This document shows positions 1-64,000 of a stretch of 64,000 bases of DNA, one piece after another. The translations under genes were made by a program, and so were the position numbers. The first letter of the stretch is position 1, and each line of letters starts with the position of its first letter. Location of the stretch: contig CP070761.1 in NCBI GenBank assembly GCA_020348985.1, positions 2,924,464-2,988,463 of the forward strand, written 5' to 3'. The stretch is from Candidatus Thorarchaeota archaeon. GTDB taxonomy: Archaea; Asgardarchaeota; Thorarchaeia; Thorarchaeales; Thorarchaeaceae. The notes below the pieces were generated by a model. That model was not told the origin of the DNA. It searched no databases and worked only from the letters and a program-made list of their open reading frames with translations.

Positions 1-69
1 TTATTAGCGAGCCAATAAGCAACCGGTTGGCTGAAAGATCGTTAGAGCGTTTCAGCAGGATGACAAGAC

Positions 70-750
70 ATGGTGAGTATTCCATTACCGGTCATTGCTG
101 TAAATTTCAAAACCTATCCACAAGCAACAGGTGCAAAGGCAGTTCTGCTAGCCAAGGCTTGTGAGAAGGCCTCGGAAGAGTTCGGGGTCTCCGCAGTTGT
201 TGCACCCCAAGTATCCGATTTGTACAGAGTGAGTCAGGAGGTCAATATCCCTGTGTTCTCTCAGCATATGGATCCCGGTGACCCCGGAAGGTTCACGGGT
301 CACGTGCTCGGAGAAACTCTTCTCGAATCAGGATGTTCGGGTACTCTTCTCAATCATTCGGAGAACAGGATGCAGCTGGCCGACATTGAAGCCTCGGTAA
401 GAAAAGCTGAGAAGCTCGATCTCTACACAATCGTGTGCACCAACAATCCGCAAGTGAGTGTGGCAGCGGCATCAATTGGCCCTTCTGCAGTAGCAGTAGA
501 GCCACCAGAGCTAATTGGTACTGGGATCTCCGTATCCCAAGCCCAACCTGAGGTCATCTCTGGCACTGTTGAGAAGATAAGGGCAGTGAATCCAGATGTT
601 GTGATTTTATGCGGTGCTGGAATCAGTAATGGCGATGATGTCCTTGCAGCATCCAAGCTGGGATCGCAAGGAGTCCTTCTGGCATCAGCCGTGGCCAAAT
701 CGGACAAGCCCGAAGAGGTTCTCGCGGACCTAATGAGACCTCTAGCTTAG
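70..750 (+). CDS. tpiA: Archaeal-type triosephosphate isomerase
   Basis: VNFKTY, LLNHSE, AVEPPELIGTG, LCGAGI and GVLLAS motifs; 226 aa is the archaeal TIM length. Confidence 0.97.
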   Translation: MVSIPLPVIAVNFKTYPQATGAKAVLLAKACEKASEEFGVSAVVAPQVSDLYRVSQEVNIPVFSQHMDPGDPGRFTGHVLGETLLESGCSGTLLNHSENRMQLADIEASVRKAEKLDLYTIVCTNNPQVSVAAASIGPSAVAVEPPELIGTGISVSQAQPEVISGTVEKIRAVNPDVVILCGAGISNGDDVLAASKLGSQGVLLASAVAKSDKPEEVLADLMRPLA

Positions 751-809
751 TGGCCCCTTCCACATTCTTTTTACTTGAACTCAATTGGCTTTGAATCCGG
801 GCGATAATC

Positions 810-1700
810 TTGAAGGTCACACTCTATTGTGCACACTGTCTTCTTGAAAGAGCAGTGAATCAGGTGAAGCTTGCCACGGATGATGAGAATACTCGGCTGG
901 AAGTTACAACCGTGATGCTTCAGTTTCTAGCTGACAACTTCAATGACGAATCTGTTCCGAGCCACATAGGAACAGACAGAGATCTGATAGTGCAGGAGAT
1001 GACCGGAAAGGACCCTTATGCAGAACTCAAGCAAATTTCGAATCAGATGGCATTGAGCATCTTACCCGAGCTCAAGGCACTGGTTGATGAAGCTCCCAAT
1101 GAAGATGACAGATTCCGAAGGGCGGCTTTGATTGCTGCCGCGGCAAATGCAATAGAGTTCGATGTCTCAGGTCGTGAATTCAGTCTAGATGATCTAAGAG
1201 CCATTCTTGAAAGTGTCGAGTCAGACCTAGTCATCGATCAAGTCAGTGAATTCATGAATCTCTGTCGAAGTGTTGACGAAGTGACATATCTCATGGACAA
1301 CTCTGGAGAGATTGTCCTGGATATGATTCTCATTGGTGAGCTAAGACGCATAGGTCCTAGAGTGGTTGCTGTGGTTAAGGGGGGTCCCGTCCTCAATGAT
1401 GCTACAATGATCGACGCAGAAGAAGTCGGTCTCATGGAGTGTGCAGACGAAGTTCGCCATACAGGTGCGTCCGCGATTGGTGTGAATCTGGAACGTGTTT
1501 CTGGTGAATTCAAGGAGTTGTTCCAGAAATCCCAACTGATTGTTGCCAAAGGTATGGGAAATTACGAATCTCTTACAGAGCTAGAACCAACAGCTCCGGT
1601 AGTCCATATCCTTAGGACAAAGTGTTCTCCCGTGGCTGACCACATCGGTGTCGCTCGTGACAAGAATGTGATCTTGATTCGCTACCCTAAGAGTGGCTAG
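810..1700 (+). CDS. DUF89/ARMT1-like damage-control phosphatase
   Basis: N-terminal CxxC, DPY..LK..SN, DNSGEIVLD, LNDAT, KGMGNYESL and KC..VA motifs. Confidence 0.9.
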   Translation: MKVTLYCAHCLLERAVNQVKLATDDENTRLEVTTVMLQFLADNFNDESVPSHIGTDRDLIVQEMTGKDPYAELKQISNQMALSILPELKALVDEAPNEDDRFRRAALIAAAANAIEFDVSGREFSLDDLRAILESVESDLVIDQVSEFMNLCRSVDEVTYLMDNSGEIVLDMILIGELRRIGPRVVAVVKGGPVLNDATMIDAEEVGLMECADEVRHTGASAIGVNLERVSGEFKELFQKSQLIVAKGMGNYESLTELEPTAPVVHILRTKCSPVADHIGVARDKNVILIRYPKSG

Positions 1701-1717
1701 ACGAACCACATAGTACC

Positions 1718-2533
1718 CTATCTTCGAGTGAGTGACCTAGTATATGAGAGACTCTTGTAGAACTCAACCTTCAGTTCTGGAAACTCCAGGCTCATCTGAT
1801 GTCTTAGTCTCTCCATTCCTGGGTCCTCTGTGACAAACGGTCCCAGTTCAAGTGTGCTGATGCCTTCTTCATGAGCCATCATCCTGACATCAGGGGCCAG
1901 TTCTCCGGTCACAATCGTTCCGACATCTTCACTCTTAGCGGAGATTATTTCTGAGATGTCGATATAGCTCCCCGGAAAAATCAAAATTGACTGGACTTCA
2001 TCATCCAAATCGCCCGAAAAAGTAACAGATTCCATTCCAAGCTTATCCGCCACAAAGTCTGAGAATCTTGAGTGATTCATCACATCGCTCGGACCGCATA
2101 CTCTCCCTGCAGGAACGACATCTGTCAAATCCCCAGTGACAACAAAATCACGTAGCCTCTTCAGACCAAGCAAATCGCATAGAGCATCGGCCATTCCATC
2201 TTTTACTCCAACCCAACCGCTCCCGAGAACATATGACGAGATGTAGTTCTTTGAAAGCAATCTAATCCTTTTCAGGTCGAGACCAGTGATTCTGTCCACA
2301 ATGAATGGGAACAATGGTCGAAAAGTAATGACAAGATTGGCCTTCTCTTGAGTTGCCTTGGTCACTGCTGCACCCGAAAGATAAGTTGTAATTACTACTC
2401 TGCTAATTGTGGTGTTTATCATGTCACTATCTGACTGGGGACCTATCTCTACACGAGAATCGTGTCCCCGTATAGTGTAGTCCCTCGGAGCTATTCCTCT
2501 TAGATACTTCACGATTTCAAGAAGCGTGGTCAT
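1718..2533 (-). CDS. NIF3/YbgI-like protein with degenerate metal-binding motifs
   Basis: NIF3 layout (ANLVIT..PL, GRV, TGE, TE.PGM..L) but His ligands replaced; start taken at MTTLLEIV (2533). Confidence 0.7.
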   Translation of the reverse strand: MTTLLEIVKYLRGIAPRDYTIRGHDSRVEIGPQSDSDMINTTISRVVITTYLSGAAVTKATQEKANLVITFRPLFPFIVDRITGLDLKRIRLLSKNYISSYVLGSGWVGVKDGMADALCDLLGLKRLRDFVVTGDLTDVVPAGRVCGPSDVMNHSRFSDFVADKLGMESVTFSGDLDDEVQSILIFPGSYIDISEIISAKSEDVGTIVTGELAPDVRMMAHEEGISTLELGPFVTEDPGMERLRHQMSLEFPELKVEFYKSLSYTRSLTRR

Positions 2534-2643
2534 TGAAAGTCCCGTCCGTTCCCGAGCTCCCAGTGTGAGTAATGAGATCACTCAGAAAACCCACACACGA
2601 ATCGAACTCTTCAGTCTTGTCCCTTCTAACCTATCTCCCAATT

Positions 2644-5112
2644 CTATCTCGTACGGACCCGGAATAGTAGTACGATTACAACTACGGCAGCAATGACGCC
2701 ACCAAGGATGAATTCCATTCCAATACCAGGGGTTGCTTCATCAGGCTCTACCTGATAGATTCCGTAGTTGATATCGTAAGTGTAACCAAAAGTGTCGACA
2801 ACCGTGATTTGAATCAGAAGTGAAGTTTCGCCTGGGAAGGGGCCTATCTCAAGTCCATATCCATTCCCATAGTTCTCCATCGGAGCTGTTTGAGCATCTC
2901 CGCCTTCAACCACATACTCCAATGTGACAGAGGAGATGAACCTGTAGTCTCCTGGGTTTCTCAGGAGCAGAATCGTGATGGCATGTCCTCCCTCAACGAG
3001 CTCTTCTGAAACCTGGACGGAGGGGACGAAACCGTATGCTTCTACCATAATCGGTTTCGGCTTGTATGTCGTGTTGTAGTCTCTTACGTATAGCCCTATT
3101 CGAGCATAGCCATAGTCACCAACATCGTAGCCGAAGCCGACTATTTCGGTGGATTGAGGTCCAATTTCCACCAACATTGACGGTAAGTCGAACGTGACCG
3201 CGTCTGCTATGACTGGAGTGACATTTACGCTAAGGCCTACGTCGAGATTGTTGGTGAATGTAATTGAAAAGGATCTGTTAGAATGAGGTTCCTCCAAACC
3301 GAAACTCTCGCCTAGCGGGCTCACTTCGATTCCAAGGATCACATCAGATACTGCGTCATTTGCCAGCTTAATTGCCCTTGTTGGATTCCAGTGTTCGAGG
3401 GAGCTTTCAGCATCAGCAAGGTAGAGTCTCGCAACACCAACATCCTCGCCTGACAGCTCAAGTGCATCAAGCTGTGCTTCTGCATCGACAACGACCGTCT
3501 CCGCTTCATCCCATGTTTCCATGAATCTATCAACCCAGACTTTTTGGCCAAAGACTAGGCCATTGAATTTGTCGAGAATAACCGTCCTTCTATTCAAGAG
3601 CGCATCAACAATATCATCCACGGACAGCGTTCCATTGGGACCTGTTGGGTCTCGCACGAACAAGACATTGAGAATTCCGTCCAGATTCCTTGAGCCATGC
3701 GTATCACACGATGCTATGAACGGTGCGTGGTAGGCCGCTTCGCCTATTCCATGAATATAGCCCCTGTTGTTGACCTCGACCCCTTCGTACCCGATTGTTT
3801 CAAGCTGGTTGTAAGGCTCGGCGTGTTTTGGTGAAAGTGTTGGATGACTTAGGAAGACAACTCCTCCCTGGGCATGAATGCCATCAACGGCTTCCTGAAC
3901 ACTTGTAGTGAATATGTTCTCAGTCATCGGGAAGCCAACCATGTGCGGTGTCCGGGATATCTCTGCTCCAATTCCGATGAGAACATCAAGATTGTATAGA
4001 TCCCGAAGTGCCTTCACTTGGATTCCGCCGACAATTCCGTTCTGAGCAGGAGTCTCATACGAATGGTCTGTAACAATGAAGTAGTCCAGCTTGACTTCTA
4101 ATGCTCGAAGCATTTGCTCCCAAGGAGTAGCAGTACCGTCACTTACAGTCGTATGTTCATGAATAACACCACTGAAAATCTCATACTCCTCTATCTCTGT
4201 GCTGTTAATCTCCGGTCCACTACCAACTTCGATGATTGCTAGCTCAGGAGGATCAACTTCCCTTGGATTGTTTCCAACCAGCCAATCTATGACGTTTAGA
4301 GAGAACTGAAAGTGATCGTTCTCACCTACCTGCCCAGTTGCGGTAGTGCCCGGCTCATTTCGTCTATATTGCGAGAATGGTCCCGAAGAACCTACAGCCA
4401 CAACCCTGCCAGAGCCGCTCTCTGAATATGCGACGAAGTCCTTTTCGTCTGACATGACAACAGATACTGCTGGACTTGTTACTTCCAGTGAACAACCGTA
4501 TATGTCATCATTTGACGCATGAAGAGACTGGACGCTATAGGTCAGGTGATGGTCTTCTATCTCGTCAGCAGTACGTAGGCTCCACGTCATGACTCTGTCG
4601 AGGTTGAATGAAATCCCGTAAGTCTCCGAAACCGCATTCAAGTAGTCGGGCGTGTATATCCATCCAAGAGTTGTATAGTCAACTCCTACTAGCAAAAGGC
4701 TTCCACCGGCATCAACGAAGTCGTGAATTGCTGTTATTTCTCCTGCAGTGAGTGCCTCCTGAGGGAAGAACAAACACAGAACATCGTAGTCATTGAGAAT
4801 GCCGGAGTCCAAGGAAGAACCCCAATTCATTGACACATTGTGACCGTACTCTCTGAGAACCCAACCGAACATCGAGGCATTACCAGGAACCCAGATCTCT
4901 GATGTGGGTCCTGCATGTGACTCGTCAACAAGGATTCTAGCGCTTTCGAATGTCTGAGATGTCTCGTTCACATGAACAGGAGATGACACAGTTGTCGAAT
5001 TGTCAAAGGCCGGTAGGGCCGGTGTCACAATCGGCAGTAGAAGGACAATCAAGATCAAAAGGCGACTAGAAAGACGAGTCACTTTAATCGAGACGAAGCG
5101 GGACCTTGTCAC
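2644..5112 (-). CDS. Membrane-anchored surface protein: GIFT/DUF4350-like domain + PHP-family metallophosphoesterase + Ig-like domains
   Basis: N-terminal signal/TM; ILVDESH...FVDAGGSLLLVG...GRVVAVG; PHP motifs HEHT..SDG, TDH, SHP, SCDTH; C-terminal TM followed by basic tail. Confidence 0.75.
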   Translation of the reverse strand: MTRSRFVSIKVTRLSSRLLILIVLLLPIVTPALPAFDNSTTVSSPVHVNETSQTFESARILVDESHAGPTSEIWVPGNASMFGWVLREYGHNVSMNWGSSLDSGILNDYDVLCLFFPQEALTAGEITAIHDFVDAGGSLLLVGVDYTTLGWIYTPDYLNAVSETYGISFNLDRVMTWSLRTADEIEDHHLTYSVQSLHASNDDIYGCSLEVTSPAVSVVMSDEKDFVAYSESGSGRVVAVGSSGPFSQYRRNEPGTTATGQVGENDHFQFSLNVIDWLVGNNPREVDPPELAIIEVGSGPEINSTEIEEYEIFSGVIHEHTTVSDGTATPWEQMLRALEVKLDYFIVTDHSYETPAQNGIVGGIQVKALRDLYNLDVLIGIGAEISRTPHMVGFPMTENIFTTSVQEAVDGIHAQGGVVFLSHPTLSPKHAEPYNQLETIGYEGVEVNNRGYIHGIGEAAYHAPFIASCDTHGSRNLDGILNVLFVRDPTGPNGTLSVDDIVDALLNRRTVILDKFNGLVFGQKVWVDRFMETWDEAETVVVDAEAQLDALELSGEDVGVARLYLADAESSLEHWNPTRAIKLANDAVSDVILGIEVSPLGESFGLEEPHSNRSFSITFTNNLDVGLSVNVTPVIADAVTFDLPSMLVEIGPQSTEIVGFGYDVGDYGYARIGLYVRDYNTTYKPKPIMVEAYGFVPSVQVSEELVEGGHAITILLLRNPGDYRFISSVTLEYVVEGGDAQTAPMENYGNGYGLEIGPFPGETSLLIQITVVDTFGYTYDINYGIYQVEPDEATPGIGMEFILGGVIAAVVVIVLLFRVRTR

Positions 5113-5215
5113 TATTAAGGCTTACATTTGAGGAGTGGACAGCCTTGCAGCGTGTTGGCCGCTGATATGACTCCGTCCAACGAATCCTATGGTTAGTTTG
5201 GTCCGTCCTTCTGAG

Positions 5216-5509
5216 CTATTCTTCAATGTCTTCGTCATAGCTGTATAGTTCGTCAATGTCGTCTAGGATTTCGGAGTCAACTTCCTCTATTACTTCAAGC
5301 TCTGGTGCTTTCTTTTCCTTCTTCTTCTTCTCTCTCTTGGGCTCCTTTTCGGCTACTTCTAGGCTCTCTCCGCGCTTTCTCATCTGGGCCCAAAATCGAC
5401 GCCTTGCTTTCTGGTGTTTTCTGACGCGTCGGAGATCTGTCTGCTGAGGATTCTGGACTCTCATCAGACGTCTGCGATCTCTTTCGAGAGCTCTACCCTT
5501 CTTCGCCAT
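5216..5509 (-). CDS. Small hypothetical protein with basic N-half and acidic C-tail
   Basis: 97 aa ORF with ATG start filling the gap between genes; strongly bipartite charge. Confidence 0.7.
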   Translation of the reverse strand: MAKKGRALERDRRRLMRVQNPQQTDLRRVRKHQKARRRFWAQMRKRGESLEVAEKEPKREKKKKEKKAPELEVIEEVDSEILDDIDELYSYDEDIEE

Positions 5510-5648
5510 GAAATATCACGTCGCGAGGTTTTCTCGGGCAGCAACCTCCAGCTCGTTTTATAACTGTGTCGGGTGTAACGCATTCCAGATGGTCGGAGTT
5601 TACTCTTCGAATCCTTTGTCAGGAATCTGACACAATTCGATGTGAAGC

Positions 5649-6173
5649 GTGATGAGTCGGACATCAGGCAGCCGGGAGGTTAGTATTCGTCTACGTCTTG
5701 AACCCTCCCTGCTGGAACGAATTGATAGACTGGTTGGCAAGAACGGGAGACAGCACTTCATCAAAGACGCTATTCTCTGGAGACTGGAACAGGACCTCCC
5801 GCCAATTGTGTTGGAGCTTGTGGATGATGTTGAGGAACTGAAGAAGAGAGTTGATCATCTTGAATCATCGCAATCAGCCAGTGTATACATGGAAGACATG
5901 AGTGCCACCGTCAAAGAGAAGGTTTGCAGAGACGATTTTGATCGGAGGATGTTGGCATACTTCCTTCAGCACAGTGGTGCAACATCACCAGAACTCGCGA
6001 AAGCACTAGCAGGCAGCTCTGATAAGCGAAGGACAATCCATGACCGCATTGTGAAACTCAACGAAAGGGCAGTTCAACTTCTAGGAGTTCCTATTCTAGC
6101 ACACGAGAAAGGGATTATTGACGGAAAACGGGGTGCATGGTGGATTATCAACACAGATCGTATGTTGGCCTGA
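5649..6173 (+). CDS. Ribbon-helix-helix (CopG-like) + coiled coil + HTH putative regulator
   Basis: VSIRLRLEPSLLERIDRLVG..RQHFIKDAI RHH pattern; C-terminal ATSPELAKAL HTH-like segment. Confidence 0.7.
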   Translation: MMSRTSGSREVSIRLRLEPSLLERIDRLVGKNGRQHFIKDAILWRLEQDLPPIVLELVDDVEELKKRVDHLESSQSASVYMEDMSATVKEKVCRDDFDRRMLAYFLQHSGATSPELAKALAGSSDKRRTIHDRIVKLNERAVQLLGVPILAHEKGIIDGKRGAWWIINTDRMLA

Positions 6174-6193
6174 ATGCAACTCTAGAGCAAATC

Positions 6194-6199
6194 TTTAAG
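6194..6199 (+). promoter_or_regulatory. TATA-box candidate (TTTAAG) for tRNA-Arg(CCG)
   Basis: TTTAAG about 25 nt upstream of the tRNA 5' end, preceded by an A-rich BRE-like segment. Confidence 0.55.
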
Positions 6200-6220
6200 G
6201 AAATCCATCAAAGGGCCGAT

Positions 6221-6298
6221 GGGGCCGTAGTCTAGCATGGATAAGGCACCAGCCTCCGGAGTTGGTCATCCCCGGTTCGAATCCGGGCGGTCCCGCCA
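6221..6298 (+). tRNA. tRNA-Arg(CCG), CCA encoded, no intron
   Basis: Acceptor stem GGGGCCG/CGGTCCC + G + CCA; anticodon arm CCAGC-CTCCGGA-GTTGG; GGTTCGAATCC T-arm; A20 Arg identity element. Confidence 0.97.
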
Positions 6299-6385
6299 TT
6301 GAATTCTAGTACTTCATGCGATGCCGGTTTCTCTCGGACTTTAAAAGACTGCAACAGAACACCCTCCTGAATCGGGGTTTACTGA

Positions 6386-6625
6386 ATGAGCACTACTAGA
6401 GAGGCAACTGCCTCCGAAGAGAGAATTGTTGAGAGATTCCGAAGATATCTCAATGGACCAGTGGGCAAGACTGTCCTTGACAATTTGGATGAAGGGGAGA
6501 GCTTTATACTTCAAACCTCTGAGCACACTTTGAGAATCACGAAGTCTCGTGGCAAGGCGATTGTCAGTCTTGTTGACAGTCGATTCAGCAAGAAACCATC
6601 CAGATGGACGCTTCCCACGGCATAG
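6386..6625 (+). CDS. Small hypothetical protein between the two tRNA-Arg genes
   Basis: 79 aa ATG ORF with protein-like composition; TTTAAA about 40 nt upstream. Confidence 0.6.
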   Translation: MSTTREATASEERIVERFRRYLNGPVGKTVLDNLDEGESFILQTSEHTLRITKSRGKAIVSLVDSRFSKKPSRWTLPTA

Positions 6626-6701
6626 AACGATATCTGAATTGCATAACATTTCTTCTGCATCAGCGAAGAGTCTATAAGTTGACCACAGCCAACCGCTGAA
6701 C

Positions 6702-6779
6702 GGGGCCGTAGTCTAGCATGGATAAGGCGCCAGCCTGCGGAGTTGGATATCCCCGGTTCGAATCCGGGCGGTCCCGCCA
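6702..6779 (+). tRNA. tRNA-Arg(GCG), CCA encoded, no intron
   Basis: Same cloverleaf as the 6221 tRNA with anticodon loop CTGCGGA; TATAAG about 25 nt upstream. Confidence 0.97.
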
Positions 6780-6797
6780 TCGCTTCTTTTGCTCAGT

Positions 6798-7331
6798 CTA
6801 CGTGGTCCTCTGCCACTGTTTCAGCTTTTGAAAGACGTGGGCGATTGTATCCGCCCTTATTGACTGTTTTTCTACTTCTTCCCTGGAAAGTTCTCTCATC
6901 TGGGTCGCCGGCGCCCCCGAGTTGAGACTTCTGGGGGGGATTACCACGTTTGCAGGGACAATAGAACCTGGGGCAAGCATGACTCCCTCCCCCAGCGTTG
7001 CACCGTCGAACAGAACACAGCCTTCGCCTATGTTTGCAGTGTCGCCGACATAGACCCCGTGAACTACAGAGGCGGTTCCAATCACAGTCTGAGTTCCGAT
7101 GATTGTTGGATTGTCCTCAGTATGAGCATGAATAACAACACTATCTTGTATACACGAACTCTCCCCAATCCTCACAGACGCGTGGTCGCCACGGATCACC
7201 GCGCCAGGCCAAACGCTAGCCTTGGGTCCTATTTCAACATCTCCGACAACTGTCGCTTGAAGGCTCACGAAGGCCTCAGAGTCAATCTTGGGGGTCTTTC
7301 CGCCAAACTCCAGGATCGGCACATCTTCCAC
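6798..7331 (-). CDS. Gamma-carbonic anhydrase-like hexapeptide-repeat protein (YrdA/CaiE family)
   Basis: PKID..AFV...ATVVGDVEIG..ASVWPGAVIRGD...IQD..VIH; G.PA...REL C-terminus. Confidence 0.9.
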   Translation of the reverse strand: MEDVPILEFGGKTPKIDSEAFVSLQATVVGDVEIGPKASVWPGAVIRGDHASVRIGESSCIQDSVVIHAHTEDNPTIIGTQTVIGTASVVHGVYVGDTANIGEGCVLFDGATLGEGVMLAPGSIVPANVVIPPRSLNSGAPATQMRELSREEVEKQSIRADTIAHVFQKLKQWQRTT

Positions 7332-7440
7332 CTAGAGAAGATGCAGGGGCGGTTGTCTATAAGCATATTGAAAATGTATACATCAGAATCGATGTACCCA
7401 AAGAAATAGGTTGGGTCCCCGACCACGAGGACCTCTTGAA

Positions 7441-7818
7441 TCATGTTGCCTCAGCCAATAGCTGTTCCGCAATGTCTTCATAGACTTCGGGCGGTCTCAC
7501 ACCAACTAGCTTGTCGATGTGTTTTCCAGATCCGTCGTCAAAGATCACCTGCTCACCATCTTTGTAGAATATGACACTGGGCACTCCACGAATCTTGTGT
7601 GCGAAGCTGAACTCCTGATTCTGATCCACATCAATCTTCACAACGCGTAGTCCTTTGTCTCTGTACTTTTCGTCGATTGCTTCGAGAATAGGAGCCAAGG
7701 TCTTGCATGGTCCACACCATAGTGCGTGACAGTCCACGAAGACAACCTTGTTCTCGCCCAATATTGTGTCTAGCTGGTCAGCCATGATCTCATCTACCAT
7801 TGTCGCCATCTCTATCAA
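7441..7818 (-). CDS. trxA: Thioredoxin
   Basis: WCGPC active site, KIDVD, IRGVP. Confidence 0.92.
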   Translation of the reverse strand: MIEMATMVDEIMADQLDTILGENKVVFVDCHALWCGPCKTLAPILEAIDEKYRDKGLRVVKIDVDQNQEFSFAHKIRGVPSVIFYKDGEQVIFDDGSGKHIDKLVGVRPPEVYEDIAEQLLAEAT

Positions 7819-7862
7819 CTCGCATTAATACGTAGTCTTATTCTTTTCCTAGAAGGAGTCGG

Positions 7863-10640
7863 TTGTGCGAGAAACCTTCACAACCGCATTTAACCGTTTG
7901 GTTATGTAGGTCTCCAAAGTTTGATAAGACGCAGCCAATCGATGTGACTGCCTTGCCGGTCTTACATTGCCCCAAGTGTGGTACGACACTAGACATTCGA
8001 AGGACAAAGTTACTCGTGCCGCGCGACTACTTGGAGACTCCGAAAGGTGGTAATGTATGGTCTGTATCTTGCAGGACCTGCGCGGTTGAACTGCTAGTTG
8101 ATGCATCAACAAAAGATCTGTTTGACGCGTATGATGCATACTCCAAAGCTCTGGACTCAGGCGCACTGGATTCTAGGTATGACGGCCCTGCACCAGCTCC
8201 ATTGGAACCATTAGACGCTGCTTCTCCCGATTCTCGAACCATAGACAGATGGGCGCGGCCTAAGAGCGCTGTCCGTCAAACAAAGGAAGAGATTGAGAAG
8301 CTCATCAGGCTCGGGGGACTGACAACAGAAGAAGTCCCCTTCTCAGTGCTCTCCTTGTTGAATGAATCTGAAGAACGACTTGTTCACTACCGTCATTTGC
8401 CGCCTACGGATGCGCTCTATGGCAGCAAACTTCCAGACCTGAAACTTCCTACAAAACTCAAGGAACACCTCATTTCAAAGGGTGTCGAACAGCTTTATGC
8501 CTTTCAGAATGAGGCGTTTGATAGGATTGGAGCTGGTCATAACGCGGTTGTTGTAGCTCCTACCGCCCAGGGAAAAACCGAGGCATTCATTCTTCCGTTG
8601 ATTCGGAACTTGCTAATAACAATTCAAGATTCATTTAGGAGCCCAGGAATACGTGCTTTGCTCATCTACCCAACCAAAGCTCTGGCAAGAGACCAGTTCG
8701 AAAAGATAAAGCAGATGTGCAAGGCGTCTGGTCTGACAGCCGCGCTCTTTGATGGAGATGTCTCTCAATCGCAGCGGCGAAGAATCTACGAGAGACCTCC
8801 TGACCTTCTTCTGACAAACCCAGATGTCCTTCATTACCATCTTGGATGGGAGGGGTCACAGCTTGTTCCATTACTGAGCACGGTGAGACATGTTGTTATT
8901 GACGAGATTCACCTTTACACAGGTTCGCTTGGTGCCAATGTGTACTATATCCTGAAGCGACTTGGACTGGAAACAGACGAGCCGTTCCAAATGATTGGGG
9001 CTTCTGCTACAATAGCTAATCCAAGAGAACACACTGAACAACTATTCGATTCGTCAGTGGAACTCATAGAGTCGCAGACCGCCAAACGTGGTCCGATTCA
9101 CTTCATGATGTACTATCCTGAGCGAAGCAGTAAGTACAGTATGATTGTCAACTTAGTTCGAAGGTTGAACGAGCAGGGCTTTCGAACACTCGTATTCGGG
9201 AACACTCATTCAGAGGCAGAGCTACTTAACAGAATCTTGGGGCGAATCGGAGTAAGCTCAAAGGTTCACAGGGGAGGTCTCTCGAAGTCGTATCGAAGCA
9301 AGGTGGAAGAGGAGTTCAAGTCTGGGCGGTTACCAGTTCTTGTCTCTACGCCCACTCTCGAGCTCGGGATTGACATTGGTCACCTTGATTGTGTAGTTAG
9401 CATGATTGTATCAGTCACTCGCCTTACACAACGTATCGGACGTGCCGGCAGAAAAGGCCAAGAAAGCGTTGCGATTCTAGCGCTTAGGGACAATGACCCA
9501 ATATCAACATTCTACAGGTTTCAACCCGAGAAGTACTTCACCGATATTGATTCCGCGTACGTCGAACCCGGCAACGAGATTGTGGCCCGATATCAGCTCA
9601 TAGCGGCAGCGATGAGTGGAAAAATGAATACAGCAGACTTCCCATATCAGCTCAAAGTCATAAAGAACCTGCAAGAGGAAGGATTGGTGCAGATTCTTGA
9701 TGATGGCCAGGTACGAGTCGTGGATATGGATAGGGCAAGAAAGGAATGGCGGGGCTACAACATTCGGGGGATTGGAGACACTGTTGAGATTCGTCTTGGT
9801 AACAAGCTCATAGGAGACAGGTCAATGCCCATGGCGGCGCAAGAGCTCCATCCGGGAGCCCTCTATCTCCATGGCGGAGAGACCTACATGTCTGTACAAT
9901 ATGACTATAGACAGGGTTTTGGTAGAGCGAAGGTGGTCAAGAATCCTGACTCCAATGAGCACACTCGTCCAATGTACTACTCCTCCCCGAGGATTGTAGA
10001 GGTCCTCGAACGCCATAAGATCCTTGGTATGAAAACAATCTACTGTACACTAGAAATGACTCAAGTTGTTCATGGCTATACAAAGGTACAGACCTATCCA
10101 AGGCAGGTCCTTGGACAGTTTGATCTGAGCCCCGATTTGGTGTATAAGTATCTGACAAGAGGATTCGCCTTTGCCGCTCCGTCGCCAAGTAAATCGACTA
10201 TCGACGAGGGGCTAGAGATTATTGAACGTCAGAATGCTGATCCCGCCTGGCTCGTTGGAGGTGCTTTTCACGCGTTGGAGCATGTTGTCATAGAGTCAAG
10301 CGGAATGTTGACTGGCGGAAGCACCCGAGAGATTGGAGGTGTGTCAATGGGTGACTCCGGGATTATCTTTGTGCATGATGGGTCTCCAGGAGGTAGCGGT
10401 GCATCAAGACTTCTTTACAAGAGACTGGATGAGGCCTTTAGACGAGTGGAAGCAATTCTTGCTAATTGTGAATGCGAGGCCATCGACGGGTGTCCGTTAT
10501 GCACATATTCGTATCAATGTGGGAACAACAATTCACCTCTATTCAAGAATGGAGCCTTGGACAGTGTTAGGCAGATTCTTGAGCGTTCAGAAACTGACGT
10601 GGACACAGAAGGGTACATTGGATATCAGCCAATGGTATGA
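7863..10640 (+). CDS. SF2 DEAD/DEAH helicase with C-terminal DUF1998 (MrfA/Hrq1-like) and N-terminal Zn ribbon
   Basis: PTAQGKT, YPTKALA.DQ, DEIH, SAT, TLELGIDIG, QRIGRAGR; HALEH...GG.G...C.C..GCP.C......C; true start may be GTG 7944. Confidence 0.9.
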   Translation: MCEKPSQPHLTVWLCRSPKFDKTQPIDVTALPVLHCPKCGTTLDIRRTKLLVPRDYLETPKGGNVWSVSCRTCAVELLVDASTKDLFDAYDAYSKALDSGALDSRYDGPAPAPLEPLDAASPDSRTIDRWARPKSAVRQTKEEIEKLIRLGGLTTEEVPFSVLSLLNESEERLVHYRHLPPTDALYGSKLPDLKLPTKLKEHLISKGVEQLYAFQNEAFDRIGAGHNAVVVAPTAQGKTEAFILPLIRNLLITIQDSFRSPGIRALLIYPTKALARDQFEKIKQMCKASGLTAALFDGDVSQSQRRRIYERPPDLLLTNPDVLHYHLGWEGSQLVPLLSTVRHVVIDEIHLYTGSLGANVYYILKRLGLETDEPFQMIGASATIANPREHTEQLFDSSVELIESQTAKRGPIHFMMYYPERSSKYSMIVNLVRRLNEQGFRTLVFGNTHSEAELLNRILGRIGVSSKVHRGGLSKSYRSKVEEEFKSGRLPVLVSTPTLELGIDIGHLDCVVSMIVSVTRLTQRIGRAGRKGQESVAILALRDNDPISTFYRFQPEKYFTDIDSAYVEPGNEIVARYQLIAAAMSGKMNTADFPYQLKVIKNLQEEGLVQILDDGQVRVVDMDRARKEWRGYNIRGIGDTVEIRLGNKLIGDRSMPMAAQELHPGALYLHGGETYMSVQYDYRQGFGRAKVVKNPDSNEHTRPMYYSSPRIVEVLERHKILGMKTIYCTLEMTQVVHGYTKVQTYPRQVLGQFDLSPDLVYKYLTRGFAFAAPSPSKSTIDEGLEIIERQNADPAWLVGGAFHALEHVVIESSGMLTGGSTREIGGVSMGDSGIIFVHDGSPGGSGASRLLYKRLDEAFRRVEAILANCECEAIDGCPLCTYSYQCGNNNSPLFKNGALDSVRQILERSETDVDTEGYIGYQPMV

Positions 10641-10656
10641 GATGAGGTCATCAAAG

Positions 10657-12600
10657 ATGTCGATCTTCCGGATTGAGAGAGGTCATGACGGTCCTGCTAG
10701 GATTGGCCGCTTAACACTTGATGAACTCGAAACGAGCACTCCGTCTCTTGCCGGGCCCCCGCAGGAAGAAAGCCATTGGCTCACCTATTCCGTATACGAG
10801 AGATCATCATCCAGTGATTCTGCTGCATCTATGATTGCACTCCCAACAATCTTTGCATCTCATGATGAAACAGACACCCTCACCCATAAGAGCAGTTTAG
10901 TACTCTTGCCTTCAATCCCAGGGTCCTCGTCGCTAGGGCAAGAAATGGCTGAACTACTGCTGTCTTGGCAATTGGGTTTTCTCAGGGAACGTCCTAAGTC
11001 CGTCCCACCACAGCACTGTGTTGTCAGAATTCCGGTTGGAATCGATACCGTTCTTCTGAAAGAGTATCTCTCACAGTTTTCTGAACTTGGGGTCCGTTCT
11101 GCTTCTTTCTTGTTGAATAGTGAGCTTGGTAGTGATGACTTTAGCTCAGTGAAGTTGAGATCCGCTATCCCGCGAAACTGGCTTGCAATAGCTTTGGGGC
11201 GGATTGATCCACATTTGCTCCCCCTACTGATCTACCTGGGCTTTGATGTGATTGACATTGGTCGAGCTTTCTCGGCTGCTGCGAAGAACGTTCGGCTCTG
11301 GCAGGTGACAAATGAGAAAGTGCTTGAAGTAGACCATCAAAGATTCTGTTCGTGTCGCCACTGTATATCCATAGACGACTTTGGAGAAACCGCACGTGAT
11401 AACCGACTCGAGACTCTGACGGGCCACAACATCGACATGTATAGGCAAGTGATGTCTGAGAGCATAAGCAAAATGCATGATGGACAACTGCGATGGCTTG
11501 TCGAATCCCGTACACATGCATCACCTTCGATGACATCATTACTACGAAGAATCGACAGGGAAATCTACGAATTCCTAGAGGAGTTCACGCCAACAATTGG
11601 GCAGGGTGTTCTTCCTCTCATAGGTCCTGAATCATATCACTCCCCAATTGTCAGAAGGTTCAGGGAAAGGCTTGTAGAAAGATATGCTCCTCCCCCCCAC
11701 AAGAGAATCGTGCTACTGCTTCCGTGCTCGGCACGGAAACCATACTCAGATTCGAAGTCCCATCGACGTTTTAGCAGAGCAATTGAAAACGGAATCGGGC
11801 GGAGTGAGTCTTCAATTGCAGAGACTATCATCACGTCTCCATTAGGGATAATTCCTCGGGAATTGGAGCGCGTGTATCCCATCGCACAGTATGACATTCC
11901 AGTGTCTGGCGACTGGGATACCGAGGAGACCTCAATCGCAGTTGACGCTCTCGTGAAACATCTTGCGAAGTTCAGCGATGAGGCTGTTGTCTTGGCTCAT
12001 GTATCTGGAGGTTATCAGACCATAGTCAACGAGGCCGAATCACGAATCAAACAGAGCATTATCTATACATCCTCGGGCCACTCGACAGGAAGTCGCTCTT
12101 CATTGGAATCTCTCACGGAGGTTCTTCAGGATCTGAAGTCTAAACTAGAAATCAGAGCAACAGAACAGAAACGACTTCAAGACACACTACGGTCAACCGC
12201 CGATTTCCAGTTTGGAAAAGGGACCGGGAGTCTGCTCATACCAGATAGTGCACATCTCAAGGGGAAGCTATACCATATGGTAACATGCCAAGTTGAAGAA
12301 GTGCAGACGTGCAGTTTCATTGGATCTTCAGGCGCGCTCTCTCTCACAATGGACGGTGGTGAGAGAATTGCGCCTCTAGACCGGTACGTGGTTCGGTTTG
12401 AGGGGGCTGAGATCAAAGGCGGGTCGATTTTTGCTGTGGGTGTCAATGAGGCCGACCCTGTTATTCGACCAGGAGATGAAGTAGTCGTGGTGGGCAAGGA
12501 CAACACTGTCATGGCGGTAGGCAAAAGCGAGATGTCTGGTCCAGAGATGTGTGAGTTTGAGAAGGGTCGTGCAGTCAGCATTCGTCACAAGAGGAAGTGA
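10657..12600 (+). CDS. arcS: Archaeosine synthase subunit alpha (TGT-like + DUF5591 + PUA)
   Basis: DGPARIG start, LLPCSARKPYS.SKSH, TSPLGIIPRELE..YP...YD.PV.G.W, C-terminal PUA (IRPGDEVVV); start reassigned to ATG 10657 after SD-like GAGGT. Confidence 0.9.
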   Translation: MSIFRIERGHDGPARIGRLTLDELETSTPSLAGPPQEESHWLTYSVYERSSSSDSAASMIALPTIFASHDETDTLTHKSSLVLLPSIPGSSSLGQEMAELLLSWQLGFLRERPKSVPPQHCVVRIPVGIDTVLLKEYLSQFSELGVRSASFLLNSELGSDDFSSVKLRSAIPRNWLAIALGRIDPHLLPLLIYLGFDVIDIGRAFSAAAKNVRLWQVTNEKVLEVDHQRFCSCRHCISIDDFGETARDNRLETLTGHNIDMYRQVMSESISKMHDGQLRWLVESRTHASPSMTSLLRRIDREIYEFLEEFTPTIGQGVLPLIGPESYHSPIVRRFRERLVERYAPPPHKRIVLLLPCSARKPYSDSKSHRRFSRAIENGIGRSESSIAETIITSPLGIIPRELERVYPIAQYDIPVSGDWDTEETSIAVDALVKHLAKFSDEAVVLAHVSGGYQTIVNEAESRIKQSIIYTSSGHSTGSRSSLESLTEVLQDLKSKLEIRATEQKRLQDTLRSTADFQFGKGTGSLLIPDSAHLKGKLYHMVTCQVEEVQTCSFIGSSGALSLTMDGGERIAPLDRYVVRFEGAEIKGGSIFAVGVNEADPVIRPGDEVVVVGKDNTVMAVGKSEMSGPEMCEFEKGRAVSIRHKRK

Positions 12601-13706
12601 GAGCTTTGGAAGATACTCTAGAACGAATTCAGTCGGTCATCATAAGCGCAAGTACAAAAGCTCGGGGCTCCTCGATTGCCTTCAGGCGCCAGAGGAATCC
12701 AACAAGGCCCGCAGCAAGCTGGATCACAACCTCGCGAATAGGCAACAGCACTGGAAAGGCGCTCTCGGTGGTCTTCTCGACAATTGGTTGTTCTCATGCA
12801 AGAGGAGAGAGTGGTGGTTGTACAATGTGCAGCTACTTACTCGATGGTACGAGCGTACCTCCATCAGCAGCAGAACTTGTCGAGCAATTCGCGGCTGCGA
12901 TGTCGAAGCTTGATGATGAAGAGGCGCCACTGTCAGTTAAGCTATATACTAGCGGAAGTTTCTTGGATTCTGAAGAATTTCCTTCGGAGGCAATGAAATC
13001 TGTGCTTGAAACAATCGCTCAAGATCCGCGAATAACCCAGGTTGTGGTAGAGTCAAGACCTGACTACGTCACCGAGTCCAACGTCAGTCTTTTGCGTTCA
13101 ATACTTGGTTACCGACATATCGAGATCGGTATAGGCTTGGAGAGCATGAATGAAAGAGTCCGTATGCTCTGCGTAAACAAGGGGTTCTCCTCAGATGACT
13201 TTGAGCAGGCGCTTCTGACCGCGAAGCAACAGAACATTGGTGTGAGAGCATATGTCCTGATTAAACCTCCATTCATGACAGAGCGGGATGCAATACTCGA
13301 CTCAGTTCTTACTGTAAGGCAGAGCGCAGCTTTGTGGGCTTCCACAGTATCAGTTAACCCTGTCAACATACAGAGACATACCTTGGTAGAGCAGCTCTGG
13401 ACAGATGGACTATACAGACCTCCGTGGCTCTGGACGGTGGTAGAAGTCCTGAAGAGAGGGCACTCAGAGATTCCTCAAGAGACGAACTTGGTCTGCGATC
13501 CTGTAGCTGCCGGAAAGGCACGCGGAGCTCACAATTGTGGTAGATGTGACCAAGCTGTTATCAGAGCAATTCGGGATTTCTCTTTGGATCAAGACCCCAA
13601 ATCACTTGAAGGTCTGGACTGTGAGTGCAAGACTGACTGGGAGCACGTCCTTGCGCATGAGGATGTTTCTCTCTATGTCCACTCGGATAGACACGAAGGT
13701 AGATGA
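12597..13706 (+). CDS. raSEA: Archaeosine biosynthesis radical SAM protein RaSEA
   Basis: GC...GGCTMC, KLYTSGSFLD, ESRP.Y, YVLIKPPF, YRPPWLW, RGAHNCG.CD; GTG start overlaps the arcS stop (GTGA). Confidence 0.9.
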   Translation: MRALEDTLERIQSVIISASTKARGSSIAFRRQRNPTRPAASWITTSRIGNSTGKALSVVFSTIGCSHARGESGGCTMCSYLLDGTSVPPSAAELVEQFAAAMSKLDDEEAPLSVKLYTSGSFLDSEEFPSEAMKSVLETIAQDPRITQVVVESRPDYVTESNVSLLRSILGYRHIEIGIGLESMNERVRMLCVNKGFSSDDFEQALLTAKQQNIGVRAYVLIKPPFMTERDAILDSVLTVRQSAALWASTVSVNPVNIQRHTLVEQLWTDGLYRPPWLWTVVEVLKRGHSEIPQETNLVCDPVAAGKARGAHNCGRCDQAVIRAIRDFSLDQDPKSLEGLDCECKTDWEHVLAHEDVSLYVHSDRHEGR

Positions 13707-13754
13707 GAAAGGGTTTTAGGAATCGGGATAGCTGTGTTTCCGAGGTTATGGATT

Positions 13755-14114
13755 ATGACTGATTACATAACCAAGGTGAGCTTCTGGTTTAGCAGTGAGG
13801 GCGCATCACCCGCTGATGTCATAAGGCGACTCCTGGACATGGGGTTCACACCGGTGAGGGGTGCGTACGATTTCATCTACCATCATGAATCAAAGGAAGG
13901 TATGTCTGATTCTGACCTGAGTAGTGCAATTCTGGAGGTTTCCGATGCGCTACATGCAGCGCTTTCCGGTTTCAAAGTATTCTACACCATGGCGACACAT
14001 CCTGCAGACGAACTGGCTGATTATGTTCCACTCGCCGATATCGATGCCGAGCTTGAGGCAACAAGAGCAGAGCTCAGGGCTTTTGAGGACGATTCGTTTA
14101 GTGATGAAGAATAA
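13755..14114 (+). CDS. Conserved-looking archaeal hypothetical protein with acidic tail
   Basis: FSSEGASP..V...L..MGF.PV.G.YDF.Y motif recalled from small archaeal hypothetical proteins; ATG 13755. Confidence 0.7.
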   Translation: MTDYITKVSFWFSSEGASPADVIRRLLDMGFTPVRGAYDFIYHHESKEGMSDSDLSSAILEVSDALHAALSGFKVFYTMATHPADELADYVPLADIDAELEATRAELRAFEDDSFSDEE

Positions 14115-14116
14115 GA

Positions 14117-14144
14117 TAGGAATGGGGGAACTCCCCCATCCCTA
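14117..14144. terminator. Hairpin between convergent genes
   Basis: TAGGAATGGGGGA-AC-TCCCCCATCCCTA inverted repeat with one mismatch. Confidence 0.5.
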
Positions 14145-14165
14145 GTGGGAGATTGTGGGTGAATA

Positions 14166-15950
14166 TCAATCAGAGATCACTTCTGGCTCTCGACGTTCAT
14201 ACTCGCCTTCGCCGCGAACTGTGACTCTGATCTTCTTCTTATCTTCGGGATTCATTCGTTCGAAGATCCAACCTAGATTCGTGCCGCCATCAGCTGCAGC
14301 CTGAGAGGGTTCGAGGTCCTCAGGTTCAACAGACACAAATTCGAAGTCTTCAGGTATCCAGTCAGTGACACGGACATTCTCTACAGTTACCTCGCCTTTG
14401 TTCTCAATGACGAGCTGAACGATGTACTCTCCGGTTTCAGATCCCTTGTTGATTCCTTTCTTGGCCGAGATGCGCCTCTTCTTGTAGACTACGCCTATCT
14501 TGTGGCCATCTTCGTCACTGGCTATCTCAGCTTCAAGACCTGGCGGATATGTATTTGCCAAGCAACGGATGGGCGACGGATATTCCTTCTCCGGCCGGCT
14601 CTTCCAGGTCATGATAGAGTAGTTGATTCTCATGGTCTCGTCAGGTTCTAATTCCCCTACCGAGTCTTTGAGGTTTGATAACTTAACTGAAAGTGTGTGT
14701 GGAGAGTCTGGGTCTTGATCGTCTGGATCGATTGCTATCTCCATTTCTCCATCATACTTGTCTCCTCTCACAAAGACCTCTACATACTCGCTTGTTGGAG
14801 GCATAATATCGTCAGGAAGGTTGTCAAGAACCTGAACTTCATTCAATTTGGCGGAACCGGCATTCGTTACTTCGATTGTTACCTCAACAGGAGTCTTGTC
14901 GAAGCTGGCAACCTTGGGAGGGTCAAACGTCTTGCTATATTCTATCCTATATACCGGCACAAGCTGAGGCGTCTTGTCTATGGTGCCAAGTACCCTTTTG
15001 GTGACAACGTTGGTCGGCGTATAGATGATCTCTTGGGTACACTTTGGCGGAGACTTGCTTGTGACTTCGAATGAGCTTCTCCACTCATCATTGGGAGCAA
15101 GCTCCACAGCCGGCGCTTCATCTATCATCTTCTCCTTATCGCCGCCGTCTTCGGGTTCTAAGTAAACCTCTGCCTTATCCAGTCTTACCACAAGATCTGA
15201 CTCGTTGCTGCACTCAAGTGTGCACTCCCAGCTGTTGGGCTCAGTCTCTGCAGACTCAATCCCAGCCAAGAATTCTGTTAGGGCTGTCATGTCAGGAGCA
15301 AGAACCGACCTAGTCTGTTCTTCTCCTCGATAGGTCACAACCATTTCGCCTGCGCCCTTGGCATCAACATCTTTGACTCGCCCGCTGGCCTTGATTACTA
15401 CTGTCGACTCCTCCTGGGGGTAGATTACGAAATCCTTCCATACTACAACGCCTGTGCCTTCGTCAAACTCTGCTGTACCTGATGTCACTTCATCAATGGT
15501 GATTTCTGTGAGCTCCGATGGGATCGTCTTGTTAAGGACTATGTTGTCTATCTGCCCATCTGTTTCATTTTTCAGAGTGATTGTCATCTTCACAGGGTTG
15601 TCTTTTCCAAAGGCATATGCCCAGTGAGGTTCTTCGGTTTTCACTTCTTCACATGTGTCAAAGACCTCTGTCAGTGTCAATATCGGTGCCTTTGCCGAAA
15701 CATCGTACGTGGTGTCCCATCTTCCTCCTGCATCGACTTCGCCAGCAGGAATCGTCTCTTCACCAATGTTTGTTCTATCTCGCGTGTCGCCCAGGAGCAC
15801 TCGTACGTTCCAGATTCGACTCTTCTCAGACACGTTTTTGACACTTAAGACGCCTGACACCTCGATTTCAGAGAGACCCGAATGCTCATCAAGCTGAGCC
15901 TTCTCCGTTTCTTCTATGTCTATTACGACCGTCTTGTGTTCACTCAACAC
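14166..15950 (-). CDS. Acidic cytoplasmic multi-Ig-fold protein (DUF11-like repeats; N-terminal region mu-homology-domain-like)
   Basis: Repeated V.I.V.N.G......V.V.D.LP motifs; no signal peptide or TM. Confidence 0.7.
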   Translation of the reverse strand: MLSEHKTVVIDIEETEKAQLDEHSGLSEIEVSGVLSVKNVSEKSRIWNVRVLLGDTRDRTNIGEETIPAGEVDAGGRWDTTYDVSAKAPILTLTEVFDTCEEVKTEEPHWAYAFGKDNPVKMTITLKNETDGQIDNIVLNKTIPSELTEITIDEVTSGTAEFDEGTGVVVWKDFVIYPQEESTVVIKASGRVKDVDAKGAGEMVVTYRGEEQTRSVLAPDMTALTEFLAGIESAETEPNSWECTLECSNESDLVVRLDKAEVYLEPEDGGDKEKMIDEAPAVELAPNDEWRSSFEVTSKSPPKCTQEIIYTPTNVVTKRVLGTIDKTPQLVPVYRIEYSKTFDPPKVASFDKTPVEVTIEVTNAGSAKLNEVQVLDNLPDDIMPPTSEYVEVFVRGDKYDGEMEIAIDPDDQDPDSPHTLSVKLSNLKDSVGELEPDETMRINYSIMTWKSRPEKEYPSPIRCLANTYPPGLEAEIASDEDGHKIGVVYKKRRISAKKGINKGSETGEYIVQLVIENKGEVTVENVRVTDWIPEDFEFVSVEPEDLEPSQAAADGGTNLGWIFERMNPEDKKKIRVTVRGEGEYERREPEVISD

Positions 15951-16023
15951 GGTTCACCCGCATGTCTTCCTATTCATCTCCCACAGTCTCATTCTGGTCT
16001 CTGAGTGACATATCCTTCGGGAT

Positions 16024-16722
16024 TCAGGACAGCTCATGTTTGAATTCGTTCCCAGCCGCCCACTGAACTTCTAGTACTTGACCTTCCTTCATCACAAGCG
16101 GCATAGTGTTTCGTGCGAACTGATCAATATACTTACAGAACTTCTTTGGCTGGTCGTCGTCGGTCCATCTCATAGGAATCCCTATCTGAGGTCCGACGTC
16201 TATACAAAGACTAACTGCGTCCTTTACTGGGAACACTCCGTCACCTCCGACTGGGGCAATGACGATGTTTGCCTCAAGTGCTCCAAATGGGCCCCTCACC
16301 ATCGAATCGCCGATGTAAGAGACCTTCATCTTTCCGATTTCTATATGCAGGCCTAAGTTTTCAGACTTCTTGCCTGACTCTGGATCTTCTCTCTGCAAAG
16401 AGAATGGAGTTATCTTCAGGCCTGGTATCTCGTAGGGTGCTTCGTTCTTCAAGACGTGAAGAAGCCAAGGCTTAGCACCCTGCTCCTTCACTTTCTCGAC
16501 AGCAAGTTCGTTTCCTAGAAACCATGCCTTGGCATTTGCGGCAATCGTAGTAGCATTCCCGACTGCATCGTCGTGGTCATTAGTGGCAACGATGACTCGG
16601 ATATCATAATCATCGGGCACCACTGTATCTCCATCCCAGATTCCAGGATTGAGTAGAACTGATGTTTCATCAGACTGTAGTGCGAACGATGTCTTTCCGA
16701 AGTACGTTACCCTAAGCAACAA
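16024..16722 (-). CDS. Metallo-beta-lactamase-fold protein (UPF0173-like), degenerate metal motif
   Basis: VTYFG..SF.L......LLNP, TNDHDDA, Y.GD, APVGG, GIPM. Confidence 0.75.
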   Translation of the reverse strand: MLLRVTYFGKTSFALQSDETSVLLNPGIWDGDTVVPDDYDIRVIVATNDHDDAVGNATTIAANAKAWFLGNELAVEKVKEQGAKPWLLHVLKNEAPYEIPGLKITPFSLQREDPESGKKSENLGLHIEIGKMKVSYIGDSMVRGPFGALEANIVIAPVGGDGVFPVKDAVSLCIDVGPQIGIPMRWTDDDQPKKFCKYIDQFARNTMPLVMKEGQVLEVQWAAGNEFKHELS

Positions 16723-16894
16723 ATCACATCCCGTATTCCCGTCCGGTCACCCAACGGCCAGAATGCTCGTGGACAATGAACCGATGCTGAAGTGTCTTAT
16801 AAACAAATTCGGCATTTCTCTCTATAACCTCGCCTATTCTCTCATTTTAAGTACTGCTTCCAAGGGTGGGCACACCTCGCCTCCTCTGAACACG

Positions 16895-16936
16895 TACGAA
16901 TGCTATCTCTCTTCTTACGAGTGCTATCTTTTTATG
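16895..16936 (+). promoter_or_regulatory. Tandem 14-bp direct repeat next to a TATA-like T-tract upstream of nurA
   Basis: TACGAATGCTATCT (16895) and TACGAGTGCTATCT (16916), 21-bp period, running into TTTTTATG. Confidence 0.45.
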
Positions 16937-17003
16937 ACTCAATCAAGACGAGGTCATGAGAGTAATCCATCACAACGAAAAATCACAGTTGGCGAGGGTT
17001 CGT

Positions 17004-18299
17004 ATGCTCGAGAAGATTCTCACTGATAGGTTCAGGAAGCTTGTTAGAGCAGTTCTTACCGACGTAAGGAATCAACAAGATCTCAGAGACGAGAAGGAGT
17101 TTGCAAAGGATGAAGAAAGAATAAAGAACGAGCTCCTTGACGATATTGTTCCCTGCCCTGCCAATGAAGTGCTTGATGAGGACTTCACAGTAGCTGCCGT
17201 AGATGGGTCCGGAACCGAGAACTTTGGTATTCTGGACGATGTTCGTCTGCATCTAGTGAGCACATCTGTTGTAGTACTGCAAAGCAACACGCGTAGGGGC
17301 ACTCTGTTTGAGCCAATGGATCGCGCCCAACTGGAGTCTGAGCTGAATCAGGAGCAGCCACATCTTGACATGCATTGGCATTCCGGAGTACGGAATGATG
17401 CGAGAGACAAGCTGGCAGCATCGCTTTCCGACATCTACCCTAACAAGTCAGTGACAGACCTCATTGTGCACTTCTTCCAAGACTATCTAGGCCCACATGT
17501 ATCCAGCTTCTCAGACATCGACTCTACTGATTACGCCAAGCACAAGTCCAAGCTAGAGTCGATTCAGGGGCTCATTTCTCGAGCAGGCTTTCTGACAAAT
17601 ACAGCTGTTCACGATGAGCTTAGAAGGGTGTCTGAGTACGCAGCAGCCCGCACTGTACTGATAAGTGAAATACGACCGAAGTATATTCTGCTAGACGGTG
17701 CACTGAGTGTGTTCATGCATTTTGTACTAAAGTATCCTTCAATGCCTAGCGGATTCATGTTGAGAGAGCTGTGCAGCCTTTCTCGAGAGCGCAACGTGAT
17801 TCTGTGCGCAGTAAGCAAGAATCACACTATTCCTTTTGCCCATCGAATAGCCAAAATGGCTGAAGAGAAGTTTGGGACTGGTTCGAAGTGGTTCTGCCTT
17901 CTACCCTCTCAGAAGGATCCCGGTGGAGGACTTCATATCTATAGTGACAGAACATACATCCCGCCTCGTTTGGCTGTTCCTTATCTCTTCAGCTTCAGTG
18001 AAGACAATCGCCCGTCCAGAATCGACTTCGATCGAGTGTGGTGGAAAAAGAACATCTTCGTGCGCGATGATCCGGCGAAAACCCGCGAAAAAGAAAAGGC
18101 GCTGTTCCAAGAGATAGAATTCATGTCCCGGGATGCACGATGGTATGGATACCCCGTTGCTCTTGCCTTGGCACACGAAGAATGCAAGCTCAGCTACGAA
18201 GATCTTAGAATGGCCAGGGAAGTCTTTGCAGATGTACTTCATGAGCTTGGCGCAGACGTAAGACGATCAACGCCAATGAGAGAGGATTATGGACTATGA
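17004..18299 (+). CDS. nurA: DNA double-strand break repair nuclease NurA
   Basis: AAVDGS, ILLDGAL, AVSK, GYP.AL.LAH..CK motifs; first gene of the herA-mre11-rad50 run; start 17004 (alternative 16956). Confidence 0.88.
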   Translation: MLEKILTDRFRKLVRAVLTDVRNQQDLRDEKEFAKDEERIKNELLDDIVPCPANEVLDEDFTVAAVDGSGTENFGILDDVRLHLVSTSVVVLQSNTRRGTLFEPMDRAQLESELNQEQPHLDMHWHSGVRNDARDKLAASLSDIYPNKSVTDLIVHFFQDYLGPHVSSFSDIDSTDYAKHKSKLESIQGLISRAGFLTNTAVHDELRRVSEYAAARTVLISEIRPKYILLDGALSVFMHFVLKYPSMPSGFMLRELCSLSRERNVILCAVSKNHTIPFAHRIAKMAEEKFGTGSKWFCLLPSQKDPGGGLHIYSDRTYIPPRLAVPYLFSFSEDNRPSRIDFDRVWWKKNIFVRDDPAKTREKEKALFQEIEFMSRDARWYGYPVALALAHEECKLSYEDLRMAREVFADVLHELGADVRRSTPMREDYGL

Positions 18300-18320
18300 T
18301 ACGATTGGGAGGTTGATGAA

Positions 18321-20090
18321 TTGAAGCTAGACAAAAACGCCCTTGGAACGCCATATGGAAGGGTGGGAGTTGGCAACCAGACGAATCTCGAGATAATCGG
18401 AAACAACAGCGATGTGAGTGTTGGCGAGATATTCATGATATACTCAAGTAGGGATGGGCACGAACGAGTCTTCTTCTTCCGAGTATTAGGTCTCCAGAAC
18501 TACCTACGACGAGTTGATGATGTCTCAGAGATAGCGGGCACCCTTATGGTTGAAGGTGAGTCGTATTTATCCGGAATCGAGCGTAACATGCTTCTCTCAC
18601 TAGACGGGAGAATGCTCGGTTACGCAGAACAGGAACGTGGGAAATGGGTCTTCAGATCCCCCCGAAGGTTGCCAGACCATCTTGCGTTTGTCTATAGGCC
18701 TCTTCCAGGAACATCTGACGAGACCGTAAACCTGATGCTCTCCTCACAGATTGACGGTGAGGTTTTCGTGGGTGATTTGCAGGTCGGCGAAGCAACACTT
18801 GATGTTCCAGTCATGATTCCCGCAGAATTCCTACCAATGCATGTGGGCATCTTTGGCTCTACGGGGGCTGGAAAAAGTAATCTCATGATGGTGCTGATCA
18901 AATCTTTCATAGATCACAATCTGGGAGCGAGCCAGAGTAAGGTAGATTCGAAGCCAAGAATGTCGGCATTCTGCATTGACCCCCATGATGAATTTGCCAA
19001 AGGCGTTGACGACCACGGAATACAGAGTGTTGTTGATGCCATGGACCAACAGACACGAAGCGATGTCATAGGCGACTTCTACTACTTGACCACCCATCTT
19101 CGGGCAACACCTCGTGAGGTCAAGAGATATGCTAGAGAAATCAATGTACTCTGGAATGAAATCCAGCCAAGGGATCTGTACTCTATCATGGAGTTCACCC
19201 CTCAAGGCCAGCTCCTCATTGATTCAGTATATTCCCGAGTCCATGAAGGCTGGATTGACCATCTTTTGAAGATGGACGAGGACTCTGAAGCAAAAGCTGG
19301 AGCTCAGAAAGGCACTCTGCGTGCAGTACAGCGACGTCTTAGGTTTCTGGAACGGTCCTCCATTTTCAATGATAGTGGCACATCAATTCTGGATGATGTC
19401 TTTGAGGCAGCAGAGACCGGTCGGATACTTGTTGTCAACACCAGCTTGATGAGTGACAGAGAGCAGTTCCTCTTGACAACGGTTGTAGCACGTACATTGT
19501 TTGACCTGAGACGAGCGGCCAAGAGCAGCGGGAATCTTGGCGACTTTGAACGACAAGGTGAGATGCGTCTACCAAGACCCTTCTTTCAGCGTGTCAAGAA
19601 CAAGGCACGAGCATACTATGGGAAAGGTGGAACGACCAATCAGACTGAAATCCGTGATCTCAAGATGCTTCCCGTGATCCAGATTACTGTAGAGGAAGCG
19701 CCATCGATATTGAATCCCGAACTCATGCGTGGGAGATCTGTCTTCAAGGACATCTCTCGTCAAGGTCGCAAGTTCAACATCGGATTGCTGGTCGTGAGTC
19801 AGCAGGTGAGCGTGTTGGACAACGTCATCCTCAGTCAGATGAACACGGAAATCAACCTTCGACTAGGCAATGAAAAAGAAATCAAAGCCTGCATTGAAAA
19901 CGCTAGTGTAAACATCGCAGGATTTGAGGGGGAGTTTCGCGTTATGGCAAGAGGTGAGGCGCTGCTAACGGCTTCGTACAGAGAGCTTCCGCTCCCAGTT
20001 AAGATTCCACTGTTTGACACAGTCTTTGAACGGGACAAGAGTCTATACAAGGCAAAGGGAACGAAGAAGAAGGAAACCCATCATCTTTGA
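18321..20090 (+). CDS. herA: HerA helicase/translocase
   Basis: HAS-barrel-like N-terminus, HVGIFGSTGAGKSN, IDPHDEF, VEEA, RQGRKF.IGL.VVSQ. Confidence 0.93.
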   Translation: MKLDKNALGTPYGRVGVGNQTNLEIIGNNSDVSVGEIFMIYSSRDGHERVFFFRVLGLQNYLRRVDDVSEIAGTLMVEGESYLSGIERNMLLSLDGRMLGYAEQERGKWVFRSPRRLPDHLAFVYRPLPGTSDETVNLMLSSQIDGEVFVGDLQVGEATLDVPVMIPAEFLPMHVGIFGSTGAGKSNLMMVLIKSFIDHNLGASQSKVDSKPRMSAFCIDPHDEFAKGVDDHGIQSVVDAMDQQTRSDVIGDFYYLTTHLRATPREVKRYAREINVLWNEIQPRDLYSIMEFTPQGQLLIDSVYSRVHEGWIDHLLKMDEDSEAKAGAQKGTLRAVQRRLRFLERSSIFNDSGTSILDDVFEAAETGRILVVNTSLMSDREQFLLTTVVARTLFDLRRAAKSSGNLGDFERQGEMRLPRPFFQRVKNKARAYYGKGGTTNQTEIRDLKMLPVIQITVEEAPSILNPELMRGRSVFKDISRQGRKFNIGLLVVSQQVSVLDNVILSQMNTEINLRLGNEKEIKACIENASVNIAGFEGEFRVMARGEALLTASYRELPLPVKIPLFDTVFERDKSLYKAKGTKKKETHHL

Positions 20091-20094
20091 GTGA

Positions 20095-21411
20095 ATGAAT
20101 ATGACGGTTCGAATTGCTCACATTTCAGACACACACCTCGGAACGAGGTTCCGGTCAGGCATCAAACAGAATGTCTGGGCCGAAGAGATGAGAATCCGTC
20201 TGCTAGAGAATGACTTCTATGAACGATTCGAAGAAGTGTTCCAGAGAATCGCCAATGCCGACCCTCCTGTTAAACTGGTCATTCACTCGGGAGACTTGTA
20301 TGATACGCCGACTCCCAACAACCCAATCCAGCCGCCAGTCGTTGCACGTGAAGTTGCAATCTCAGTCTTGAACGAGTTCATCGAAAAAACAGGCATTCCC
20401 GTTCTTGCCATTGAAGGGAACCATGGTCTCTACAGAACACTGAAGGTATCATTACTTGACTCGCTTAGCCTAGCTGTAGAGGGTTTAGATGTCTTCACAC
20501 AGGTTGATCTAATCAACGCGCTTCGAGATGACAAGCCGCTGAAGAAGAGCTATGATGACCTCGAAGTCTTCTGCTTCCCATTCATAGATCATGCTGTTCT
20601 GGAAGCCACTGACAAGCTTGCTGATTTCAATGAATGGATCACTACTCAGCAAACGCCTCGAAGTGATGTTCCATCCATTGGTGTTGCACATGGAATGAGT
20701 CAGGACAAGTCATTATACTCCGCCATTCTAAGCATGGGATACGACTACGTTGCACTTGGGCATGACCACATTCAGCAGAAACAATCTGCAAGAGCGTGGT
20801 ACTCCGGTTCAATTGAGCGATGGAGGTTCGATGAAGCTAATCACAAAAAAGGGTACTTGATCGTTGAAGTTGCGCCTGGAAAGCAGCCTAAGGTTACCCC
20901 CACGCTTTTTGAGTTCAGTAGGCCTGTCTTCGATGAAGATATCAGTATTGAGCCTGATGACACGGTGGAATCGGTAATCGCAACTGTTGAATCGTGGCTG
21001 CAAGACAAGGGTTTGGTCGCTAAGTGGAACCCTGCAACAGCTGCTCGAGTTCGACTTACGTTCCAAGGAGAGTCCCCTCGATTAAGTGGACTCGATCTGA
21101 ACAGCGCAATGGAACTATTCAGAGCTGAGGTTCTTCGCGATGAATCTCGTTACAATGTGGTCCAGCTAGTTTGGCCACCCAAGAGATCAGTCATCGACCA
21201 TGACTCAGCAGCCTACCCCGAGATTGTGTCCGAGTATCTCATCGAAGATCCTGAGCAAGACTTCAGGAGCTATCTGGAATCCGAGGAGCTGCCTGAAGAA
21301 TATGATTCAGAGAAGCTGATTTCGATAGCTGTAAAGGCACTACAGTTTGCGGTCTCAGGAAAGGGAGAGAAGCTCACACCTGAGCTAGTATTTGAGGAGG
21401 AGAAGACTTGA
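20095..21411 (+). CDS. mre11: Mre11 nuclease
   Basis: HISDTHLG, SGDLYD, GNHG, YVALGHDH, YSGSIER..F.E. Confidence 0.92.
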   Translation: MNMTVRIAHISDTHLGTRFRSGIKQNVWAEEMRIRLLENDFYERFEEVFQRIANADPPVKLVIHSGDLYDTPTPNNPIQPPVVAREVAISVLNEFIEKTGIPVLAIEGNHGLYRTLKVSLLDSLSLAVEGLDVFTQVDLINALRDDKPLKKSYDDLEVFCFPFIDHAVLEATDKLADFNEWITTQQTPRSDVPSIGVAHGMSQDKSLYSAILSMGYDYVALGHDHIQQKQSARAWYSGSIERWRFDEANHKKGYLIVEVAPGKQPKVTPTLFEFSRPVFDEDISIEPDDTVESVIATVESWLQDKGLVAKWNPATAARVRLTFQGESPRLSGLDLNSAMELFRAEVLRDESRYNVVQLVWPPKRSVIDHDSAAYPEIVSEYLIEDPEQDFRSYLESEELPEEYDSEKLISIAVKALQFAVSGKGEKLTPELVFEEEKT

Positions 21412-23507
21412 GGTTGCTCAGCATCGAGTTAAGGAATTTCAAACCTTTCAGACACCTCAGGCTTCCTGAAGACGAAGACGCCGTTCTCCCTGAAGGTCTG
21501 ATAATAATCAGGGGCGCGAACTCAACTGGCAAGTCTTCTCTGTTTGATGCAATTCTCTGGTGTCTATGGGGCTCTGATGCTGTTCTAGCCACCAATGACG
21601 AACTCGTCAACTTCTCATCCACACATTGTTGGGTAGACCTAGTGATTGAAGTTGATGGCACGCGATACAGGTTGAAGCGCGAATTCAGTAGGGCGGACGG
21701 AATGTCAGTACTACTCTCTGTGGAGAAGGAGAACGGATGGCAAAGAATCGCTCACAAGATTTCGGACGTTAGTAGCAAGATTCGGGAAATCCTGAACCTT
21801 GATTTGAAACAAGCTCTAGACACACTCCTTGTCAGACAGGGCGAAGTGGCTAGAATAGCAAATGCGAAGCCCACAGAATTGCGCAAGCTTCTGGGCGAAG
21901 TCTACAACATAGAACTAGTCAGGCAGATGGGGTCCCAGCTCGAGAATCTAGAATCAGAGCTTGACATCAAGATTGGTGTCCTCAATGGTCAGTATGTTCC
22001 TCCTGGTTACATTGAGGATGAAATCAAACAGATCAGACAAAACGTCGAATCGTTTGAAGACTCCCAAAAAGAGATTGAAGGAAGAGTAGCACAACAAGAA
22101 GATAATCTGAAGGGTCTTCCAACCGAAGACTCGATTGAGGAGCTTCTGGAAAATCAACGTGAGATTGACCAAAGGAGGACAACATACGAAGCGACAATGG
22201 TTGACAGGGATCAGTTTCTAACGGATGCAGGGGTCGCAGAAGCAGATGAACGGGTAGTAGCCAAGAAGCTGGATCTCTTGCGCAAAGAGCTTGTTCGAAA
22301 CAAAGAGGAACATGAGACTACTCTCGCAAACATAAGCAACATCGACAAAGAGATTGGAAGCATTTCTGGAACGGAAGATGATCTTCGTAAGAAAATTGAA
22401 ACCCTCGAAACCGTTGACGTCAAAGGTGACTCTCCTGCAGAGTGCCCGACTTGTGCAAAACCTCTAACTCTGGAGCATCGTGACGAGATTCTAGTCGAGT
22501 ATCGTGCAACGATTGCAGAAGGCAAGAGAAAGTCGAAAGAACTTGCTGAGGAACGGCGAGAACTTGTTGAGTCGAAAGAGAAGAATGAGACGCGAATCCG
22601 TGACATCGAATCCGCGATGGACGCATTGGATAGACTCGCTGCAAAGCAAAAAGATGTAGTTGACAGAAGGAATGCGCTAGAAGAGTCTGAAGAGAAACTG
22701 AAATCGGCTCTCTCCGATCTTGGCATAAAGGACATTGAGAAGCTCCTTTCTAAGCATTCTGCTCGTACACTATCCGAATTGTATAGTCTCGCAACTCAAT
22801 TGACCTCCGACCTCGAATCTCTGAATAGGGAGCGCGAATCGATTCAGAAGCAAATAGAGACCCAAACACAAACCATAGAGCGGAAGACAAGAGATATTGC
22901 AAGGATGAAGGAAATAGCTGCAGAGCGTGATAACCTCAAGTCCCTTCTCAATCACACAAAACATGTTCGTCTGAAGCTTGTCAGCGGGTTTGTGGCGGAC
23001 TACGTGGTCCAGAAGAGGTTGATTGGGATCATCAGAGGGGCAACTAATCCCTATATTCGATCTTTCACAAACGGCCAATACACCAATATCGACTTTATAG
23101 CAAAAGCGGGCAAAGGTCGTGGGGGTGCTGGCTTGGTCCTGGAGGTTCGTGACGAGCGAGACGTGGCGAAGAAGAAGTCATCACAATTGAGCTTTGGAGA
23201 TAGGACAGCTATAAGCTTGGGACTCAGACTAGGAATAAGCAAGACGATGAGCAGTATACGTCCTATGAAGGACAGCCCTGCAATCTCACCAAGAATTCGC
23301 TGTGTGATGCTCGATGAACCGTTGGCGGGTTTGGACCAAACTCGCCGCTCAGAAGTCGTGCGAAGTCTAGTCGATGACCTTTCTTTCAAACAGATATTCC
23401 TAATCACTCACACTGATGTTCAAGAATGGCAGGGCGTGTCTATGATTGACGTAAGAAGTGAAGGTACTGCCAGTGTGGCAGTACTCAGGGAAGGGTCTGA
23501 AGGCTAA
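21408..23507 (+). CDS. rad50: Rad50 ATPase
   Basis: Walker A GANSTGKS, Q-loop RQGE, Zn hook CPTC within coiled coil, Walker B MLDEP, ITH; start overlaps the mre11 stop. Confidence 0.92.
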   Translation: MRLLSIELRNFKPFRHLRLPEDEDAVLPEGLIIIRGANSTGKSSLFDAILWCLWGSDAVLATNDELVNFSSTHCWVDLVIEVDGTRYRLKREFSRADGMSVLLSVEKENGWQRIAHKISDVSSKIREILNLDLKQALDTLLVRQGEVARIANAKPTELRKLLGEVYNIELVRQMGSQLENLESELDIKIGVLNGQYVPPGYIEDEIKQIRQNVESFEDSQKEIEGRVAQQEDNLKGLPTEDSIEELLENQREIDQRRTTYEATMVDRDQFLTDAGVAEADERVVAKKLDLLRKELVRNKEEHETTLANISNIDKEIGSISGTEDDLRKKIETLETVDVKGDSPAECPTCAKPLTLEHRDEILVEYRATIAEGKRKSKELAEERRELVESKEKNETRIRDIESAMDALDRLAAKQKDVVDRRNALEESEEKLKSALSDLGIKDIEKLLSKHSARTLSELYSLATQLTSDLESLNRERESIQKQIETQTQTIERKTRDIARMKEIAAERDNLKSLLNHTKHVRLKLVSGFVADYVVQKRLIGIIRGATNPYIRSFTNGQYTNIDFIAKAGKGRGGAGLVLEVRDERDVAKKKSSQLSFGDRTAISLGLRLGISKTMSSIRPMKDSPAISPRIRCVMLDEPLAGLDQTRRSEVVRSLVDDLSFKQIFLITHTDVQEWQGVSMIDVRSEGTASVAVLREGSEG

Positions 23508-23562
23508 GACTGATCACTCTCTGAGCAAATGATTAATCAGATGGGTTACAGGTTTCTGAAGT

Positions 23563-25107
23563 ATGAGCTGGAAATCCAGAATCCTTAGCCACCTGCCTCT
23601 AATTGTGATATTGATTGCAGGTCTAGTGGTTTGGATTCAAGTCTTTCAGATTGCGGCTGAAGATTATCTTGCAGAGGGTTCTTGGAACAGCATGCATGCA
23701 TGGCTAGGAGGCGCGGGGCGCGTAGGTGTAGATGTCGGTCAATTCGATTTCTTTGGATTGACAATACCATTCCAGTTCGAAGGCTACTCGGACTACAGCT
23801 ACTTCTACAAGCACTGGGGAAACAACGTCCTGAACGGGCTTCTTCCATATTCCCCAGAATTTGGTTATCTTGAGATAGATGGGATTGTAAACGAGAACGG
23901 TGTATATTTCTTCCCGCCACTGTACGCGATTCTTTGCGCCTTTGGTGTATTGTTAGAACCAAATATCGGAATAGGAATAATCCTATCTTCATTCGGATTC
24001 GTCACAGTCCTCCCTGTTTACGGAATTGCCACGGAACTGTCGAATAACAGGCGTGTTGGAGAGATAGCGGCTCTAACTTACCTGTTTAACCCCAACGTGT
24101 TATACCACGTCACTTTCCTCTGGATGAATACTCCGCCATTCATTTTCTTCTTCTTTTCGGGATTCTATATGCTCATCACTGGACGACGTCATGCTGGTAC
24201 CCTTCTGATTGTGATGGCAGCACTTTTCAAGCAGACCGCATGGTTTCTTGGCATTCCGCTAGTTGTACATCTGCTCATCCGAAAGAGGAATTCGAACGGT
24301 GAGTCATCAGAGAAGAAGAACCTGATTGATTCGCTTGCAAGTACTATGGACTTCAAGGCATTTGCGACCAGCGTTGTCGTTGTGTTGATCTTTGGGCTTG
24401 CAGTTCTCTTGCCCTTCCTTCTCGCCCAGCCTGATACGATGCTGTCCTACATGTCACTGGCTGCAGGTGGATTTCCCTTGGAATCGTTCACAGATCCGCC
24501 CGGGTATGGAAGTCCCATGAGATTTCAAGTATTGCCTGTTGTCTTGGGATTCCCCGACGCTGCACAGTTCCTTGACGGCCTTGTCTATTATGGGATTCTT
24601 CTGTGGTTCGGTGTTACTCTTCTTGGTGGCTACCTCTTCTTTGAACCAAAAATGGATACAAACCGTAATCACTACTTTCGGAGACTCTTGTTTGTAACCA
24701 TGCTAATGATGTTCTGGGTTCACCTCATGGGTCCTCGTGGAGTCTACAAGTACTACTTCACCCTCTTTGCACCATTCTTCTCCATCTTCTCATCACGCGG
24801 CATGGTCGTGGGTCCTGAGGAACGTGTCAAGGCTTCACCCACAATGCTGTTCATTCCAGCTCTGTTCAGTTCTTTGATTCTGATTCCTCCTCGTAACATA
24901 TACTTCGTCTCTGTCATCGCGATATACCTACTGTACATTCTGGCCTCAGTATCAGGTTGGAGAAGGAAGCCATCTCCTGATGCTCCTCCGGAGCCGAGCG
25001 AACTCACTGAGATGTCAGAAACTCCAGACAGCTCGACACCTCTCGAAGACGTTAATACGCAGACTGTTGTTGACAAAGTGGGTACTGGAGACAACTCAAT
25101 GAACTGA
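23563..25107 (+). CDS. GT-C fold membrane glycosyltransferase (GT87/PIG-M-like)
   Basis: Multi-TM; acidic first loop EGYSD, G.LPY, Y.FPPLY, YLFNP, FKQTA, PRGVYKYYF. Confidence 0.7.
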   Translation: MSWKSRILSHLPLIVILIAGLVVWIQVFQIAAEDYLAEGSWNSMHAWLGGAGRVGVDVGQFDFFGLTIPFQFEGYSDYSYFYKHWGNNVLNGLLPYSPEFGYLEIDGIVNENGVYFFPPLYAILCAFGVLLEPNIGIGIILSSFGFVTVLPVYGIATELSNNRRVGEIAALTYLFNPNVLYHVTFLWMNTPPFIFFFFSGFYMLITGRRHAGTLLIVMAALFKQTAWFLGIPLVVHLLIRKRNSNGESSEKKNLIDSLASTMDFKAFATSVVVVLIFGLAVLLPFLLAQPDTMLSYMSLAAGGFPLESFTDPPGYGSPMRFQVLPVVLGFPDAAQFLDGLVYYGILLWFGVTLLGGYLFFEPKMDTNRNHYFRRLLFVTMLMMFWVHLMGPRGVYKYYFTLFAPFFSIFSSRGMVVGPEERVKASPTMLFIPALFSSLILIPPRNIYFVSVIAIYLLYILASVSGWRRKPSPDAPPEPSELTEMSETPDSSTPLEDVNTQTVVDKVGTGDNSMN

Positions 25108-25125
25108 AACAAGAGAAGAGTATCT

Positions 25126-26616
25126 ATGTCAGGTCTGCTTTCTCCCATTCAACGAATATACAGATATGCTAGGACTCATTGGATGCTCATTCTGGTTCTC
25201 GTTTTGGCAGCCTTCGTGTGGACGTTGATATTCTCGTTCGCTGCTGTTGAATTCGTTTCTGGGACTAGACCTTTCAGAGCAGCCTGGAATGGAGAGGCGG
25301 ATATCATGCTCTTTGGGTACACTTTCGATGTTCATTTCGAGGGTTTTGCGGACCATGATTTCTACTACGTTACCTGGGGAGAGCAATTCCTATCGGGTTA
25401 TATTCCTTATACTGACTTGTTCGACAACCTCATTATTGACACAGTGGAGTGGTACACTCCCTTCTTCTTTCCGCCTTTGTACGTCTATCTCTGCGCTCTC
25501 GGCGTTACTCTTCCATTCGAACCCTCGGGCATAGCCGTTCTGATCTGTTCCTTTGGATACTTGACTGCATTACCAATCTACGGTATCGTCACCTATCTTT
25601 CAGACCGACGCGACATTGGTGCAGTTTCAGCGGCAACGTATCTGTTCAATCCCCTGATTCTGTACCATACGGTGATTCAATGGCTTAACCCCGCCCCCTT
25701 CGTTTTCTTTGCAATGACATCTCTATACTTGTTGATGAGAGGCCATCGGTATCTGGGTCTGCTATCTATGGTAACAGCGGCATTGTTCAAGCAGACTGCA
25801 TTCTTTCTTGCCTTTCCCCTGATCGCCTTTCTAATCAAGCGGCCGCCTGGCTGGAAGGCCCAGAATGAGGAGTCTAACGGAGGAGACAAGAAGAAGAGAA
25901 TACTGCCTAGCGATAGAGTAGATCTTTCTGGTTTCTTCAGGATGATAGTGGTTGCAGGAATATACGCTGGCATTGTTTCGTTTCCGTACATACTCGATCT
26001 GGGAAACTATGCGTTCAATATTTTCCAAAGAGCCGGTTCTACATTCTTGGAGGATTTTGTCACCCCGCCAGCTAACAATGTCCCGATTACCATGGCTGTT
26101 CCATTCATTGTCCTGGGTGCTCCAGAATGGTTCTCTCAAGCTTTGAACGCGTTTTCATTCTATTCCCTAGGTGTTCTGATTGGGATTCTGATATTCTTCA
26201 CCCTGATGCTTTTTGAAGTGAAGGATGACTCCGATCTGCAAGGATACTGGCGACGAATAATGTACTTCACCTTACTGCTCATGCTATGGATTCACATCTG
26301 GTCGCCAAGGGGAGTCTACAAGTACTACTTTGTGGCTTTAGTTCCCTTCTTTTCGATACTTTCTGTTTCTTCGATGTGCTCGAAGTCAAAGGAGAAGATT
26401 GAATTCTCCTTGTTCATGGTAGTCGTCCCTTTCCTCTTCACCATCTTGATCCTATTTCCTCACCGAAACATCTACCTTCTTGGCGTTGTCTTCATACTCC
26501 TTGCCTATGTCATTCAGAAGTCAATAGCCAAGGTTCACCACCGCCTCGGATCGGCATTGGGGGCAGCATTCACTCCATTTCGCACTCGTATCCGGCAGGG
26601 CAAGTCCCTTGACTGA
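25126..26616 (+). CDS. GT-C fold membrane glycosyltransferase, tandem paralogue
   Basis: Shares EG..D, FFPPLY, TYLFNP, ALFKQTA and PRGVYKYYF with the upstream gene. Confidence 0.7.
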   Translation: MSGLLSPIQRIYRYARTHWMLILVLVLAAFVWTLIFSFAAVEFVSGTRPFRAAWNGEADIMLFGYTFDVHFEGFADHDFYYVTWGEQFLSGYIPYTDLFDNLIIDTVEWYTPFFFPPLYVYLCALGVTLPFEPSGIAVLICSFGYLTALPIYGIVTYLSDRRDIGAVSAATYLFNPLILYHTVIQWLNPAPFVFFAMTSLYLLMRGHRYLGLLSMVTAALFKQTAFFLAFPLIAFLIKRPPGWKAQNEESNGGDKKKRILPSDRVDLSGFFRMIVVAGIYAGIVSFPYILDLGNYAFNIFQRAGSTFLEDFVTPPANNVPITMAVPFIVLGAPEWFSQALNAFSFYSLGVLIGILIFFTLMLFEVKDDSDLQGYWRRIMYFTLLLMLWIHIWSPRGVYKYYFVALVPFFSILSVSSMCSKSKEKIEFSLFMVVVPFLFTILILFPHRNIYLLGVVFILLAYVIQKSIAKVHHRLGSALGAAFTPFRTRIRQGKSLD

Positions 26617-26639
26617 TTCATTGGTACAAAGAAGAGTGG

Positions 26640-27803
26640 CTATTCGGATGCCTTCAGGTCTTCCAATTCCTTCTCTTTCTTCTCAAGTTTCTTCTTGAGA
26701 CTCTCAAGGCGTTTGTCAAGTTTATCCGCTTGCTCTTGATAGCTTTCCGTGGGCATTGCACCAGAGGAGTGTCTCTGTTCTATGTGTTCTCGGAGCTGTC
26801 CAACGGACTTCAGTTCCTTCTTCAATGCCTTCACATCATCCTTCAATTCGCCTTCTTTCGATTCTTCGTCCGATTGGAACTGCTTTGCTGGTATCATCAC
26901 CCCAAGCTGACCCTGAGTCTTCTCAGCAAAGTCTTGGAACTGGTCTCTAAGCTTCTCAATGTTGTCCTCCACACTCGACACATGTTTACTGACCTTTTCA
27001 ATGTCCTTCTGGAGGTCAAATACTGCATCAACAAGCCTTCGTAGCGTGGACTCGAACTCCTTCGATACTGATGGCATCGGGGTTTCCTCCTTCTTCTTCT
27101 GCTCCTCAGCCACTTTACTCGGTTTTGGCGTGACAACCTGGTCACCAAGCCATCTGAATGCATTTACAGCGAACGTTTTATTCCCGGGATGCTGAAGACC
27201 TCCGCCTCTCCTGAAGATCTCATAGCTGCCTACACACAGGATTCTACCTTTACCATGCTCAGCTACCGCAATTACGGGTTGCTTTGGCGGGTCCGCAGTG
27301 TCAGAAGTGCAGGCAATCACCGTCGCTTTCTCGGTGACTTTCAGAGTACAGCCTGAAGGAATCAGAAGCTCTCGGACATCATCAGTTATTGGATGAGCGG
27401 TTATATCAGAAATAATCGGCATAGTCGGAAGCCCTGCGTTGTTCCTTTCATCCTTAATTGCAGTGTTCTCAAATGATATCCCGAAGCCTTCAGAGATCTT
27501 GCTCATGTTGTTCATCAGGCCGCGATCCCCTCCAGAGAGTGAGAGAAGGAAGAGGCCGCCCCCGTTCTCCACAAACCGCTTCAGCGTGTCAACCTCGGGC
27601 TGACGTAGCTTGGAGCTATTGGGACAACCAAAGACAAGCACCTTGCACTCTGCTATCTTCTTTGCCAGTATCATATATTCAGAATAGGGCATGGCCTCAA
27701 TGTCGTTATCTTTTAGGAGCTGTGCCAACTCAGAGTATGTCGAGTCCAGCCTTCCACGCTCATTCTGGGTTTGGTCAAAGAAGACTCTCATTCCTGAACT
27801 CAT
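26640..27803 (-). CDS. Cytoplasmic GIFT/IFT52-like domain + coiled coil + steadiness-box-like tail
   Basis: VFFDQTQNE...YSEL...LVFGCP...E...LKRFVENGGGLFLL...GG...N....FGI; GRILCVGS..IF; N..FA.NAFRWL; no signal peptide. Confidence 0.7.
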   Translation of the reverse strand: MSSGMRVFFDQTQNERGRLDSTYSELAQLLKDNDIEAMPYSEYMILAKKIAECKVLVFGCPNSSKLRQPEVDTLKRFVENGGGLFLLSLSGGDRGLMNNMSKISEGFGISFENTAIKDERNNAGLPTMPIISDITAHPITDDVRELLIPSGCTLKVTEKATVIACTSDTADPPKQPVIAVAEHGKGRILCVGSYEIFRRGGGLQHPGNKTFAVNAFRWLGDQVVTPKPSKVAEEQKKKEETPMPSVSKEFESTLRRLVDAVFDLQKDIEKVSKHVSSVEDNIEKLRDQFQDFAEKTQGQLGVMIPAKQFQSDEESKEGELKDDVKALKKELKSVGQLREHIEQRHSSGAMPTESYQEQADKLDKRLESLKKKLEKKEKELEDLKASE

Positions 27804-27913
27804 TCAGATCACCGAGTTGTCGACATGCATGAGCAAAGCATGCGTTAAGAGATTTGTGCAGACTAAGTCATCACTTCGAATCTTTTATCACAATGCAAAC
27901 CTGCTTTCAGACT

Positions 27914-28345
27914 ATGAGTCAATCCTCAGACTGCATCTTCTGCAAAATCGTAAAAGGCGAAATACCTGCCTCAGTTGTCTTTGAAGACGAGCACGTGATG
28001 GCGTTCATGGACATATTTCCAATTGCGGAAGGACATATACTTCTCATCCCGAAGGATCACTATACAAACATGCTTGATATCGATCTTGAGTTGTTGCCGC
28101 ATCTGGCAAGGAGACTGGCTTTGCTAACTCGACAGGTTGACAAGGCATTCAATGTTGGAGGTGTCATGAACATCGCTGCAAACGGTGCAGGCGCAGGTCA
28201 GGAGATACCTCATCTCCACTTCCATGTGATTCCTCGGGGCAGGGACGCCAACTACGGTTTCCGGTTTCCTCCTGGCTACCGAGAGGAAATGGCTCCGCGA
28301 GAAAAGCTCGAATCAATCGCCAAGAAGATCCAAGAAGCTGCATAG
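27914..28345 (+). CDS. HIT family hydrolase
   Basis: DCIFCKI, GH.L.IPK.H, AGQEIPHLHFHVIPR. Confidence 0.95.
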   Translation: MSQSSDCIFCKIVKGEIPASVVFEDEHVMAFMDIFPIAEGHILLIPKDHYTNMLDIDLELLPHLARRLALLTRQVDKAFNVGGVMNIAANGAGAGQEIPHLHFHVIPRGRDANYGFRFPPGYREEMAPREKLESIAKKIQEAA

Positions 28346-28378
28346 GCTGCTCGGTTTTGCCCACAGTCGGTTCAAAGA

Positions 28379-28819
28379 CTACTTGGGCAAGTTGAGCAGA
28401 TTCAATCCAGTAGGGCCATCTATCGCGCGTTTCAGTTCGTCGTCTAGTTCTGTCAGAAATAGCTCGATTGTAACTGATACTTCACATCCTTGCATCACAT
28501 GACCGCCAAAGCAGTTTCCTTCCCGGTCCGAAACGACCATGTGTGCATGTACAGCCACTAATCCGTCTCCCGAAAGGGCCACATTGCCCGTAAGCGATAC
28601 AACTTCTAGGTTTTTCTCGATGTCATAGCTGAGGTATTCCTTTGTCTCCATGTCAAAGAAACCCAAGCGTGCCTTGGAAATGGCTCCAATGCCAAAGAAC
28701 TGGGCCGCTTTGATTTCATTTTCAATGGCAATAGAAGAAATAGCATCAATTGTGTCTTCACCAGGCAGCAGGCGAGACACTAGGACTCGCCGTGCCTTGG
28801 TTGTAATTGTCCGAACCAT
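28379..28819 (-). CDS. DUF296/PPC domain protein
   Basis: RL.PGED, GIGA, EVVSLTGN, HAH, GGH, ELF; start at MVRT (28819). Confidence 0.9.
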   Translation of the reverse strand: MVRTITTKARRVLVSRLLPGEDTIDAISSIAIENEIKAAQFFGIGAISKARLGFFDMETKEYLSYDIEKNLEVVSLTGNVALSGDGLVAVHAHMVVSDREGNCFGGHVMQGCEVSVTIELFLTELDDELKRAIDGPTGLNLLNLPK

Positions 28820-28925
28820 GTTGCCACTGAAAGCAACCTCTCTAATGAAGGGCTCGCAGCCACCTTCATTGTGCTTTTGGGAAGCGCTTATCAGGATAGG
28901 TCCGCCCACGAATGCTTGAGACATC

Positions 28926-31730
28926 TTGAGCAACGAAAAGGATGATAGGGAAGAAGGCCAGTCAAGCCTGGAGGACTTCTTCGCTTCCACAAACGGTCAT
29001 GATGGAAGGCCTAATGAGACGAATAAGGCGGAAGAATCTAGGGATTCCCACAAGAAGACATCTGAATCAGATATTACTGCCAAGAACGCTCAAGATGACG
29101 GAGAGGAAACAACTGAGGATGAGCTTGACGAAGACGTTGACGTCGCTCCGATGGACCGTGTAGGAAAGCTCGACACGCCGAAAGATCTTCCTCCATCCTA
29201 CCTGCTCTCGGTTGATTATGCTGGTCCCGAAAGAAAGGCTATCATCCGATTGTACAACCCGGAAAAGAAGAAGATCTACTTTTGGTTTGACAACACAGGG
29301 CATAAACCCTTCTGCTATACTGACCTTCCCGTTCAGGCCGCTGAATCAATAGCTAGGCGCCATCAAGGGTTCATTAGTGCAGAAGAAGTCGAGCTCATCG
29401 ACCTGTTGAGTGATGAGAAACGGAAAATGACGAAGATTTCTGCTAGTGATCCCTTGGCTATTGGTGGCGCACCTGGGGCTATCCGTGAGATGCTGAAGGG
29501 TGCTTCGGGTCCTGACGGTGTGGAAATCAGCCGCGCCTGGGAAGCCAATATCCGATACAGAAACTGCTATTCCTATGACCAGGAGATTGCCTCAGGACTT
29601 TTGTACAAGATTGAGAACGGAGATCTTCTTTCAGTCATTCCTGAGATTGACAAGCAAATCATGAAGGAATTCCGGGCCGCCTTTGCTAATGAATCCGAAC
29701 TGGAGGGGATCATGGAGACCTATTCACCCATGTTCTTCACTGAGGTGCCTGACATCCGAAGGATTGCGGTTGATATCGAGGTCTATACTCCTGTCAAGAA
29801 TAGAATTCCTGATGCTGTGACTGCTCCCTATCCAATCACAGCAATAGGGCTGTGTGACAATGAAGGCTACAACAAGTGTTTCTTGTTGAGGCGGAAAGGT
29901 CACCCAGAGGGGAAGAAAGGAAAGGACTATCCTAAAGAGCTTGAGGTAGTCTTCTTTGACGATGAGAAAGAGATGCTCATAGAGGCATTCAGAATCATCG
30001 ATGACTATCCGATTGTTTTGTCATTTGTTGGCGATGCTTTTGATCTCAACTACCTATATCATCGTGCGCAGAAGATCAATATCGACATGGACAAACACTG
30101 TCCTATACGGCTTGGCCGAGATGTTGCATTACTTAGGCGCGGGATTCATGTTGACCTTTACAGATTCCTCAAGAATCCGTCAATTCGACTCTATGCCCTG
30201 TCCGGTGCGTATGAAGGGTACAATCTTGATTCGATAGCTAGGGGGCTCCTGGACTATGGAAAGCTCGAGCTAAGTGATGACATCTCCTCGTTGCCGTACT
30301 ATGAGCTTGCACACTATTGCTGGAGAGATGCAAACATCAATCTCCGAATCACACAATTCGATGACAATTTGCTTCTCAGGCTGATCATACTGCTCATGAG
30401 AATCTCGCGCCTATCCATGGAGGATGTCACTCGTCTAGGCATATCTTCGTGGATTCAATCCCTGTTTCGGCAGGAGCATAGGTCTCATAACTACCTTATT
30501 CCCCGACAGATTGACATTCAGATTGCCAAGTCGCCAGACGCGCACACTGAAGCTACGATCAAGGACAAGGCATTCAAAGGTGCAATTGTCATCGAACCTG
30601 TTGCGGGTGTACACTTCAATGCCACTGTACTAGATTTTGCCAGCCTGTATCCTACAATCATGAAAAAACACAACATTAGCTACGAGACAGTAGATTGTCC
30701 TCATGAAACCTGCCGCACAGACCCCCGTCGCCAGGTGCCTGAAACCGGCCATTGGACCTGCAAAGAACGTCGAGGAATGATTTCGCAGACCATCGGCTTC
30801 TTCAGAGACACGAGAGTGAAGTGGTTCAAATCAAAGAGCAAGGACCCCAAACTCAATGAAGCTACAAAGGCTTGGTATTCTGTTGTTGAGAAGGCGTTGA
30901 AAGTATTCGTCAACGCATCCTACGGCGTCACAGGGGCTCAACACTTCGAGCTTTTCTGCATGCCGGCCGCAGAGAGCGTGACGGCCTACGGAAGGAATGC
31001 CATTATCAAAGCAAAAGAGAAAGCTGAGTCGATGGGCATTCGAGTCCTCTACGGTGATACTGACTCGGTCTTTCTTGATAGTCCCTCTGTAGAACAACAG
31101 CAAGAGCTGATTGAATGGTCGAGGGGGGAGCTCGGAATTGATCTGGAAGTCGAGAAGACCTACAAATACGTAGCATTATCCGAAAGGAAGAAGAACTACA
31201 TAGGCGTCTATCCTTCTGGCTATGTTGAAGTAAAAGGGCTAAGCGGCAAGAAGAGAAACACACCCGACTTTGCTCAAGATGCCTTCAGACAGATGCTTGA
31301 GATCCTGAGCAAGGTAGATTCTGTTGAGGGTTTTGAGTCTGCAAAAGAGGAAGTCCGCGAGGTAATCAATTGTGTTCTTGATAGACTCGAAGGAAAGGCA
31401 GATCCGTATTCCCCGGAAGAACTGGCATATCGTGTTCAGATGACTAAGCCACTCAGTCAGTATGGCAAAACTGTTCCTCAGCATGTCAGGGCAGCAAAGA
31501 TTCTGAGAGAAGCAGGTCACGATGTGCCACCCGGCACAATCGTTGAATACATCAAGGTGAAGGGTGACCCTTCTGTAATTCCTGTTCCTCTTGCCCTAGA
31601 GGCAAGCTACTGGATAGACAAGGATAAGTATCTAGACACTTTGAGGTCTGTTTTTGAGCAGGTTTTGGATTCAGTAGGTATCGACTTCGAGGAGCTGCTC
31701 GGATTCACAACGCTCGACCAGTTCTTCTGA
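28926..31730 (+). CDS. polB: Family B DNA polymerase (PolB1-like)
   Basis: Exonuclease DIEV and FDL.YL; polymerase motifs LDFASLYPT, K...NASYG, YGDTDS, KKNY.G; YFWFDNTGHKP resembles PolB1. Confidence 0.95.
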   Translation: MSNEKDDREEGQSSLEDFFASTNGHDGRPNETNKAEESRDSHKKTSESDITAKNAQDDGEETTEDELDEDVDVAPMDRVGKLDTPKDLPPSYLLSVDYAGPERKAIIRLYNPEKKKIYFWFDNTGHKPFCYTDLPVQAAESIARRHQGFISAEEVELIDLLSDEKRKMTKISASDPLAIGGAPGAIREMLKGASGPDGVEISRAWEANIRYRNCYSYDQEIASGLLYKIENGDLLSVIPEIDKQIMKEFRAAFANESELEGIMETYSPMFFTEVPDIRRIAVDIEVYTPVKNRIPDAVTAPYPITAIGLCDNEGYNKCFLLRRKGHPEGKKGKDYPKELEVVFFDDEKEMLIEAFRIIDDYPIVLSFVGDAFDLNYLYHRAQKINIDMDKHCPIRLGRDVALLRRGIHVDLYRFLKNPSIRLYALSGAYEGYNLDSIARGLLDYGKLELSDDISSLPYYELAHYCWRDANINLRITQFDDNLLLRLIILLMRISRLSMEDVTRLGISSWIQSLFRQEHRSHNYLIPRQIDIQIAKSPDAHTEATIKDKAFKGAIVIEPVAGVHFNATVLDFASLYPTIMKKHNISYETVDCPHETCRTDPRRQVPETGHWTCKERRGMISQTIGFFRDTRVKWFKSKSKDPKLNEATKAWYSVVEKALKVFVNASYGVTGAQHFELFCMPAAESVTAYGRNAIIKAKEKAESMGIRVLYGDTDSVFLDSPSVEQQQELIEWSRGELGIDLEVEKTYKYVALSERKKNYIGVYPSGYVEVKGLSGKKRNTPDFAQDAFRQMLEILSKVDSVEGFESAKEEVREVINCVLDRLEGKADPYSPEELAYRVQMTKPLSQYGKTVPQHVRAAKILREAGHDVPPGTIVEYIKVKGDPSVIPVPLALEASYWIDKDKYLDTLRSVFEQVLDSVGIDFEELLGFTTLDQFF

Positions 31731-31919
31731 AACGATGTCAGTCGCAGTCTATCCAAAAAAAGGCCGTTGATTTGCCAAATAGAAACCTACGAGACACGCC
31801 TCTGGAGCAATCATTGCGTGGAAAGCTGTCTTTTAGGTCAAATCTGATGTTCTTAATCTAGTGTATTAATTCACATTTCGTGATTCTACATAGAGATAGA
31901 GATTCCGTCCGAATAATAT

Positions 31920-32921
31920 GTGTGGAGATCAGACGTGCAAAAGACTTGGCCTTTGCTCATGGTGCTGTTCCTACTATTCGTAGCCACAGTCCCTGATCCT
32001 GGTGACGTGACACCAGGCCAAGACCTGCTCTTTGATCCAATCAACATAAGGGTCGAGATGGCCTCAGATGGGATCACTTTAGTCATAATCGAAACAAGAG
32101 TCACCAACATAGGCAACATTTCACGTTCGACGGTTGAGCTCCGATTGGAATCGCTCCAGATTACAAGAGTCTCAGCCCAGGTTGATGGGGAGGACGTAGA
32201 CACACTAGTAGTAGAAGTCGAGAGACACTCGATAGTGGTTGTTGAGGTCCCCGGTGGTCTTGCCCCTGATCAATCCCGATCGCTGTCTCTTGAGATTGAG
32301 TCCGGTGACATTCAAACCTCCTTCTCGCTTGCTAGTGGCAGCCAAAACCTGCGAGGCAGTCTACTCTTCTACTTTAAACCCAACTCACGAGTGGGCAATC
32401 TCAGCATGACTGCAGTCTTGCCTGTTCATGCGTCGCTGAACTACGAGTCTGTCACTCCTCTCTATCCGAATGCAAATCAGAATTTCACAGACGGAGAATC
32501 CCTTGTGTTTGTATGGTTTTTGGACGAGCTTCAGCCTGGTGAGGAGAAGATGTTTCTCGTCAGCTACGTGATTCCATATGTTCCGCCTGCCCAAGAGGGT
32601 CTCTCCATAACCGCGGCGTTTATTGCAGGGTTGTTAAGCGGTCTGGGTATACTGAGTGTCGTCGTATTCAGGCCTTCGCTTCCTACTAGAGCTGGCGACG
32701 ACAATGACGTTCCATTTGCGGGCCTCACATCCGAAGAGGAGACCATCCTAGGCTTGATTCGGGATAAGGGCGGATCCTGCTCACAGAAGGAGCTCTACAC
32801 TCAGCTGAGCATTTCCGAATCAAAGATCAGTCTGATTCTGAGGAATCTCGAAGAACGAGAGTTGGTGCGGCGTCTTCGTTCTGGGCGCGAGAACACTGTA
32901 CACCTGGTTGATAGCAAGTAG
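31920..32921 (+). CDS. Membrane protein with extracellular beta domain and C-terminal winged HTH (COG2512-like)
   Basis: N-terminal signal, one TM, then LTSEE..IL..I...GG...QKEL...L.ISESK.S.IL..LE...LV.R...GREN. Confidence 0.8.
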   Translation: MWRSDVQKTWPLLMVLFLLFVATVPDPGDVTPGQDLLFDPINIRVEMASDGITLVIIETRVTNIGNISRSTVELRLESLQITRVSAQVDGEDVDTLVVEVERHSIVVVEVPGGLAPDQSRSLSLEIESGDIQTSFSLASGSQNLRGSLLFYFKPNSRVGNLSMTAVLPVHASLNYESVTPLYPNANQNFTDGESLVFVWFLDELQPGEEKMFLVSYVIPYVPPAQEGLSITAAFIAGLLSGLGILSVVVFRPSLPTRAGDDNDVPFAGLTSEEETILGLIRDKGGSCSQKELYTQLSISESKISLILRNLEERELVRRLRSGRENTVHLVDSK

Positions 32922-33070
32922 GTTCTCTACTGATCAGTTTGAGATGGAGAGGCTGGTGGAAATAACCCACCAGCTTGTAGAGATAGGAGACTGGCGATTC
33001 TTGAGACCACCAGTCTCTCCGAATAATGGCAGTGGAGAATCACTGCAAGCCATTCTTTTCAGATTCTGTT

Positions 33071-33462
33071 TATAATGACTCTGAGCAGCGTAATGGCTTG
33101 CCTGCTTCAAATGGGTCCTATGAATGCCCATTTTCTCTGTGAATGGTTTATGAACACTTTGAACTCTTGGCGGCCCAAATTGATTGTTGTGATTATACAT
33201 TCGCTTTTCATCCCAGCTTTGATCCAACAACTGATTTTCTCAAGAATGGCTCTGAGGGGAAGACCTAGAAATCAAGTGCCCTTTTTTTGCAGGCCATACT
33301 TTGGGGTATTCGGTCTTTCATTATCAGGCTACGTTACCGGTCAAATCCATGGAAGGATTTCGATAAGAATTCAAAGCATCCATAAACTTTAATATGCCGA
33401 AAGGGGGCCTATCGGACCTTTTTTGAATCAGGCAAGCTCTTACTGAGTTCAGAGTCATTATA
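33071..33462. repeat. Segment bounded by a perfect 14-bp inverted repeat
   Basis: TATAATGACTCTGA at 33071-33084 and TCAGAGTCATTATA at 33449-33462. Confidence 0.6.
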
Positions 33463-33524
33463 TAACATTCAGCGTGAGCTGTCAATGTCCAACTCGACTC
33501 GGAAGAGGAGAATAGAGAAAAGAA

Positions 33525-35369
33525 ATGACAACCACTCGTGCTAAGAGGACAATTGCAATTACTCTCGTTCTTGCGTTCTCATTAATGGCAATCTCCCCGA
33601 TTTTTGCCGCGGCGCAACCGCCGCCGGCTTCCGACTGGAAGGTCGGTCCATATATCGACAAGATTGTCTTTGATGTTATTCAGCAAGACGACCAACGCAT
33701 ATTGGCCTTGCAGAACAATGAAATTGACATAATTGACAGCTTCATTGAACCGGATTTCGTGCCTGTTGTGGAAGCTACTGAGAATGTAGCAACAGCTTCC
33801 AACATCAGAAACGGCTATGGACTTGTTGACATAAACACTGCAAAGTATCCAATGAACATCACGAACTTCCGCCGAGCTGTTGCATTTGCCCTAGACAAAC
33901 AGGCAATCCAACAGGACATCTTCGAAGGACTTTCGAATGCGCATGACTCACTCGTTCCGGCTACGAACCCATTCTCCATTGAGGGACAGTTGCCCTATAC
34001 CTACTACGAGAGGAACGTAGATGAAGGCAACAGGCTTCTGGATCTTGAGGGCTTCGTTGACGTAGACCTTGATGGTTGGAGAGAAGCTCCAAACGGTGAG
34101 CCCTTTGACATTCTAGTCGAGGCTTCAACAACATCGAATGTTGCCCAGGAGGTAGGTACCTTCGTTGCTAGTGCTTTGACTGACATTGGTGTCAATGCTC
34201 GGATGGAGCCAACCGACTTCTACGAATACCTCAACAGGCTGTACTTCCATCTGGACTTTGACATGGTCTTCTATGCAAACACATGGGGTAGCTATGACAT
34301 CGATCAGATGATGCAGAACTACTGGGGCGATTATGTAGACGAGCCATATCAGAACTCAGTCAACTGGGTTAACGCTACCTACGACAGCTGGATGGACCAG
34401 CTACTCTACGGTGAGACCTTCGAGGAGGTATATGAGGCAGCAATTGAGATGCAGAAGATTTGGGTTTGGTCAGTACCGATGCTAGTCTGCTATGAGAACC
34501 AGTATATCTTTGCATTCCGTGATGACACGTTCACCGGTCATGTAAATGACCCACTAAGTGGAGCCGCAGGATTCTGGACCAACATGAAGGTCCAGCGGAC
34601 TGAGGGTGGTCCATTCGGAGGTACCTTCCGATGGGGACAGTCAATTGACATCAACACCTTCAACTACCTGGGATCAAGTAGCTCAGGCTACACTCAGGAT
34701 GTGCTAGAGAACATTGCGTGGGGCGCAGCAGCCCTTCAGATTGTAGACGGTGAAGGTTATTGGAGAAACTGGTTCGCTGAGGAAATCATCAGCGAGACAC
34801 ACGCCGATAACCCCGCAGTACCCGAGGGTTACAACCGATTCACAATAAACATGATCCAGAACGCAACTCACTCTGATGGAATGCCGGTTACTGCAGAGGA
34901 CGCAGCCTTCTCCCTGAACTTCTTCAGGGATGCACCGGGCAACTTCCTGGCTCCTCCGCTTGCGCGGATGACTGCAGCATACGCTCCAACCACATACTCA
35001 TTGGTAGTAGAGTTTGACACTGTGTCATACTGGAACCTCCACAACTTCGCGAATATACCGATTATTCCGAAGCACTTCTTCGAAAACATACCTATCGAGG
35101 AGTGGAACCTTTGGCAGCCTGACCCGGTAGCTGATGAATACATCACTCAAGGGCCATTCTATGTCAGTGACCGTGTAGAGGGTGAGTTCACAGAACTGAC
35201 CTACAACCCAGACTGGGTCTTTGCACCTGACAGAACTGCTCCAACGACCACGACAACCACCACACCACCTCCACCACCGGCTGACTTTACGATGGCAATC
35301 GTAGCTGGTGCTGTTGGCGCGGCTGTTGTAATTATGGTTGGCGGATATGTCCTAATGAGACAGAGATAG
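33525..35369 (+). CDS. ABC transporter substrate-binding protein, family 5 (OppA/DppA-like), circularly permuted, C-terminal membrane anchor
   Basis: FRRAVAFALDK, DGWRE, SDG.PVTAEDAAFS, GPF; Thr/Pro linker and C-terminal TM. Confidence 0.88.
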   Translation: MTTTRAKRTIAITLVLAFSLMAISPIFAAAQPPPASDWKVGPYIDKIVFDVIQQDDQRILALQNNEIDIIDSFIEPDFVPVVEATENVATASNIRNGYGLVDINTAKYPMNITNFRRAVAFALDKQAIQQDIFEGLSNAHDSLVPATNPFSIEGQLPYTYYERNVDEGNRLLDLEGFVDVDLDGWREAPNGEPFDILVEASTTSNVAQEVGTFVASALTDIGVNARMEPTDFYEYLNRLYFHLDFDMVFYANTWGSYDIDQMMQNYWGDYVDEPYQNSVNWVNATYDSWMDQLLYGETFEEVYEAAIEMQKIWVWSVPMLVCYENQYIFAFRDDTFTGHVNDPLSGAAGFWTNMKVQRTEGGPFGGTFRWGQSIDINTFNYLGSSSSGYTQDVLENIAWGAAALQIVDGEGYWRNWFAEEIISETHADNPAVPEGYNRFTINMIQNATHSDGMPVTAEDAAFSLNFFRDAPGNFLAPPLARMTAAYAPTTYSLVVEFDTVSYWNLHNFANIPIIPKHFFENIPIEEWNLWQPDPVADEYITQGPFYVSDRVEGEFTELTYNPDWVFAPDRTAPTTTTTTTPPPPPADFTMAIVAGAVGAAVVIMVGGYVLMRQR

Positions 35370-35384
35370 GACAACCTAGAATCA

Positions 35385-35414
35385 AGGGGACACAAGTCCC
35401 CTCCCCCTTTCTTT
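35385..35414 (+). terminator. Hairpin + pyrimidine tract after the oppA-like gene
   Basis: AGGGGAC-ACAA-GTCCCCT followed by CCCCCTTTCTTT. Confidence 0.55.
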
Positions 35415-35595
35415 CCAGCCCCACTTTGCTCATGCCTTAGAGAAATTGCAGATCTGTCCACCTTCAGTTTTGCACCATGTTCGCCACTGAATAATCACTC
35501 GGAGTACCTACCACGGAAATTCTTATAGCGCACGTACTCCTTCACGCATTGAAACGATAGCTCCTAGCTGCATTACTATCGACGGGGATGTCAGA

Positions 35596-36630
35596 ATGAA
35601 ACAAAGCTTCAGGGAGTTCTTCATGGAGAAACTGCTTGTTCTTATGAGGCCCGAGGACATTGATATGTCCGCAAGAGAGTTCCTCTCGATGTATGCTTCT
35701 TACATGGATGGAGCGGGAATCGTTGGAAAGGACCCAAGCGGTCATGCACTTTTTGAAAGCAAAACCGCGCCAGTTGAAGAAGCCCACACGAAGTTCTTCG
35801 TCGAATGGGTTGATCTAACCCAAGCATTAGGTATCCATACTGCGGCTAGTATGGACTTCTACACAGATGTCTGGTTCGCCAAAGACCCAAAGTATCAGAC
35901 TGTCACCTCTGAAGGACAGACCATGCATCATCAGATATGCCCCAATCGCGAGGAGTTCTGGCAATACGGTGCGGAGGTTGTCAAAGAGCTGGGAACTTAT
36001 CCCATTCATGAGATTCTCCTTTTTGGTACGGGATTCATTCGTGACAAATTCTGTTTCTGCGAGCGTTGCAGGAGCGAGTTTGCACCAATAATAGATCAAG
36101 AACCTAGCCGCCTGTCCTATGATTATATTGTCGAGAATCAAGACCATCATGCAAAGTGGCATGAGTGGAGGTCTCAGAAAGTACATGACGGGTTAAGGGT
36201 ACTACAAGATGCCGCGACTGAGGTTGACGAAACAGTTGACAGAGAAAGGCCACTATCAATAGCCGTGGAAATGCTCATGGATCCCGAGACAGGTCTTTCT
36301 GAGGGAGCCAAGAATGAGTATGGCTATGATTATGCCAAAATTCTCGAAATCACCAAGAATGTGATGATCAACCTATACCCCTGGTCGCCAATACTGCCAG
36401 TTCCAGGTCAAGCAGAATATGATGCGCTTGTTGAAGCGCTCTACTTTACGACAGAATTCAAGAGAAGAGGTGGAACTGTCTCTCTATTCCGGTGGGGGCT
36501 CTCAACTATTGACAGCGTTCGTGAAATGAAACAGATTGGGAAAGACGCAGGCATTGATCGATTCATGGGCACTTTCGGATATCCCAACGACTATTCCGTC
36601 AGACGCGAAAGTGCCGTGGGCAATTACTAA
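35596..36630 (+). CDS. Putative TIM-barrel glycoside-hydrolase-like protein with Zn site
   Basis: ICPN..E, FCFCERC..EF, W.EWR, YGYDY, M.NLYP patterns resembling GHL-type proteins; catalytic residues unclear. Confidence 0.55.
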   Translation: MKQSFREFFMEKLLVLMRPEDIDMSAREFLSMYASYMDGAGIVGKDPSGHALFESKTAPVEEAHTKFFVEWVDLTQALGIHTAASMDFYTDVWFAKDPKYQTVTSEGQTMHHQICPNREEFWQYGAEVVKELGTYPIHEILLFGTGFIRDKFCFCERCRSEFAPIIDQEPSRLSYDYIVENQDHHAKWHEWRSQKVHDGLRVLQDAATEVDETVDRERPLSIAVEMLMDPETGLSEGAKNEYGYDYAKILEITKNVMINLYPWSPILPVPGQAEYDALVEALYFTTEFKRRGGTVSLFRWGLSTIDSVREMKQIGKDAGIDRFMGTFGYPNDYSVRRESAVGNY

Positions 36631-36642
36631 TCTCCGCCCAAG

Positions 36643-37509
36643 TTACTGCATGCTTCCACAGAACGGGCAGACTCTATCATCCTGTGAAATGGTTCTGCCG
36701 CAAGCGAAACAGAAGCTAGGTCTAGTGGTTTCTCTTTCAGTATCGTCATTGAACGGACTCAGTTCGCCTTGAGCGAATAATGAGGCGAGACCGTCAACAA
36801 CCTCCTCTGTCTGCATTCTGCAAGCTGTCGACGCGGCAGCTTCGTCCACTCCCGCTCTCATCTCATCCGCAAGTGTCCCACTAGCCCTCATCTCTCTGTA
36901 TCCTCTTGCTTGAGGTCGGGTGGGACTTGTACCCCAATCAACTCTATGCTCATCTCTTGATTCGTACCAGGCGTCAGAACTAGTTCTTGAGTCGTTTCTA
37001 CCAGACTGAAGCGCTTGATCCAATGCGTCAAAGTCCCTGCGATAGTCATCAGCGCCGTATCCTGGATCAACAGCTGGTCTGGTGGCTACGCGGCCTGTGA
37101 TCGAGTCATTACTTGACAATCCTTTTGCCAAATCGATGAACCTTGAATGCGCCTCACCCTTCAAATCGTGGTACTGCTCAAGAGTCAATCCCATAATCTC
37201 GAGAGCACGGTCTCTTTCAGCGCATCTCTTCGATTCCGGACAACAGAAAGCAAGACTTCCGTGGCAGAGAGATGCCATCGCTCTATCTTGTCTCGATTTG
37301 AATATCGGAGTTATCCTGCGATGGCCTAACACCAACGAATCGCCAATTGCCCGAAGCTCCGTATACCCACTCTGGGCTAGTGCCTCCACTACTTCTCTGG
37401 CTGGGTAGGCGCGTCCATCAATGACAATAACACCCTCTGCTCTCTCAAGTCTGACTGGGCGTTCTGACACTTCTCTATCGTCTCGTCTGAGATACGTCAT
37501 GACAATCAC
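36643..37509 (-). CDS. Hypothetical protein with Cys-rich methanogenesis-marker-9-like domain and C-terminal Zn ribbon
   Basis: CHGSLAFCC..SK.C..RD.AL...G.T.EQY..LK; C-terminal CFACG...CPFCG. Confidence 0.65.
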   Translation of the reverse strand: MIVMTYLRRDDREVSERPVRLERAEGVIVIDGRAYPAREVVEALAQSGYTELRAIGDSLVLGHRRITPIFKSRQDRAMASLCHGSLAFCCPESKRCAERDRALEIMGLTLEQYHDLKGEAHSRFIDLAKGLSSNDSITGRVATRPAVDPGYGADDYRRDFDALDQALQSGRNDSRTSSDAWYESRDEHRVDWGTSPTRPQARGYREMRASGTLADEMRAGVDEAAASTACRMQTEEVVDGLASLFAQGELSPFNDDTERETTRPSFCFACGRTISQDDRVCPFCGSMQ

Positions 37510-37702
37510 ACTGGTTATTCAGACATCATGATTTCCTCATCGTACGTCAATAGAATCCTATGTAATCCGGGAGTAATATTGCTTAAACACAGTTCTTGAT
37601 GAGTTTCTACGTCGAAATGAGAGAATGATTTATGATTCCGGTTTGATGATAATGTTGCGATGAACGAACCAAGAGTCCGATCGACATCAGGATGGTTTAG
37701 AT

Positions 37703-38071
37703 ATGGGTTGTAAAGCAGAAGGTGCAGCACAAGGATACACTGTACTAGGTGGCATAGTGCTTGGCATTCTTGCCATTCGAGATTTGATAGACGGCATAGA
37801 CAGACTACCTACCGACTCGGCAAATGCTACTGTTGACATTCTTCTTGCAGTAGCCTTGATTATCATGGTCATTCTTTCGTTTGATGCTAGTGGCTATATC
37901 CATTGGAAAGTGCAACGAAATGGACTGATCCTCGCCCTTTTTGGTTTCTTCTCGATAATCATAGTTGCGCGTCGAGTGGTGTTCGATCCTATTGCGTGGC
38001 TCATGAGTTTGGGAACCCTCGCAGGTTTCATGATTCTTCTTGCTGGGTTGCTCCTTGTCGTTAGAGGATAG
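37703..38071 (+). CDS. Small 4-TM membrane protein
   Basis: Four hydrophobic segments; resembles 39634-39954. Confidence 0.75.
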   Translation: MGCKAEGAAQGYTVLGGIVLGILAIRDLIDGIDRLPTDSANATVDILLAVALIIMVILSFDASGYIHWKVQRNGLILALFGFFSIIIVARRVVFDPIAWLMSLGTLAGFMILLAGLLLVVRG

Positions 38072-38153
38072 CCATGCCGGGTCCGATTCGTGACTAAACA
38101 CTCGGTAGTCGTTGAAGGTCCACGGCCGTCAGATTACTGCATAAAAGACATAG

Positions 38154-39572
38154 GTGTCATTGAGCGGAAATTTGATAATGGGCTTTCCTGCCCGAAGCTC
38201 TGAAAACCTTGGAGATGTGACCATCTTGGACGAGAAGCATTTCAGAATCTTGAAGGATTTGGGCTATGAGCTCGGGCCCGATACAATGACAAACGAATAC
38301 TGGAAGAAACGAGGCGCCGATGCCCTTGCAATAACAACCCAAGACCGGGACGTCTATGGATGCATTGACCACACGGTCGGGGAAGGAGTGGCCATATTCG
38401 ACATCGAAGGAACAGAGTATATCGACGTAACAGGAGGGGTTGCGGTTCGTGCGTTTGGACTAAGATACAAGCCGTATCTGGAATTTGAAGCATCGATTCT
38501 TGATGTGGTGAAAGAACTGCCGGGTATGGACTTCGATGCGATTCCGCAGACACTACTTGCCGAGAAGGTTGCGTCGCTGCCCCCTGGCGATCATAAGAGA
38601 CAAGTCACGTTCACTACATCTGGTGGGCGTGCTGTAGAAGGCTGTATGAAATCTGCAATGGATCTCTCAGGTAAGCAAAGGTTCGTCGCTTTCAGGCCGG
38701 CGTTTCATGGACGTACAGGGTACGCATTGTCACTTACATCAACCAACTGGAAGCACAAGTCTGGCTTTCCCCAAGGTGTAGATGTCATTCGCATCTACTA
38801 CCCGTATTGCTACAGATGTCCATATGGACAGAATGTTGAAGACTGTAATATTGAGTGCGCTGAAGCGCTCAGGTTTGCTCTGGAGGTCGAGGGCACCGAC
38901 ATCGCAGCAACTGTGATGGAGCCGATCTGTGGTGAGGGTGGACTCATCGTGCCGCCTGCAAAGGCAGTGAAAGCTATTTACGAGATCTCCAAGGAGTTCG
39001 GTGCCTACTTCATGTCTGATGAGGTTCAAGCAGGAATGGGACGAACAGGCAAGTGGTGTGCAGTTGAGAATCACGGTGTCATTCCGGATTATGTCTCGAT
39101 GGCAAAGGCATTGGGCGGCGGATATCCTATGGGTGCGTCAATAGGACCATCACCCATGTTCTCGGAAGCGTCTCGTCATTCGGAGACCTTCTCTGCGGAA
39201 CCCAAGATGTCTTTGCTTTCTCTTTGGATAATCCGTCACATCGAGACTGAAGGGTATCTCAAGAAAAACGCAGAAAACGGTGCATATCTTCTTACCAGGC
39301 TCAATGAACTGGTAGACAAACATGAAGTCGTAGGCGATGCCAGAGGAATAGGACTCATGACTGGAGTTGAGATCATCAAGGATGAGAAATCAAAGGCCAA
39401 GGCGCCGAAGCTGAGGGACAAGATCCTCAAGAATGCCGTGAATAGTCAGAAGCTCTGGATACTCGGCTGCGGCCAAAACTCTATCAGAATGACTCCGAGC
39501 TACATCATAACAAGGGAGCAGATCGATTCCGCGGTCGAGCGCTTGGACAATGCAATCAAGGCCTCTTCTTAG
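38154..39572 (+). CDS. Class III PLP-dependent aminotransferase (GabT/ornithine AT-like)
   Basis: G.EYID, AFHGRT, EPI.GEGG, DEVQAGMGRTG, MAKALGGG, RG.GLM.GVE; start may be ATG 38178. Confidence 0.93.
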   Translation: MSLSGNLIMGFPARSSENLGDVTILDEKHFRILKDLGYELGPDTMTNEYWKKRGADALAITTQDRDVYGCIDHTVGEGVAIFDIEGTEYIDVTGGVAVRAFGLRYKPYLEFEASILDVVKELPGMDFDAIPQTLLAEKVASLPPGDHKRQVTFTTSGGRAVEGCMKSAMDLSGKQRFVAFRPAFHGRTGYALSLTSTNWKHKSGFPQGVDVIRIYYPYCYRCPYGQNVEDCNIECAEALRFALEVEGTDIAATVMEPICGEGGLIVPPAKAVKAIYEISKEFGAYFMSDEVQAGMGRTGKWCAVENHGVIPDYVSMAKALGGGYPMGASIGPSPMFSEASRHSETFSAEPKMSLLSLWIIRHIETEGYLKKNAENGAYLLTRLNELVDKHEVVGDARGIGLMTGVEIIKDEKSKAKAPKLRDKILKNAVNSQKLWILGCGQNSIRMTPSYIITREQIDSAVERLDNAIKASS

Positions 39573-39597
39573 TACTGGAATTTCAAAAAAGAGTGGA

Positions 39598-39626
39598 TCA
39601 TCTCCAGGCAGGACTCCCGGAGATGA
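39598..39626. terminator. Hairpin between convergent genes
   Basis: TCATCTCC...GGAGATGA inverted repeat with an A6 tract to the left (U-tract for the minus-strand gene). Confidence 0.45.
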
Positions 39627-39633
39627 CTGGTCT

Positions 39634-39954
39634 CTATTTCAATACCATCAGTATTGCACCAATGATGACTAGAATGCCACCAATGTCGCTAGCGAACGCC
39701 CACATCAGTATTCCAATGATAAGTATCACTAACCACTTGTTCGCGAACTCGAGTGCTGGAATCTTGATGAACCCACTGTTCACAAGAGCTATCAGTGCAA
39801 ACAGGATGGCTAGAATACCTGTCACGAAGTTATCCAAGAAGGTAACTCCAAGGAAGTAGACGGGCATGCCCAGAATCAATAGGACGCCTTGAATCAATCC
39901 CACAAGGGCTCCGAGCAAGACGAGAATCTTGCCTATTTCCTTTAGATCCGCCAT
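39634..39954 (-). CDS. Small 4-TM membrane protein
   Basis: Hydrophobic 106 aa ORF with GAGGAG SD-like sequence upstream. Confidence 0.8.
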   Translation of the reverse strand: MADLKEIGKILVLLGALVGLIQGVLLILGMPVYFLGVTFLDNFVTGILAILFALIALVNSGFIKIPALEFANKWLVILIIGILMWAFASDIGGILVIIGAILMVLK

Positions 39955-40070
39955 TTGTGTTAACGCTCCTCAATTTGACTTGATCTAGCCCCCATAGAGG
40001 CAGTGTGATGCCTGTTCAACAGCTATATATCTGCTCCTAGGGATGGCGCGGAATGAAGTTCTGCTAGAGA

Positions 40071-41432
40071 TTGGCTTCGACGAAGGTTACCCTAATGGAC
40101 AGTTCCTCTTCGAACAACATCGACTCGAGTCAAAGAATCATCGAGTTTGAAGGGGACATTGACCACAGAATAGATATTCCGGATTTGAGTAGGGTCCTCA
40201 TCATAAGTCGGGACCAGTCCTACCTGACCCATGGTATTCACAAGTTTCCAGCCAAGTTCTATCCCGAGCTGCCCCGTTTCCTCATCAGAGCTTATTCCCA
40301 GAGTGGGGGGTACGTCCTAGACCCAATGTGTGGTAGTGGAACGGTCGTGCTTGAAGCCATGCTCAACAAGAGAAAGGGTGTAGGTTTGGACATCGATCCC
40401 ATGGCTCGGCTTGTCACCAAAGTGAAGACAACTCCAATTGCAGGATCAATTCTCGACACAATCCACAGGTGGATCGATTCCGAAATCAACTCACGAATGG
40501 ACTCGGCTAACCATGTTCCAGCTCTTCCTGAATTCAACTACAGGGACAACTGGTTTCTCGATTTCGTTCTCAGTGAGCTGGCAATAATCAAAGAAGTGAT
40601 CTCCCAACTTGAGTGGAACGGCCCGTTAGAGAAAGAATCACATCAAGTCCGCAATGATGCGGCCGATTTTGTGAAGATCGTTTTCTCATCTATCATAAGG
40701 GATGTTTCCAATGCAGACCCTCATTGCACACGAACTGTGATAAGAAAGAAACAGATTCGAAATATCAGCCCAGGGCAGACTGTCGAGAAATTCGGGCATG
40801 CACTGGTCAAACAGATTTCTGCAATGCGAGAACTAGATGCCATTGCGTCTGAGCAATCCCTGGAGAGGCCCGATGTTCTCCCGGGCAGTGCACTAAACAC
40901 AGGAATTGAATCCGAATCAATCGACTTGGCGATTACATCTCCGCCATACATCAACGCCGTGGACTATCCGCGCACTCATCAGCTCGAAATGTACTGGCTT
41001 GATCTTATGGCGGAAGGACCTCTCTCCAAAATGAAGCGCAAATACATTGGAACTGAGACAGTCTACAAGGCCGAGTACAAGGATCTAAGATTGTCCGGAT
41101 TGGAATCTCTCGATCCACTACTCGAGAGGATCTTTAGATCCGATCCGCGGAGGTCGTACATAGTCTCAAGGTTCTTTGAAGAGATGACTCAGCAACTTCA
41201 AGAAACCCATAGGGTGCTCGTTCCGGGTGGACGCTACTGTATTGTCATTGGTAGCAATAGGATAAGGCAAGTTCTAGTCCCTTCTCATGAGATTCTCGAA
41301 GAGATTGCACGCGTAGTAGTTGGCTTTGAAGTTGAGAAGCGTTTCTTCTCAGGACTCATTCGACACTTCATCAAGATTCCACGGAAGGAACGAATGACCG
41401 GTGAATGGGTGCTCATTCTCAAGAAGACATAG
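40071..41432 (+). CDS. Amino-DNA methyltransferase (likely m4C, alpha motif order), orphan
   Basis: TH..H..PAKF.P, motif I DPMCGSGT preceding motif IV TSPPY, RVL.PGG. Confidence 0.85.
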   Translation: MASTKVTLMDSSSSNNIDSSQRIIEFEGDIDHRIDIPDLSRVLIISRDQSYLTHGIHKFPAKFYPELPRFLIRAYSQSGGYVLDPMCGSGTVVLEAMLNKRKGVGLDIDPMARLVTKVKTTPIAGSILDTIHRWIDSEINSRMDSANHVPALPEFNYRDNWFLDFVLSELAIIKEVISQLEWNGPLEKESHQVRNDAADFVKIVFSSIIRDVSNADPHCTRTVIRKKQIRNISPGQTVEKFGHALVKQISAMRELDAIASEQSLERPDVLPGSALNTGIESESIDLAITSPPYINAVDYPRTHQLEMYWLDLMAEGPLSKMKRKYIGTETVYKAEYKDLRLSGLESLDPLLERIFRSDPRRSYIVSRFFEEMTQQLQETHRVLVPGGRYCIVIGSNRIRQVLVPSHEILEEIARVVVGFEVEKRFFSGLIRHFIKIPRKERMTGEWVLILKKT

Positions 41433-41441
41433 AATCCTCGC

Positions 41442-42134
41442 TCAATTGCGATCGACTGGACAAAGGAAGTTTTTGATCTTCTCAATAATCCTGCTCATGG
41501 CCTCAATCGAATCACGAACGCTGACCCGAATGTCCATGCTGTGGTCTGCATCATCTATGATGATTGTGGACGCTCCGGTCGTCTCAATCACAGAATCCAA
41601 AACAGCGGTATCATAGTGAGGATCATCTGTCCCGATAACGATTAGTGAGCTGGGCTTGTTCTCCTTGATCTGCCTAACCAGACCTTCGATTCTGAGGAGC
41701 GGTGTATGCCAAATGATTCGCGCCCTGCGAGTATCATCAAACTTGCTCAGAAGATGGCCTATTCCGAGAGTTCCCAAAGACTTCCCGACAAGGACACTTA
41801 GTCGTGCGTCTATATGCTGCTTTGCAGCCTTGTAGGCCGCCTCCACGTCCTCCAGAATCCACTGCATTCTGTCTTCCCATTCGAGATTGACAAATTCAGG
41901 AATAGCGGAATAGCGATAGTCAACGCTCAACACATTGACCCGGTTCTCAAGAAGAAGTCCGATAGTGTAGTAAAGAAGAGGTCCTTGAGACGTATAGCCC
42001 CGCCCTGGAAATACCATGGCCAGCTTATCGCTAGGCGATGATAGTTTGAAGAAGGTGTTAGGGATAGGACGGCCCCCGTGACCCTCGATGGCAATACTCT
42101 CGAAAGAATACATGTTTGTCGTTCGGATACTCAA
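41442..42134 (-). CDS. Alpha/beta hydrolase
   Basis: FPG.GY...PLL.Y, GKSLG nucleophile elbow, GT.D, ADH. Confidence 0.85.
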   Translation of the reverse strand: MSIRTTNMYSFESIAIEGHGGRPIPNTFFKLSSPSDKLAMVFPGRGYTSQGPLLYYTIGLLLENRVNVLSVDYRYSAIPEFVNLEWEDRMQWILEDVEAAYKAAKQHIDARLSVLVGKSLGTLGIGHLLSKFDDTRRARIIWHTPLLRIEGLVRQIKENKPSSLIVIGTDDPHYDTAVLDSVIETTGASTIIIDDADHSMDIRVSVRDSIEAMSRIIEKIKNFLCPVDRN

Positions 42135-42255
42135 TCAGATATACACTACGCTGGCCCATTGATGACATGGCAATCCTTATCTTCGCATTTTTGCGAAAGG
42201 GCGACAAACAAACTGGAGGTAAGTCAAAACATGGTAACAATTCTCAGGTGGGATT

Positions 42256-42489
42256 ATGTTTGCCCGACGCTCATTCTTAGCTCTACCTCCGTCTGCGAAA
42301 CTCGTATACGTTCTTCTTAAGGACCGGCGCCGGATGTCCCGGCGTGACTTGATTGACAAAACGTTCCTGCCCCCAAGAACTGTCAATTACGGTCTCAGTA
42401 GATTGAGAGCCCTTGGCCTGATTAGAGAGCATGAGCACGAGGTTGACGCGCGGGAAAGAGTCTACGAATTGGTATCGGCGCCAATGTAG
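42256..42489 (+). CDS. Small winged-HTH (MarR-like) DNA-binding protein
   Basis: LPPSAKLVY..L....S..DL...T.LP.RTV.Y.L.RL...GLI......DAR..VY. Confidence 0.85.
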   Translation: MFARRSFLALPPSAKLVYVLLKDRRRMSRRDLIDKTFLPPRTVNYGLSRLRALGLIREHEHEVDARERVYELVSAPM

Positions 42490-42606
42490 TTGAGAGAATC
42501 ATACAGATAGTTCATCTTCAGAGTCTTCTCTGGAGATGCACTCCATTTCTTTGCTTGGAGACCTTTCTCACACTACTCAGAAGTGTAAAAGGGCATCCAG
42601 TCAGTT

Positions 42607-42999
42607 TCAAGGGTCTTCCTCTGGCTCACCAATACTTCGAATTACCAAAACAAACCCTTCAGGCTGCCCATCTGGCAATCGCATCAAAGCTGAGTCAAGT
42701 TCTATTTGCTGCTTAGAGCCATTCTCTTGGGTCAGTACGTATCGTTGATTCTTTTTCGAGCCTTTTTCTGCAACATTTAGAAGGTTGTTCAGGGCCGCTT
42801 GCCGGTCTTCAGGAGCCAACCAATCGAAGCCACTCTTTCCTACTATTTCGCTCTCATCCTCTGCACCTAGTAACTTAACTGCGCGATCAGTAGCCATCAA
42901 GAGTCTCCCATCTAGATCCGTCACTATCACGGCAGCATTCATCAGATTGGCCAATGAGCTGATAACCCGTGCGTAACGGCTGTCAGCTGATGAATCCAT
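42607..42999 (-). CDS. Stand-alone PAS domain protein
   Basis: AVIVTDLDGR......A..LLG....EIVGK...D.L.PED; PAC-like ENG....IEL....R..DG....FV.V.R.I. Confidence 0.85.
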   Translation of the reverse strand: MDSSADSRYARVISSLANLMNAAVIVTDLDGRLLMATDRAVKLLGAEDESEIVGKSGFDWLAPEDRQAALNNLLNVAEKGSKKNQRYVLTQENGSKQQIELDSALMRLPDGQPEGFVLVIRSIGEPEEDP

Positions 43000-43137
43000 T
43001 GCTTATTGCCCTTCCCCAATGTTCCTATCTATGCATGTCATCGGTCTTCCCAATGAGTTTTTCGATTTCCAGTTCTCCAAAACGCTCATAATGAAACTGA
43101 TGTGGAAGGGACTCGAGCAATAAGAGAGGCGCAATAG

Positions 43138-44496
43138 ATGGACTACTACGGAACTGCAGGTATCGACCCTCTAGGAGAGTTAGCTCGAACGCACTTCACA
43201 AACGAGATATCGCCAAGTTTGGATGGAAGATCTGTCACCCTTCTTGGCTGGGTCCACATTCTCCGAGATAAGGGAAAGATCAAGTTCTTGGTCCTCAGAG
43301 ACGAGAAGGGTACGATTCAGATTACAATACCTCAGAAGAAGGTCTCGGAAGAGGTCTTCAAGATCTCGGAAGAATTCAAGCCCGAGTATGCAATAGCTGT
43401 GCGAGGAACGGTCGTAGCCACGCCACAAGCACCATCGGGCGTTGAGATAATTCCTGAGATGTTTAGGATCATCAACAAGGCTCACAGACTTCCAATTGAT
43501 GTTGTGGAAGGAAAAGTAGACATAGATCTCGACACTCGATTGAATCACAGAATTCTCGATCTCAGGAAGCCAACAGTCAATGCGATATTTCGGATTCAAC
43601 ATTCACTAGTTCGTTTTTCCAGAGAGTTCCTTGAGAAAGAGGGTTTTGTCGAGATACACACACCAAAGATAGTCGCCGAGGCCACAGAGGGCGGTGCTAA
43701 TCTATTCGAAATTAAGTACTTCGAAAAGAAGGCATACTTGGCGCAAAGCCCACAGTTCTACAAGCAACTCATGATTCTTGCGGGATTCGGACGAGTCTTC
43801 GAAATCGCTCCCGTCTTTCGAGCAGAGAAGCACAATACCCGCAGACATGTCAACGAGTATACATCATTTGACTATGAGATGGCTTGGATATCTGATGTGG
43901 ATGATGTAATGAAGATGGAGGAGAATATGCTTCACTACTCATTCAAGAAGACCCGAGAACATGTTCCTTCTGAGCTTGAACTGCTAGGAGTGGATCTGAA
44001 GACTCCAAAGGTTCCTTTCAAGAGGATAAAGTATGCTGAAGCTATTGACCTGCTCAACGCCGAGGGTAGGGAGATGGAGGTAACGGATGACCTTGATCCT
44101 GAGAGCGAGCGTCTCTTGGGCAAGATATTCCCTGAGAAGTTCGGAACAGACATGGTGTTTCTGACTCAGTATCCTCTGGAGCTGCGTCCGGCATACACAA
44201 TGCCAAGCATGACTGACGAGGGAATGACTGAGAGCTTTGACCTCACATACAAAGGCATGGAGATCACAACTGGGAGTCAAAGGATTCACATCTATGATCT
44301 TCTTGTGGAACGATTCAAAGCAAAGGGATTCGATCCCGATGCATTTGCATTCTACCTGGATCCGTTCAAGTATGGCGCTCCACCGCACGGAGGTCTCGGA
44401 CTTGGAGTCGAGCGCCTTACTATGCAGCTTTTGAACATTGACAACGTTCGTGAAACAACTCTGTTGCCGAGAGACCGCGACAGACTCACACCATAG
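43138..44496 (+). CDS. aspS: Aspartate--tRNA(Asp/Asn) ligase, archaeal type
   Basis: GWVH..RD.G...F..LRD, TEGGA..F, LAQSPQ.YKQ, FRAE, PPHGG.GLG.ER, PRDR.RL.P. Confidence 0.97.
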
Positions 44497-44615
44497 TCCG
44501 AAGGTGAATGGCACAGTACATAGGTGCACAGAAGAAGGGGACCATGCCATCCAGATTGAACTTCTTGCGCTGATTCGAACGCTTAAATCCAGTATTCGAG
44601 GGCGCCGCTTGCAAG

Positions 44616-44846
44616 GTGAGGATGCCTATGCAAACAAAACTGAAAGTCTCTTTGGGCGGAACATTGATTCTGCTTTCTATCTATTTTGGTGTAGTTGCTT
44701 CAGAGATGATTGCATTTCTTAACACAACAACGACATCAAACCTGGGAATACCATACACAATCGCATTCTTCATGGCTGTAGCGCTGTTATGCGGGTTCAT
44801 CGGGTTCTACATTCTGTCAGACATAATACCTGATAACGGTAAGTGA
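44616..44846 (+). CDS. Small 2-TM membrane protein
   Basis: 76 aa ORF with two hydrophobic helices. Confidence 0.6.
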   Translation: MRMPMQTKLKVSLGGTLILLSIYFGVVASEMIAFLNTTTTSNLGIPYTIAFFMAVALLCGFIGFYILSDIIPDNGK

Positions 44847-44988
44847 GACTCCGATTGATTTACTCTGAGGGCTGCATAGCCCTTCTTCTTTTTGCTGAGA
44901 ATACCTGATAATACTCTGTCTTAAAGCCCGACTTATGGCAAGCTCTACTAGCTAGCTAGAGAGCAAAGTGCAAGTAGGATTTGAGCAC

Positions 44989-45732
44989 ATGATGGAGAGT
45001 CTGCAGTCCGAGCTTTACGCGTCCATCGCCACGCTCGATCAACTGAAGAAACTGTACGACCTCGGTCTTATCGATGTTCGTTCATTCCAGAGGGAGTCAG
45101 AGGCTCTAGTAGCAGACATACGCGGCAGGATTGACGAGCTCAGACGAGGCGGCCTCGACTTTGGAAGGTTCTTGACCAGCGAACGAGTTTCAGAGGCATT
45201 TCCGGATGCAGCAGGATTTCTTGATCTCTATCTTAGAAGCTCAAACCCCTCTCTTCAGGGTCTTACTCGTGAGCAGTACTATGACCACATAGGCTTAGCA
45301 GTACTAGACGTTGCCACAGCAAATGCATCCAAAGGGCTCATGGGTCTCGCAGAGCTGATTGTCGAGGTTGTAAAACGACTTCCAGAACTCAAGACTGTGA
45401 GCTACAATGATGTGATCGAAGCGGTAAACATGGTGTCAAGTCACGGCCTCATTCCGGGAATCCGAACCTTGAAGGGTGGGGTGAAAGTTGTCGAACTAAG
45501 ACCCCTTGAGCTACGAAGAGATCAAGCGGATGTCATCAATCTAGCAGCATCAAAGGGACATACGTCTGTTGAAGAGGTCATGATAGAGCTGAAGTGGTCC
45601 GAGGATCACGCGAGACAGGTGCTTACCAGTCTAGTAGATGCGGGAATGGCTGTGGCCGATGTTAGGTTCTCAACTGGTGGAAGATACTGGTTCCCCGGTC
45701 TCAGATCAAGAGATCGTAAACAGATGCGTTAG
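44989..45732 (+). CDS. ESCRT-II Vps22/Vps36 (EAP30) protein with N-terminal Vps28-N-like domain
   Basis: YYD.IG..V..V...GL..L.EL, VS.ND...AV, P.EL..DQ..V..LA..KG, LKW....ARQVL..L...G.A..D, RYWFPGL. Confidence 0.88.
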   Translation: MMESLQSELYASIATLDQLKKLYDLGLIDVRSFQRESEALVADIRGRIDELRRGGLDFGRFLTSERVSEAFPDAAGFLDLYLRSSNPSLQGLTREQYYDHIGLAVLDVATANASKGLMGLAELIVEVVKRLPELKTVSYNDVIEAVNMVSSHGLIPGIRTLKGGVKVVELRPLELRRDQADVINLAASKGHTSVEEVMIELKWSEDHARQVLTSLVDAGMAVADVRFSTGGRYWFPGLRSRDRKQMR

Positions 45733-45736
45733 CGAA

Positions 45737-46462
45737 CTAGACTAGAATTCGAATAGCTCCCTTCTTCTTGTCAACCCATTCTGCTGCATTGTCTCGAACC
45801 ATCAATGACAAGACTTCATGCAAGTCCGCTTCAGGAAGCGTGGCAAACTCTTCCTGGGTCTCCTGTATGACCAAGGACTTGACATCAAGTCGACGGTTTC
45901 CCGTTTTTAGAGCCCATTGATACATCAGATCTGCCCATTCCTCGAGCGGGCGCCAATAAACCCGAAGCTGTTTCTGTTTCTTATCGAGCCATTCTGCAAC
46001 TTCCTTTTCGATCAGAACTTCTCCGAATAAACGGAATGCATCGATCTTCCCCAGGATGTCGCAGAAGGGGTCTTCATCAATGATCATTGAAAGAGACAGC
46101 ACATGAAGACCTTCGGATTTCATCCACTCCAAAAGGAAATCTGACCACTCCTCAGCCCATAGCCGACGCTCTTTCTCGCTCTTCGGTATGTGATACATCC
46201 ATTCAGATTCCTCTGCCGTGCCCCATTTAGGTAGAAGCACCTCTTGGACCGTAGTCTGGGTACTAGGTTCTGCTACCGACTCTTTGGCTTCGACTTCAAC
46301 GTGGCTTACTTCTGCTGTCTGCAGAATCTCTTCGTGGGCATCAGACTCTACAGTGACAGGTGTATGGGGCGACTCTGCAATTGAGGAGCTTTCACTTTGG
46401 TCTACTACCTTCTCAGCTTCCTTTTCCTTCTTCTTCTCTCTTCTGCGCTCTCTTACACCCAA
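45737..46462 (-). CDS. vps25: ESCRT-II subunit Vps25
   Basis: W..FLL.W, PF, AEWLDK......VYWRPLEEWA..MYQWA, EF..L....L...L..M.....AE; disordered N-terminal extension; TTG start. Confidence 0.88.
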   Translation of the reverse strand: MGVRERRREKKKEKEAEKVVDQSESSSIAESPHTPVTVESDAHEEILQTAEVSHVEVEAKESVAEPSTQTTVQEVLLPKWGTAEESEWMYHIPKSEKERRLWAEEWSDFLLEWMKSEGLHVLSLSMIIDEDPFCDILGKIDAFRLFGEVLIEKEVAEWLDKKQKQLRVYWRPLEEWADLMYQWALKTGNRRLDVKSLVIQETQEEFATLPEADLHEVLSLMVRDNAAEWVDKKKGAIRILV

Positions 46463-46465
46463 CCC

Positions 46466-47695
46466 TCAGGAACCCTCCGCCCAGTCCATATATCTGCCAA
46501 CATCCTCTGGTGACGTCGCTGGTCTAATGTTGTCAATTGCTTTTACGAAGTCAGAACGTGTGACTGGTCTTAGATCAGTTATCATATCTTCCGTGTCAAT
46601 GCGCCCTGTTCGCTGAAGGTCTCTTATTGCCTCCATAGCAGCTTCTCTACAGACTACGCTTATGTCTCTCCCACTGTATCCCTCACTGAGGTCAGCAAGT
46701 TCATCGTAGTCTACATCACTTGCCACATCTATCTCTTCCATATGGATTCGGAAGATTTCGACTCTCGCTGTCTTGTCGGGCAGGGGGACGTGAATCTTCT
46801 TCTCGAATCGGGACCGCAGCGCGAAATCAAGTTCCCAAGGCAAGTTGGTGGCACCGATTAGAGTTATTCTGTCATCTTCAGATGATCCAAGACCCTCAAG
46901 CTCCGTCAGTAATTGGGTCTTGAGTCTTCGCTCACCACCGACATCCTCACCAGACCTGGCCACACCCACAGAGTCTAGCTCATCAATGAAGATGATGGAG
47001 GGCTGGTTCTTCCTGGCCTCGCTGAAAAGCGTGCTCACGAGCTTCTCTGACTCACCAAGCCACTTGCTCACAATGTTCGCTGCAGATACGCTGAAGAAAG
47101 TCGCGTCAACCTCTCCTGCTACTGCTTTGGCAACTAGGGTCTTTCCACAACCTGCTGGTCCGTAGAGGAGAATCCCCTTCCACGGCTGCCTAGCTTTTCC
47201 CTTGAACAGTTCTGGATGCTTGAGCGGAGCCGCAATGGCTTCGTAGACTGCTTGTTTTGCCTCTTCCAAACCTGCTACATCATCCATGCGTACAGTGGGC
47301 CTTTCTGTAAGAATCGTGTCCGTAATAGTCTCATGCAGTCTCAGGCTCTCCTCGTCCGCCTCCGACTCATTGGCGCGACTATCCATTGGCTGTGTGGAGC
47401 TAGGTGTATCGCTTATTGGACTTGGCGGCACTCTCAGACCATCACGAGGTTTTCCGGTCTTCTTCTTAATGCCAGACAGGTATCGGACTCTATCAACGCA
47501 CTCTTGTGCCCTGTCGAAGTAGAATTTTCGCACAGCCGGCAATGAGGCCGACTTCGATAATTTGATCAGAACTTTGCTTGCAGTAAGGTAATGCTGACAA
47601 GCCTCTTTTCTTCGGCCGCGTCGATCTAGGTCGACCGCCTTGTCCAGCAGCTTCTTGAGACCAGCATCTACCCTGTCGTTGCCTGCACCTGCCAT
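46466..47695 (-). CDS. vps4: Vps4-like AAA ATPase with N-terminal MIT domain
   Basis: MIT (KAVDLD..G...EA...Y), DVAGLEEAK, WKGILLYGPAGCGKT, SKWLGESEKLV, IFIDELD, ATNLPWELD. Confidence 0.93.
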   Translation of the reverse strand: MAGAGNDRVDAGLKKLLDKAVDLDRRGRRKEACQHYLTASKVLIKLSKSASLPAVRKFYFDRAQECVDRVRYLSGIKKKTGKPRDGLRVPPSPISDTPSSTQPMDSRANESEADEESLRLHETITDTILTERPTVRMDDVAGLEEAKQAVYEAIAAPLKHPELFKGKARQPWKGILLYGPAGCGKTLVAKAVAGEVDATFFSVSAANIVSKWLGESEKLVSTLFSEARKNQPSIIFIDELDSVGVARSGEDVGGERRLKTQLLTELEGLGSSEDDRITLIGATNLPWELDFALRSRFEKKIHVPLPDKTARVEIFRIHMEEIDVASDVDYDELADLSEGYSGRDISVVCREAAMEAIRDLQRTGRIDTEDMITDLRPVTRSDFVKAIDNIRPATSPEDVGRYMDWAEGS

Positions 47696-47898
47696 TCGAG
47701 TTCGATTGTCCCAAAGAGCTGTTTCGTTATGAATGTCTGTGTTGTAGGATTATGACCACTAGGTGGAGCGCTAGACCGGACAACTGTCTTACTCCGCATA
47801 AATACACAATAACGGATGACTGCGAAAGTGCTGCGAAGGTTTAAACGCACACTTCTTCACATCACTCAAGAACGAGTCTTTCCAAACCGGTGATTCAG

Positions 47899-48510
47899 TT
47901 GGGCATTTTCAAGAGAGCCTTTTCATGGGGCCGTAAGAAACCAGACATTGGAGAAATCAAGAGTCAACTTAGAATACTCTCCAAGCAACTCGAACGCCAG
48001 CGAGGGAAGCTTGAGAAAGAGGTTCGAGACACCAAGTCCCGGGCGGTTCAGGCCCGAAAGGACGGCCATTCTGAAGCATTTCAGACATACGCAACAGAGA
48101 TGGTCCGATTTCGTAGATATGCCTTAGCAGTGGACAAGTCTCGTCTGAACATTTTGAAGATACTCGCCCATGTAACACGAGCTCAGACTACTGCGAAAGC
48201 GTCAATGGCAATGGAAGAAGTGTCCAAGATTCTGAGCATCCTTGGTGATGCTACAGACACAACAAAAGTCATCGAGAACGTAGATGATATTGCACGTAGG
48301 CTAGAGGAGTTTGAGATTGAAAGTGGGATCACTGCCGACGCATTCGACTCAGTGTCGACTGAAGTGTCAGCAGATGATGTAGCCGCTGCAATTAGAGAGA
48401 TTGATGCTGCTGCTGGAATTGCAGAGTCCGACGTACCTGTCCGCCCTACCACTGAGGCAGAAGAACTCGAGGAAGCAATCAAATCACTTGAACGTGAGCT
48501 TGGTGTCTAG
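47899..48510 (+). CDS. ESCRT-III (Snf7 family), Vps2/24/46-like class
   Basis: N-terminal amphipathic GIFKRAFSW, basic helical hairpin L....KQLERQ..KLEKE...K.....A.K.G......YA...VR, acidic C-half, MIM1-like ELEEAIKSLERE; TTG 47899 after GGTGA (alternative GTG 47890). Confidence 0.9.
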   Translation: MGIFKRAFSWGRKKPDIGEIKSQLRILSKQLERQRGKLEKEVRDTKSRAVQARKDGHSEAFQTYATEMVRFRRYALAVDKSRLNILKILAHVTRAQTTAKASMAMEEVSKILSILGDATDTTKVIENVDDIARRLEEFEIESGITADAFDSVSTEVSADDVAAAIREIDAAAGIAESDVPVRPTTEAEELEEAIKSLERELGV

Positions 48511-50076
48511 TTACCAGCGAGATCGATGACCGTTACGGGATAATCTTGAGATTTCCTCTCTTGTTTGATATGAGTCTCGCATTAGTCCACGGTATCGTCG
48601 GATGAAGTCTTCTGGTTCGAGTCGTCCATTCCTCAGAAGATGTACAGTCTCTTTGATTGCACTGTCAAGTGCAGACATGTTCTTTCTGAGGACACTGACC
48701 TCAGGACTTCCAGGTTCAGTGTAAGTCTGATAAGTTCCTGCCGCCACTCGGTCTACCGTTCGCTCTAGTCGATCACGAAAGCCTGGAGTCCAAGGATCTC
48801 TTCGGTCTTGACTCTGTTCGTATCGATAGTCAGGTCTGGCTCCATAAGTGGGCGGCTGCGAGTAATAATGCGGACTACCCTGCTGGAGTGCAGGGCTGTG
48901 CGAAAGCAATGAATACACAAGGCCCTCAATCTTGAGCCTTACTTCGCTGACCGAGATTTCGCTCTGCTCGAGCTTCCTGACACGCTTGAGATCGGATTGG
49001 ACATATCTCTCGAATCTTCTAGCAATCTCTATGAAGTCTGGAAGTACCTTCTTGGTCTGTTCGCTGCATGATATCTTGATACAACCCTGCTTCAGGGTTA
49101 GAACCAGTCTCTTTCTCAGCCTACCATCTTCTTGAAGGCTCTTCAAGTAGATAAGTGGGAAGTCAAACACAATCTCCGTCTTCTTGCGAACACGCCCGGT
49201 CTCAGCAATGAACACAATCCTTGTATTGGTGATATAGAGTGTCCCCTCTGCTCTGTCGTTTTTGAGGAAATCGCTGCCAACAATTCGAATAGACGGCAAT
49301 GCACAGACTGGAAGCTCGCCCACAGATAGCTCCGCGATTTCATAGAATCCTGAGAACTCATTTCGGTAATAGTTCAATCCCTCAAGTTGTCTCTCCAAAT
49401 CCTTGAGACTCAACCAAATCGGCTCAAGTGCCTCCTCCACGTTTCTCCTGTATTGATTGCTCAACTCGGTGATGCGATTTGTGACTCCCTCGATGAATGG
49501 AAACTGTGCACATGTCCATGAATTATAGTCTATGAGGCCTTTAGTTTCGGCAACCATCCTCTTTGCTACTATCTCTGCCTGATTTGCAACTCGGCTCTTG
49601 ACAGCCTCAATCTCGTTTTGACATTCCTCTACTCTATCTTCAAGCCACCTGTAGTGAAGGAAGTTCGCCATTCTGAGTGAAACGAGTAGGCGTTTGGAGC
49701 TTGTCAGCCGATTATTCGCTTCCCTAAGTCTCGTGTGACCGTATTGTATTCCCATTACTGCATGACGCATTTCTTGAGCCAGTTGCCTCCTTCTCTCTTC
49801 GATGAGAACGGTTCTTCTCGAATGACACTTTGGACACATCTCTTCTGTTCTCTTCCCCGCGCTTAGCTTCTCTGATTCACACTCAGGGCACTCTTCAAAT
49901 CGTTCCCCCGGAGTTGGTGTGCCCAGCATGTGATGACAGTCACTACACACGTAGTAAACACTTGATCGTGATTCGAGGCACTCCAGACATAACGTCACAC
50001 CACAATCTTCGCACATGTGAGTTGCGCGATTGCGGTCACACATCTTACAAGCAGGGATAGAAGGCGGCTCAATCAT
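48511..50076 (-). CDS. B-box/Zn-ribbon + coiled coil + GLUE/GRAM-like PH + steadiness box (ESCRT-I-like subunit)
   Basis: Six CxxC pairs; long coiled coil; GTLYITNTRIVF; C-terminal ALDSAI......LRNG.L....F....R.L.R..YQ.R. Confidence 0.72.
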   Translation of the reverse strand: MIEPPSIPACKMCDRNRATHMCEDCGVTLCLECLESRSSVYYVCSDCHHMLGTPTPGERFEECPECESEKLSAGKRTEEMCPKCHSRRTVLIEERRRQLAQEMRHAVMGIQYGHTRLREANNRLTSSKRLLVSLRMANFLHYRWLEDRVEECQNEIEAVKSRVANQAEIVAKRMVAETKGLIDYNSWTCAQFPFIEGVTNRITELSNQYRRNVEEALEPIWLSLKDLERQLEGLNYYRNEFSGFYEIAELSVGELPVCALPSIRIVGSDFLKNDRAEGTLYITNTRIVFIAETGRVRKKTEIVFDFPLIYLKSLQEDGRLRKRLVLTLKQGCIKISCSEQTKKVLPDFIEIARRFERYVQSDLKRVRKLEQSEISVSEVRLKIEGLVYSLLSHSPALQQGSPHYYSQPPTYGARPDYRYEQSQDRRDPWTPGFRDRLERTVDRVAAGTYQTYTEPGSPEVSVLRKNMSALDSAIKETVHLLRNGRLEPEDFIRRYRGLMRDSYQTREEISRLSRNGHRSRW

Positions 50077-50225
50077 ACGTATGCCTCACAGTGCAGCTGC
50101 TAAGTCAGAAAGCCATGTTATCGCAGAAAGACCCGTGTATTACGCGGGTAGTAGAGCCATGATTGTCGTTTCCATACGAGTTATATTTCGATAAAGTCCG
50201 ATGCTCACACTGTAGGTCGATATGA

Positions 50226-51611
50226 ATGGAAGATTTAGCACAGGCCGCAATTGAGGCCACACTTGGTGCAGGTGCAAATTTCGCAGATGTGAGAATCGAG
50301 AACACGAAGACAACAATTATTGAGATTAGCGACGGTGTTACCAAACGGTCAATGGCTTCCTTCCTCAAAGGTGCAGGTCTCCGCGCTTTCGTGGACGGGG
50401 CTTGGGCATTCGCTCAGACAACCAATCTAACTCCTTCAGGAATGAAGGAAACGGGTGACTCAGTAGCGAGACTAGCGTTGGCGACGCGGGAACAAGTAAC
50501 CGAGAAGTTTGAGATCGATGGTCCTACGTTCAAAGATCGTGTGAAGATCAAAGTACAGAAGCCTTTCGCAGACATTTCGGTAGAAGAAAAGATAGGCTAC
50601 GTCAAGATGATAGACGATCAAGCTCGAGACTTCGATAAACGAATCTTCAACACTAGAACAATCTATGGCGACCTCTGGACAGAGCTCCACATTGCTAACT
50701 CGCTTGGAACATCAGTGTGGGAAGAATACTCGCTGCCCCGTATCATTTCTTCCACAACTGCAAAGGAGGGCACAAGCAGACAACGTGGTTTCCGCTCCAT
50801 AGGGACAAATGGTGGCTTTGAGGAATTCGAGACCAAAGCCGCGCAAAGCATTGGAGAAGAATCCGCCAGACTTGTCATCGACCTGCTGTCCTCAGTTGCT
50901 GCAAAAGGCGACACATACGATGTCATCATGGATCCAATTCTCAACGGTGTAATGGTGCACGAAGCGTTTGGCCATGCTAGTGAGGCCGACAATTGGCCTG
51001 CACATGCTACGGTTTTGGAGGACAAGGTAGGCGAGGAAGTGGGCCCCGAACACCTTAGTCTGAGTGATGATCCCACTCTTGAAGGAAGGCGTGGAACATT
51101 TTCCTACGACTGGGAGGGGACCAAGGCAACCAAACGGGAGCTTGTGAAGGATGGTATTCTGACGGAGTTACTGCATAGTCTGGAGACCTCATCGCGACTT
51201 GACATGGCTCCAAACGGCTCTGCACGAAGTCAATCATTCATGCATCCTCCGCTGCCCAGAATGAGCAATACTCACATGGAACCGCGCGACTGGAGTCTGG
51301 AGGAGCTTTTCCAAGATACGAAGGAAGGCATTCTCTTGTGTGGGTTCAACTACGGTTACACTGAACCCTCTAAGGGTCAATTCATGTTCCAAGCGAACTA
51401 TGGATATCTAATCGAGAAAGGAGAGAAGACCCAAATGGTCCGAGATGTCTCCTTGGCAGGTCAGATACTTGAGGTTCTCCCCAAGATAGATGCCATCGGG
51501 AAGGGCTTCGAAATGGATGCGGGAACCTGTGGCAAATCAGGACAGGGAGTTCCAGTTATGTCTGGTGGACCACATGCAAGGATACGATCCATGCCAGTAG
51601 GAGGCCTCTGA
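50226..51611 (+). CDS. tldD: TldD metalloprotease
   Basis: FADVR.E, G.G.R....G.W.FA, HEAFGH..EAD, DDPT, D.EG, PRMSNT, CGKSGQ.VPV..GGP. Confidence 0.95.
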   Translation: MEDLAQAAIEATLGAGANFADVRIENTKTTIIEISDGVTKRSMASFLKGAGLRAFVDGAWAFAQTTNLTPSGMKETGDSVARLALATREQVTEKFEIDGPTFKDRVKIKVQKPFADISVEEKIGYVKMIDDQARDFDKRIFNTRTIYGDLWTELHIANSLGTSVWEEYSLPRIISSTTAKEGTSRQRGFRSIGTNGGFEEFETKAAQSIGEESARLVIDLLSSVAAKGDTYDVIMDPILNGVMVHEAFGHASEADNWPAHATVLEDKVGEEVGPEHLSLSDDPTLEGRRGTFSYDWEGTKATKRELVKDGILTELLHSLETSSRLDMAPNGSARSQSFMHPPLPRMSNTHMEPRDWSLEELFQDTKEGILLCGFNYGYTEPSKGQFMFQANYGYLIEKGEKTQMVRDVSLAGQILEVLPKIDAIGKGFEMDAGTCGKSGQGVPVMSGGPHARIRSMPVGGL

Positions 51612-51612
51612 C

Positions 51613-52962
51613 ATGAGTGATACTCTTCTCGTAATAGCTGCAAAGGCAGTGAAGTTGGCAGAAAAGTTGGGTGCAAGCCAAGCAGAGGCCTACGTGGCGC
51701 AATCCAGGTCGTTTGCAATCGATGTAGAGAATAGCGCGATAAAGAGTGCAAGTGAGAAGCGGGACGCCGGACTCGGAATTCGATCAGTTGTGGATAAGAG
51801 GATTGGATTTGCCTACGTTACTACAATCGAAGAGAAAGACATTCCCAACGTCGCTGAACAGTCTGTGAGTCTGGCAAAAGCATCAATCCCGGATCCTGAC
51901 TTCGTTTCGTTTCCTGAAGCCAGCAAGTCATATCCACGAATCAAGGACATGACGGATTCTGAGATCGCTAACCTTAGCTCAGAAGATGCAGCAAGTCTAG
52001 TAGTTAGAACTGTAGAAGCAACAACGGAGGCACTTGGAGAGATTCAGGCTGCCATCGAGGCACAACTCTCGGCCAATTCTGGTCGCAGGGCCATTGCTAA
52101 CTCACTTGGTGTCGAAGGAACATTCGAATCAACTTCGAGCTTCCTTTACAGTTATCCGACCATTAAGACTGAAGATGATCAGACATCATCATTTGAATAC
52201 CAGATATCCCGCAAGCTCAATGAGATAGATCCCGAATGGATTGGCGTGGGTGCGGCTAAGAATACTCTCGCTTCTCTTGGAGGGCGAACAATAGACCCTG
52301 GCGAAATGCCCGTAATTCTCAGTCCACTAGCTGTGGGTACTGTTCTGGGAAATGGGTTCGCGGGCGCGGTAAATGCTGAAGAGGTCCAGTATGGTCGGTC
52401 ATACATATCCGATGCATTCGGCGAAGAAATCGCGTCAGAGGAACTAGAAATCATTGATGATTCTCTTCTGCGTGCAGGTCTTGGATCACGCCCCTTTGAT
52501 GCAGAAGGATACCCATCCAGCACAACTGAGGTCCTGTCCAAAGGTATTCTCAAGAACCTTCTTCACAATTCGTATACTGCAAACAAAGACGGTGTGGAGA
52601 ATACCGGGAATGCCAGTCGACCATCCTACGCTGGAATCCCCTCTATTGCTCCGTCCAATTTTGTGATTACTCCTGGCAGTGGGACCTTAGACGACTTGAT
52701 TTCAGAAGTCAGGAAGGGAGTTCTTGTAAGAAACACATACGATCGTCCAAACATGACAACTGGTGACCTAAGTGCAATGGTGGCTGAGGGGCACTACATT
52801 GAGAATGGAGAGGTTTGCTGTCCCGTCAGAAGTACTCTTGTCGGTATCAATATGCGCGAGCTCCTCAAGCGTATTCTCCGCATCGGTGATGACACTAGAG
52901 TGACTACGAGTGTGGTGTCACCATCCATAGTTATTGAGAGTGCGAAAATCACATCTGGATGA
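51613..52962 (+). CDS. pmbA: TldE/PmbA protein
   Basis: GLGIR...DKR.GFA, SRPFDAEG, NTGNA.R, TGD.S; no HExxxH motif. Confidence 0.93.
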   Translation: MSDTLLVIAAKAVKLAEKLGASQAEAYVAQSRSFAIDVENSAIKSASEKRDAGLGIRSVVDKRIGFAYVTTIEEKDIPNVAEQSVSLAKASIPDPDFVSFPEASKSYPRIKDMTDSEIANLSSEDAASLVVRTVEATTEALGEIQAAIEAQLSANSGRRAIANSLGVEGTFESTSSFLYSYPTIKTEDDQTSSFEYQISRKLNEIDPEWIGVGAAKNTLASLGGRTIDPGEMPVILSPLAVGTVLGNGFAGAVNAEEVQYGRSYISDAFGEEIASEELEIIDDSLLRAGLGSRPFDAEGYPSSTTEVLSKGILKNLLHNSYTANKDGVENTGNASRPSYAGIPSIAPSNFVITPGSGTLDDLISEVRKGVLVRNTYDRPNMTTGDLSAMVAEGHYIENGEVCCPVRSTLVGINMRELLKRILRIGDDTRVTTSVVSPSIVIESAKITSG

Positions 52963-52963
52963 C

Positions 52964-54874
52964 TCACATTCTGTCTACTACTGGTATGCCCAGAAGCTTT
53001 AGACAATTAGTCATTGCTATGATGAACGCATTGACGAGACCCCGGCGTGCTATCTTCAAAGAATCTTCGGCCTTGAGCACCGGCAAAGCATCATAGAACT
53101 TGCTGAAGAGACTTGCCAAGTTGTAGCAATATGTAGTAATCCTGTTTGAGGAAAAGCTGGTGCCCCATGCCTCTTTCTTTAGTCCTCTGGCAACCACCAG
53201 AACCTCCTCCGGATATCTAGAAAGAGCTTTCAGGAGTTCGTATTCAAGATTATCCTTCAGAAGACTATAGTCCGGGGTTGACTCGTCTAGGCTATCTGCT
53301 TTCTCGATTATTCGCTTGGCCCTGGCGAGTGAGTACTGGAGATACGGGCCTGCATCGCCATTGAAGTCCAGAGCATCCATCCATCTGAAGGTGATCTTTC
53401 TATCAGGTGATGCTTTCAGCAGAAGATACCTCACCGCGCCCGATCCAATCTTGGCTGCTACTTCGTCCTTGAACTCCTCACCTTCTTTGGGATTGCGCTT
53501 GTCAACCTCCTCTCTTGCAATCTCTGCAGCCTTATCCAAGACAAGATCACAAGAGTAGCCAATCCAAGTCCCCTTCCTGCCGGAGAAATCCGTCTCTTCT
53601 AGTCCCACCCACTCGTATGCAATATGGTGAGAATTCTTGCTCTGCTCTTCATATCCAAGAAGGTCGAGAATTGTGTAGATAAGCTTCTGAGGGTGGGCTT
53701 GCTCTGACCCAATGACATTGAAAACAACGTCAAAACGGCCAAAGTTCTTCTGATCGCCAACAAGTGTTGTTCTTAGGACATCCTCCCCATTTGGTTGGTT
53801 TTCAAATACTGCATACTTGAACGGATCGCTAACGATGCCGAACTTCCACATCTGGAATGCAACATCCGCTCCTGTATAGGTCCGCGTGCCATCAGAGCGG
53901 AACAAGACCTTGTATGGATCCTTCATATCTTTGAACTCTTCAAGGTCGTCAAGTTTCGCAACGACACAGCCCGCTTTGTCGCCATCATTTGGTATGAAGA
54001 CGCTCTCGCAGCTTAGCATCATCTCTCTTGCAGTGTCAAGAAGTCCGCTATGAGCAATTGCACTTTCCCAAATCTGAAGGTCATGATAGATTCCAAGTCG
54101 ATACGAGGTTTCGTTCTGTGCCTTGAGACATCTTGTTATCATTTCTTCGCTCACTTGAGCATCGGTTGACTCAGGATCTTCTAGCTGCCTAGATGTTTCA
54201 CGGATTCCCTGTTCAACCACGGGGTTTGTCTCAAAGTCCTTTTGAACGTCAACATACAATGTTCCCAAGAAGTGGTCGTATTTCTGGTCGGTCTCTGTGC
54301 TTCCTTCCTTCTGAAGCTTCCATGCCAGCTGCGCTATTTGAAGTCCAAGGTTGTTGATGTAGTCCGTTCTTAGAACATCGTAACCCACAGCTTCAAGTAT
54401 GTTCCCCAGTGTGTCCCCTATCACTGCGTTCCTAGCGTGCCCTATGTGCCAAGGTTTTGACGGGTTAACAGCAGGTGATTCAATCAACGCTCGCAGTCCT
54501 TTGAACTCTTCAGTTCTCCCAAATTCCTCACCACGATTCTTGATGGCAATAAGAGTTCTCTTGGCCAGCTCGCCTCTGTCAAAGAACAGGTTGATGTATG
54601 GGCCCTTGACTTCTACTCTATCAATAAGTGGTTCGTCCCTTGCCAACTCATCCAGTCTGGTTTTGATTCCCGCAGCAATCTCCGCAGGATTCTTCTTGAC
54701 TTCTTTTGTCAGATGAAATGAGATGGTCGTAGCAATATCTCCCAACGACGAGTCTGGGGGAATCTCTGTGAAATCACCAACAGTCTCAGGTTCTACCGAA
54801 GCAGCTTTTGCGATGAGACGGATGACTGTCTTCTCGAATGTTTGCCATGGATTTGCATCATCACTCTTGCTCAT
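52964..54874 (-). CDS. argS: Arginine--tRNA ligase
   Basis: NP.KPWHIGHARN, RSDGT..Y...D.A, FSGRKG, GPYLQY..ARA, C-terminal LLGI....RM; start MSKS (54874). Confidence 0.96.
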   Translation of the reverse strand: MSKSDDANPWQTFEKTVIRLIAKAASVEPETVGDFTEIPPDSSLGDIATTISFHLTKEVKKNPAEIAAGIKTRLDELARDEPLIDRVEVKGPYINLFFDRGELAKRTLIAIKNRGEEFGRTEEFKGLRALIESPAVNPSKPWHIGHARNAVIGDTLGNILEAVGYDVLRTDYINNLGLQIAQLAWKLQKEGSTETDQKYDHFLGTLYVDVQKDFETNPVVEQGIRETSRQLEDPESTDAQVSEEMITRCLKAQNETSYRLGIYHDLQIWESAIAHSGLLDTAREMMLSCESVFIPNDGDKAGCVVAKLDDLEEFKDMKDPYKVLFRSDGTRTYTGADVAFQMWKFGIVSDPFKYAVFENQPNGEDVLRTTLVGDQKNFGRFDVVFNVIGSEQAHPQKLIYTILDLLGYEEQSKNSHHIAYEWVGLEETDFSGRKGTWIGYSCDLVLDKAAEIAREEVDKRNPKEGEEFKDEVAAKIGSGAVRYLLLKASPDRKITFRWMDALDFNGDAGPYLQYSLARAKRIIEKADSLDESTPDYSLLKDNLEYELLKALSRYPEEVLVVARGLKKEAWGTSFSSNRITTYCYNLASLFSKFYDALPVLKAEDSLKIARRGLVNAFIIAMTNCLKLLGIPVVDRM

Positions 54875-55246
54875 CGCCTGATTCACGTCACATGCTTCTG
54901 CAGGTGGGGGATATTCATAAACTAGTCGTTGCGGCTCGGTCTGGTCCCACAACTAGTATTCTAATCCCCTTTTTGAGCACAATTCTGCCAATTAGACGAG
55001 CCGTTTGTTTGATGAAATTGGCAACGTCCTATTCCATAATTTAGTGAAATGAACAATGAATCTTCCTTAAGTATGTGCAAACCCTTATAGGCTTTTGATA
55101 TCTGCGGTCAGATGTTCTCCCACCAGAGAACAGTTCCCCCAACACCGCGCCCAGAATGCTGTTTACCGCGCCAGGTGAACACAACTCATAGGTACCCTTC
55201 AAGGCTCTTACCGCTACTCTATCCCCCCGATAGAGAATGCAGGGAG

Positions 55247-56209
55247 ATGATTGGACTGGCCAGCAAACAAAAGACTCGGAAACAACGAGAGCGCAACCTT
55301 GGAGCGGCCGGTGATGTTTGTTCTGCGTGTAGTTCTACTGACATGTTTATTGATCACTCGCGTGGTGAAGTGATCTGTTCCAACTGTGGACTCGTCCTCT
55401 CAGATCGGTCAATTGACATGGGTCCAGAATGGCGTGCGTTCACTGCCGATGAGCAGAATGCCCGTCAGAGGGTAGGGGGGCCCCAGGACTGGAGTAAGTT
55501 CGACCAAGGACTTACAACGATAATCGGAAGACAGAATGTTGATGCATCTGGCAGGAAGTTGACTTCTACCCGTCGAGCGCAGATACATCGACTACGCAAA
55601 TGGCAAATCCGTACCAAGGTGCACAGTTCTGACAAACGCAACCTCGCAGTTGCAATGACAGAACTACATAGAATCTCCTCTCAGTTGAGTATACCATACT
55701 CGATTCGAGAGACCTCCGCAGTTATCTACAGGAAGGCCCTTCGCAAGAGATTGACTCGAGGAAGAACAATACTCGGGATGATTGCAGCCTCTCTATATCT
55801 GGCGTGCCGGGTTCATCAAGTGCCAAGGCCGCTAGAAGAGGTATGCGATCAAATTCATATCACACGCAAGGAGCTTAGCCTGTGCGTCCGACTAATTCTA
55901 CGCTATCTCAACCTCAAGATTCCACACAGCAATCCTGTGGAGTTCATACACCGCTTCGGTTCTGAGCTCGAATTGCCTGGAGAGGCAAAGAAGGCTGCTA
56001 TCGATATACTCGAGATGGCAAGGAAGGAACGACTCACAATAGGTAAGGACCCAAAGGGCATGGCGGCGGCGGCGATATACGTTGCAAGTATCCTTACGGG
56101 TGCCAGGAGAACGCAGCTTGAAATCGCACGTACGGCCCGGGTCACTGAAGTAACAGTGCGGAACCGCTACAAGGAAATGGTAGAGAAACTCGGCATCTCT
56201 ACGACATGA
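55247..56209 (+). CDS. tfb: Transcription initiation factor IIB
   Basis: CxxC...GEVICxxCGLV, IDMGPEWRAF, RLRKWQ.R, GKDP.G.AAAAIY, VTEVTVRNRYKE. Confidence 0.97.
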   Translation: MIGLASKQKTRKQRERNLGAAGDVCSACSSTDMFIDHSRGEVICSNCGLVLSDRSIDMGPEWRAFTADEQNARQRVGGPQDWSKFDQGLTTIIGRQNVDASGRKLTSTRRAQIHRLRKWQIRTKVHSSDKRNLAVAMTELHRISSQLSIPYSIRETSAVIYRKALRKRLTRGRTILGMIAASLYLACRVHQVPRPLEEVCDQIHITRKELSLCVRLILRYLNLKIPHSNPVEFIHRFGSELELPGEAKKAAIDILEMARKERLTIGKDPKGMAAAAIYVASILTGARRTQLEIARTARVTEVTVRNRYKEMVEKLGISTT

Positions 56210-56220
56210 CCTTGGAGACT

Positions 56221-56244
56221 GGAGAGCTCCGCCGGGAGCTCTCC
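56221..56244 (+). terminator. Perfect 10-bp hairpin after tfb
   Basis: GGAGAGCTCC-GCCG-GGAGCTCTCC. Confidence 0.55.
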
Positions 56245-56398
56245 CATCAACCTTTCTGAGATTCCACTGACCTATCAAGTTCATTTCAGACCCACAGTGG
56301 TTTCCTCAAGCAAGGGCCTGCGCTGACAGCAGGTCTATTATCTAGAACAAGAACGGTTTTGACAACTCGAATTCGGTCTCGTGTGAATTCGCTACGAA

Positions 56399-57634
56399 TT
56401 GTGGCTATTGGAGATAGAATTGATGACGTTGAGAAGATATGGTCAGTTAGTGGTAATTATGATTCTTCTGACCCTTCCATCCATACTAATCTTTGCTGGT
56501 GACAACCCTCGAGTGTTCACAGAACCTAGACGCGCAGTTTCAGGATTTGGGTCGAGTCATACTTTTACACCACATGATGCGATACAGATTACTTCAGATG
56601 AGGAGTTTGCAACAACCGCAAGTAGTGAAGGATGGCCGGGCGACGGCACTGCCGAGAGGCCCTATGTGATTAGTGGTCTATTACTCTCGGATCCATCAAT
56701 ACAACCACTCAGAATCTGGAACACCCAAGTCCATTGGGTCTTCAACAACAACATTGTCGAGAGCGGTGCAGTATGCGGTATCTGGGTTGATAACACTATC
56801 AACGGGGTTATCCGAAATAACACAGTCCGGAACAGGCATAGCGGAGTCATTCTTCAGAATGCGCAGAATCTGACAGTCACGGAAAACGTAATCCACGGAA
56901 ACACCGCTAACGGAATAGAAGTGCTTGGTTCTCTTATCAATTCCACAATAATTGGAAACAATATCTACGACAACGCTGACGTTGGCATGTACATCCCGGC
57001 TGCAATAGACTCGACCATCGTTAATAATACCGTTGCAGAAAATGGAGGGAACGGAATCACAATCACGATCTGCACCCGCAACATTGTCTCCAACAACATA
57101 GTTGAGAGCAATGGTGGTTTTGGAATGTTTGTGGGAGCAAGCAACTCCCTCATCGAAGGAAATTCGATCATTGAATCGGGGGATGATGGAATGACATTGA
57201 TTTCTGGAAGCATGTCAGAGATTCTAGATAATACATTGGAGTCGAATGAAGGATATGGAGTTTCCTTGAGCGGATCAGTTAGAAACGTCACAGTGACTCT
57301 GAATGAATTCATTGGGAATGTAGGCGATTCCCAAGTCTGTGACCATGGTATTGGCAATGAGTTCTGTTACAACTACTATGACTCATGGACAAGTCCTGAC
57401 GTTGATTCCAATGAGATAGTAGATGAACCGTATCTTGTAGATGGAAGTGCGGAGAACTCGGACCCATATCCTCTGGCATCCCCCAACGCAGAGATTCCAG
57501 ACATGACGACAACGACTACCACTTCAACCACACCAACTCCGCCCGATGGAACTGTTGACCTTCTTCCTCTGATTGGCGGAATAGCACTGGTCGCATTGGT
57601 CGGCATTGTTGTAGTTGCAAAGAGAAGAGCGTAG
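56399..57634 (+). CDS. Right-handed parallel beta-helix (NosD-like) surface protein with C-terminal anchor
   Basis: H..I.I..D..F......GW.G.GT...PYVI, repeated N...GI......N..I..N, D.YPL, Thr-rich linker, TM. Confidence 0.85.
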   Translation: MWLLEIELMTLRRYGQLVVIMILLTLPSILIFAGDNPRVFTEPRRAVSGFGSSHTFTPHDAIQITSDEEFATTASSEGWPGDGTAERPYVISGLLLSDPSIQPLRIWNTQVHWVFNNNIVESGAVCGIWVDNTINGVIRNNTVRNRHSGVILQNAQNLTVTENVIHGNTANGIEVLGSLINSTIIGNNIYDNADVGMYIPAAIDSTIVNNTVAENGGNGITITICTRNIVSNNIVESNGGFGMFVGASNSLIEGNSIIESGDDGMTLISGSMSEILDNTLESNEGYGVSLSGSVRNVTVTLNEFIGNVGDSQVCDHGIGNEFCYNYYDSWTSPDVDSNEIVDEPYLVDGSAENSDPYPLASPNAEIPDMTTTTTTSTTPTPPDGTVDLLPLIGGIALVALVGIVVVAKRRA

Positions 57635-57701
57635 AATGACATCCGGCTGATGAAGTCACGTCCAGTCAGTTAGGCTTCGTCACCCATAGCTGTGAGTGTA
57701 C

Positions 57702-58730
57702 TTATTGCCGCCTTCGCAGATAGGCCAACAGTACGATGATGACCGCAACCCCTATGCCGCCTGCTAAGAAGATGGCCTCGGTTGGAAACTCCAAATCTCC
57801 AGTTGTTGTTGTAGTCTCACCCCAAGTTGTCACATTCTGCACCGTTGACGAATCAGCAATAAGCCAGTGACATATTCTGAGCAGGAATGGCCATTCAGAG
57901 TCTGGGTCATCATATCTGTCCATGTAGTCAGTGCCATCCCTGTCACTGTTCTCCTCATATTCGAAGTGAGGACTAGACAAGAAGAGGTTCCCGTCCCCAT
58001 ACCTTGCAGCAACCATGGCCGGTTGGTTGTTGAAGGTGTAGTTAGCTATGCAGATTAGTTCTTGACCCTCGTCAGGTACGAAGTACCTTCCTGTTCTAAA
58101 CAGTACAGACATTGCTTCTGGCATGTCTGACAAATCGGGGCCGGTACACTCGCGATTCACTTCAATATCTGTCACTAGTGTATGTCCTATCTCGGGCATC
58201 CCAATCGTTGTTCCATTTACTAGACCCAGATCATATTGCTCCTCTCTACCTTCAAAGAACGAGTCCGTGACAGCAATTGTGGAGCTGCCTCTGACCCCTA
58301 TGAATGAACCTCCAAGTGAAAGCCACTCTCGAATCATCTCTTCAGCTTCTTCCCCAAGATTATTCTCGATGAAGGGGCCAAGTCCTTCGGGGATCACCAA
58401 TAGCTCAAATGCAAAGAGGGCCCCGTCAAGAATGTGTGTTCTGTTGATGACGGTCACCGTGGCATTCATCCAATTGAACATGCTAATGAGAGCTGTTCTG
58501 CTTTCTCTCACCCTTGCGTCGGTAGAGCTATAATAGCTCTCGTAGATGGCCACACTGAGATTTGAGAGGTCATTCTGAGATTGACTCAGTAGAATGCATC
58601 GTCCCGGTTCGCCTTGTGTCATAGTTATCCCATGGTTAGGCAGGCAGACTCCCAAGGCAAGAATGAGAATCAGTGTCGATGTTATCATGCCCCTCAAGAA
58701 TACACGGTTTAACATAGCTATCACGGCCAT
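57702..58730 (-). CDS. Membrane-anchored BPL-N/class I GATase-like domain protein
   Basis: LLVIP.G, IRE.L..GG.FIG, P.MV...YG.G.LFL.SPH.E; signal peptide, Thr linker, C-terminal TM. Confidence 0.75.
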   Translation of the reverse strand: MAVIAMLNRVFLRGMITSTLILILALGVCLPNHGITMTQGEPGRCILLSQSQNDLSNLSVAIYESYYSSTDARVRESRTALISMFNWMNATVTVINRTHILDGALFAFELLVIPEGLGPFIENNLGEEAEEMIREWLSLGGSFIGVRGSSTIAVTDSFFEGREEQYDLGLVNGTTIGMPEIGHTLVTDIEVNRECTGPDLSDMPEAMSVLFRTGRYFVPDEGQELICIANYTFNNQPAMVAARYGDGNLFLSSPHFEYEENSDRDGTDYMDRYDDPDSEWPFLLRICHWLIADSSTVQNVTTWGETTTTTGDLEFPTEAIFLAGGIGVAVIIVLLAYLRRRQ

Positions 58731-58898
58731 TTGTCTATGATATAGTGATACGTGGATTGGTTAAACAATAGCGATGATGATTGACGCAATTTCTTTGCGT
58801 AGAATCATCTGCATTGATTGTGACCCTGAATCGCAAGTCTGTCTACTCAAACCTTAAGTCAAACATGACTCACCATCACTCTGGAGGTCTGGATATCC

Positions 58899-59732
58899 TT
58901 GGCAGGTCGACGAATAATTCAAGGAGCCTGGCTTATAGAGCGCAAGACAGGCAAAAGCATGGTTTCCAGAACCTTCACCGATGTCGAGATTGATATGGAC
59001 TTATTCGCACCGTTTCTTTCTGCGACGAAAATACTCGTTGACACCGCAGCACAAGAAGATCTACAGATGATAGACACAGAGAATCTGCGGTATGTATGGG
59101 ATGGCAATGATTGGGTTCTCCTCGTACTTGCAGTGTCAAAGGGAGCGAGACTTGGTCATATGCGTTTCTTGTTGAACTATTCACTTACCGAATTCATGCG
59201 ATTAGAGGTACCGAAGAACAGTGACATTGAATCTGTTCTCAAGAAATGGACTGGTGTACCAAAAGCATTCTCGAGATTCGAGAGGCTATTAGATGAACTC
59301 CTAGACCAATTTGAGGTTGCAGATGAATCGCTTGTTGCAGGAAAGTCAATGGACTGTCTAGCAGTTTACAGCCATCTCTTCCGAGCCATCTTTCGTGTGA
59401 AGCTTACAAAGAAGAAGCGAGAGGCCCTCACTGATAGAATCCGGAAGGATGCAAAGTCACTCTTTGAGAAAGAACCTGCGCTGAGGCTTACGCAAATCGA
59501 TGAATCAGGTGTCGACGTCTTGAGTATCAATCCACACGAGTGTACTTACAAGAGTCTCAGAGACTCATTGGAGAAGCTCCTTCGCATTGTGGCTCAGGCT
59601 ACAAAGGACGTGGCCACGCCCACCGCTTTCAGAACCATGATATTCGAACACGCGATGCCTTATGTCAAACGCGACTTGGCACGTCTCCAGACCTATGCTA
59701 TCCTTGACGACGTTGTCCGTTACCTGTTCTAG
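58899..59732 (+). CDS. Longin-like domain protein with helical C-terminal domain
   Basis: I...WLI...TG.......F......DLF..FLSA pattern resembling Asgard longin-like domains. Confidence 0.6.
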   Translation: MAGRRIIQGAWLIERKTGKSMVSRTFTDVEIDMDLFAPFLSATKILVDTAAQEDLQMIDTENLRYVWDGNDWVLLVLAVSKGARLGHMRFLLNYSLTEFMRLEVPKNSDIESVLKKWTGVPKAFSRFERLLDELLDQFEVADESLVAGKSMDCLAVYSHLFRAIFRVKLTKKKREALTDRIRKDAKSLFEKEPALRLTQIDESGVDVLSINPHECTYKSLRDSLEKLLRIVAQATKDVATPTAFRTMIFEHAMPYVKRDLARLQTYAILDDVVRYLF

Positions 59733-61072
59733 AGTCGTTCCAGCATCAGGAGTAACCTTTGCACAATCTGCCCTCTCTTTCTCTCGGGCAGTGTCCTTCT
59801 TCCCGGTCTTATTGCCATTCTACGGTGAGTTGTCGCACTTCCCGAGACCTGCTCTTCAGGTAGCATCTCTCTCACTTCAAGTCCAGTTTGGTCAATCATC
59901 GCACTCAGATCAACAGTTACTTGCCCTTCTGAGGAATTGATCACCGGAACTGTCATTCCAATCCTACCGCCATGGTTGAGGAGTTGAGCAACACTCTGTA
60001 GGACACTATTGTATAGATCTGTCAACGATTTGATGTTGCATTCTGCTTCACTGCGATCGGGTGTATCAGAGTAAATAGGACCCAAATCTGGCTCAAATGC
60101 GACAGCATCAACAGCGGCATTTACCAGATCAGACGCATGTCTCGAGTCTCCTCTGATGATTGTGTAGTCTATCACCTGATCTAGTTCGATTGATAGCCAT
60201 TTCAGATTGGACCTTGCTCCTCGAACTGCCTCTGCATTATTGTCAATGCCAATACACTTCATGTCAAGCATTGCTGCTTCCATGAGAATCGTTCCTGTTC
60301 CACAGAATGGATCGAGGACTACATCACCAGTTCTTGCTCCAGCCAGATTAAGCAAAGTTCTACAAAGCTTTGGACTTGTGCTTATTTCTGCAGAAACGTA
60401 CGGACGAGATTCGTCTCTGTACTGTTGAAGCTGTGAGTCATACACTACAACAGTTCTTCCTATGTAGAGTGTGTCTTCGGTGAAGATCGCAAGGATTTCC
60501 GCGTTTGGAGGGCTTAGCAGTTTGTGCCGAGCTATCGTCGCAGGCCAGAGCGCAGTATTCGGTCGTTTCTCGTCCCTTTTGTCCGGCTCATCATACGCGT
60601 AGTAGACTGCTTTCTTGGCCTCAAGCTCAGTCAGTTTCTGCTTTATCCACTCGTCCATTCCCAGTGTGAATCTCTTCAGGTCCAGTCTTGGAGCATCATC
60701 AACCATCGGATAAGTACTGACGCCGAATTTGATTTTCTTGTTCTTCGGTTTGCCCCAAACCTCACTCACCCACGGGCAGCTTTGGAGTATCCTTCTCGCA
60801 TCCTTTCCTATCTTACCTCTAACTGGAAACGCCTTCTCTGCAATCTCTTTGTCATATCTCGTTATTACACGTCCAGTCTTGAAGCAGCCGCCAAGAGCCG
60901 ATTGGATATCAACTAGCTGGCCGTTGTCGAGAACTTGATCAACCTTGACGACGACTGCATTCCGAGAATGGTCGGCAATTCGGACTTCAAGACCCAAGTC
61001 CTCTAGATGTACAAGCAATTCGGCAATGCTGAGAAGCCAGTTCTTGCCTAGAATGAAGACGTACTCTGTCAT
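59729..61072 (-). CDS. SAM-dependent RNA methyltransferase (Trm11/TrmG10-like)
   Basis: RD..RP, SPKL.R.LLNL, VLDPFCGTGTIL.EA, EP.LG. Confidence 0.7.
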   Translation of the reverse strand: MTEYVFILGKNWLLSIAELLVHLEDLGLEVRIADHSRNAVVVKVDQVLDNGQLVDIQSALGGCFKTGRVITRYDKEIAEKAFPVRGKIGKDARRILQSCPWVSEVWGKPKNKKIKFGVSTYPMVDDAPRLDLKRFTLGMDEWIKQKLTELEAKKAVYYAYDEPDKRDEKRPNTALWPATIARHKLLSPPNAEILAIFTEDTLYIGRTVVVYDSQLQQYRDESRPYVSAEISTSPKLCRTLLNLAGARTGDVVLDPFCGTGTILMEAAMLDMKCIGIDNNAEAVRGARSNLKWLSIELDQVIDYTIIRGDSRHASDLVNAAVDAVAFEPDLGPIYSDTPDRSEAECNIKSLTDLYNSVLQSVAQLLNHGGRIGMTVPVINSSEGQVTVDLSAMIDQTGLEVREMLPEEQVSGSATTHRRMAIRPGRRTLPERKRGQIVQRLLLMLERL

Positions 61073-61914
61073 TTGTTGCTGGCCTCCAGCTCCTCAAGCA
61101 AGAACTTCGAGTAGAGCGCACCCCTTATCGGGTTTGGGGTCTCTGATATGACTGTTGGACCATATCCTGCCTCGCTTACTATCTCGATGAGTGGCAGAAT
61201 ATCGGGCCCCCACTTTCCGCCTAATGGTTTGTGTGAGCTCTCACCTGACTCTGTGAATGTCACGCCACTGACGTGGAAGTGCATATTATCTACAAATCGA
61301 GCTCCCAGATCGTTCTCGAATCCAGTTAGGACGCTCAGGTAGTTATTTCTATCCTTCAGTCCTCCATTGGACCTTGCGTGAAGATGAGCCCAGTCGATTG
61401 TGGGTATTGTACCCTCAACCTCATTACACAGCCGGGTGATTTCTTCAACTGATCCGAATGCGCGAACCTTGCCGGCGATTTCCGGCGCAAGAAGGATATC
61501 ATTTCCGCTTCTGTCTGCGGTTTCTCGGACTTCTCTCAGCGCATCCTTAATCACGCGGTAGGCCTCATCGCGATCGAGACCGCCCATGGTTCCTGGATGA
61601 AACACAACCCTCTTTGCAGCCATAAGAGGCGCGAATCTCAATGCCTTCGTAAGTCTCGCTTTGGACCGCTCACGAATCTCTGCGCTTTTTGATGCCAAGT
61701 TGATGTAGTAAGCCGCATGAAGACTCATTGACACATCAGACTCGTTGGCAAGTTTGCCCACCAGCCTTGCCCGTTCTTCTGTAGATCTGAGGCCGTAAAC
61801 TGCAGCAAACTCAAGTGCGTTGAGACCCGCCTCCCTGAGAATTTCGAAGACTCTTTCTGGCTTTCCACGAGATTCTTCTGGATATCCCGCAGGTCCAAAA
61901 CGCACCATTGTCAT
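61069..61914 (-). CDS. nfo: Endonuclease IV (AP endonuclease family 2, archaeal type)
   Basis: RFGPAG.P, SLHA.YYINL, VVFHPG, E..GK...FGS.EE, IDWAH.HAR, HFH.SG, ISE.P. Confidence 0.9.
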   Translation of the reverse strand: MTMVRFGPAGYPEESRGKPERVFEILREAGLNALEFAAVYGLRSTEERARLVGKLANESDVSMSLHAAYYINLASKSAEIRERSKARLTKALRFAPLMAAKRVVFHPGTMGGLDRDEAYRVIKDALREVRETADRSGNDILLAPEIAGKVRAFGSVEEITRLCNEVEGTIPTIDWAHLHARSNGGLKDRNNYLSVLTGFENDLGARFVDNMHFHVSGVTFTESGESSHKPLGGKWGPDILPLIEIVSEAGYGPTVISETPNPIRGALYSKFLLEELEASNK

Positions 61915-62031
61915 TGTCAAATACTCCAATCGCTGAGAGCAATGTCCGTGACTGTTTTGAGTCATTAGGTGCATGAGCTTGAGTCGGAAGCTATTAATGA
62001 ACACCGGCTGTGTGGCAAAGTGAGAGTGGGA

Positions 62032-62973
62032 ATGAACATGGCAGACGATGTTTCCTCACAGACTGCTGCCCCCCGCATTGATCCCTTGGCGTTTATCTCG
62101 ATTCTGCGGCCTCAAAATCTGTTCATCGGAAGTCTTACAGTGATATCCGGGGTTGCAGTTGCATTCTTGCACAATCCATTAGGAGCCTTTTCCTCATACA
62201 TTGCTCTCATTGCACTTGGATACCTGATCTACTCTCTTGTGGCCGGCGCCGGCAACACGGTAAATGACATTATGGACATCGAGATTGATCGTATCAATCG
62301 GCCACATCGTGCACTTCCCAGTGGACGTATGACCATTCGACAAGCATGGATCTACGTGGCTTTTCTTACAGTTTTGGCTATGGTTGCCTCGATTTTCATC
62401 GGTCTGCTCTCGTTCATGCTTGTAACTTTCTTCATTGTCGTAGGATATGCATACGCCGCTAAAGGCAAGATTCTGGGAATCGCAGGCAACTTCATGGTGG
62501 CATTCTCTTTCGCTTTTGGAGTGTTATTTGGTTCCTTCATATATGGCGAAGCTGTAGGCGCGATAGTCATTCCATTACCGTCTTGGCTCTTCTTCTTGAC
62601 AGCCTTCATGATTCTGCAAGCTCGAGAGACAATCAAAGGGGCGGAGGACGTTGAAGGAGATGAGCTCAGAGACGTCCGAACGATTGCCCGAGTCTATGGC
62701 TACAAGGTCGCTGCAGCTGTGGCCGCGGTTCTCAACTTCATAGGAATTGTCTGCTACAACCTGGTATGGTTCTGGGGGTTCGCCAGTCTGAACCTATGGC
62801 CTCTTCAGCTGTTAGGATCAGCTGTCGTCTTTGGTGCCGCAATGACTCCTCTGACAGGCCCAGATGACAAGAAGAAGCTGTTAATTGGAAGTACTCTTGA
62901 CAAGCTAGGTGCGCTTGTAGGTCTGATCGCGTTTGTGGTCATCCCGCTTTATGGAATATATCTGGTGTCATGA
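62032..62973 (+). CDS. UbiA-family prenyltransferase, likely digeranylgeranylglyceryl phosphate synthase
   Basis: RP.N, GN.VNDIMDIEIDRINRP.R.LPSG, GN..VA, ARE.IK..EDVEGD....V.T. Confidence 0.88.
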   Translation: MNMADDVSSQTAAPRIDPLAFISILRPQNLFIGSLTVISGVAVAFLHNPLGAFSSYIALIALGYLIYSLVAGAGNTVNDIMDIEIDRINRPHRALPSGRMTIRQAWIYVAFLTVLAMVASIFIGLLSFMLVTFFIVVGYAYAAKGKILGIAGNFMVAFSFAFGVLFGSFIYGEAVGAIVIPLPSWLFFLTAFMILQARETIKGAEDVEGDELRDVRTIARVYGYKVAAAVAAVLNFIGIVCYNLVWFWGFASLNLWPLQLLGSAVVFGAAMTPLTGPDDKKKLLIGSTLDKLGALVGLIAFVVIPLYGIYLVS

Positions 62974-62986
62974 TTCTGGTCAATTG

Positions 62987-63811
62987 TCAATGAACTTGCC
63001 AGAAGGTCCAGACTAATACAATCATGCAAAGAACGGAGACAATAAACGCCCAGATTGTCGAAGTGTCATGTGCCTCCCGGATTCCAAATATGAGGAGAAA
63101 TCCAACCCAGAAGAATGATGCTGTCATCAAGAAATCAACAGTCAACCAAATGCTGCTTTCGTATATCGCTTGGGTGGCTGCTTCAAACGCCCCTACAGTT
63201 GCACCGCTTGGATAGACGCCTATGAATTGTGTTTCCATTGAGACTAACACGACTACAATTGCGATTAATCTAAAGATGACCACTGGGAACATGCTATAAC
63301 CAATTATGGATACAGTCTTCTTCCGATTTCCAGTGCCGCCCGTTATCTTGAAGGCCAGATGAGCAAACGCACTGCCAATGACGAGGTAGAAAAAGCCAAG
63401 CATGATACTTGGTATCATGCTCATCAGTGCGGATACGTAGAAGATGCCACCATGCGACGTGTCAAGTATGCTCGATGTGACAAGGGTGGCGTTAACCAAT
63501 TGCTGAACTGTCATCTTCGAGGTGATTGCAATGTAGAATGCTGCTATCACCAATGCATTCAGGATTATGACAATGAACGGCCCAACTGCGTCAGGTCTCT
63601 GTCCAATATCACGATATGTCGGGCCAGGTCTTCTGATTATTCCCCACATTCTCTCTGTTGGCGCCATGACACGCACTTCTGGTGCGTCAGGCCTCTTGAG
63701 CAGCGGAAGGATTCTTTCAAGTGTTTCCTCCGCGATTTCTTCATGACAAACAGGACAGACGGTTGCATCTGCTGGAACTGGCGAATCACAGAACTCACAG
63801 CGTCGCACCAT
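62987..63811 (-). CDS. Zn-ribbon + Yip1-domain membrane protein
   Basis: CEFC...CPVC, then P..TY..I...P, five TMs, GG.G...T.SIIGYS..P, GI...H. Confidence 0.8.
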   Translation of the reverse strand: MVRRCEFCDSPVPADATVCPVCHEEIAEETLERILPLLKRPDAPEVRVMAPTERMWGIIRRPGPTYRDIGQRPDAVGPFIVIILNALVIAAFYIAITSKMTVQQLVNATLVTSSILDTSHGGIFYVSALMSMIPSIMLGFFYLVIGSAFAHLAFKITGGTGNRKKTVSIIGYSMFPVVIFRLIAIVVVLVSMETQFIGVYPSGATVGAFEAATQAIYESSIWLTVDFLMTASFFWVGFLLIFGIREAHDTSTIWAFIVSVLCMIVLVWTFWQVH

Positions 63812-64000
63812 AAACCTATTCCCCGCGGTATTGTCCACCGAAAGAGGAAGACCTCAGCATATAGCGATTTCTGCGACTGGACCCAAAATCCAGAGGTCCC
63901 TTGTTGACACGGGGTCTCCCCCCTCCTTCCCAGTGAACGTAGTTCTACCTTCTCACCACAGGCCAAAGTCCTTGAAAACTGGCGTTCTATGTACCACAAA

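Follow-up and report, generated by a model that had tools for sequence, protein, structure and literature searches.

The window, a stretch of 64,000 nucleotides, belongs to a Thorarchaeote genome represented by one contig of 3.16 Mb, whose completeness (CheckM-type) is 86% despite the single contig. Positions 44989-50076 hold five genes on the strands +, -, -, + and -, each with Pfam support, and their coordinates, strands and profile matches confirmed the first-pass annotation, which had placed a five-gene ESCRT locus between aspS and tldD/pmbA. The features are given below.

43138-44496: aspS, flanking gene (Pfam)
44616-44846: 76-aa ORF with two hydrophobic segments, previously called a small membrane gene
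44989..45732, plus strand: Vps28N–Vps22 fusion, 247 aa from the ATG at 44989 (a longer GTG frame starts at 44968)
44989..45228, plus strand: Vps28 N-terminal (steadiness-box hairpin) domain, residues 1-80 of the fusion (phmmer, HMM, AF2)
45268..45708, plus strand: tandem winged-helix (EAP30/Vps22) core, residues ~94-240 of the fusion (Pfam EAP30, AF2)
45737..46462, minus strand: Vps25 (ESCRT-II; Pfam ESCRT-II)
46466..47695, minus strand: Vps4 AAA+ ATPase with MIT, AAA, lid and Vps4_C (Pfam)
47696..47889, no strand: divergent intergenic region between vps4 (minus) and ESCRT-IIIA (plus), presumed from gene coordinates and sequence to be their shared promoter region
47890..48510, plus strand: ESCRT-IIIA subunit, Vps2/24/46-like and CHMP2/1/3-like (Pfam Snf7, PDB matches)
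48511..50076, minus strand: Znr_CC_PH_SB protein, 521 aa (AF2, conserved Cys, ortholog ThorAB25_08990)
48523..48705, minus strand: Vps23/TSG101-type steadiness-box hairpin, residues 458-518 (family profile; AF2 helices H458-482 and H488-518)
49018..49311, minus strand: PH/GRAM-like domain, residues 256-353 (AF2, seven strands and a C-terminal helix; weak Pfam GRAM)
49354..49803, minus strand: three long helices (stalk/coiled coil), residues 92-241 (AF2 H92-136, H143-177 and H189-241, pLDDT >90)
49825..50049, minus strand: three zinc ribbons/B-box-like module, residues 10-84 (conserved Cys, profiles)
50226-52962: two TldD/PmbA genes on the opposite flank (Pfam)

The order aspS–fusion–vps25–vps4–ESCRT-IIIA–Znr_CC_PH_SB–tldD/E is retained in Thorarchaeota (Thor) genomes, and no conservation of the 76-aa ORF was found at the corresponding site in relatives. 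The locus is the canonical Thorarchaeota ESCRT gene cluster, orthologous to ThorAB25_08990-09030 of Thorarchaeota AB_25, where the genes bear the same five labels, SB, ESCRT3A, Vps4, Vps25 and Vps22, and where orthology is clear from the starts of the printed sequences (Hatano et al. 2022, Nat Commun, PMC9192718). AB_25 is a different Thor genome, and homologs are ~60-94% identical. In that study the AB_25 proteins were examined by yeast two-hybrid.

The N-terminus of gene 1 had been read as Vps28-N and an ESCRT-I/II gene fusion had been proposed; both ideas were borne out, beyond single-sequence Pfam, by phmmer, HMM and family-profile comparisons. By phmmer (E 1e-11 to 4e-13), residues 5-80 corresponded to positions ~22-97 in stand-alone Vps28 proteins of other Asgard lineages. 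These proteins themselves pass Pfam VPS28 at 58-64 bits, and in four genomes from three other Asgard families their genes directly precede vps22. A whole-genome search with an Asgard Vps28-N HMM returned the fusion ORF as sole match (3.3e-15), and the AF2 model showed the domain as a helical hairpin (H2-24 and H30-53, pLDDT 84-95 over both helices). The fusion family profile gave marginal matches to yeast Vps28 (2f6m_B, 2f66_B, 2p22_B and 2caz_B; E 0.011-0.017), and Pfam VPS28, present in 83 of the 121 sampled Asgard genomes, matched in none of the 17 Thor-family genomes at E 0.001. Since these direct yeast and Pfam matches are marginal or absent, the homology of the Thor N-domain to Vps28 rests on the Asgard Vps28 intermediates; the sister-family fusion passes both Pfam VPS28 (26.9 bits against a cutoff of 24.5) and EAP30. 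Judged by sequence comparison, the N-terminal ~80 residues are homologous to Vps28-N, and a gene fusion links parts of ESCRT-I and ESCRT-II.

Pfam EAP30 matched the fusion (E 1.8e-13) over residues 99-231 only, corresponding to profile positions 83-218, whereas an unfused Asgard Vps22 covers positions 2-216; the fusion thus lacks the N-terminal helices native to Vps22. Against the PDB, human SNF8/Vps22 was matched at 4.9e-16 and Vps36 at 0.23, and the best Foldseek matches were the Vps22 chains 2zme_A, 3cuq_A and 1u5t_A. HMM searches of the whole genome found neither a Vps28 C-terminal domain (best E 0.13) nor a Vps22 N-helical domain (best E 0.24). The fusion is orthologous to ThorAB25_09030 ('Vps22'); its homologs in the 245-275 aa range are without exception labelled Thorarchaeota, and the database copy begins at the ATG at 44989. 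Vps22 proteins of other lineages align to it only past about residue 54-95 and keep the native EAP30 N-terminus.

Among the genomes sampled, the Vps28-N fusion was restricted to the Thor order (families f1 and f2). It is intact in its own genome, in 16 of the 17 sampled Thor-family genomes and in the sister-family genome, which makes a frameshifted or misassembled gene pair unlikely; in the remaining Thor-family genome (G087) a contig end falls within the cluster. Genome G023 carries vps4 and vps25 in forward orientation followed by vps22 and vps28 in reverse, an arrangement that matches the Thor one apart from the fusion of the last two genes. The most likely origin, parsimonious and with no intermediate seen, would be a single deletion, in frame, that spanned neighbouring vps28 and vps22 genes of the same orientation in an ancestor of the Thor order.

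The fifth gene encodes a Znr_CC_PH_SB protein, probably a Vps23-like subunit of ESCRT-I that lacks UEV. Its AF2 model (mean pLDDT 86.9) has the order zinc ribbons, long helices, PH domain and steadiness box, while single-sequence Pfam searches returned only weak B-box and GRAM/PH matches (E 0.013 each). The B-box match, ANCHR-like, lies in the zinc module, whose profile also matched RING, PHD, FYVE and B-box chains. Twelve cysteines are conserved across the Asgard homologs, ten of them invariant (C22, C25, C30, C33, C44, C47, C63, C66, C81 and C84) and the other two, C10 and C13, present in 90% of rows or more. Foldseek matched the PH/GRAM-like domain to chains with PH folds, among them the Lam6 PH-like domain and the GLUE domain of human EAP45/Vps36 (2hth_B, TMt 0.61, E 5.6e-4). 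The family profile matched yeast Vps23/Stp22 (2p22_A, 1.5e-5; 2f66_A, 3.3e-4; 2caz_A, 6.6e-4) and human TSG101 (6vme_B, 1.5e-3), all at profile positions ~450-510, and the Pfam Vps23_core match, sub-threshold at E 0.009, was yet the best of its kind genome-wide. The steadiness box proposed for this protein was thereby confirmed as Vps23-type, and the PH domain lies on the same chain, in line with the idea of a GLUE-like module on an ESCRT-I subunit. The expected synteny in relatives also held, the gene lying, in eight further loci from across the Asgard families, 0-8 kb from ESCRT-III, Vps4 or Vps25. Of the 121 Asgard genomes sampled, 81 encode the protein, most of them from families that possess ubiquitin; it is not a Thor-specific reshuffling.

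Vps25 matched Pfam ESCRT-II (1.2e-13, residues 96-190), is the sole such gene in the genome and is orthologous to ThorAB25_09020; it follows vps4 directly in the same orientation, and its acidic N-terminal tail of ~75 aa is, by eye, low-complexity in appearance. Vps4 showed Pfam matches to MIT (2.8e-5), AAA (1.2e-39), AAA_lid_3 (1.4e-14) and Vps4_C (2e-6). The in-cluster ESCRT-III (Pfam Snf7, E 1.5e-11) is of the IIIA (CHMP2/1/3-like) type: its top PDB matches were CHMP2A, CHMP1B, CHMP1A, a CdvB 'Vps2-like' protein and CHMP3, the PDB search giving no match to Snf7 or Heimdall ESCRT-IIIB, and its ortholog ThorAB25_09000 is labelled ESCRT3A (Hatano et al. 2022, PMC9192718). A Snf7/Vps20-like ESCRT-IIIB gene is located 1.1 Mb from the cluster, and yeast two-hybrid results in the same paper gave ESCRT-IIIB as the partner of Vps25. 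Contrary to what had been supposed, the locus is not self-contained, since this subunit and a Vps22 paralog of 775 aa have their genes at other sites in the genome.

Profile searches of the whole single contig found no ubiquitin, E2 or UEV; JAB gave a sub-threshold match far from the locus, and two ThiF-type E1-like genes are likewise distant from it. The absence first noticed in the neighbourhood thus extends to the genome. Ubiquitin was found in none of the 17 sampled genomes of the family (88-99% complete) and, by the same search, in 88 of the 121 Asgard genomes, a profile-search result that a highly divergent ubiquitin-like modifier could escape. The ThiF-type family occurred in 14 of 14 prokaryotic control genomes. 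The lack of ubiquitin in Thorarchaeota had been noted before, in 30 Thor genomes (Hatano et al. 2022, PMC9192718). As no ubiquitin, E2 or UEV was found in the genome and no ubiquitin in the family, recognition of cargo or site is presumably ubiquitin-independent.

Gene content, domain homologies, the fusion and synteny, as observed here, are those of the canonical Thor ESCRT cluster, and we consider this reading, with its Vps28N–Vps22 fusion and the chain proposed below, very probable. Znr_CC_PH_SB would act as the Vps23-like subunit, meeting membrane and/or cargo through its PH domain and zinc ribbons, and, as happens in the ESCRT-I headpiece of eukaryotes, its C-terminal steadiness box would dock on the fusion's Vps28N hairpin. 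The Vps22 core, covalently attached to Vps28N, would bind Vps25, which would nucleate the distant Snf7-like ESCRT-IIIB; the latter would recruit the in-cluster ESCRT-IIIA, and Vps4 would disassemble the polymer. We infer these protein contacts, including that between steadiness box and Vps28N, together with the assembly order and function. The interpretation given in the first-pass annotation stands as regards the fusion, the PH/steadiness-box adaptor, synteny and the lack of ubiquitin, and falls as regards self-containment and novelty.

The eukaryotic ESCRT-I headpiece (Vps23/Vps28/Vps37; 2F66, 2CAZ, 2P22) also combines a Vps23-type steadiness box with a Vps28 N-domain, and eukaryotic ESCRT shares the PH/GLUE-like fold and the downstream Vps22 core, Vps25, ESCRT-III and Vps4, whereas the Thor system is without UEV, Vps37, Vps36, the Vps28 C-terminal domain and ubiquitin. 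Its ESCRT-I/II link is covalent instead of running from the Vps28 C-terminal domain to Vps36 GLUE/NZF, and it is the Vps23-like subunit, not a Vps36, that carries the PH domain. The UEV-Vps23-Vps28 protein of Heimdallarchaeota AB_125 (Hatano et al. 2022) likewise unites in one polypeptide ESCRT subunits that are separate in eukaryotes, but both subunits merged there belong to ESCRT-I, with UEV and the Vps28 C-terminal domain retained, whereas the Thor fusion joins ESCRT-I to ESCRT-II and has dropped the latter domain.

The N-terminal hairpin might instead be a structural or dimerisation stand-in for the lost Vps22 N-helices that does not recruit Znr_CC_PH_SB, the latter working on its own, for instance regulating ESCRT-III/Vps4 while bound to the membrane, and not as an ESCRT-I subunit. 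Since the N-terminal helices of eukaryotic Vps22 pack against Vps36 (3CUQ, 1U5T), a replacement hairpin could serve dimerisation; moreover, Znr_CC_PH_SB usually lies beside ESCRT-III and Vps4, not vps22 or vps28, and its zinc module has a weak similarity to the B-box of ANCHR/ZFYVE19. Self-interaction of Thor Vps22, reported in Hatano et al. 2022 (PMC9192718), points the same way. We regard this explanation as unlikely, because the specific Vps23/TSG101-type steadiness box and the specific Vps28-N are partners in the solved yeast headpiece and yeast two-hybrid assays in the same study (PMC9192718) suggested that the 'freestanding steadiness box protein' may bind Vps28 in Loki and Thor. Among Asgard lineages, UEV-Vps23 is said to be absent from Loki- and Thorarchaeia, which leaves Znr_CC_PH_SB as the sole Vps23-like candidate.

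The NZF fingers of yeast Vps36 read ubiquitin, and the strictly conserved zinc ribbons of Znr_CC_PH_SB might read an undetected divergent modifier (SAMP/Urm1-like or other), on which the pathway would then still depend. Two ThiF/MoeB-type E1-like genes, the estimated genome completeness of 86% and the ease with which very divergent small proteins elude profile searches would agree with this, but we judge it very improbable: a search that detects ubiquitin in 88 of 121 Asgard genomes found no ubiquitin-family match in this genome or 17 relatives, the genome has no E2 or UEV and only sub-threshold JAB, ThiF-type enzymes are housekeeping in all 14 control prokaryotes, and a published search likewise found no ubiquitin in 30 Thor genomes (Hatano et al. 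2022, PMC9192718). It also seems distinctly unlikely that the cluster serves chiefly in cell division, as a Cdv-like machine whose ESCRT-I/II-like parts target ESCRT-III to the division site. TACK archaea divide by ESCRT-III, Vps4 and CdvA, to which the steadiness box is related (PMC10936438), and without ubiquitin an obvious cargo tag is missing; however, the PH domain and the multi-subunit ESCRT-I/II architecture resemble the sorting branch.

For the fusion-based assembly chain that we favour, the components had in large part been described. Makarova et al. 2024 (mBio, PMC10936438; Table S3) assigned residues 1-70 of the Thor Vps22 KXH75178.1 to PF03997, the Vps28 N-terminal/SB domain (HHpred 99%), and defined both the Asgard 'Vps22#' (cog.002769), an SB-fused Vps22, and the Znr_CC_PH_SB family (cog.011556), a likely ESCRT-I component ancestral in Asgard; the domain architectures are the same as here. 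The SB fusion was given there for the Vps22 family generally, whereas in our sample it occurs in the Thor order only, the other Asgard lineages having kept vps28 as a gene of its own and Vps22 with its native N-terminus. In Hatano et al. 2022 (PMC9192718), gene 1 is plain 'Vps22' and gene 5 the steadiness box protein, the Vps28-N origin not being dissected. As the architecture, the cluster and the Thor lack of ubiquitin were already published (PMC10936438, PMC9192718), the novelty implied earlier does not hold; the small additions made here would be the limitation of the fusion to the Thor order among the sampled genomes and a single-deletion origin that would explain it.

The ESCRT locus proposed in the first-pass annotation was examined with an ORF list and Pfam searches, which returned the same genes in the same order, on the same strands and between the same flanks. 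The window covers G000:C1:2924464-2988463 of the host genome, a single contig of 3.16 Mb, and public records label homologs of its proteins as Candidatus Thorarchaeota. The cluster is arranged as follows (window positions).

43138-44496: aspS, the flank after which the five-gene cluster follows
44989-45732, + strand: EAP30-family gene, referred to here as the fusion (ORF list; the Pfam match covers only residues 99-231 in the numbering of the longer, 254-aa GTG frame)
45737-46462, - strand: Vps25 (ORF list and Pfam)
46466-47695, - strand: Vps4 with MIT, AAA, lid and Vps4_C domains (ORF list and Pfam)
47890-48510, + strand: Snf7-family ESCRT-III (ORF list and Pfam)
48511-50076, - strand: 521-aa protein, gene 5 (weak B-box and weak GRAM/PH matches only in Pfam)
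50226-52962: tldD/pmbA pair, the other flank

The feature is real and was rightly read, and it represents an ordinary Thorarchaeal ESCRT cluster; the arrangement from aspS to tldE is kept whole across Thor genomes.

The C-terminal two thirds of the fusion protein are Vps22. The tandem winged-helix core matched Pfam EAP30 with an E value of 1.8e-13 and, among PDB structures, was found to be closer to Vps22 (human SNF8, 4.9e-16) than to Vps36 (0.23), while the three best Foldseek matches of its AlphaFold model (pLDDT 84.9) were all Vps22 chains. The EAP30 profile was covered only from position 83 to 218 in the Thor fusion versus 2 to 216 in unfused Asgard Vps22, indicating that the native N-terminal helical domain (EAP30 positions 1-82 approximately), which is missing from the fusion, has been replaced by the Vps28 N-domain. 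An HMM built from Asgard Vps22 N-termini returned nothing significant anywhere in the genome (best E 0.24).

The identity of the replacing segment was settled through Asgard intermediates and family profiles, as a single-sequence Pfam search of residues 1-100 gave no Vps28 match. When the 247-aa protein was searched against 121 Asgard genomes, full-length matches were confined to its own family (f1, the Thor family) and to the sister family f2 of the same order; the Vps22 of every other family aligned only from about residue 54-95 onward. Residues 5-80 instead matched the start of separate ORFs of about 222 aa located directly upstream of vps22, and these ORFs are bona fide Vps28 proteins (58-64 bits over the whole Pfam VPS28 profile). 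The same residues were aligned by phmmer to residues 22-97 approximately of Asgard Vps28, with E values of 1e-11 to 4e-13, and an HMM of the Asgard Vps28 N-domain had the fusion as its sole match in the genome (E 3.3e-15). The sister-family fusion passes Pfam EAP30 and Pfam VPS28 alike (26.9 bits for VPS28, cutoff 24.5), and the fusion family profile matches yeast structures of the Vps28 N-domain with E values of 0.011-0.017. In the alignment of the fusion with Vps28, ELY..IATLD…GLID…FP.AA is the common pattern, and the junction falls near residues 85-95. The N-terminal steadiness-box/core domain of Vps28 is thus present, and phmmer, HMMs, Pfam and alignment together confirmed gene 1 as a true Vps28N–Vps22 fusion, in agreement with the proposal that ESCRT-I and ESCRT-II are joined here by gene fusion.

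The C-terminal four-helix bundle of Vps28 binds ESCRT-II. This domain (CTD) is absent from the fusion by alignment, and its HMM detected none in the genome (best E 0.13). Pfam VPS28 was found in 83 of the 121 sampled Asgard genomes, yet in 0 of the 17 of the Thor family. Other Vps28 candidates in the host genome were discarded. A highly charged coiled-coil protein of 412 aa (G000:C1:2335977-2337215, + strand) gave weak, sub-threshold Pfam VPS28 matches (E 0.005-0.012), which are probably a coiled-coil artefact; at E 0.012 the match spans profile positions 10-185 of 188, and the protein could alternatively be one of the multidomain steadiness-box-containing proteins, such as Thor BAR-SB, described by Makarova et al. 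2024. Two coiled-coil proteins selected by eye as similar to the Vps28 CTD, and a 77-aa protein selected by eye as similar to a steadiness box, showed neither VPS28 nor Vps23_core signal in Pfam searches up to E 1.

The AF2 model of gene 5 (pLDDT 86.9) displayed the following succession of elements.

Residues 10-91: beta-rich zinc ribbons
Residues 92-241: three long helices
Residues 256-353: PH fold
Residues 396-431: disordered linker
Residues 458-518: terminal hairpin

The protein contains 12 conserved cysteines in three CxxC…CxxC units, 10 of them invariant and 2 present in at least 90% of the aligned Asgard homologs. At positions 450-510 approximately, the family profile matched yeast Vps23/Stp22 (2p22_A at 1.5e-5, together with 2f66_A and 2caz_A) and human TSG101 (1.5e-3) within their steadiness boxes. 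With a single sequence, Pfam Vps23_core stayed below threshold at the C-terminus (E 0.009), though this was the best Vps23_core match genome-wide. Profile and AF2 model therefore indicate a C-terminal steadiness box following a helical stalk and, judged from these matches, specifically of the Vps23/TSG101 type. The N-terminus of Vps23/TSG101 is the ubiquitin-binding UEV domain, which had no match anywhere in the genome; since the N-terminus of gene 5 consists of zinc ribbons instead, the protein is Vps23-like and not a Vps23 ortholog.

Conserved cysteines, AF2 domain order, PH fold, steadiness box, distribution and synteny were compared with the published definition of the Znr_CC_PH_SB family, i.e., an Asgard-specific, ESCRT-linked protein with three zinc ribbons, a coiled coil, a PH domain and a steadiness box in this order, and gene 5 corresponds to it. 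The family occurs in 81 of 121 sampled Asgard genomes, including 17 of 17 in the Thor family and many ubiquitin-bearing families. The synteny of the fifth gene with ESCRT genes holds in relatives, both in Thor genomes and in eight non-Thor loci, where it adjoins ESCRT-III, Vps4 or Vps25 or lies within about 8 kb of them. Foldseek analysis of the whole model returned mostly DH–PH proteins, matching on long helices and PH, thus confirming the PH fold without demonstrating a specific GLUE relationship; human EAP45 GLUE (2hth_B, TMt 0.61) was retrieved among many other PH domains, not uniquely. In the GLUE domain of Vps36, a split PH domain carries inserted NZF fingers, its ligands being PI3P, ubiquitin and the Vps28 CTD. 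In the AF2 model of gene 5, no insertion into the PH domain is visible.

Vps25 matched the winged-helix pair of Pfam ESCRT-II (PF05871) with E 1.2e-13 and 51.9 bits (cutoff 27), and is single-copy in the genome. In Vps4, one AAA+ module (AAA and AAA_lid_3) and Vps4_C, the oligomerisation helix, were above cutoff, and the MIT domain scored 24.6 bits, under the cutoff of 30, at E 2.8e-5. The ESCRT-III protein of the cluster matched Pfam Snf7, its best PDB matches being CHMP2A, CHMP1B, CHMP1A and CHMP3, and on sequence it is assigned to ESCRT-IIIA (Vps2/24/46 class), nearer to CHMP2/1/3 than to Snf7/Vps20. Two related genes were found outside the window.

G000:C1:1864635-1865321, + strand: second Snf7-family gene, 228 aa, 1.1 Mb from the cluster
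G000:C1:1914304-1916631, + strand: Vps22 paralog, 775 aa, beside an Arf-like GTPase gene

The remote Snf7-family gene is flanked by genes for an inositol monophosphatase and a HAD hydrolase, and the best PDB matches of its product were Heimdall ESCRT-IIIB (9ftl, 8.5e-9) and Snf7. It is of the ESCRT-IIIB (Vps20/32/60, Snf7-like) type, and the description of the locus as self-contained cannot be maintained. Contacts between Vps25 and ESCRT-IIIB are reported by Hatano et al. 2022 (PMC9192718), so that the suggested chain from Vps25 to ESCRT-III requires this unlinked gene. The Vps22-like part of the paralog, a pair of winged helices, occupies roughly its last 125 residues (1.4e-18 by phmmer with the fusion), and the protein is kept at about 780-860 aa in other Thor genomes. 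The weak genome-wide EAP30 matches outside the cluster comprised this real paralog, a ribosomal S25-like winged helix, which was dismissed, and a match at 2995151. At window 26775-27017 (- strand; G000:C1:2951238-2951480), a 387-aa open frame contains a weak Snf7-profile match (E 0.035), which is probably spurious and due to coiled-coil sequence.

The reported absence of ubiquitin, E2 and UEV genes near the cluster extends to the whole genome. The Pfam ubiquitin profile had no match on the single contig, in any of 17 other Thor-family genomes (88-99% complete) or in one sister-family genome, while the same search found ubiquitin in 88 of the 121 Asgard genomes as a positive control. UQ_con (E2) and UEV were likewise without a match in the host genome, JAB gave a sub-threshold match only, and two ThiF-type genes were detected, a family present in 14 of 14 control prokaryotes. 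The families without ubiquitin (f1, f2 and the other Asgard families f6, f11 and f17, with f20 at 1 genome of 7) also lack full-length Vps28, a pattern rather than a statistical test since these families represent few independent events.

Complex prediction on fusion residues 1-95 and gene 5 residues 440-521 gave an ipSAE of 0.56 (runs 0.60, 0.54 and 0.56) against a best value of 0.00 for three controls, and was graded "weak support"; partner pLDDT did not fall below 70, and the runs shared 97% or more of their contacts. As the homologous yeast Vps23–Vps28 headpiece has been solved, any pass may reflect memory, and the prediction is weighed neither for nor against docking. Of 80 solved complexes used in the calibration, 58 reached the pass mark, and of 110 mismatched pairs 2 did; scores of 0.60 or less occurred in only 7 of the 80 solved complexes and in both passing mismatches. 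In the mechanism we propose, the PH domain and zinc ribbons of Znr_CC_PH_SB would make contact with membrane, cargo or both, and the Vps23-type steadiness box of this protein would dock onto the hairpin that Vps28N contributes to the fusion. The fused Vps22 core would bind Vps25, which would nucleate the remote ESCRT-IIIB, and ESCRT-IIIA and Vps4 would then complete and recycle the polymer. The third hairpin of the headpiece could come from a Vps22 homodimer or from a coiled-coil dimer of the adaptor.

In G023, a genome of another Asgard family (f13), vps4 and vps25 (forward) are followed by vps22 and vps28 (reverse). Apart from the fusion of the last two genes, Thor genomes show the same order. 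The simplest origin of the fusion would therefore be one in-frame deletion that took out the Vps28 CTD together with the Vps22 N-terminus, and the genome-wide loss of both segments fits one deletion across adjacent genes. To our knowledge, other Asgard archaea lack Vps36. A wider reading, which we consider possible but just short of probable, is that a single in-frame deletion of about 0.65 kb removed exactly the Vps28 CTD bundle and the Vps22 N-helices, that elsewhere among Asgard archaea these two segments constitute the non-covalent interface between ESCRT-I and ESCRT-II, and that the strictly conserved zinc ribbons of Znr_CC_PH_SB and its PH domain mark, in ubiquitin-less lineages, ESCRT recruitment independent of ubiquitin. 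If so, the Thor deletion would be a natural "Rosetta-stone" marker suggesting that the two lost domains form that interface, and ubiquitin-independent recruitment might predate the ubiquitin link.

Much of this is already in print. Makarova et al. 2024 (PMC10936438) described Asgard Vps22 (cog.002769) fused to a steadiness box, their Table S3 assigning residues 1-70 of the Thorarchaeota Vps22 KXH75178.1 to PF03997 (VPS28 N-terminal domain/SB) with an HHpred probability of 99%, and defined Znr_CC_PH_SB (cog.011556), in their view a likely ancestral component of ESCRT-I, with a PH domain expected to bind membranes. Hatano et al. 2022 (PMC9192718) list ThorAB25_08990 (SB), 09000 (ESCRT3A), 09010 (Vps4), 09020 (Vps25) and 09030 (Vps22); the sequences printed there are clear orthologs of the five proteins of the window, 09000 being the counterpart of our ESCRT-IIIA, and were tested by yeast two-hybrid. 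The same authors report self-interaction of Thor Vps22, raise a possible interaction between Vps28 and a "freestanding steadiness box protein" in Loki and Thor, and note repeatedly that Thorarchaeota are seemingly without ubiquitin. A 2023 preprint describes UEV-Vps23 as missing from Loki- and Thorarchaeia. Since cluster, fusion and lack of ubiquitin are all published, the idea in the first-pass annotation is correct but not new.

The present analysis adds that, among the 121 genomes sampled, only the Thor order has the Vps28-N fusion, a separate vps28 and a native Vps22 N-terminus occurring elsewhere; this restriction and the likely deletion origin are modest refinements. Further additions are the genome-wide lack of both the Vps28 CTD and the Vps22 N-helices, and the typing of the gene 5 steadiness box as Vps23/TSG101. 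The analysis also supplies a further example of the cluster, from a genome in one contig, and confirms that ESCRT-IIIB is unlinked from it. Asgard ESCRT systems offer the best available window on the assembly of the eukaryotic ubiquitin-ESCRT sorting pathway, and Thorarchaeota provide a natural experiment: ESCRT-I, II and III persist there without ubiquitin, and the ESCRT-I/II bridge is hard-wired by fusion, so that the cluster would serve well as a minimal system to reconstitute.

Finally, some differences between loci were observed. The "small membrane gene" next to aspS is a 76-aa ORF (44616-44846) with two hydrophobic segments; relatives have no counterpart at the same position, nor any tblastx match in their loci. 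Between aspS and the fusion gene lie about 490 nt here (44497-44988); three further Thor genomes have a gap of only about 40-150 nt. In G112, a sister-family genome, the cluster is split, with aspS, fusion, vps25 and vps4 on one contig and Znr_CC_PH_SB with two adjoining ESCRT-III genes on a separate one. G023 (G023:C1:337000-353000) carries ubiquitin genes at 348115-348318 and 349724-349897, about 3-5 kb from vps28, which flank the ESCRT cluster on the side held by aspS in Thor genomes; the Thor cluster looks like a G023-like arrangement minus the ubiquitin side.

Follow-up and report, generated by a model that had tools for sequence, protein, structure and literature searches.

A Thorarchaeota protein of the Asgard Znr_CC_PH_SB family, encoded end to end with an ESCRT-III gene, probably serves the archaeal ESCRT machinery as an adaptor on the membrane side

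The window analyzed here is a stretch of 64,000 nucleotides from a Candidatus Thorarchaeota genome (assembly GCA_020348985.1, contig CP070761.1). The target gene lies on the minus strand at 48511..50076 and encodes 521 aa from an ATG start, exactly the open reading frame that had been read in the first-pass annotation; its product belongs to Znr_CC_PH_SB, a protein family of Asgard archaea. The end of the gene abuts, with no gap, the end of a convergent gene on the plus strand (47890..48510) that codes for an ESCRT-III protein of the Snf7 family, ESCRT-IIIA/Vps2-24-46 class. This neighbor matched Pfam Snf7 with an E value of 1.5e-11, had CHMP2A and CHMP1B as its best PDB relatives, and corresponds to ESCRT3A in ThorAB25. 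The remaining ESCRT cluster spans 44968..47695 and was identified by Pfam as Vps4 (46466-47695, minus strand), Vps25 (45737-46462, minus strand), and a Vps22/EAP30 protein with an N-terminal hairpin that resembles a steadiness box (SB) (44968/44989-45732, plus strand). The gene order is identical in ThorAB25, where it reads SB, ESCRT3A, Vps4, Vps25, and Vps22.

The arrangement is conserved. In 30 of 30 Thorarchaeota loci the target and ESCRT-III genes form a convergent pair whose members are 1-34 nt apart. Of 20 loci taken from across the Asgard phylum, 17 had an ESCRT-III gene within 1.3 kb. Linkage to ESCRT genes in other genomes had been named as a check on the first reading, and it was found at both scales.

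More than 160 homologues were recovered, nearly all of them from Thorarchaeota and with 55-60% identity to the target. A match to the family was present in 193 of the 201 Asgard genomes sampled, and 90 distant representatives of the family were found. Every Pfam match of the target alone fell below the curated cut-offs. Because single-sequence searches of Pfam and the PDB remained subthreshold, family profiles were needed. The full-length AF2 model (pLDDT 87.5) had the domain order that had been read from the sequence. A Foldseek search with this model was of little use before the PH domain was modeled alone, as helix-plus-PH proteins such as DH-PH proteins and GRK2 dominated the list. The profiles built from the family, the predicted structures, and the fold comparisons together supported an architecture composed of a B-box-like finger, a Zn ribbon, a helical region, a GRAM/GLUE-like PH domain, a disordered linker, and a steadiness box.

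This type of protein has already been published, in 2022 and 2024, and its interpretation is not new. Makarova et al. (2024; "Diversity, Origin and Evolution of the ESCRT Systems") described the family as Znr_CC_PH_SB, also spelled Znr_PH_CC_SB (asCOG cog.011556), and proposed that it is likely part of ESCRT-I, with a PH domain that binds membranes (PMC11188069; PMC10936438). The target has all the parts of that family, from the three Zn-binding modules and the coiled coil to the PH domain and the terminal steadiness box. The restriction to Asgard, the ESCRT neighborhood, and the proposal of an ESCRT-I role with a membrane PH domain are also the same, and nothing essential differs. The direct orthologue is ThorAB25_08990, which Hatano et al. 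(2022; Nat Commun) used as the "SB" protein in two-hybrid assays and treated mainly as a carrier of the SB (PMC9192718). P0049 (505 aa), which is near-identical to ThorAB25_08990, aligned with the target at 59% identity across 96% of its length. From residue M21 of the target onward, the two sequences, published and target, are collinear. The published model starts about 20 residues later and thus does not include the first CxxC pair, a pair with at least 90% conservation across the family.

The PH domain was read in the first-pass annotation at about 49020-49332; AF2 and fold searches placed it at 49018..49317 on the minus strand (aa 254-353). It is of the GRAM/GLUE/bPH type, with seven strands and a C-terminal helix (domain pLDDT 89.9). 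Foldseek with the PH model returned the GLUE domain of EAP45 first (2hth_B, E 6.5e-5, TM 0.52/0.59, 16% identity), followed by the GRAM domain of MTMR2 (7e-5) and yeast Vps36 (2cay_A, 1.5e-4). In VIA, the Z values were 12.5 for MTMR2 GRAM, 10.9 for Lam6, and 10.9 for EAP45 GLUE. The fold belongs to the same subgroup as Vps36/EAP45 GLUE and MTMR2/Lam6 GRAM. The GLUE-like reading holds just at the level of the GRAM/GLUE/bPH subgroup: the structural match to GLUE ranked first in Foldseek but was modest, and bPH_3 outnumbers both GRAM and GLUE among the Pfam matches. Unlike the GLUE domain of Vps36, the PH domain of the target is not split by NZF fingers and has no EAP30 winged helices attached. 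The helices that follow it (aa 355-391, 48904..49014, minus strand), seen in the AF2 models and in the family alignment, are conserved along with the domain.

Both basic loops noted in the first reading are present. GRVRKK (aa 294-299, 49180..49197, minus strand) connects strands 3-4, and positions 297, 298, and 299 carry K or R in 74%, 91%, and 63% of 43 members. GRLRKR (aa 318-323, 49108..49125, minus strand) connects strands 5-6, with K or R at positions 319, 322, and 323 in 81%, 91%, and 91% of the same members. These conserved basic residues lie outside the canonical phosphoinositide motif of strands 1-2. The net charge of the PH core ranged from +2 to +12 and was positive in all 15 members sampled.

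By sequence profiles, the domain is indistinguishable from prokaryotic bPH_3/GRAM domains. Among the 43 family members searched with Pfam, bPH_3 matched 20, GRAM four, and GLUE one. The best match to bPH_3 (PF14470) had an E value of 4.8e-7, and some members scored above the 23-bit cut-off. The target itself matched neither bPH_3 (PF14470) nor GLUE (PF11605) at E ≤ 10. A search of PDB sequences with the PH profile found nothing significant; a bacterial PH domain was at the top (3dcx, E 0.03), and Vps36 appeared with an E value of 0.3. Prokaryotic bPH_3 and GRAM proteins are among the nearest Atlas clusters, whose scores were all below 0.9 and which serve as leads only.

Among bacterial PH domains, some serve oligomerization and do not bind lipids. 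The domain of the target could be of the prokaryotic bPH_3 type and serve in oligomerization or protein binding. The target would then act in solution, as a scaffold or regulator for ESCRT-III/Vps4, instead of as a membrane adaptor. Its tight convergent pairing with ESCRT-IIIA in particular would fit such a role, as would the predominance of bPH_3 among the Pfam matches. We consider this explanation unlikely. The structure searches rank the lipid- or membrane-associated GLUE and GRAM domains first and had no bacterial PH chain among the best 50 Foldseek rows; the basic loops are conserved in a domain of net positive charge, and the steadiness box still indicates an assembly of the ESCRT-I/II type.

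The N-terminus had been described as a TRIM-like B-box and coiled coil with a Zn ribbon, and the analysis recovered a B-box-like finger and a Zn ribbon followed by long helices. Six CxxC pairs make up three putative Zn-binding modules, and each of the 12 Cys is invariant or at least 90% conserved across 41-43 members. The first eight (C10, C13, C22, C25, C30, C33, C44, and C47) are the predicted ligands of a B-box-like binuclear finger (aa 8-49, 49930..50055, minus strand) with the spacing C-x2-C-x8-C-x2-C-x4-C-x2-C-x10-C-x2-C. The target matched the ANCHR-like B-box of Pfam (PF22586) with an E value of 0.013, below the cut-off. Among the 43 family members, zf-B_box (PF00643) matched 14, the best just above the cut-off, and the ANCHR B-box matched 10. 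The Zn ribbon follows at aa 61-91 (49804..49896, minus strand), and its four predicted ligands C63, C66, C81, and C84 are all invariant. In the model it has β strands at residues 71-80 and 89-91, and the ribbons of Rpb9 and TFIIB were weak matches. Three long helices (aa 92-136, 144-177, and 189-247; 49336..49803, minus strand) come next and were modeled as an antiparallel bundle with a pLDDT of 91-98; the region belongs to no specific family, and its Pfam matches were weak ones to coiled coils.

The likeness to the TRIM B-box/coiled-coil module and to ANCHR (ZFYVE19) is in the Cys spacing, which is like that of B-box 1, and in the long helices behind it. The target differs in several ways. 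No RING precedes the B-box-like finger, which begins at residue 10 with nothing upstream. Cys supplies every predicted ligand, the finger is separated from the helices by an extra Zn ribbon, and in the monomer model the helices turn back on one another to give a three-helix bundle. The finger is predicted to have a cross-brace topology.

The profile of the zinc module found RING, B-box, and PHD chains in the PDB (RNF4, 2e-6; TRIM2, 3e-5; RING2, 4e-4; TRIM21, 6e-4). With three RING proteins among these matches, and with the term "RING finger" in the legend of Supplementary Figure 8 of Hatano et al. (2022), which presents schematics of ESCRT-I-related proteins (PMC9192718), the cross-brace finger and coiled coil might be taken for a TRIM/RING-like E3 ligase that would attach a ubiquitin-like modifier to cargo or ESCRT subunits. 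We regard this as very improbable. The x4 spacing between the second and third Cys pairs and the all-Cys ligands fit a B-box better than a RING, the Pfam matches are to B-box families and not to zf-RING, and Cys-rich profiles yield biased scores. In addition, a search of this genome, 86% complete, found no UEV or E2-variant domain, and Thorarchaeota are reported to be without ubiquitin (Hatano et al., 2022; PMC9192718).

Between the PH domain and the C-terminal hairpin there is a disordered linker rich in Pro, Tyr, Arg, and Gln (aa 392-457, 48706..48903, minus strand), with a pLDDT below 50 at aa 396-432 and 442-453. Its length varies across the family from about 40 to more than 300 aa. It contains a short helix (aa 433-446, 48739-48780, minus strand) with the motif F-R-D-x-L-E, conserved in Thorarchaeota. 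A Vps4-binding motif of the MIM1 type was considered for this helix and rejected, as judged by eye the spacing does not fit. The PPTY that the first-pass annotation had pointed out is indeed in the linker (aa 408-411, 48844-48855, minus strand), but it is not conserved. A PPxY was present in 10 of 105 full-length Thorarchaeota homologues, at differing positions, and a shuffled linker yields one 8.6% of the time. We therefore rejected PPxY as a functional motif and dropped it as a family feature.

The protein ends in a steadiness-box helical hairpin (aa 458-520, 48517..48705, minus strand) with helices at residues 458-482 and 488-520 (pLDDT 94-96). The gapless alignment to the steadiness box of TSG101 claimed for this C-terminus gave the same 11 identities in 38 positions on recount. 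As a single sequence the resemblance was not significant (Pfam Vps23_core, E 0.12 with the whole protein; yeast Vps23 in the PDB, E 0.63). A profile of 58 family hairpins, in turn, found the yeast Vps23 core with E values of 1e-8 (2p22_A; 55 aligned residues, gapless) and 2e-8 (2f66_A), then TSG101 (6vme_B, 1e-4) and VPS37B (0.074), which upholds the steadiness box. For the isolated hairpin of the target, the sole Pfam match was Vps23_core (E 0.0042, 17.5 bits against a cut-off of 26.8). The 58 isolated hairpins matched Vps23_core in 34 cases, APG6_N in 23, GvpG in 14, Mod_r in five, CdvA in three, and SHOCT in three. In nearly all the distant members the hairpin is C-terminal, though the linker lengths differ widely. 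Two small proteins of 109 and 110 aa in the genome were also matched by the SB profile; they were not counted as steadiness boxes because their weak Pfam matches were SHOCT-like and not to Vps23_core. It is very improbable that the hairpin is a generic one of the SHOCT, CdvA, or GvpG type, convergent with Vps23, in a protein outside any ESCRT-I-like headpiece: the subthreshold single-sequence match, the weak matches of isolated hairpins to other families, and the SHOCT-like small proteins would agree with it, but it is opposed by the gapless profile match to Vps23 with TSG101 and VPS37B next in the list, by Vps23_core being by far the commonest Pfam match, and by the conserved linkage to ESCRT genes.

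The first-pass annotation had called the protein Vps23/Vps37-like and UEV-less. The shared part is the C-terminal hairpin, which is in the same register (G-x-I/L ... F ... R/Y-x-L) as in Vps23/TSG101 and Vps37; the target is an orthologue of neither Vps23 nor Vps37. It lacks the UEV domain, the PTAP-type region, and the long stalk helix directly before the hairpin, where the AF2 model has disorder at aa 396-453 and only one 14-residue helix, and it carries Zn fingers, a helical bundle, and a PH domain instead. A UEV was found neither in the protein, with Pfam, nor at E ≤ 1 in the genome, which is 86% complete. Nor was a Vps28 found above the cut-off in the genome; the best match (17 bits, E 0.005) was in a coiled-coil protein of 412 aa and was judged spurious. 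Since no UEV was found and the gene is linked to ESCRT genes, "UEV-less ESCRT-I-like adaptor" is a fair description, and it agrees with what has been published (PMC11188069; PMC9192718).

A possible partner for the hairpin is encoded in the same cluster. The SB profile recognized the N-terminus of Vps22 (positions 44983-45117, E 0.02), and the SB protein of Lokiarchaeota is reported to interact with Vps22 in two-hybrid assays (Hatano et al., 2022; PMC9192718). The window also encodes a GIFT/coiled-coil/SB-like protein at about 26640-27803. Cofolding of Vps22 (residues 1-75, 44989-45213) with the target (residues 428-521) scored 0.34, against 0.00 for the best of three controls; the runs agreed in at least 54% of contacts, and the pLDDT of the partner was at least 61. 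In the calibration, 58 of 80 solved complexes and two of 110 mismatched pairs reached the mark. Only seven of the 80 solved complexes reached it at a score of 0.60 or under, as did both of the passing mismatches. We take the cofold as weak support, and its pass could stem from resemblance to the ESCRT-I headpiece already solved.

The analysis showed computationally what the domains are, that they are conserved, and that the gene is linked to ESCRT genes. We think it likely that the target is the Thorarchaeota orthologue of Znr_CC_PH_SB and works as proposed for that family, as an upstream, UEV-less, ESCRT-I-like adaptor. It is probably situated on the membrane side of the archaeal ESCRT machinery. 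In the mechanism that we envisage, the N-terminal module would hold three zinc ions through its 12 invariant or nearly invariant cysteines, in the B-box-like finger and the ribbon, and together with the three-helix bundle it would offer a platform for protein interaction or oligomerization. The GRAM/GLUE-type PH domain, with its two conserved basic loops and net positive charge, would attach to an acidic membrane surface. The flexible linker of variable length would tether the Vps23-type hairpin at the C-terminus, which may pack on SB-type hairpins of its partners; in Thorarchaeota the N-terminal hairpin of Vps22 would be the likely partner. Such pairing would give the adaptor a direct connection to ESCRT-II, then to Vps25, and then to the ESCRT-III/Vps4 proteins encoded next door.

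The relation to Vps36 deserves separate comment. In Vps36 the PH domain is joined to EAP30, while the target ends in the SB and has no EAP30 domain by Pfam. In a rare variant of the family, found in three protein clusters, EAP30 winged helices replace the SB, which gives a Vps36-like architecture. One such protein, P0157, has a B-box, helices, a PH domain, and then EAP30; its gene is beside separate genes for Vps22, Vps28, and ESCRT-III. Its PH domain is the sole one among the 43 members to match GLUE in Pfam (E 1.8e-4, 22 bits against a cut-off of 24.1). From the top structural match to GLUE and from the existence of exactly such a fusion in one Asgard lineage (P0157), it might be proposed that the GLUE domain of eukaryotic Vps36 descends from the PH domain of this family, through joining of a Zn-finger/PH module like that of Znr_CC_PH_SB to a Vps22 paralogue. 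We hold this origin to be improbable. The EAP30 part of P0157 resembles Vps22/SNF8 more closely than Vps36 and shares 37% identity with the Vps22 of the same genome, which suggests a late and parallel event. The rarity of the fusion also speaks against such an origin.

The value of the present analysis is in confirmation and in details added to the published description of Znr_CC_PH_SB. The first two Zn sites resemble one finger of the B-box type more than a pair of ribbons, the PH domain has conserved basic loops, PPxY does not characterize the family, and the gene is almost always paired convergently with an ESCRT-III gene, which in this genome is ESCRT-IIIA. Thorarchaeota have ESCRT-II, ESCRT-III, and Vps4 but are missing ubiquitin, UEV, and a clear Vps28, which makes the target the best candidate for a ubiquitin-independent recruitment of ESCRT to membrane or cargo. 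The family thus bears on how ESCRT-I and ESCRT-II may have been assembled from shuffled modules before eukaryotes.

The open reading frame at 48511-50076 (-) has an ATG start codon and a product of 521 residues. Its end abuts that of a Snf7-family gene (47890-48510, +), and Vps4 (46466-47695, -), Vps25 (45737-46462, -), and EAP30/Vps22 (44968-45732, +) genes are neighbors; the other flank carries two TldD/PmbA genes. The adjoining Snf7-family gene belongs to the CHMP2/CHMP1 (ESCRT-IIIA) class, and the genome's second Snf7-family gene lies elsewhere. The ESCRT-IIIA gene and our target are convergent with zero gap between their ends. One 3.16-Mb contig contains the whole window, and the closest database relatives of the protein are annotated as Candidatus Thorarchaeota.

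The same gene order is found in ThorAB25 (08990 SB, 09000 ESCRT3A, 09010 Vps4, 09020 Vps25, 09030 Vps22; Hatano et al., 2022, PMC9192718), where SB denotes the steadiness box. The entry ">ThorAB25_08990|SB" is among the two-hybrid constructs of that study, and its printed sequence is collinear with the target from residue 21. The annotated start of this orthologue is the equivalent of M21 and leaves out the first CxxC pair (C10, C13; window 50016-50076, -). This pair is conserved in at least 90% of the family, and the longer ATG start is probably correct.

Searched alone against Pfam, the protein gave only sub-threshold matches, each where the first-pass annotation had placed a domain: an ANCHR-like B-box (aa 10-36, E 0.013), GRAM (aa 271-316, E 0.013 and 0.044), and Vps23_core (aa 468-506, E 0.12). 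The gapless alignment to TSG101 was reproduced with 11/38 identities, which as a single-sequence match is not significant. Family alignments were therefore built. A word-indexed search returned >160 homologues, nearly all from Thorarchaeota and 55-60% identical, and an exhaustive HMMER search gave 90 representatives, many of them 20-26% identical and 450-900 aa long. AlphaFold2 with a 43-sequence alignment produced a confident model (pLDDT 87.5) with a Zn module (residues 1-91), three long helices (92-247), a seven-stranded sandwich with a C-terminal helix (256-353), two further helices (363-391), a disordered stretch (396-453) containing one short helix (433-446), and a helical hairpin (458-520).

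An iterated search showed that the C-terminal hairpin is retained in nearly all family members regardless of linker length. A profile of 58 hairpins matched the yeast Vps23 core (E 1e-8, 2e-8, and 1.5e-7), TSG101 (1e-4), and VPS37B (0.07) over 55-59 residues without gaps, in the register proposed from the sequence, and so confirmed the steadiness box. Scanned alone, 34/58 hairpins matched Vps23_core in Pfam; that of the target did so with E 0.0042 and had no other Pfam match. In the linker, the F-R-D-x-L-E short helix is conserved among Thorarchaeota. The PPxY motif of the first-pass annotation is present as PPTY (aa 408-411) and was dropped as a family feature: any PPxY occurred in 10/105 full-length Thor homologues, at differing positions, and shuffling the Pro/Tyr-rich linker yields one 8.6% of the time.

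At the N-terminus, 12 Cys are invariant or nearly so in the 43-sequence alignment, with the spacing C-x2-C-x8-C-x2-C-x4-C-x2-C-x10-C-x2-C followed by a CxxC-x14-CxxC ribbon. Pfam zf-B_box matches 14/43 members and the ANCHR-like B-box 10/43, and the profile of the module retrieved RING, B-box, and PHD fingers from the PDB. From these sequence patterns, we take the first eight Cys for a binuclear finger of B-box-like type and the remaining four for a ribbon, in agreement with the original proposal; Makarova et al. (2024, PMC11188069) instead describe three Zn ribbons.

Modelled in isolation, the PH domain reached a pLDDT of 89.9. Foldseek ranked human EAP45 GLUE first (2hth_B, E 6.5e-5, TM 0.52/0.59), followed by MTMR2 GRAM (7e-5) and the yeast Vps36 PH domain (1.5e-4). 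An independent all-against-representatives structure alignment gave MTMR2 GRAM a Z of 12.5 and many PH and PTB domains Z 10-11.6, with Lam6 and EAP45 GLUE both at 10.9. Unlike the structural ranking, Pfam favored bPH_3 (20/43 members) over GRAM (4/43) and the GLUE model (1/43), and the PH profile had no significant match among PDB sequences. Because structure favors GLUE/GRAM and sequence favors bPH_3, the placement stops at the GRAM/GLUE/bPH subgroup: the PH domain stands, and the GLUE label holds only in this broader sense. The main rival reading, that the domain is a prokaryotic-type protein-binding or oligomerization module and the target a soluble regulator, seems improbable to us. The basic loops noted at first pass are conserved, with K/R at aa 297, 298, and 299 in 74%, 91%, and 63% of members, at aa 319 in 81%, and at both aa 322 and aa 323 in 91%. 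Every member sampled has a PH core with a net positive charge.

Atlas look-alikes of the PH domain, at lead level only, were mixed prokaryotic bPH_3 and GRAM proteins and one Vps36 fragment. Equally at lead-level scores, they suggest that the coiled coil plus GRAM/GLUE-like PH module also occurs outside Asgard archaea: a Chloroflexota cluster (572 aa), of whose members 68% carry Pfam GRAM and 51% Vps36_ESCRT-II, clusters from Bathyarchaeota and Thermoplasmatota, and bacterial proteins that combine a Zn ribbon with PH.

The family profile was matched in 193/201 genomes sampled across the phylum, with full-length matches in many families and nothing beyond weak matches in a few. Among 20 loci from different families, an ESCRT-III gene lay within 1.3 kb in 17 and within 250 nt in 14, mostly convergent, and several of these loci also had Vps4, Vps25, and Vps22. 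All 30 Thor-family loci fetched had an immediately convergent ESCRT-III gene (gaps of 1-34 nt), and the pairing recurs in most other Asgard lineages, which suggests overlapping transcript 3' ends or a selected pairing. A lack of ESCRT linkage in other genomes, named in the first-pass annotation as an argument against its reading, is clearly contradicted. The computational results show the domain identity of the target and its gene linkage.

One lineage has EAP30 winged helices in place of the steadiness box. This family protein, P0157 (601 aa; fetched locus L045:9201-11006 (+) = G053:C138, also L005:1641-3446), has a B-box (aa 4-31), helices, a PH domain whose aa 246-290 match the Vps36 GLUE model of Pfam (E 1.8e-4), and EAP30 (aa 460-585, E 1.8e-11), with Vps28, Vps22, and an ESCRT-III gene nearby. 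The architecture is Vps36-like; its EAP30 part is nearer to Vps22/SNF8 than to Vps36 and 37% identical to the Vps22 of its own genome. Only three protein clusters of this type were found, and the fusion seems to have arisen late and in parallel. We found no mention of it in the Makarova et al. (2024) text.

In the source genome, no UEV, no Vps28 above the cut-off, and no second Vps23_core match were found. The steadiness box profile matched the N-terminus of the neighboring Vps22 with E 0.02. Co-folding Vps22(1-75) with the target tail (428-521) gave weak support, with a score of 0.34 where the best of three controls had 0.00. By the calibration of the tool, a pass at such a level is wrong more often than right unless the guess is already likely, and this one may stem from resemblance to the solved ESCRT-I headpiece. 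The pairing has some prior likelihood: a two-hybrid interaction of the Lokiarchaeota SB protein with Vps22 has been reported (Hatano et al., 2022). The profile also weakly matched (E 0.013) the C-terminal hairpin (26661-26852, -) of a GIFT-like/coiled-coil protein (387-aa ORF, ~26640-27803), which could be a second carrier of such a hairpin or a chance coiled-coil match. Two small proteins of the source genome, 109 and 110 aa (E 7e-5 and 7e-4; L058:1456-1785 (-) = C1:1058967-1059296 and L059:1300-1632 (+) = C1:1968462-1968794), share the turn motif G-x-[IL]-[GS]-Q-x-[ED]-[FY]. Their weak Pfam matches are to SHOCT-like hairpins, not Vps23_core, and they may be free hairpin partners or unrelated.

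The protein type was already known. The legend of Supplementary Figure 8 in Hatano et al. (2022) gives RING, coiled-coil, and PH elements, and Makarova et al. (2024) named the family Znr_PH_CC_SB / Znr_CC_PH_SB (cog.011556). In their account it is missing from eukaryotes, probably dates back to the Asgard ancestor, and is likely an ESCRT-I component with a PH domain that, by comparison with Vps36, should associate with membranes. The first-pass inference, a membrane adaptor with Zn fingers and a PH domain instead of a UEV, is nearly identical. Its observation is confirmed and its interpretation supported, apart from PPxY and the precise GLUE label. In the adaptor model, which we adopt, the membrane would be contacted by the PH domain and its basic loops, the Zn module together with the helical bundle would form an interaction or oligomerization platform, and the flexibly tethered steadiness box would dock onto hairpins of its own type, most likely that of Vps22, feeding into Vps25, ESCRT-III, and Vps4.
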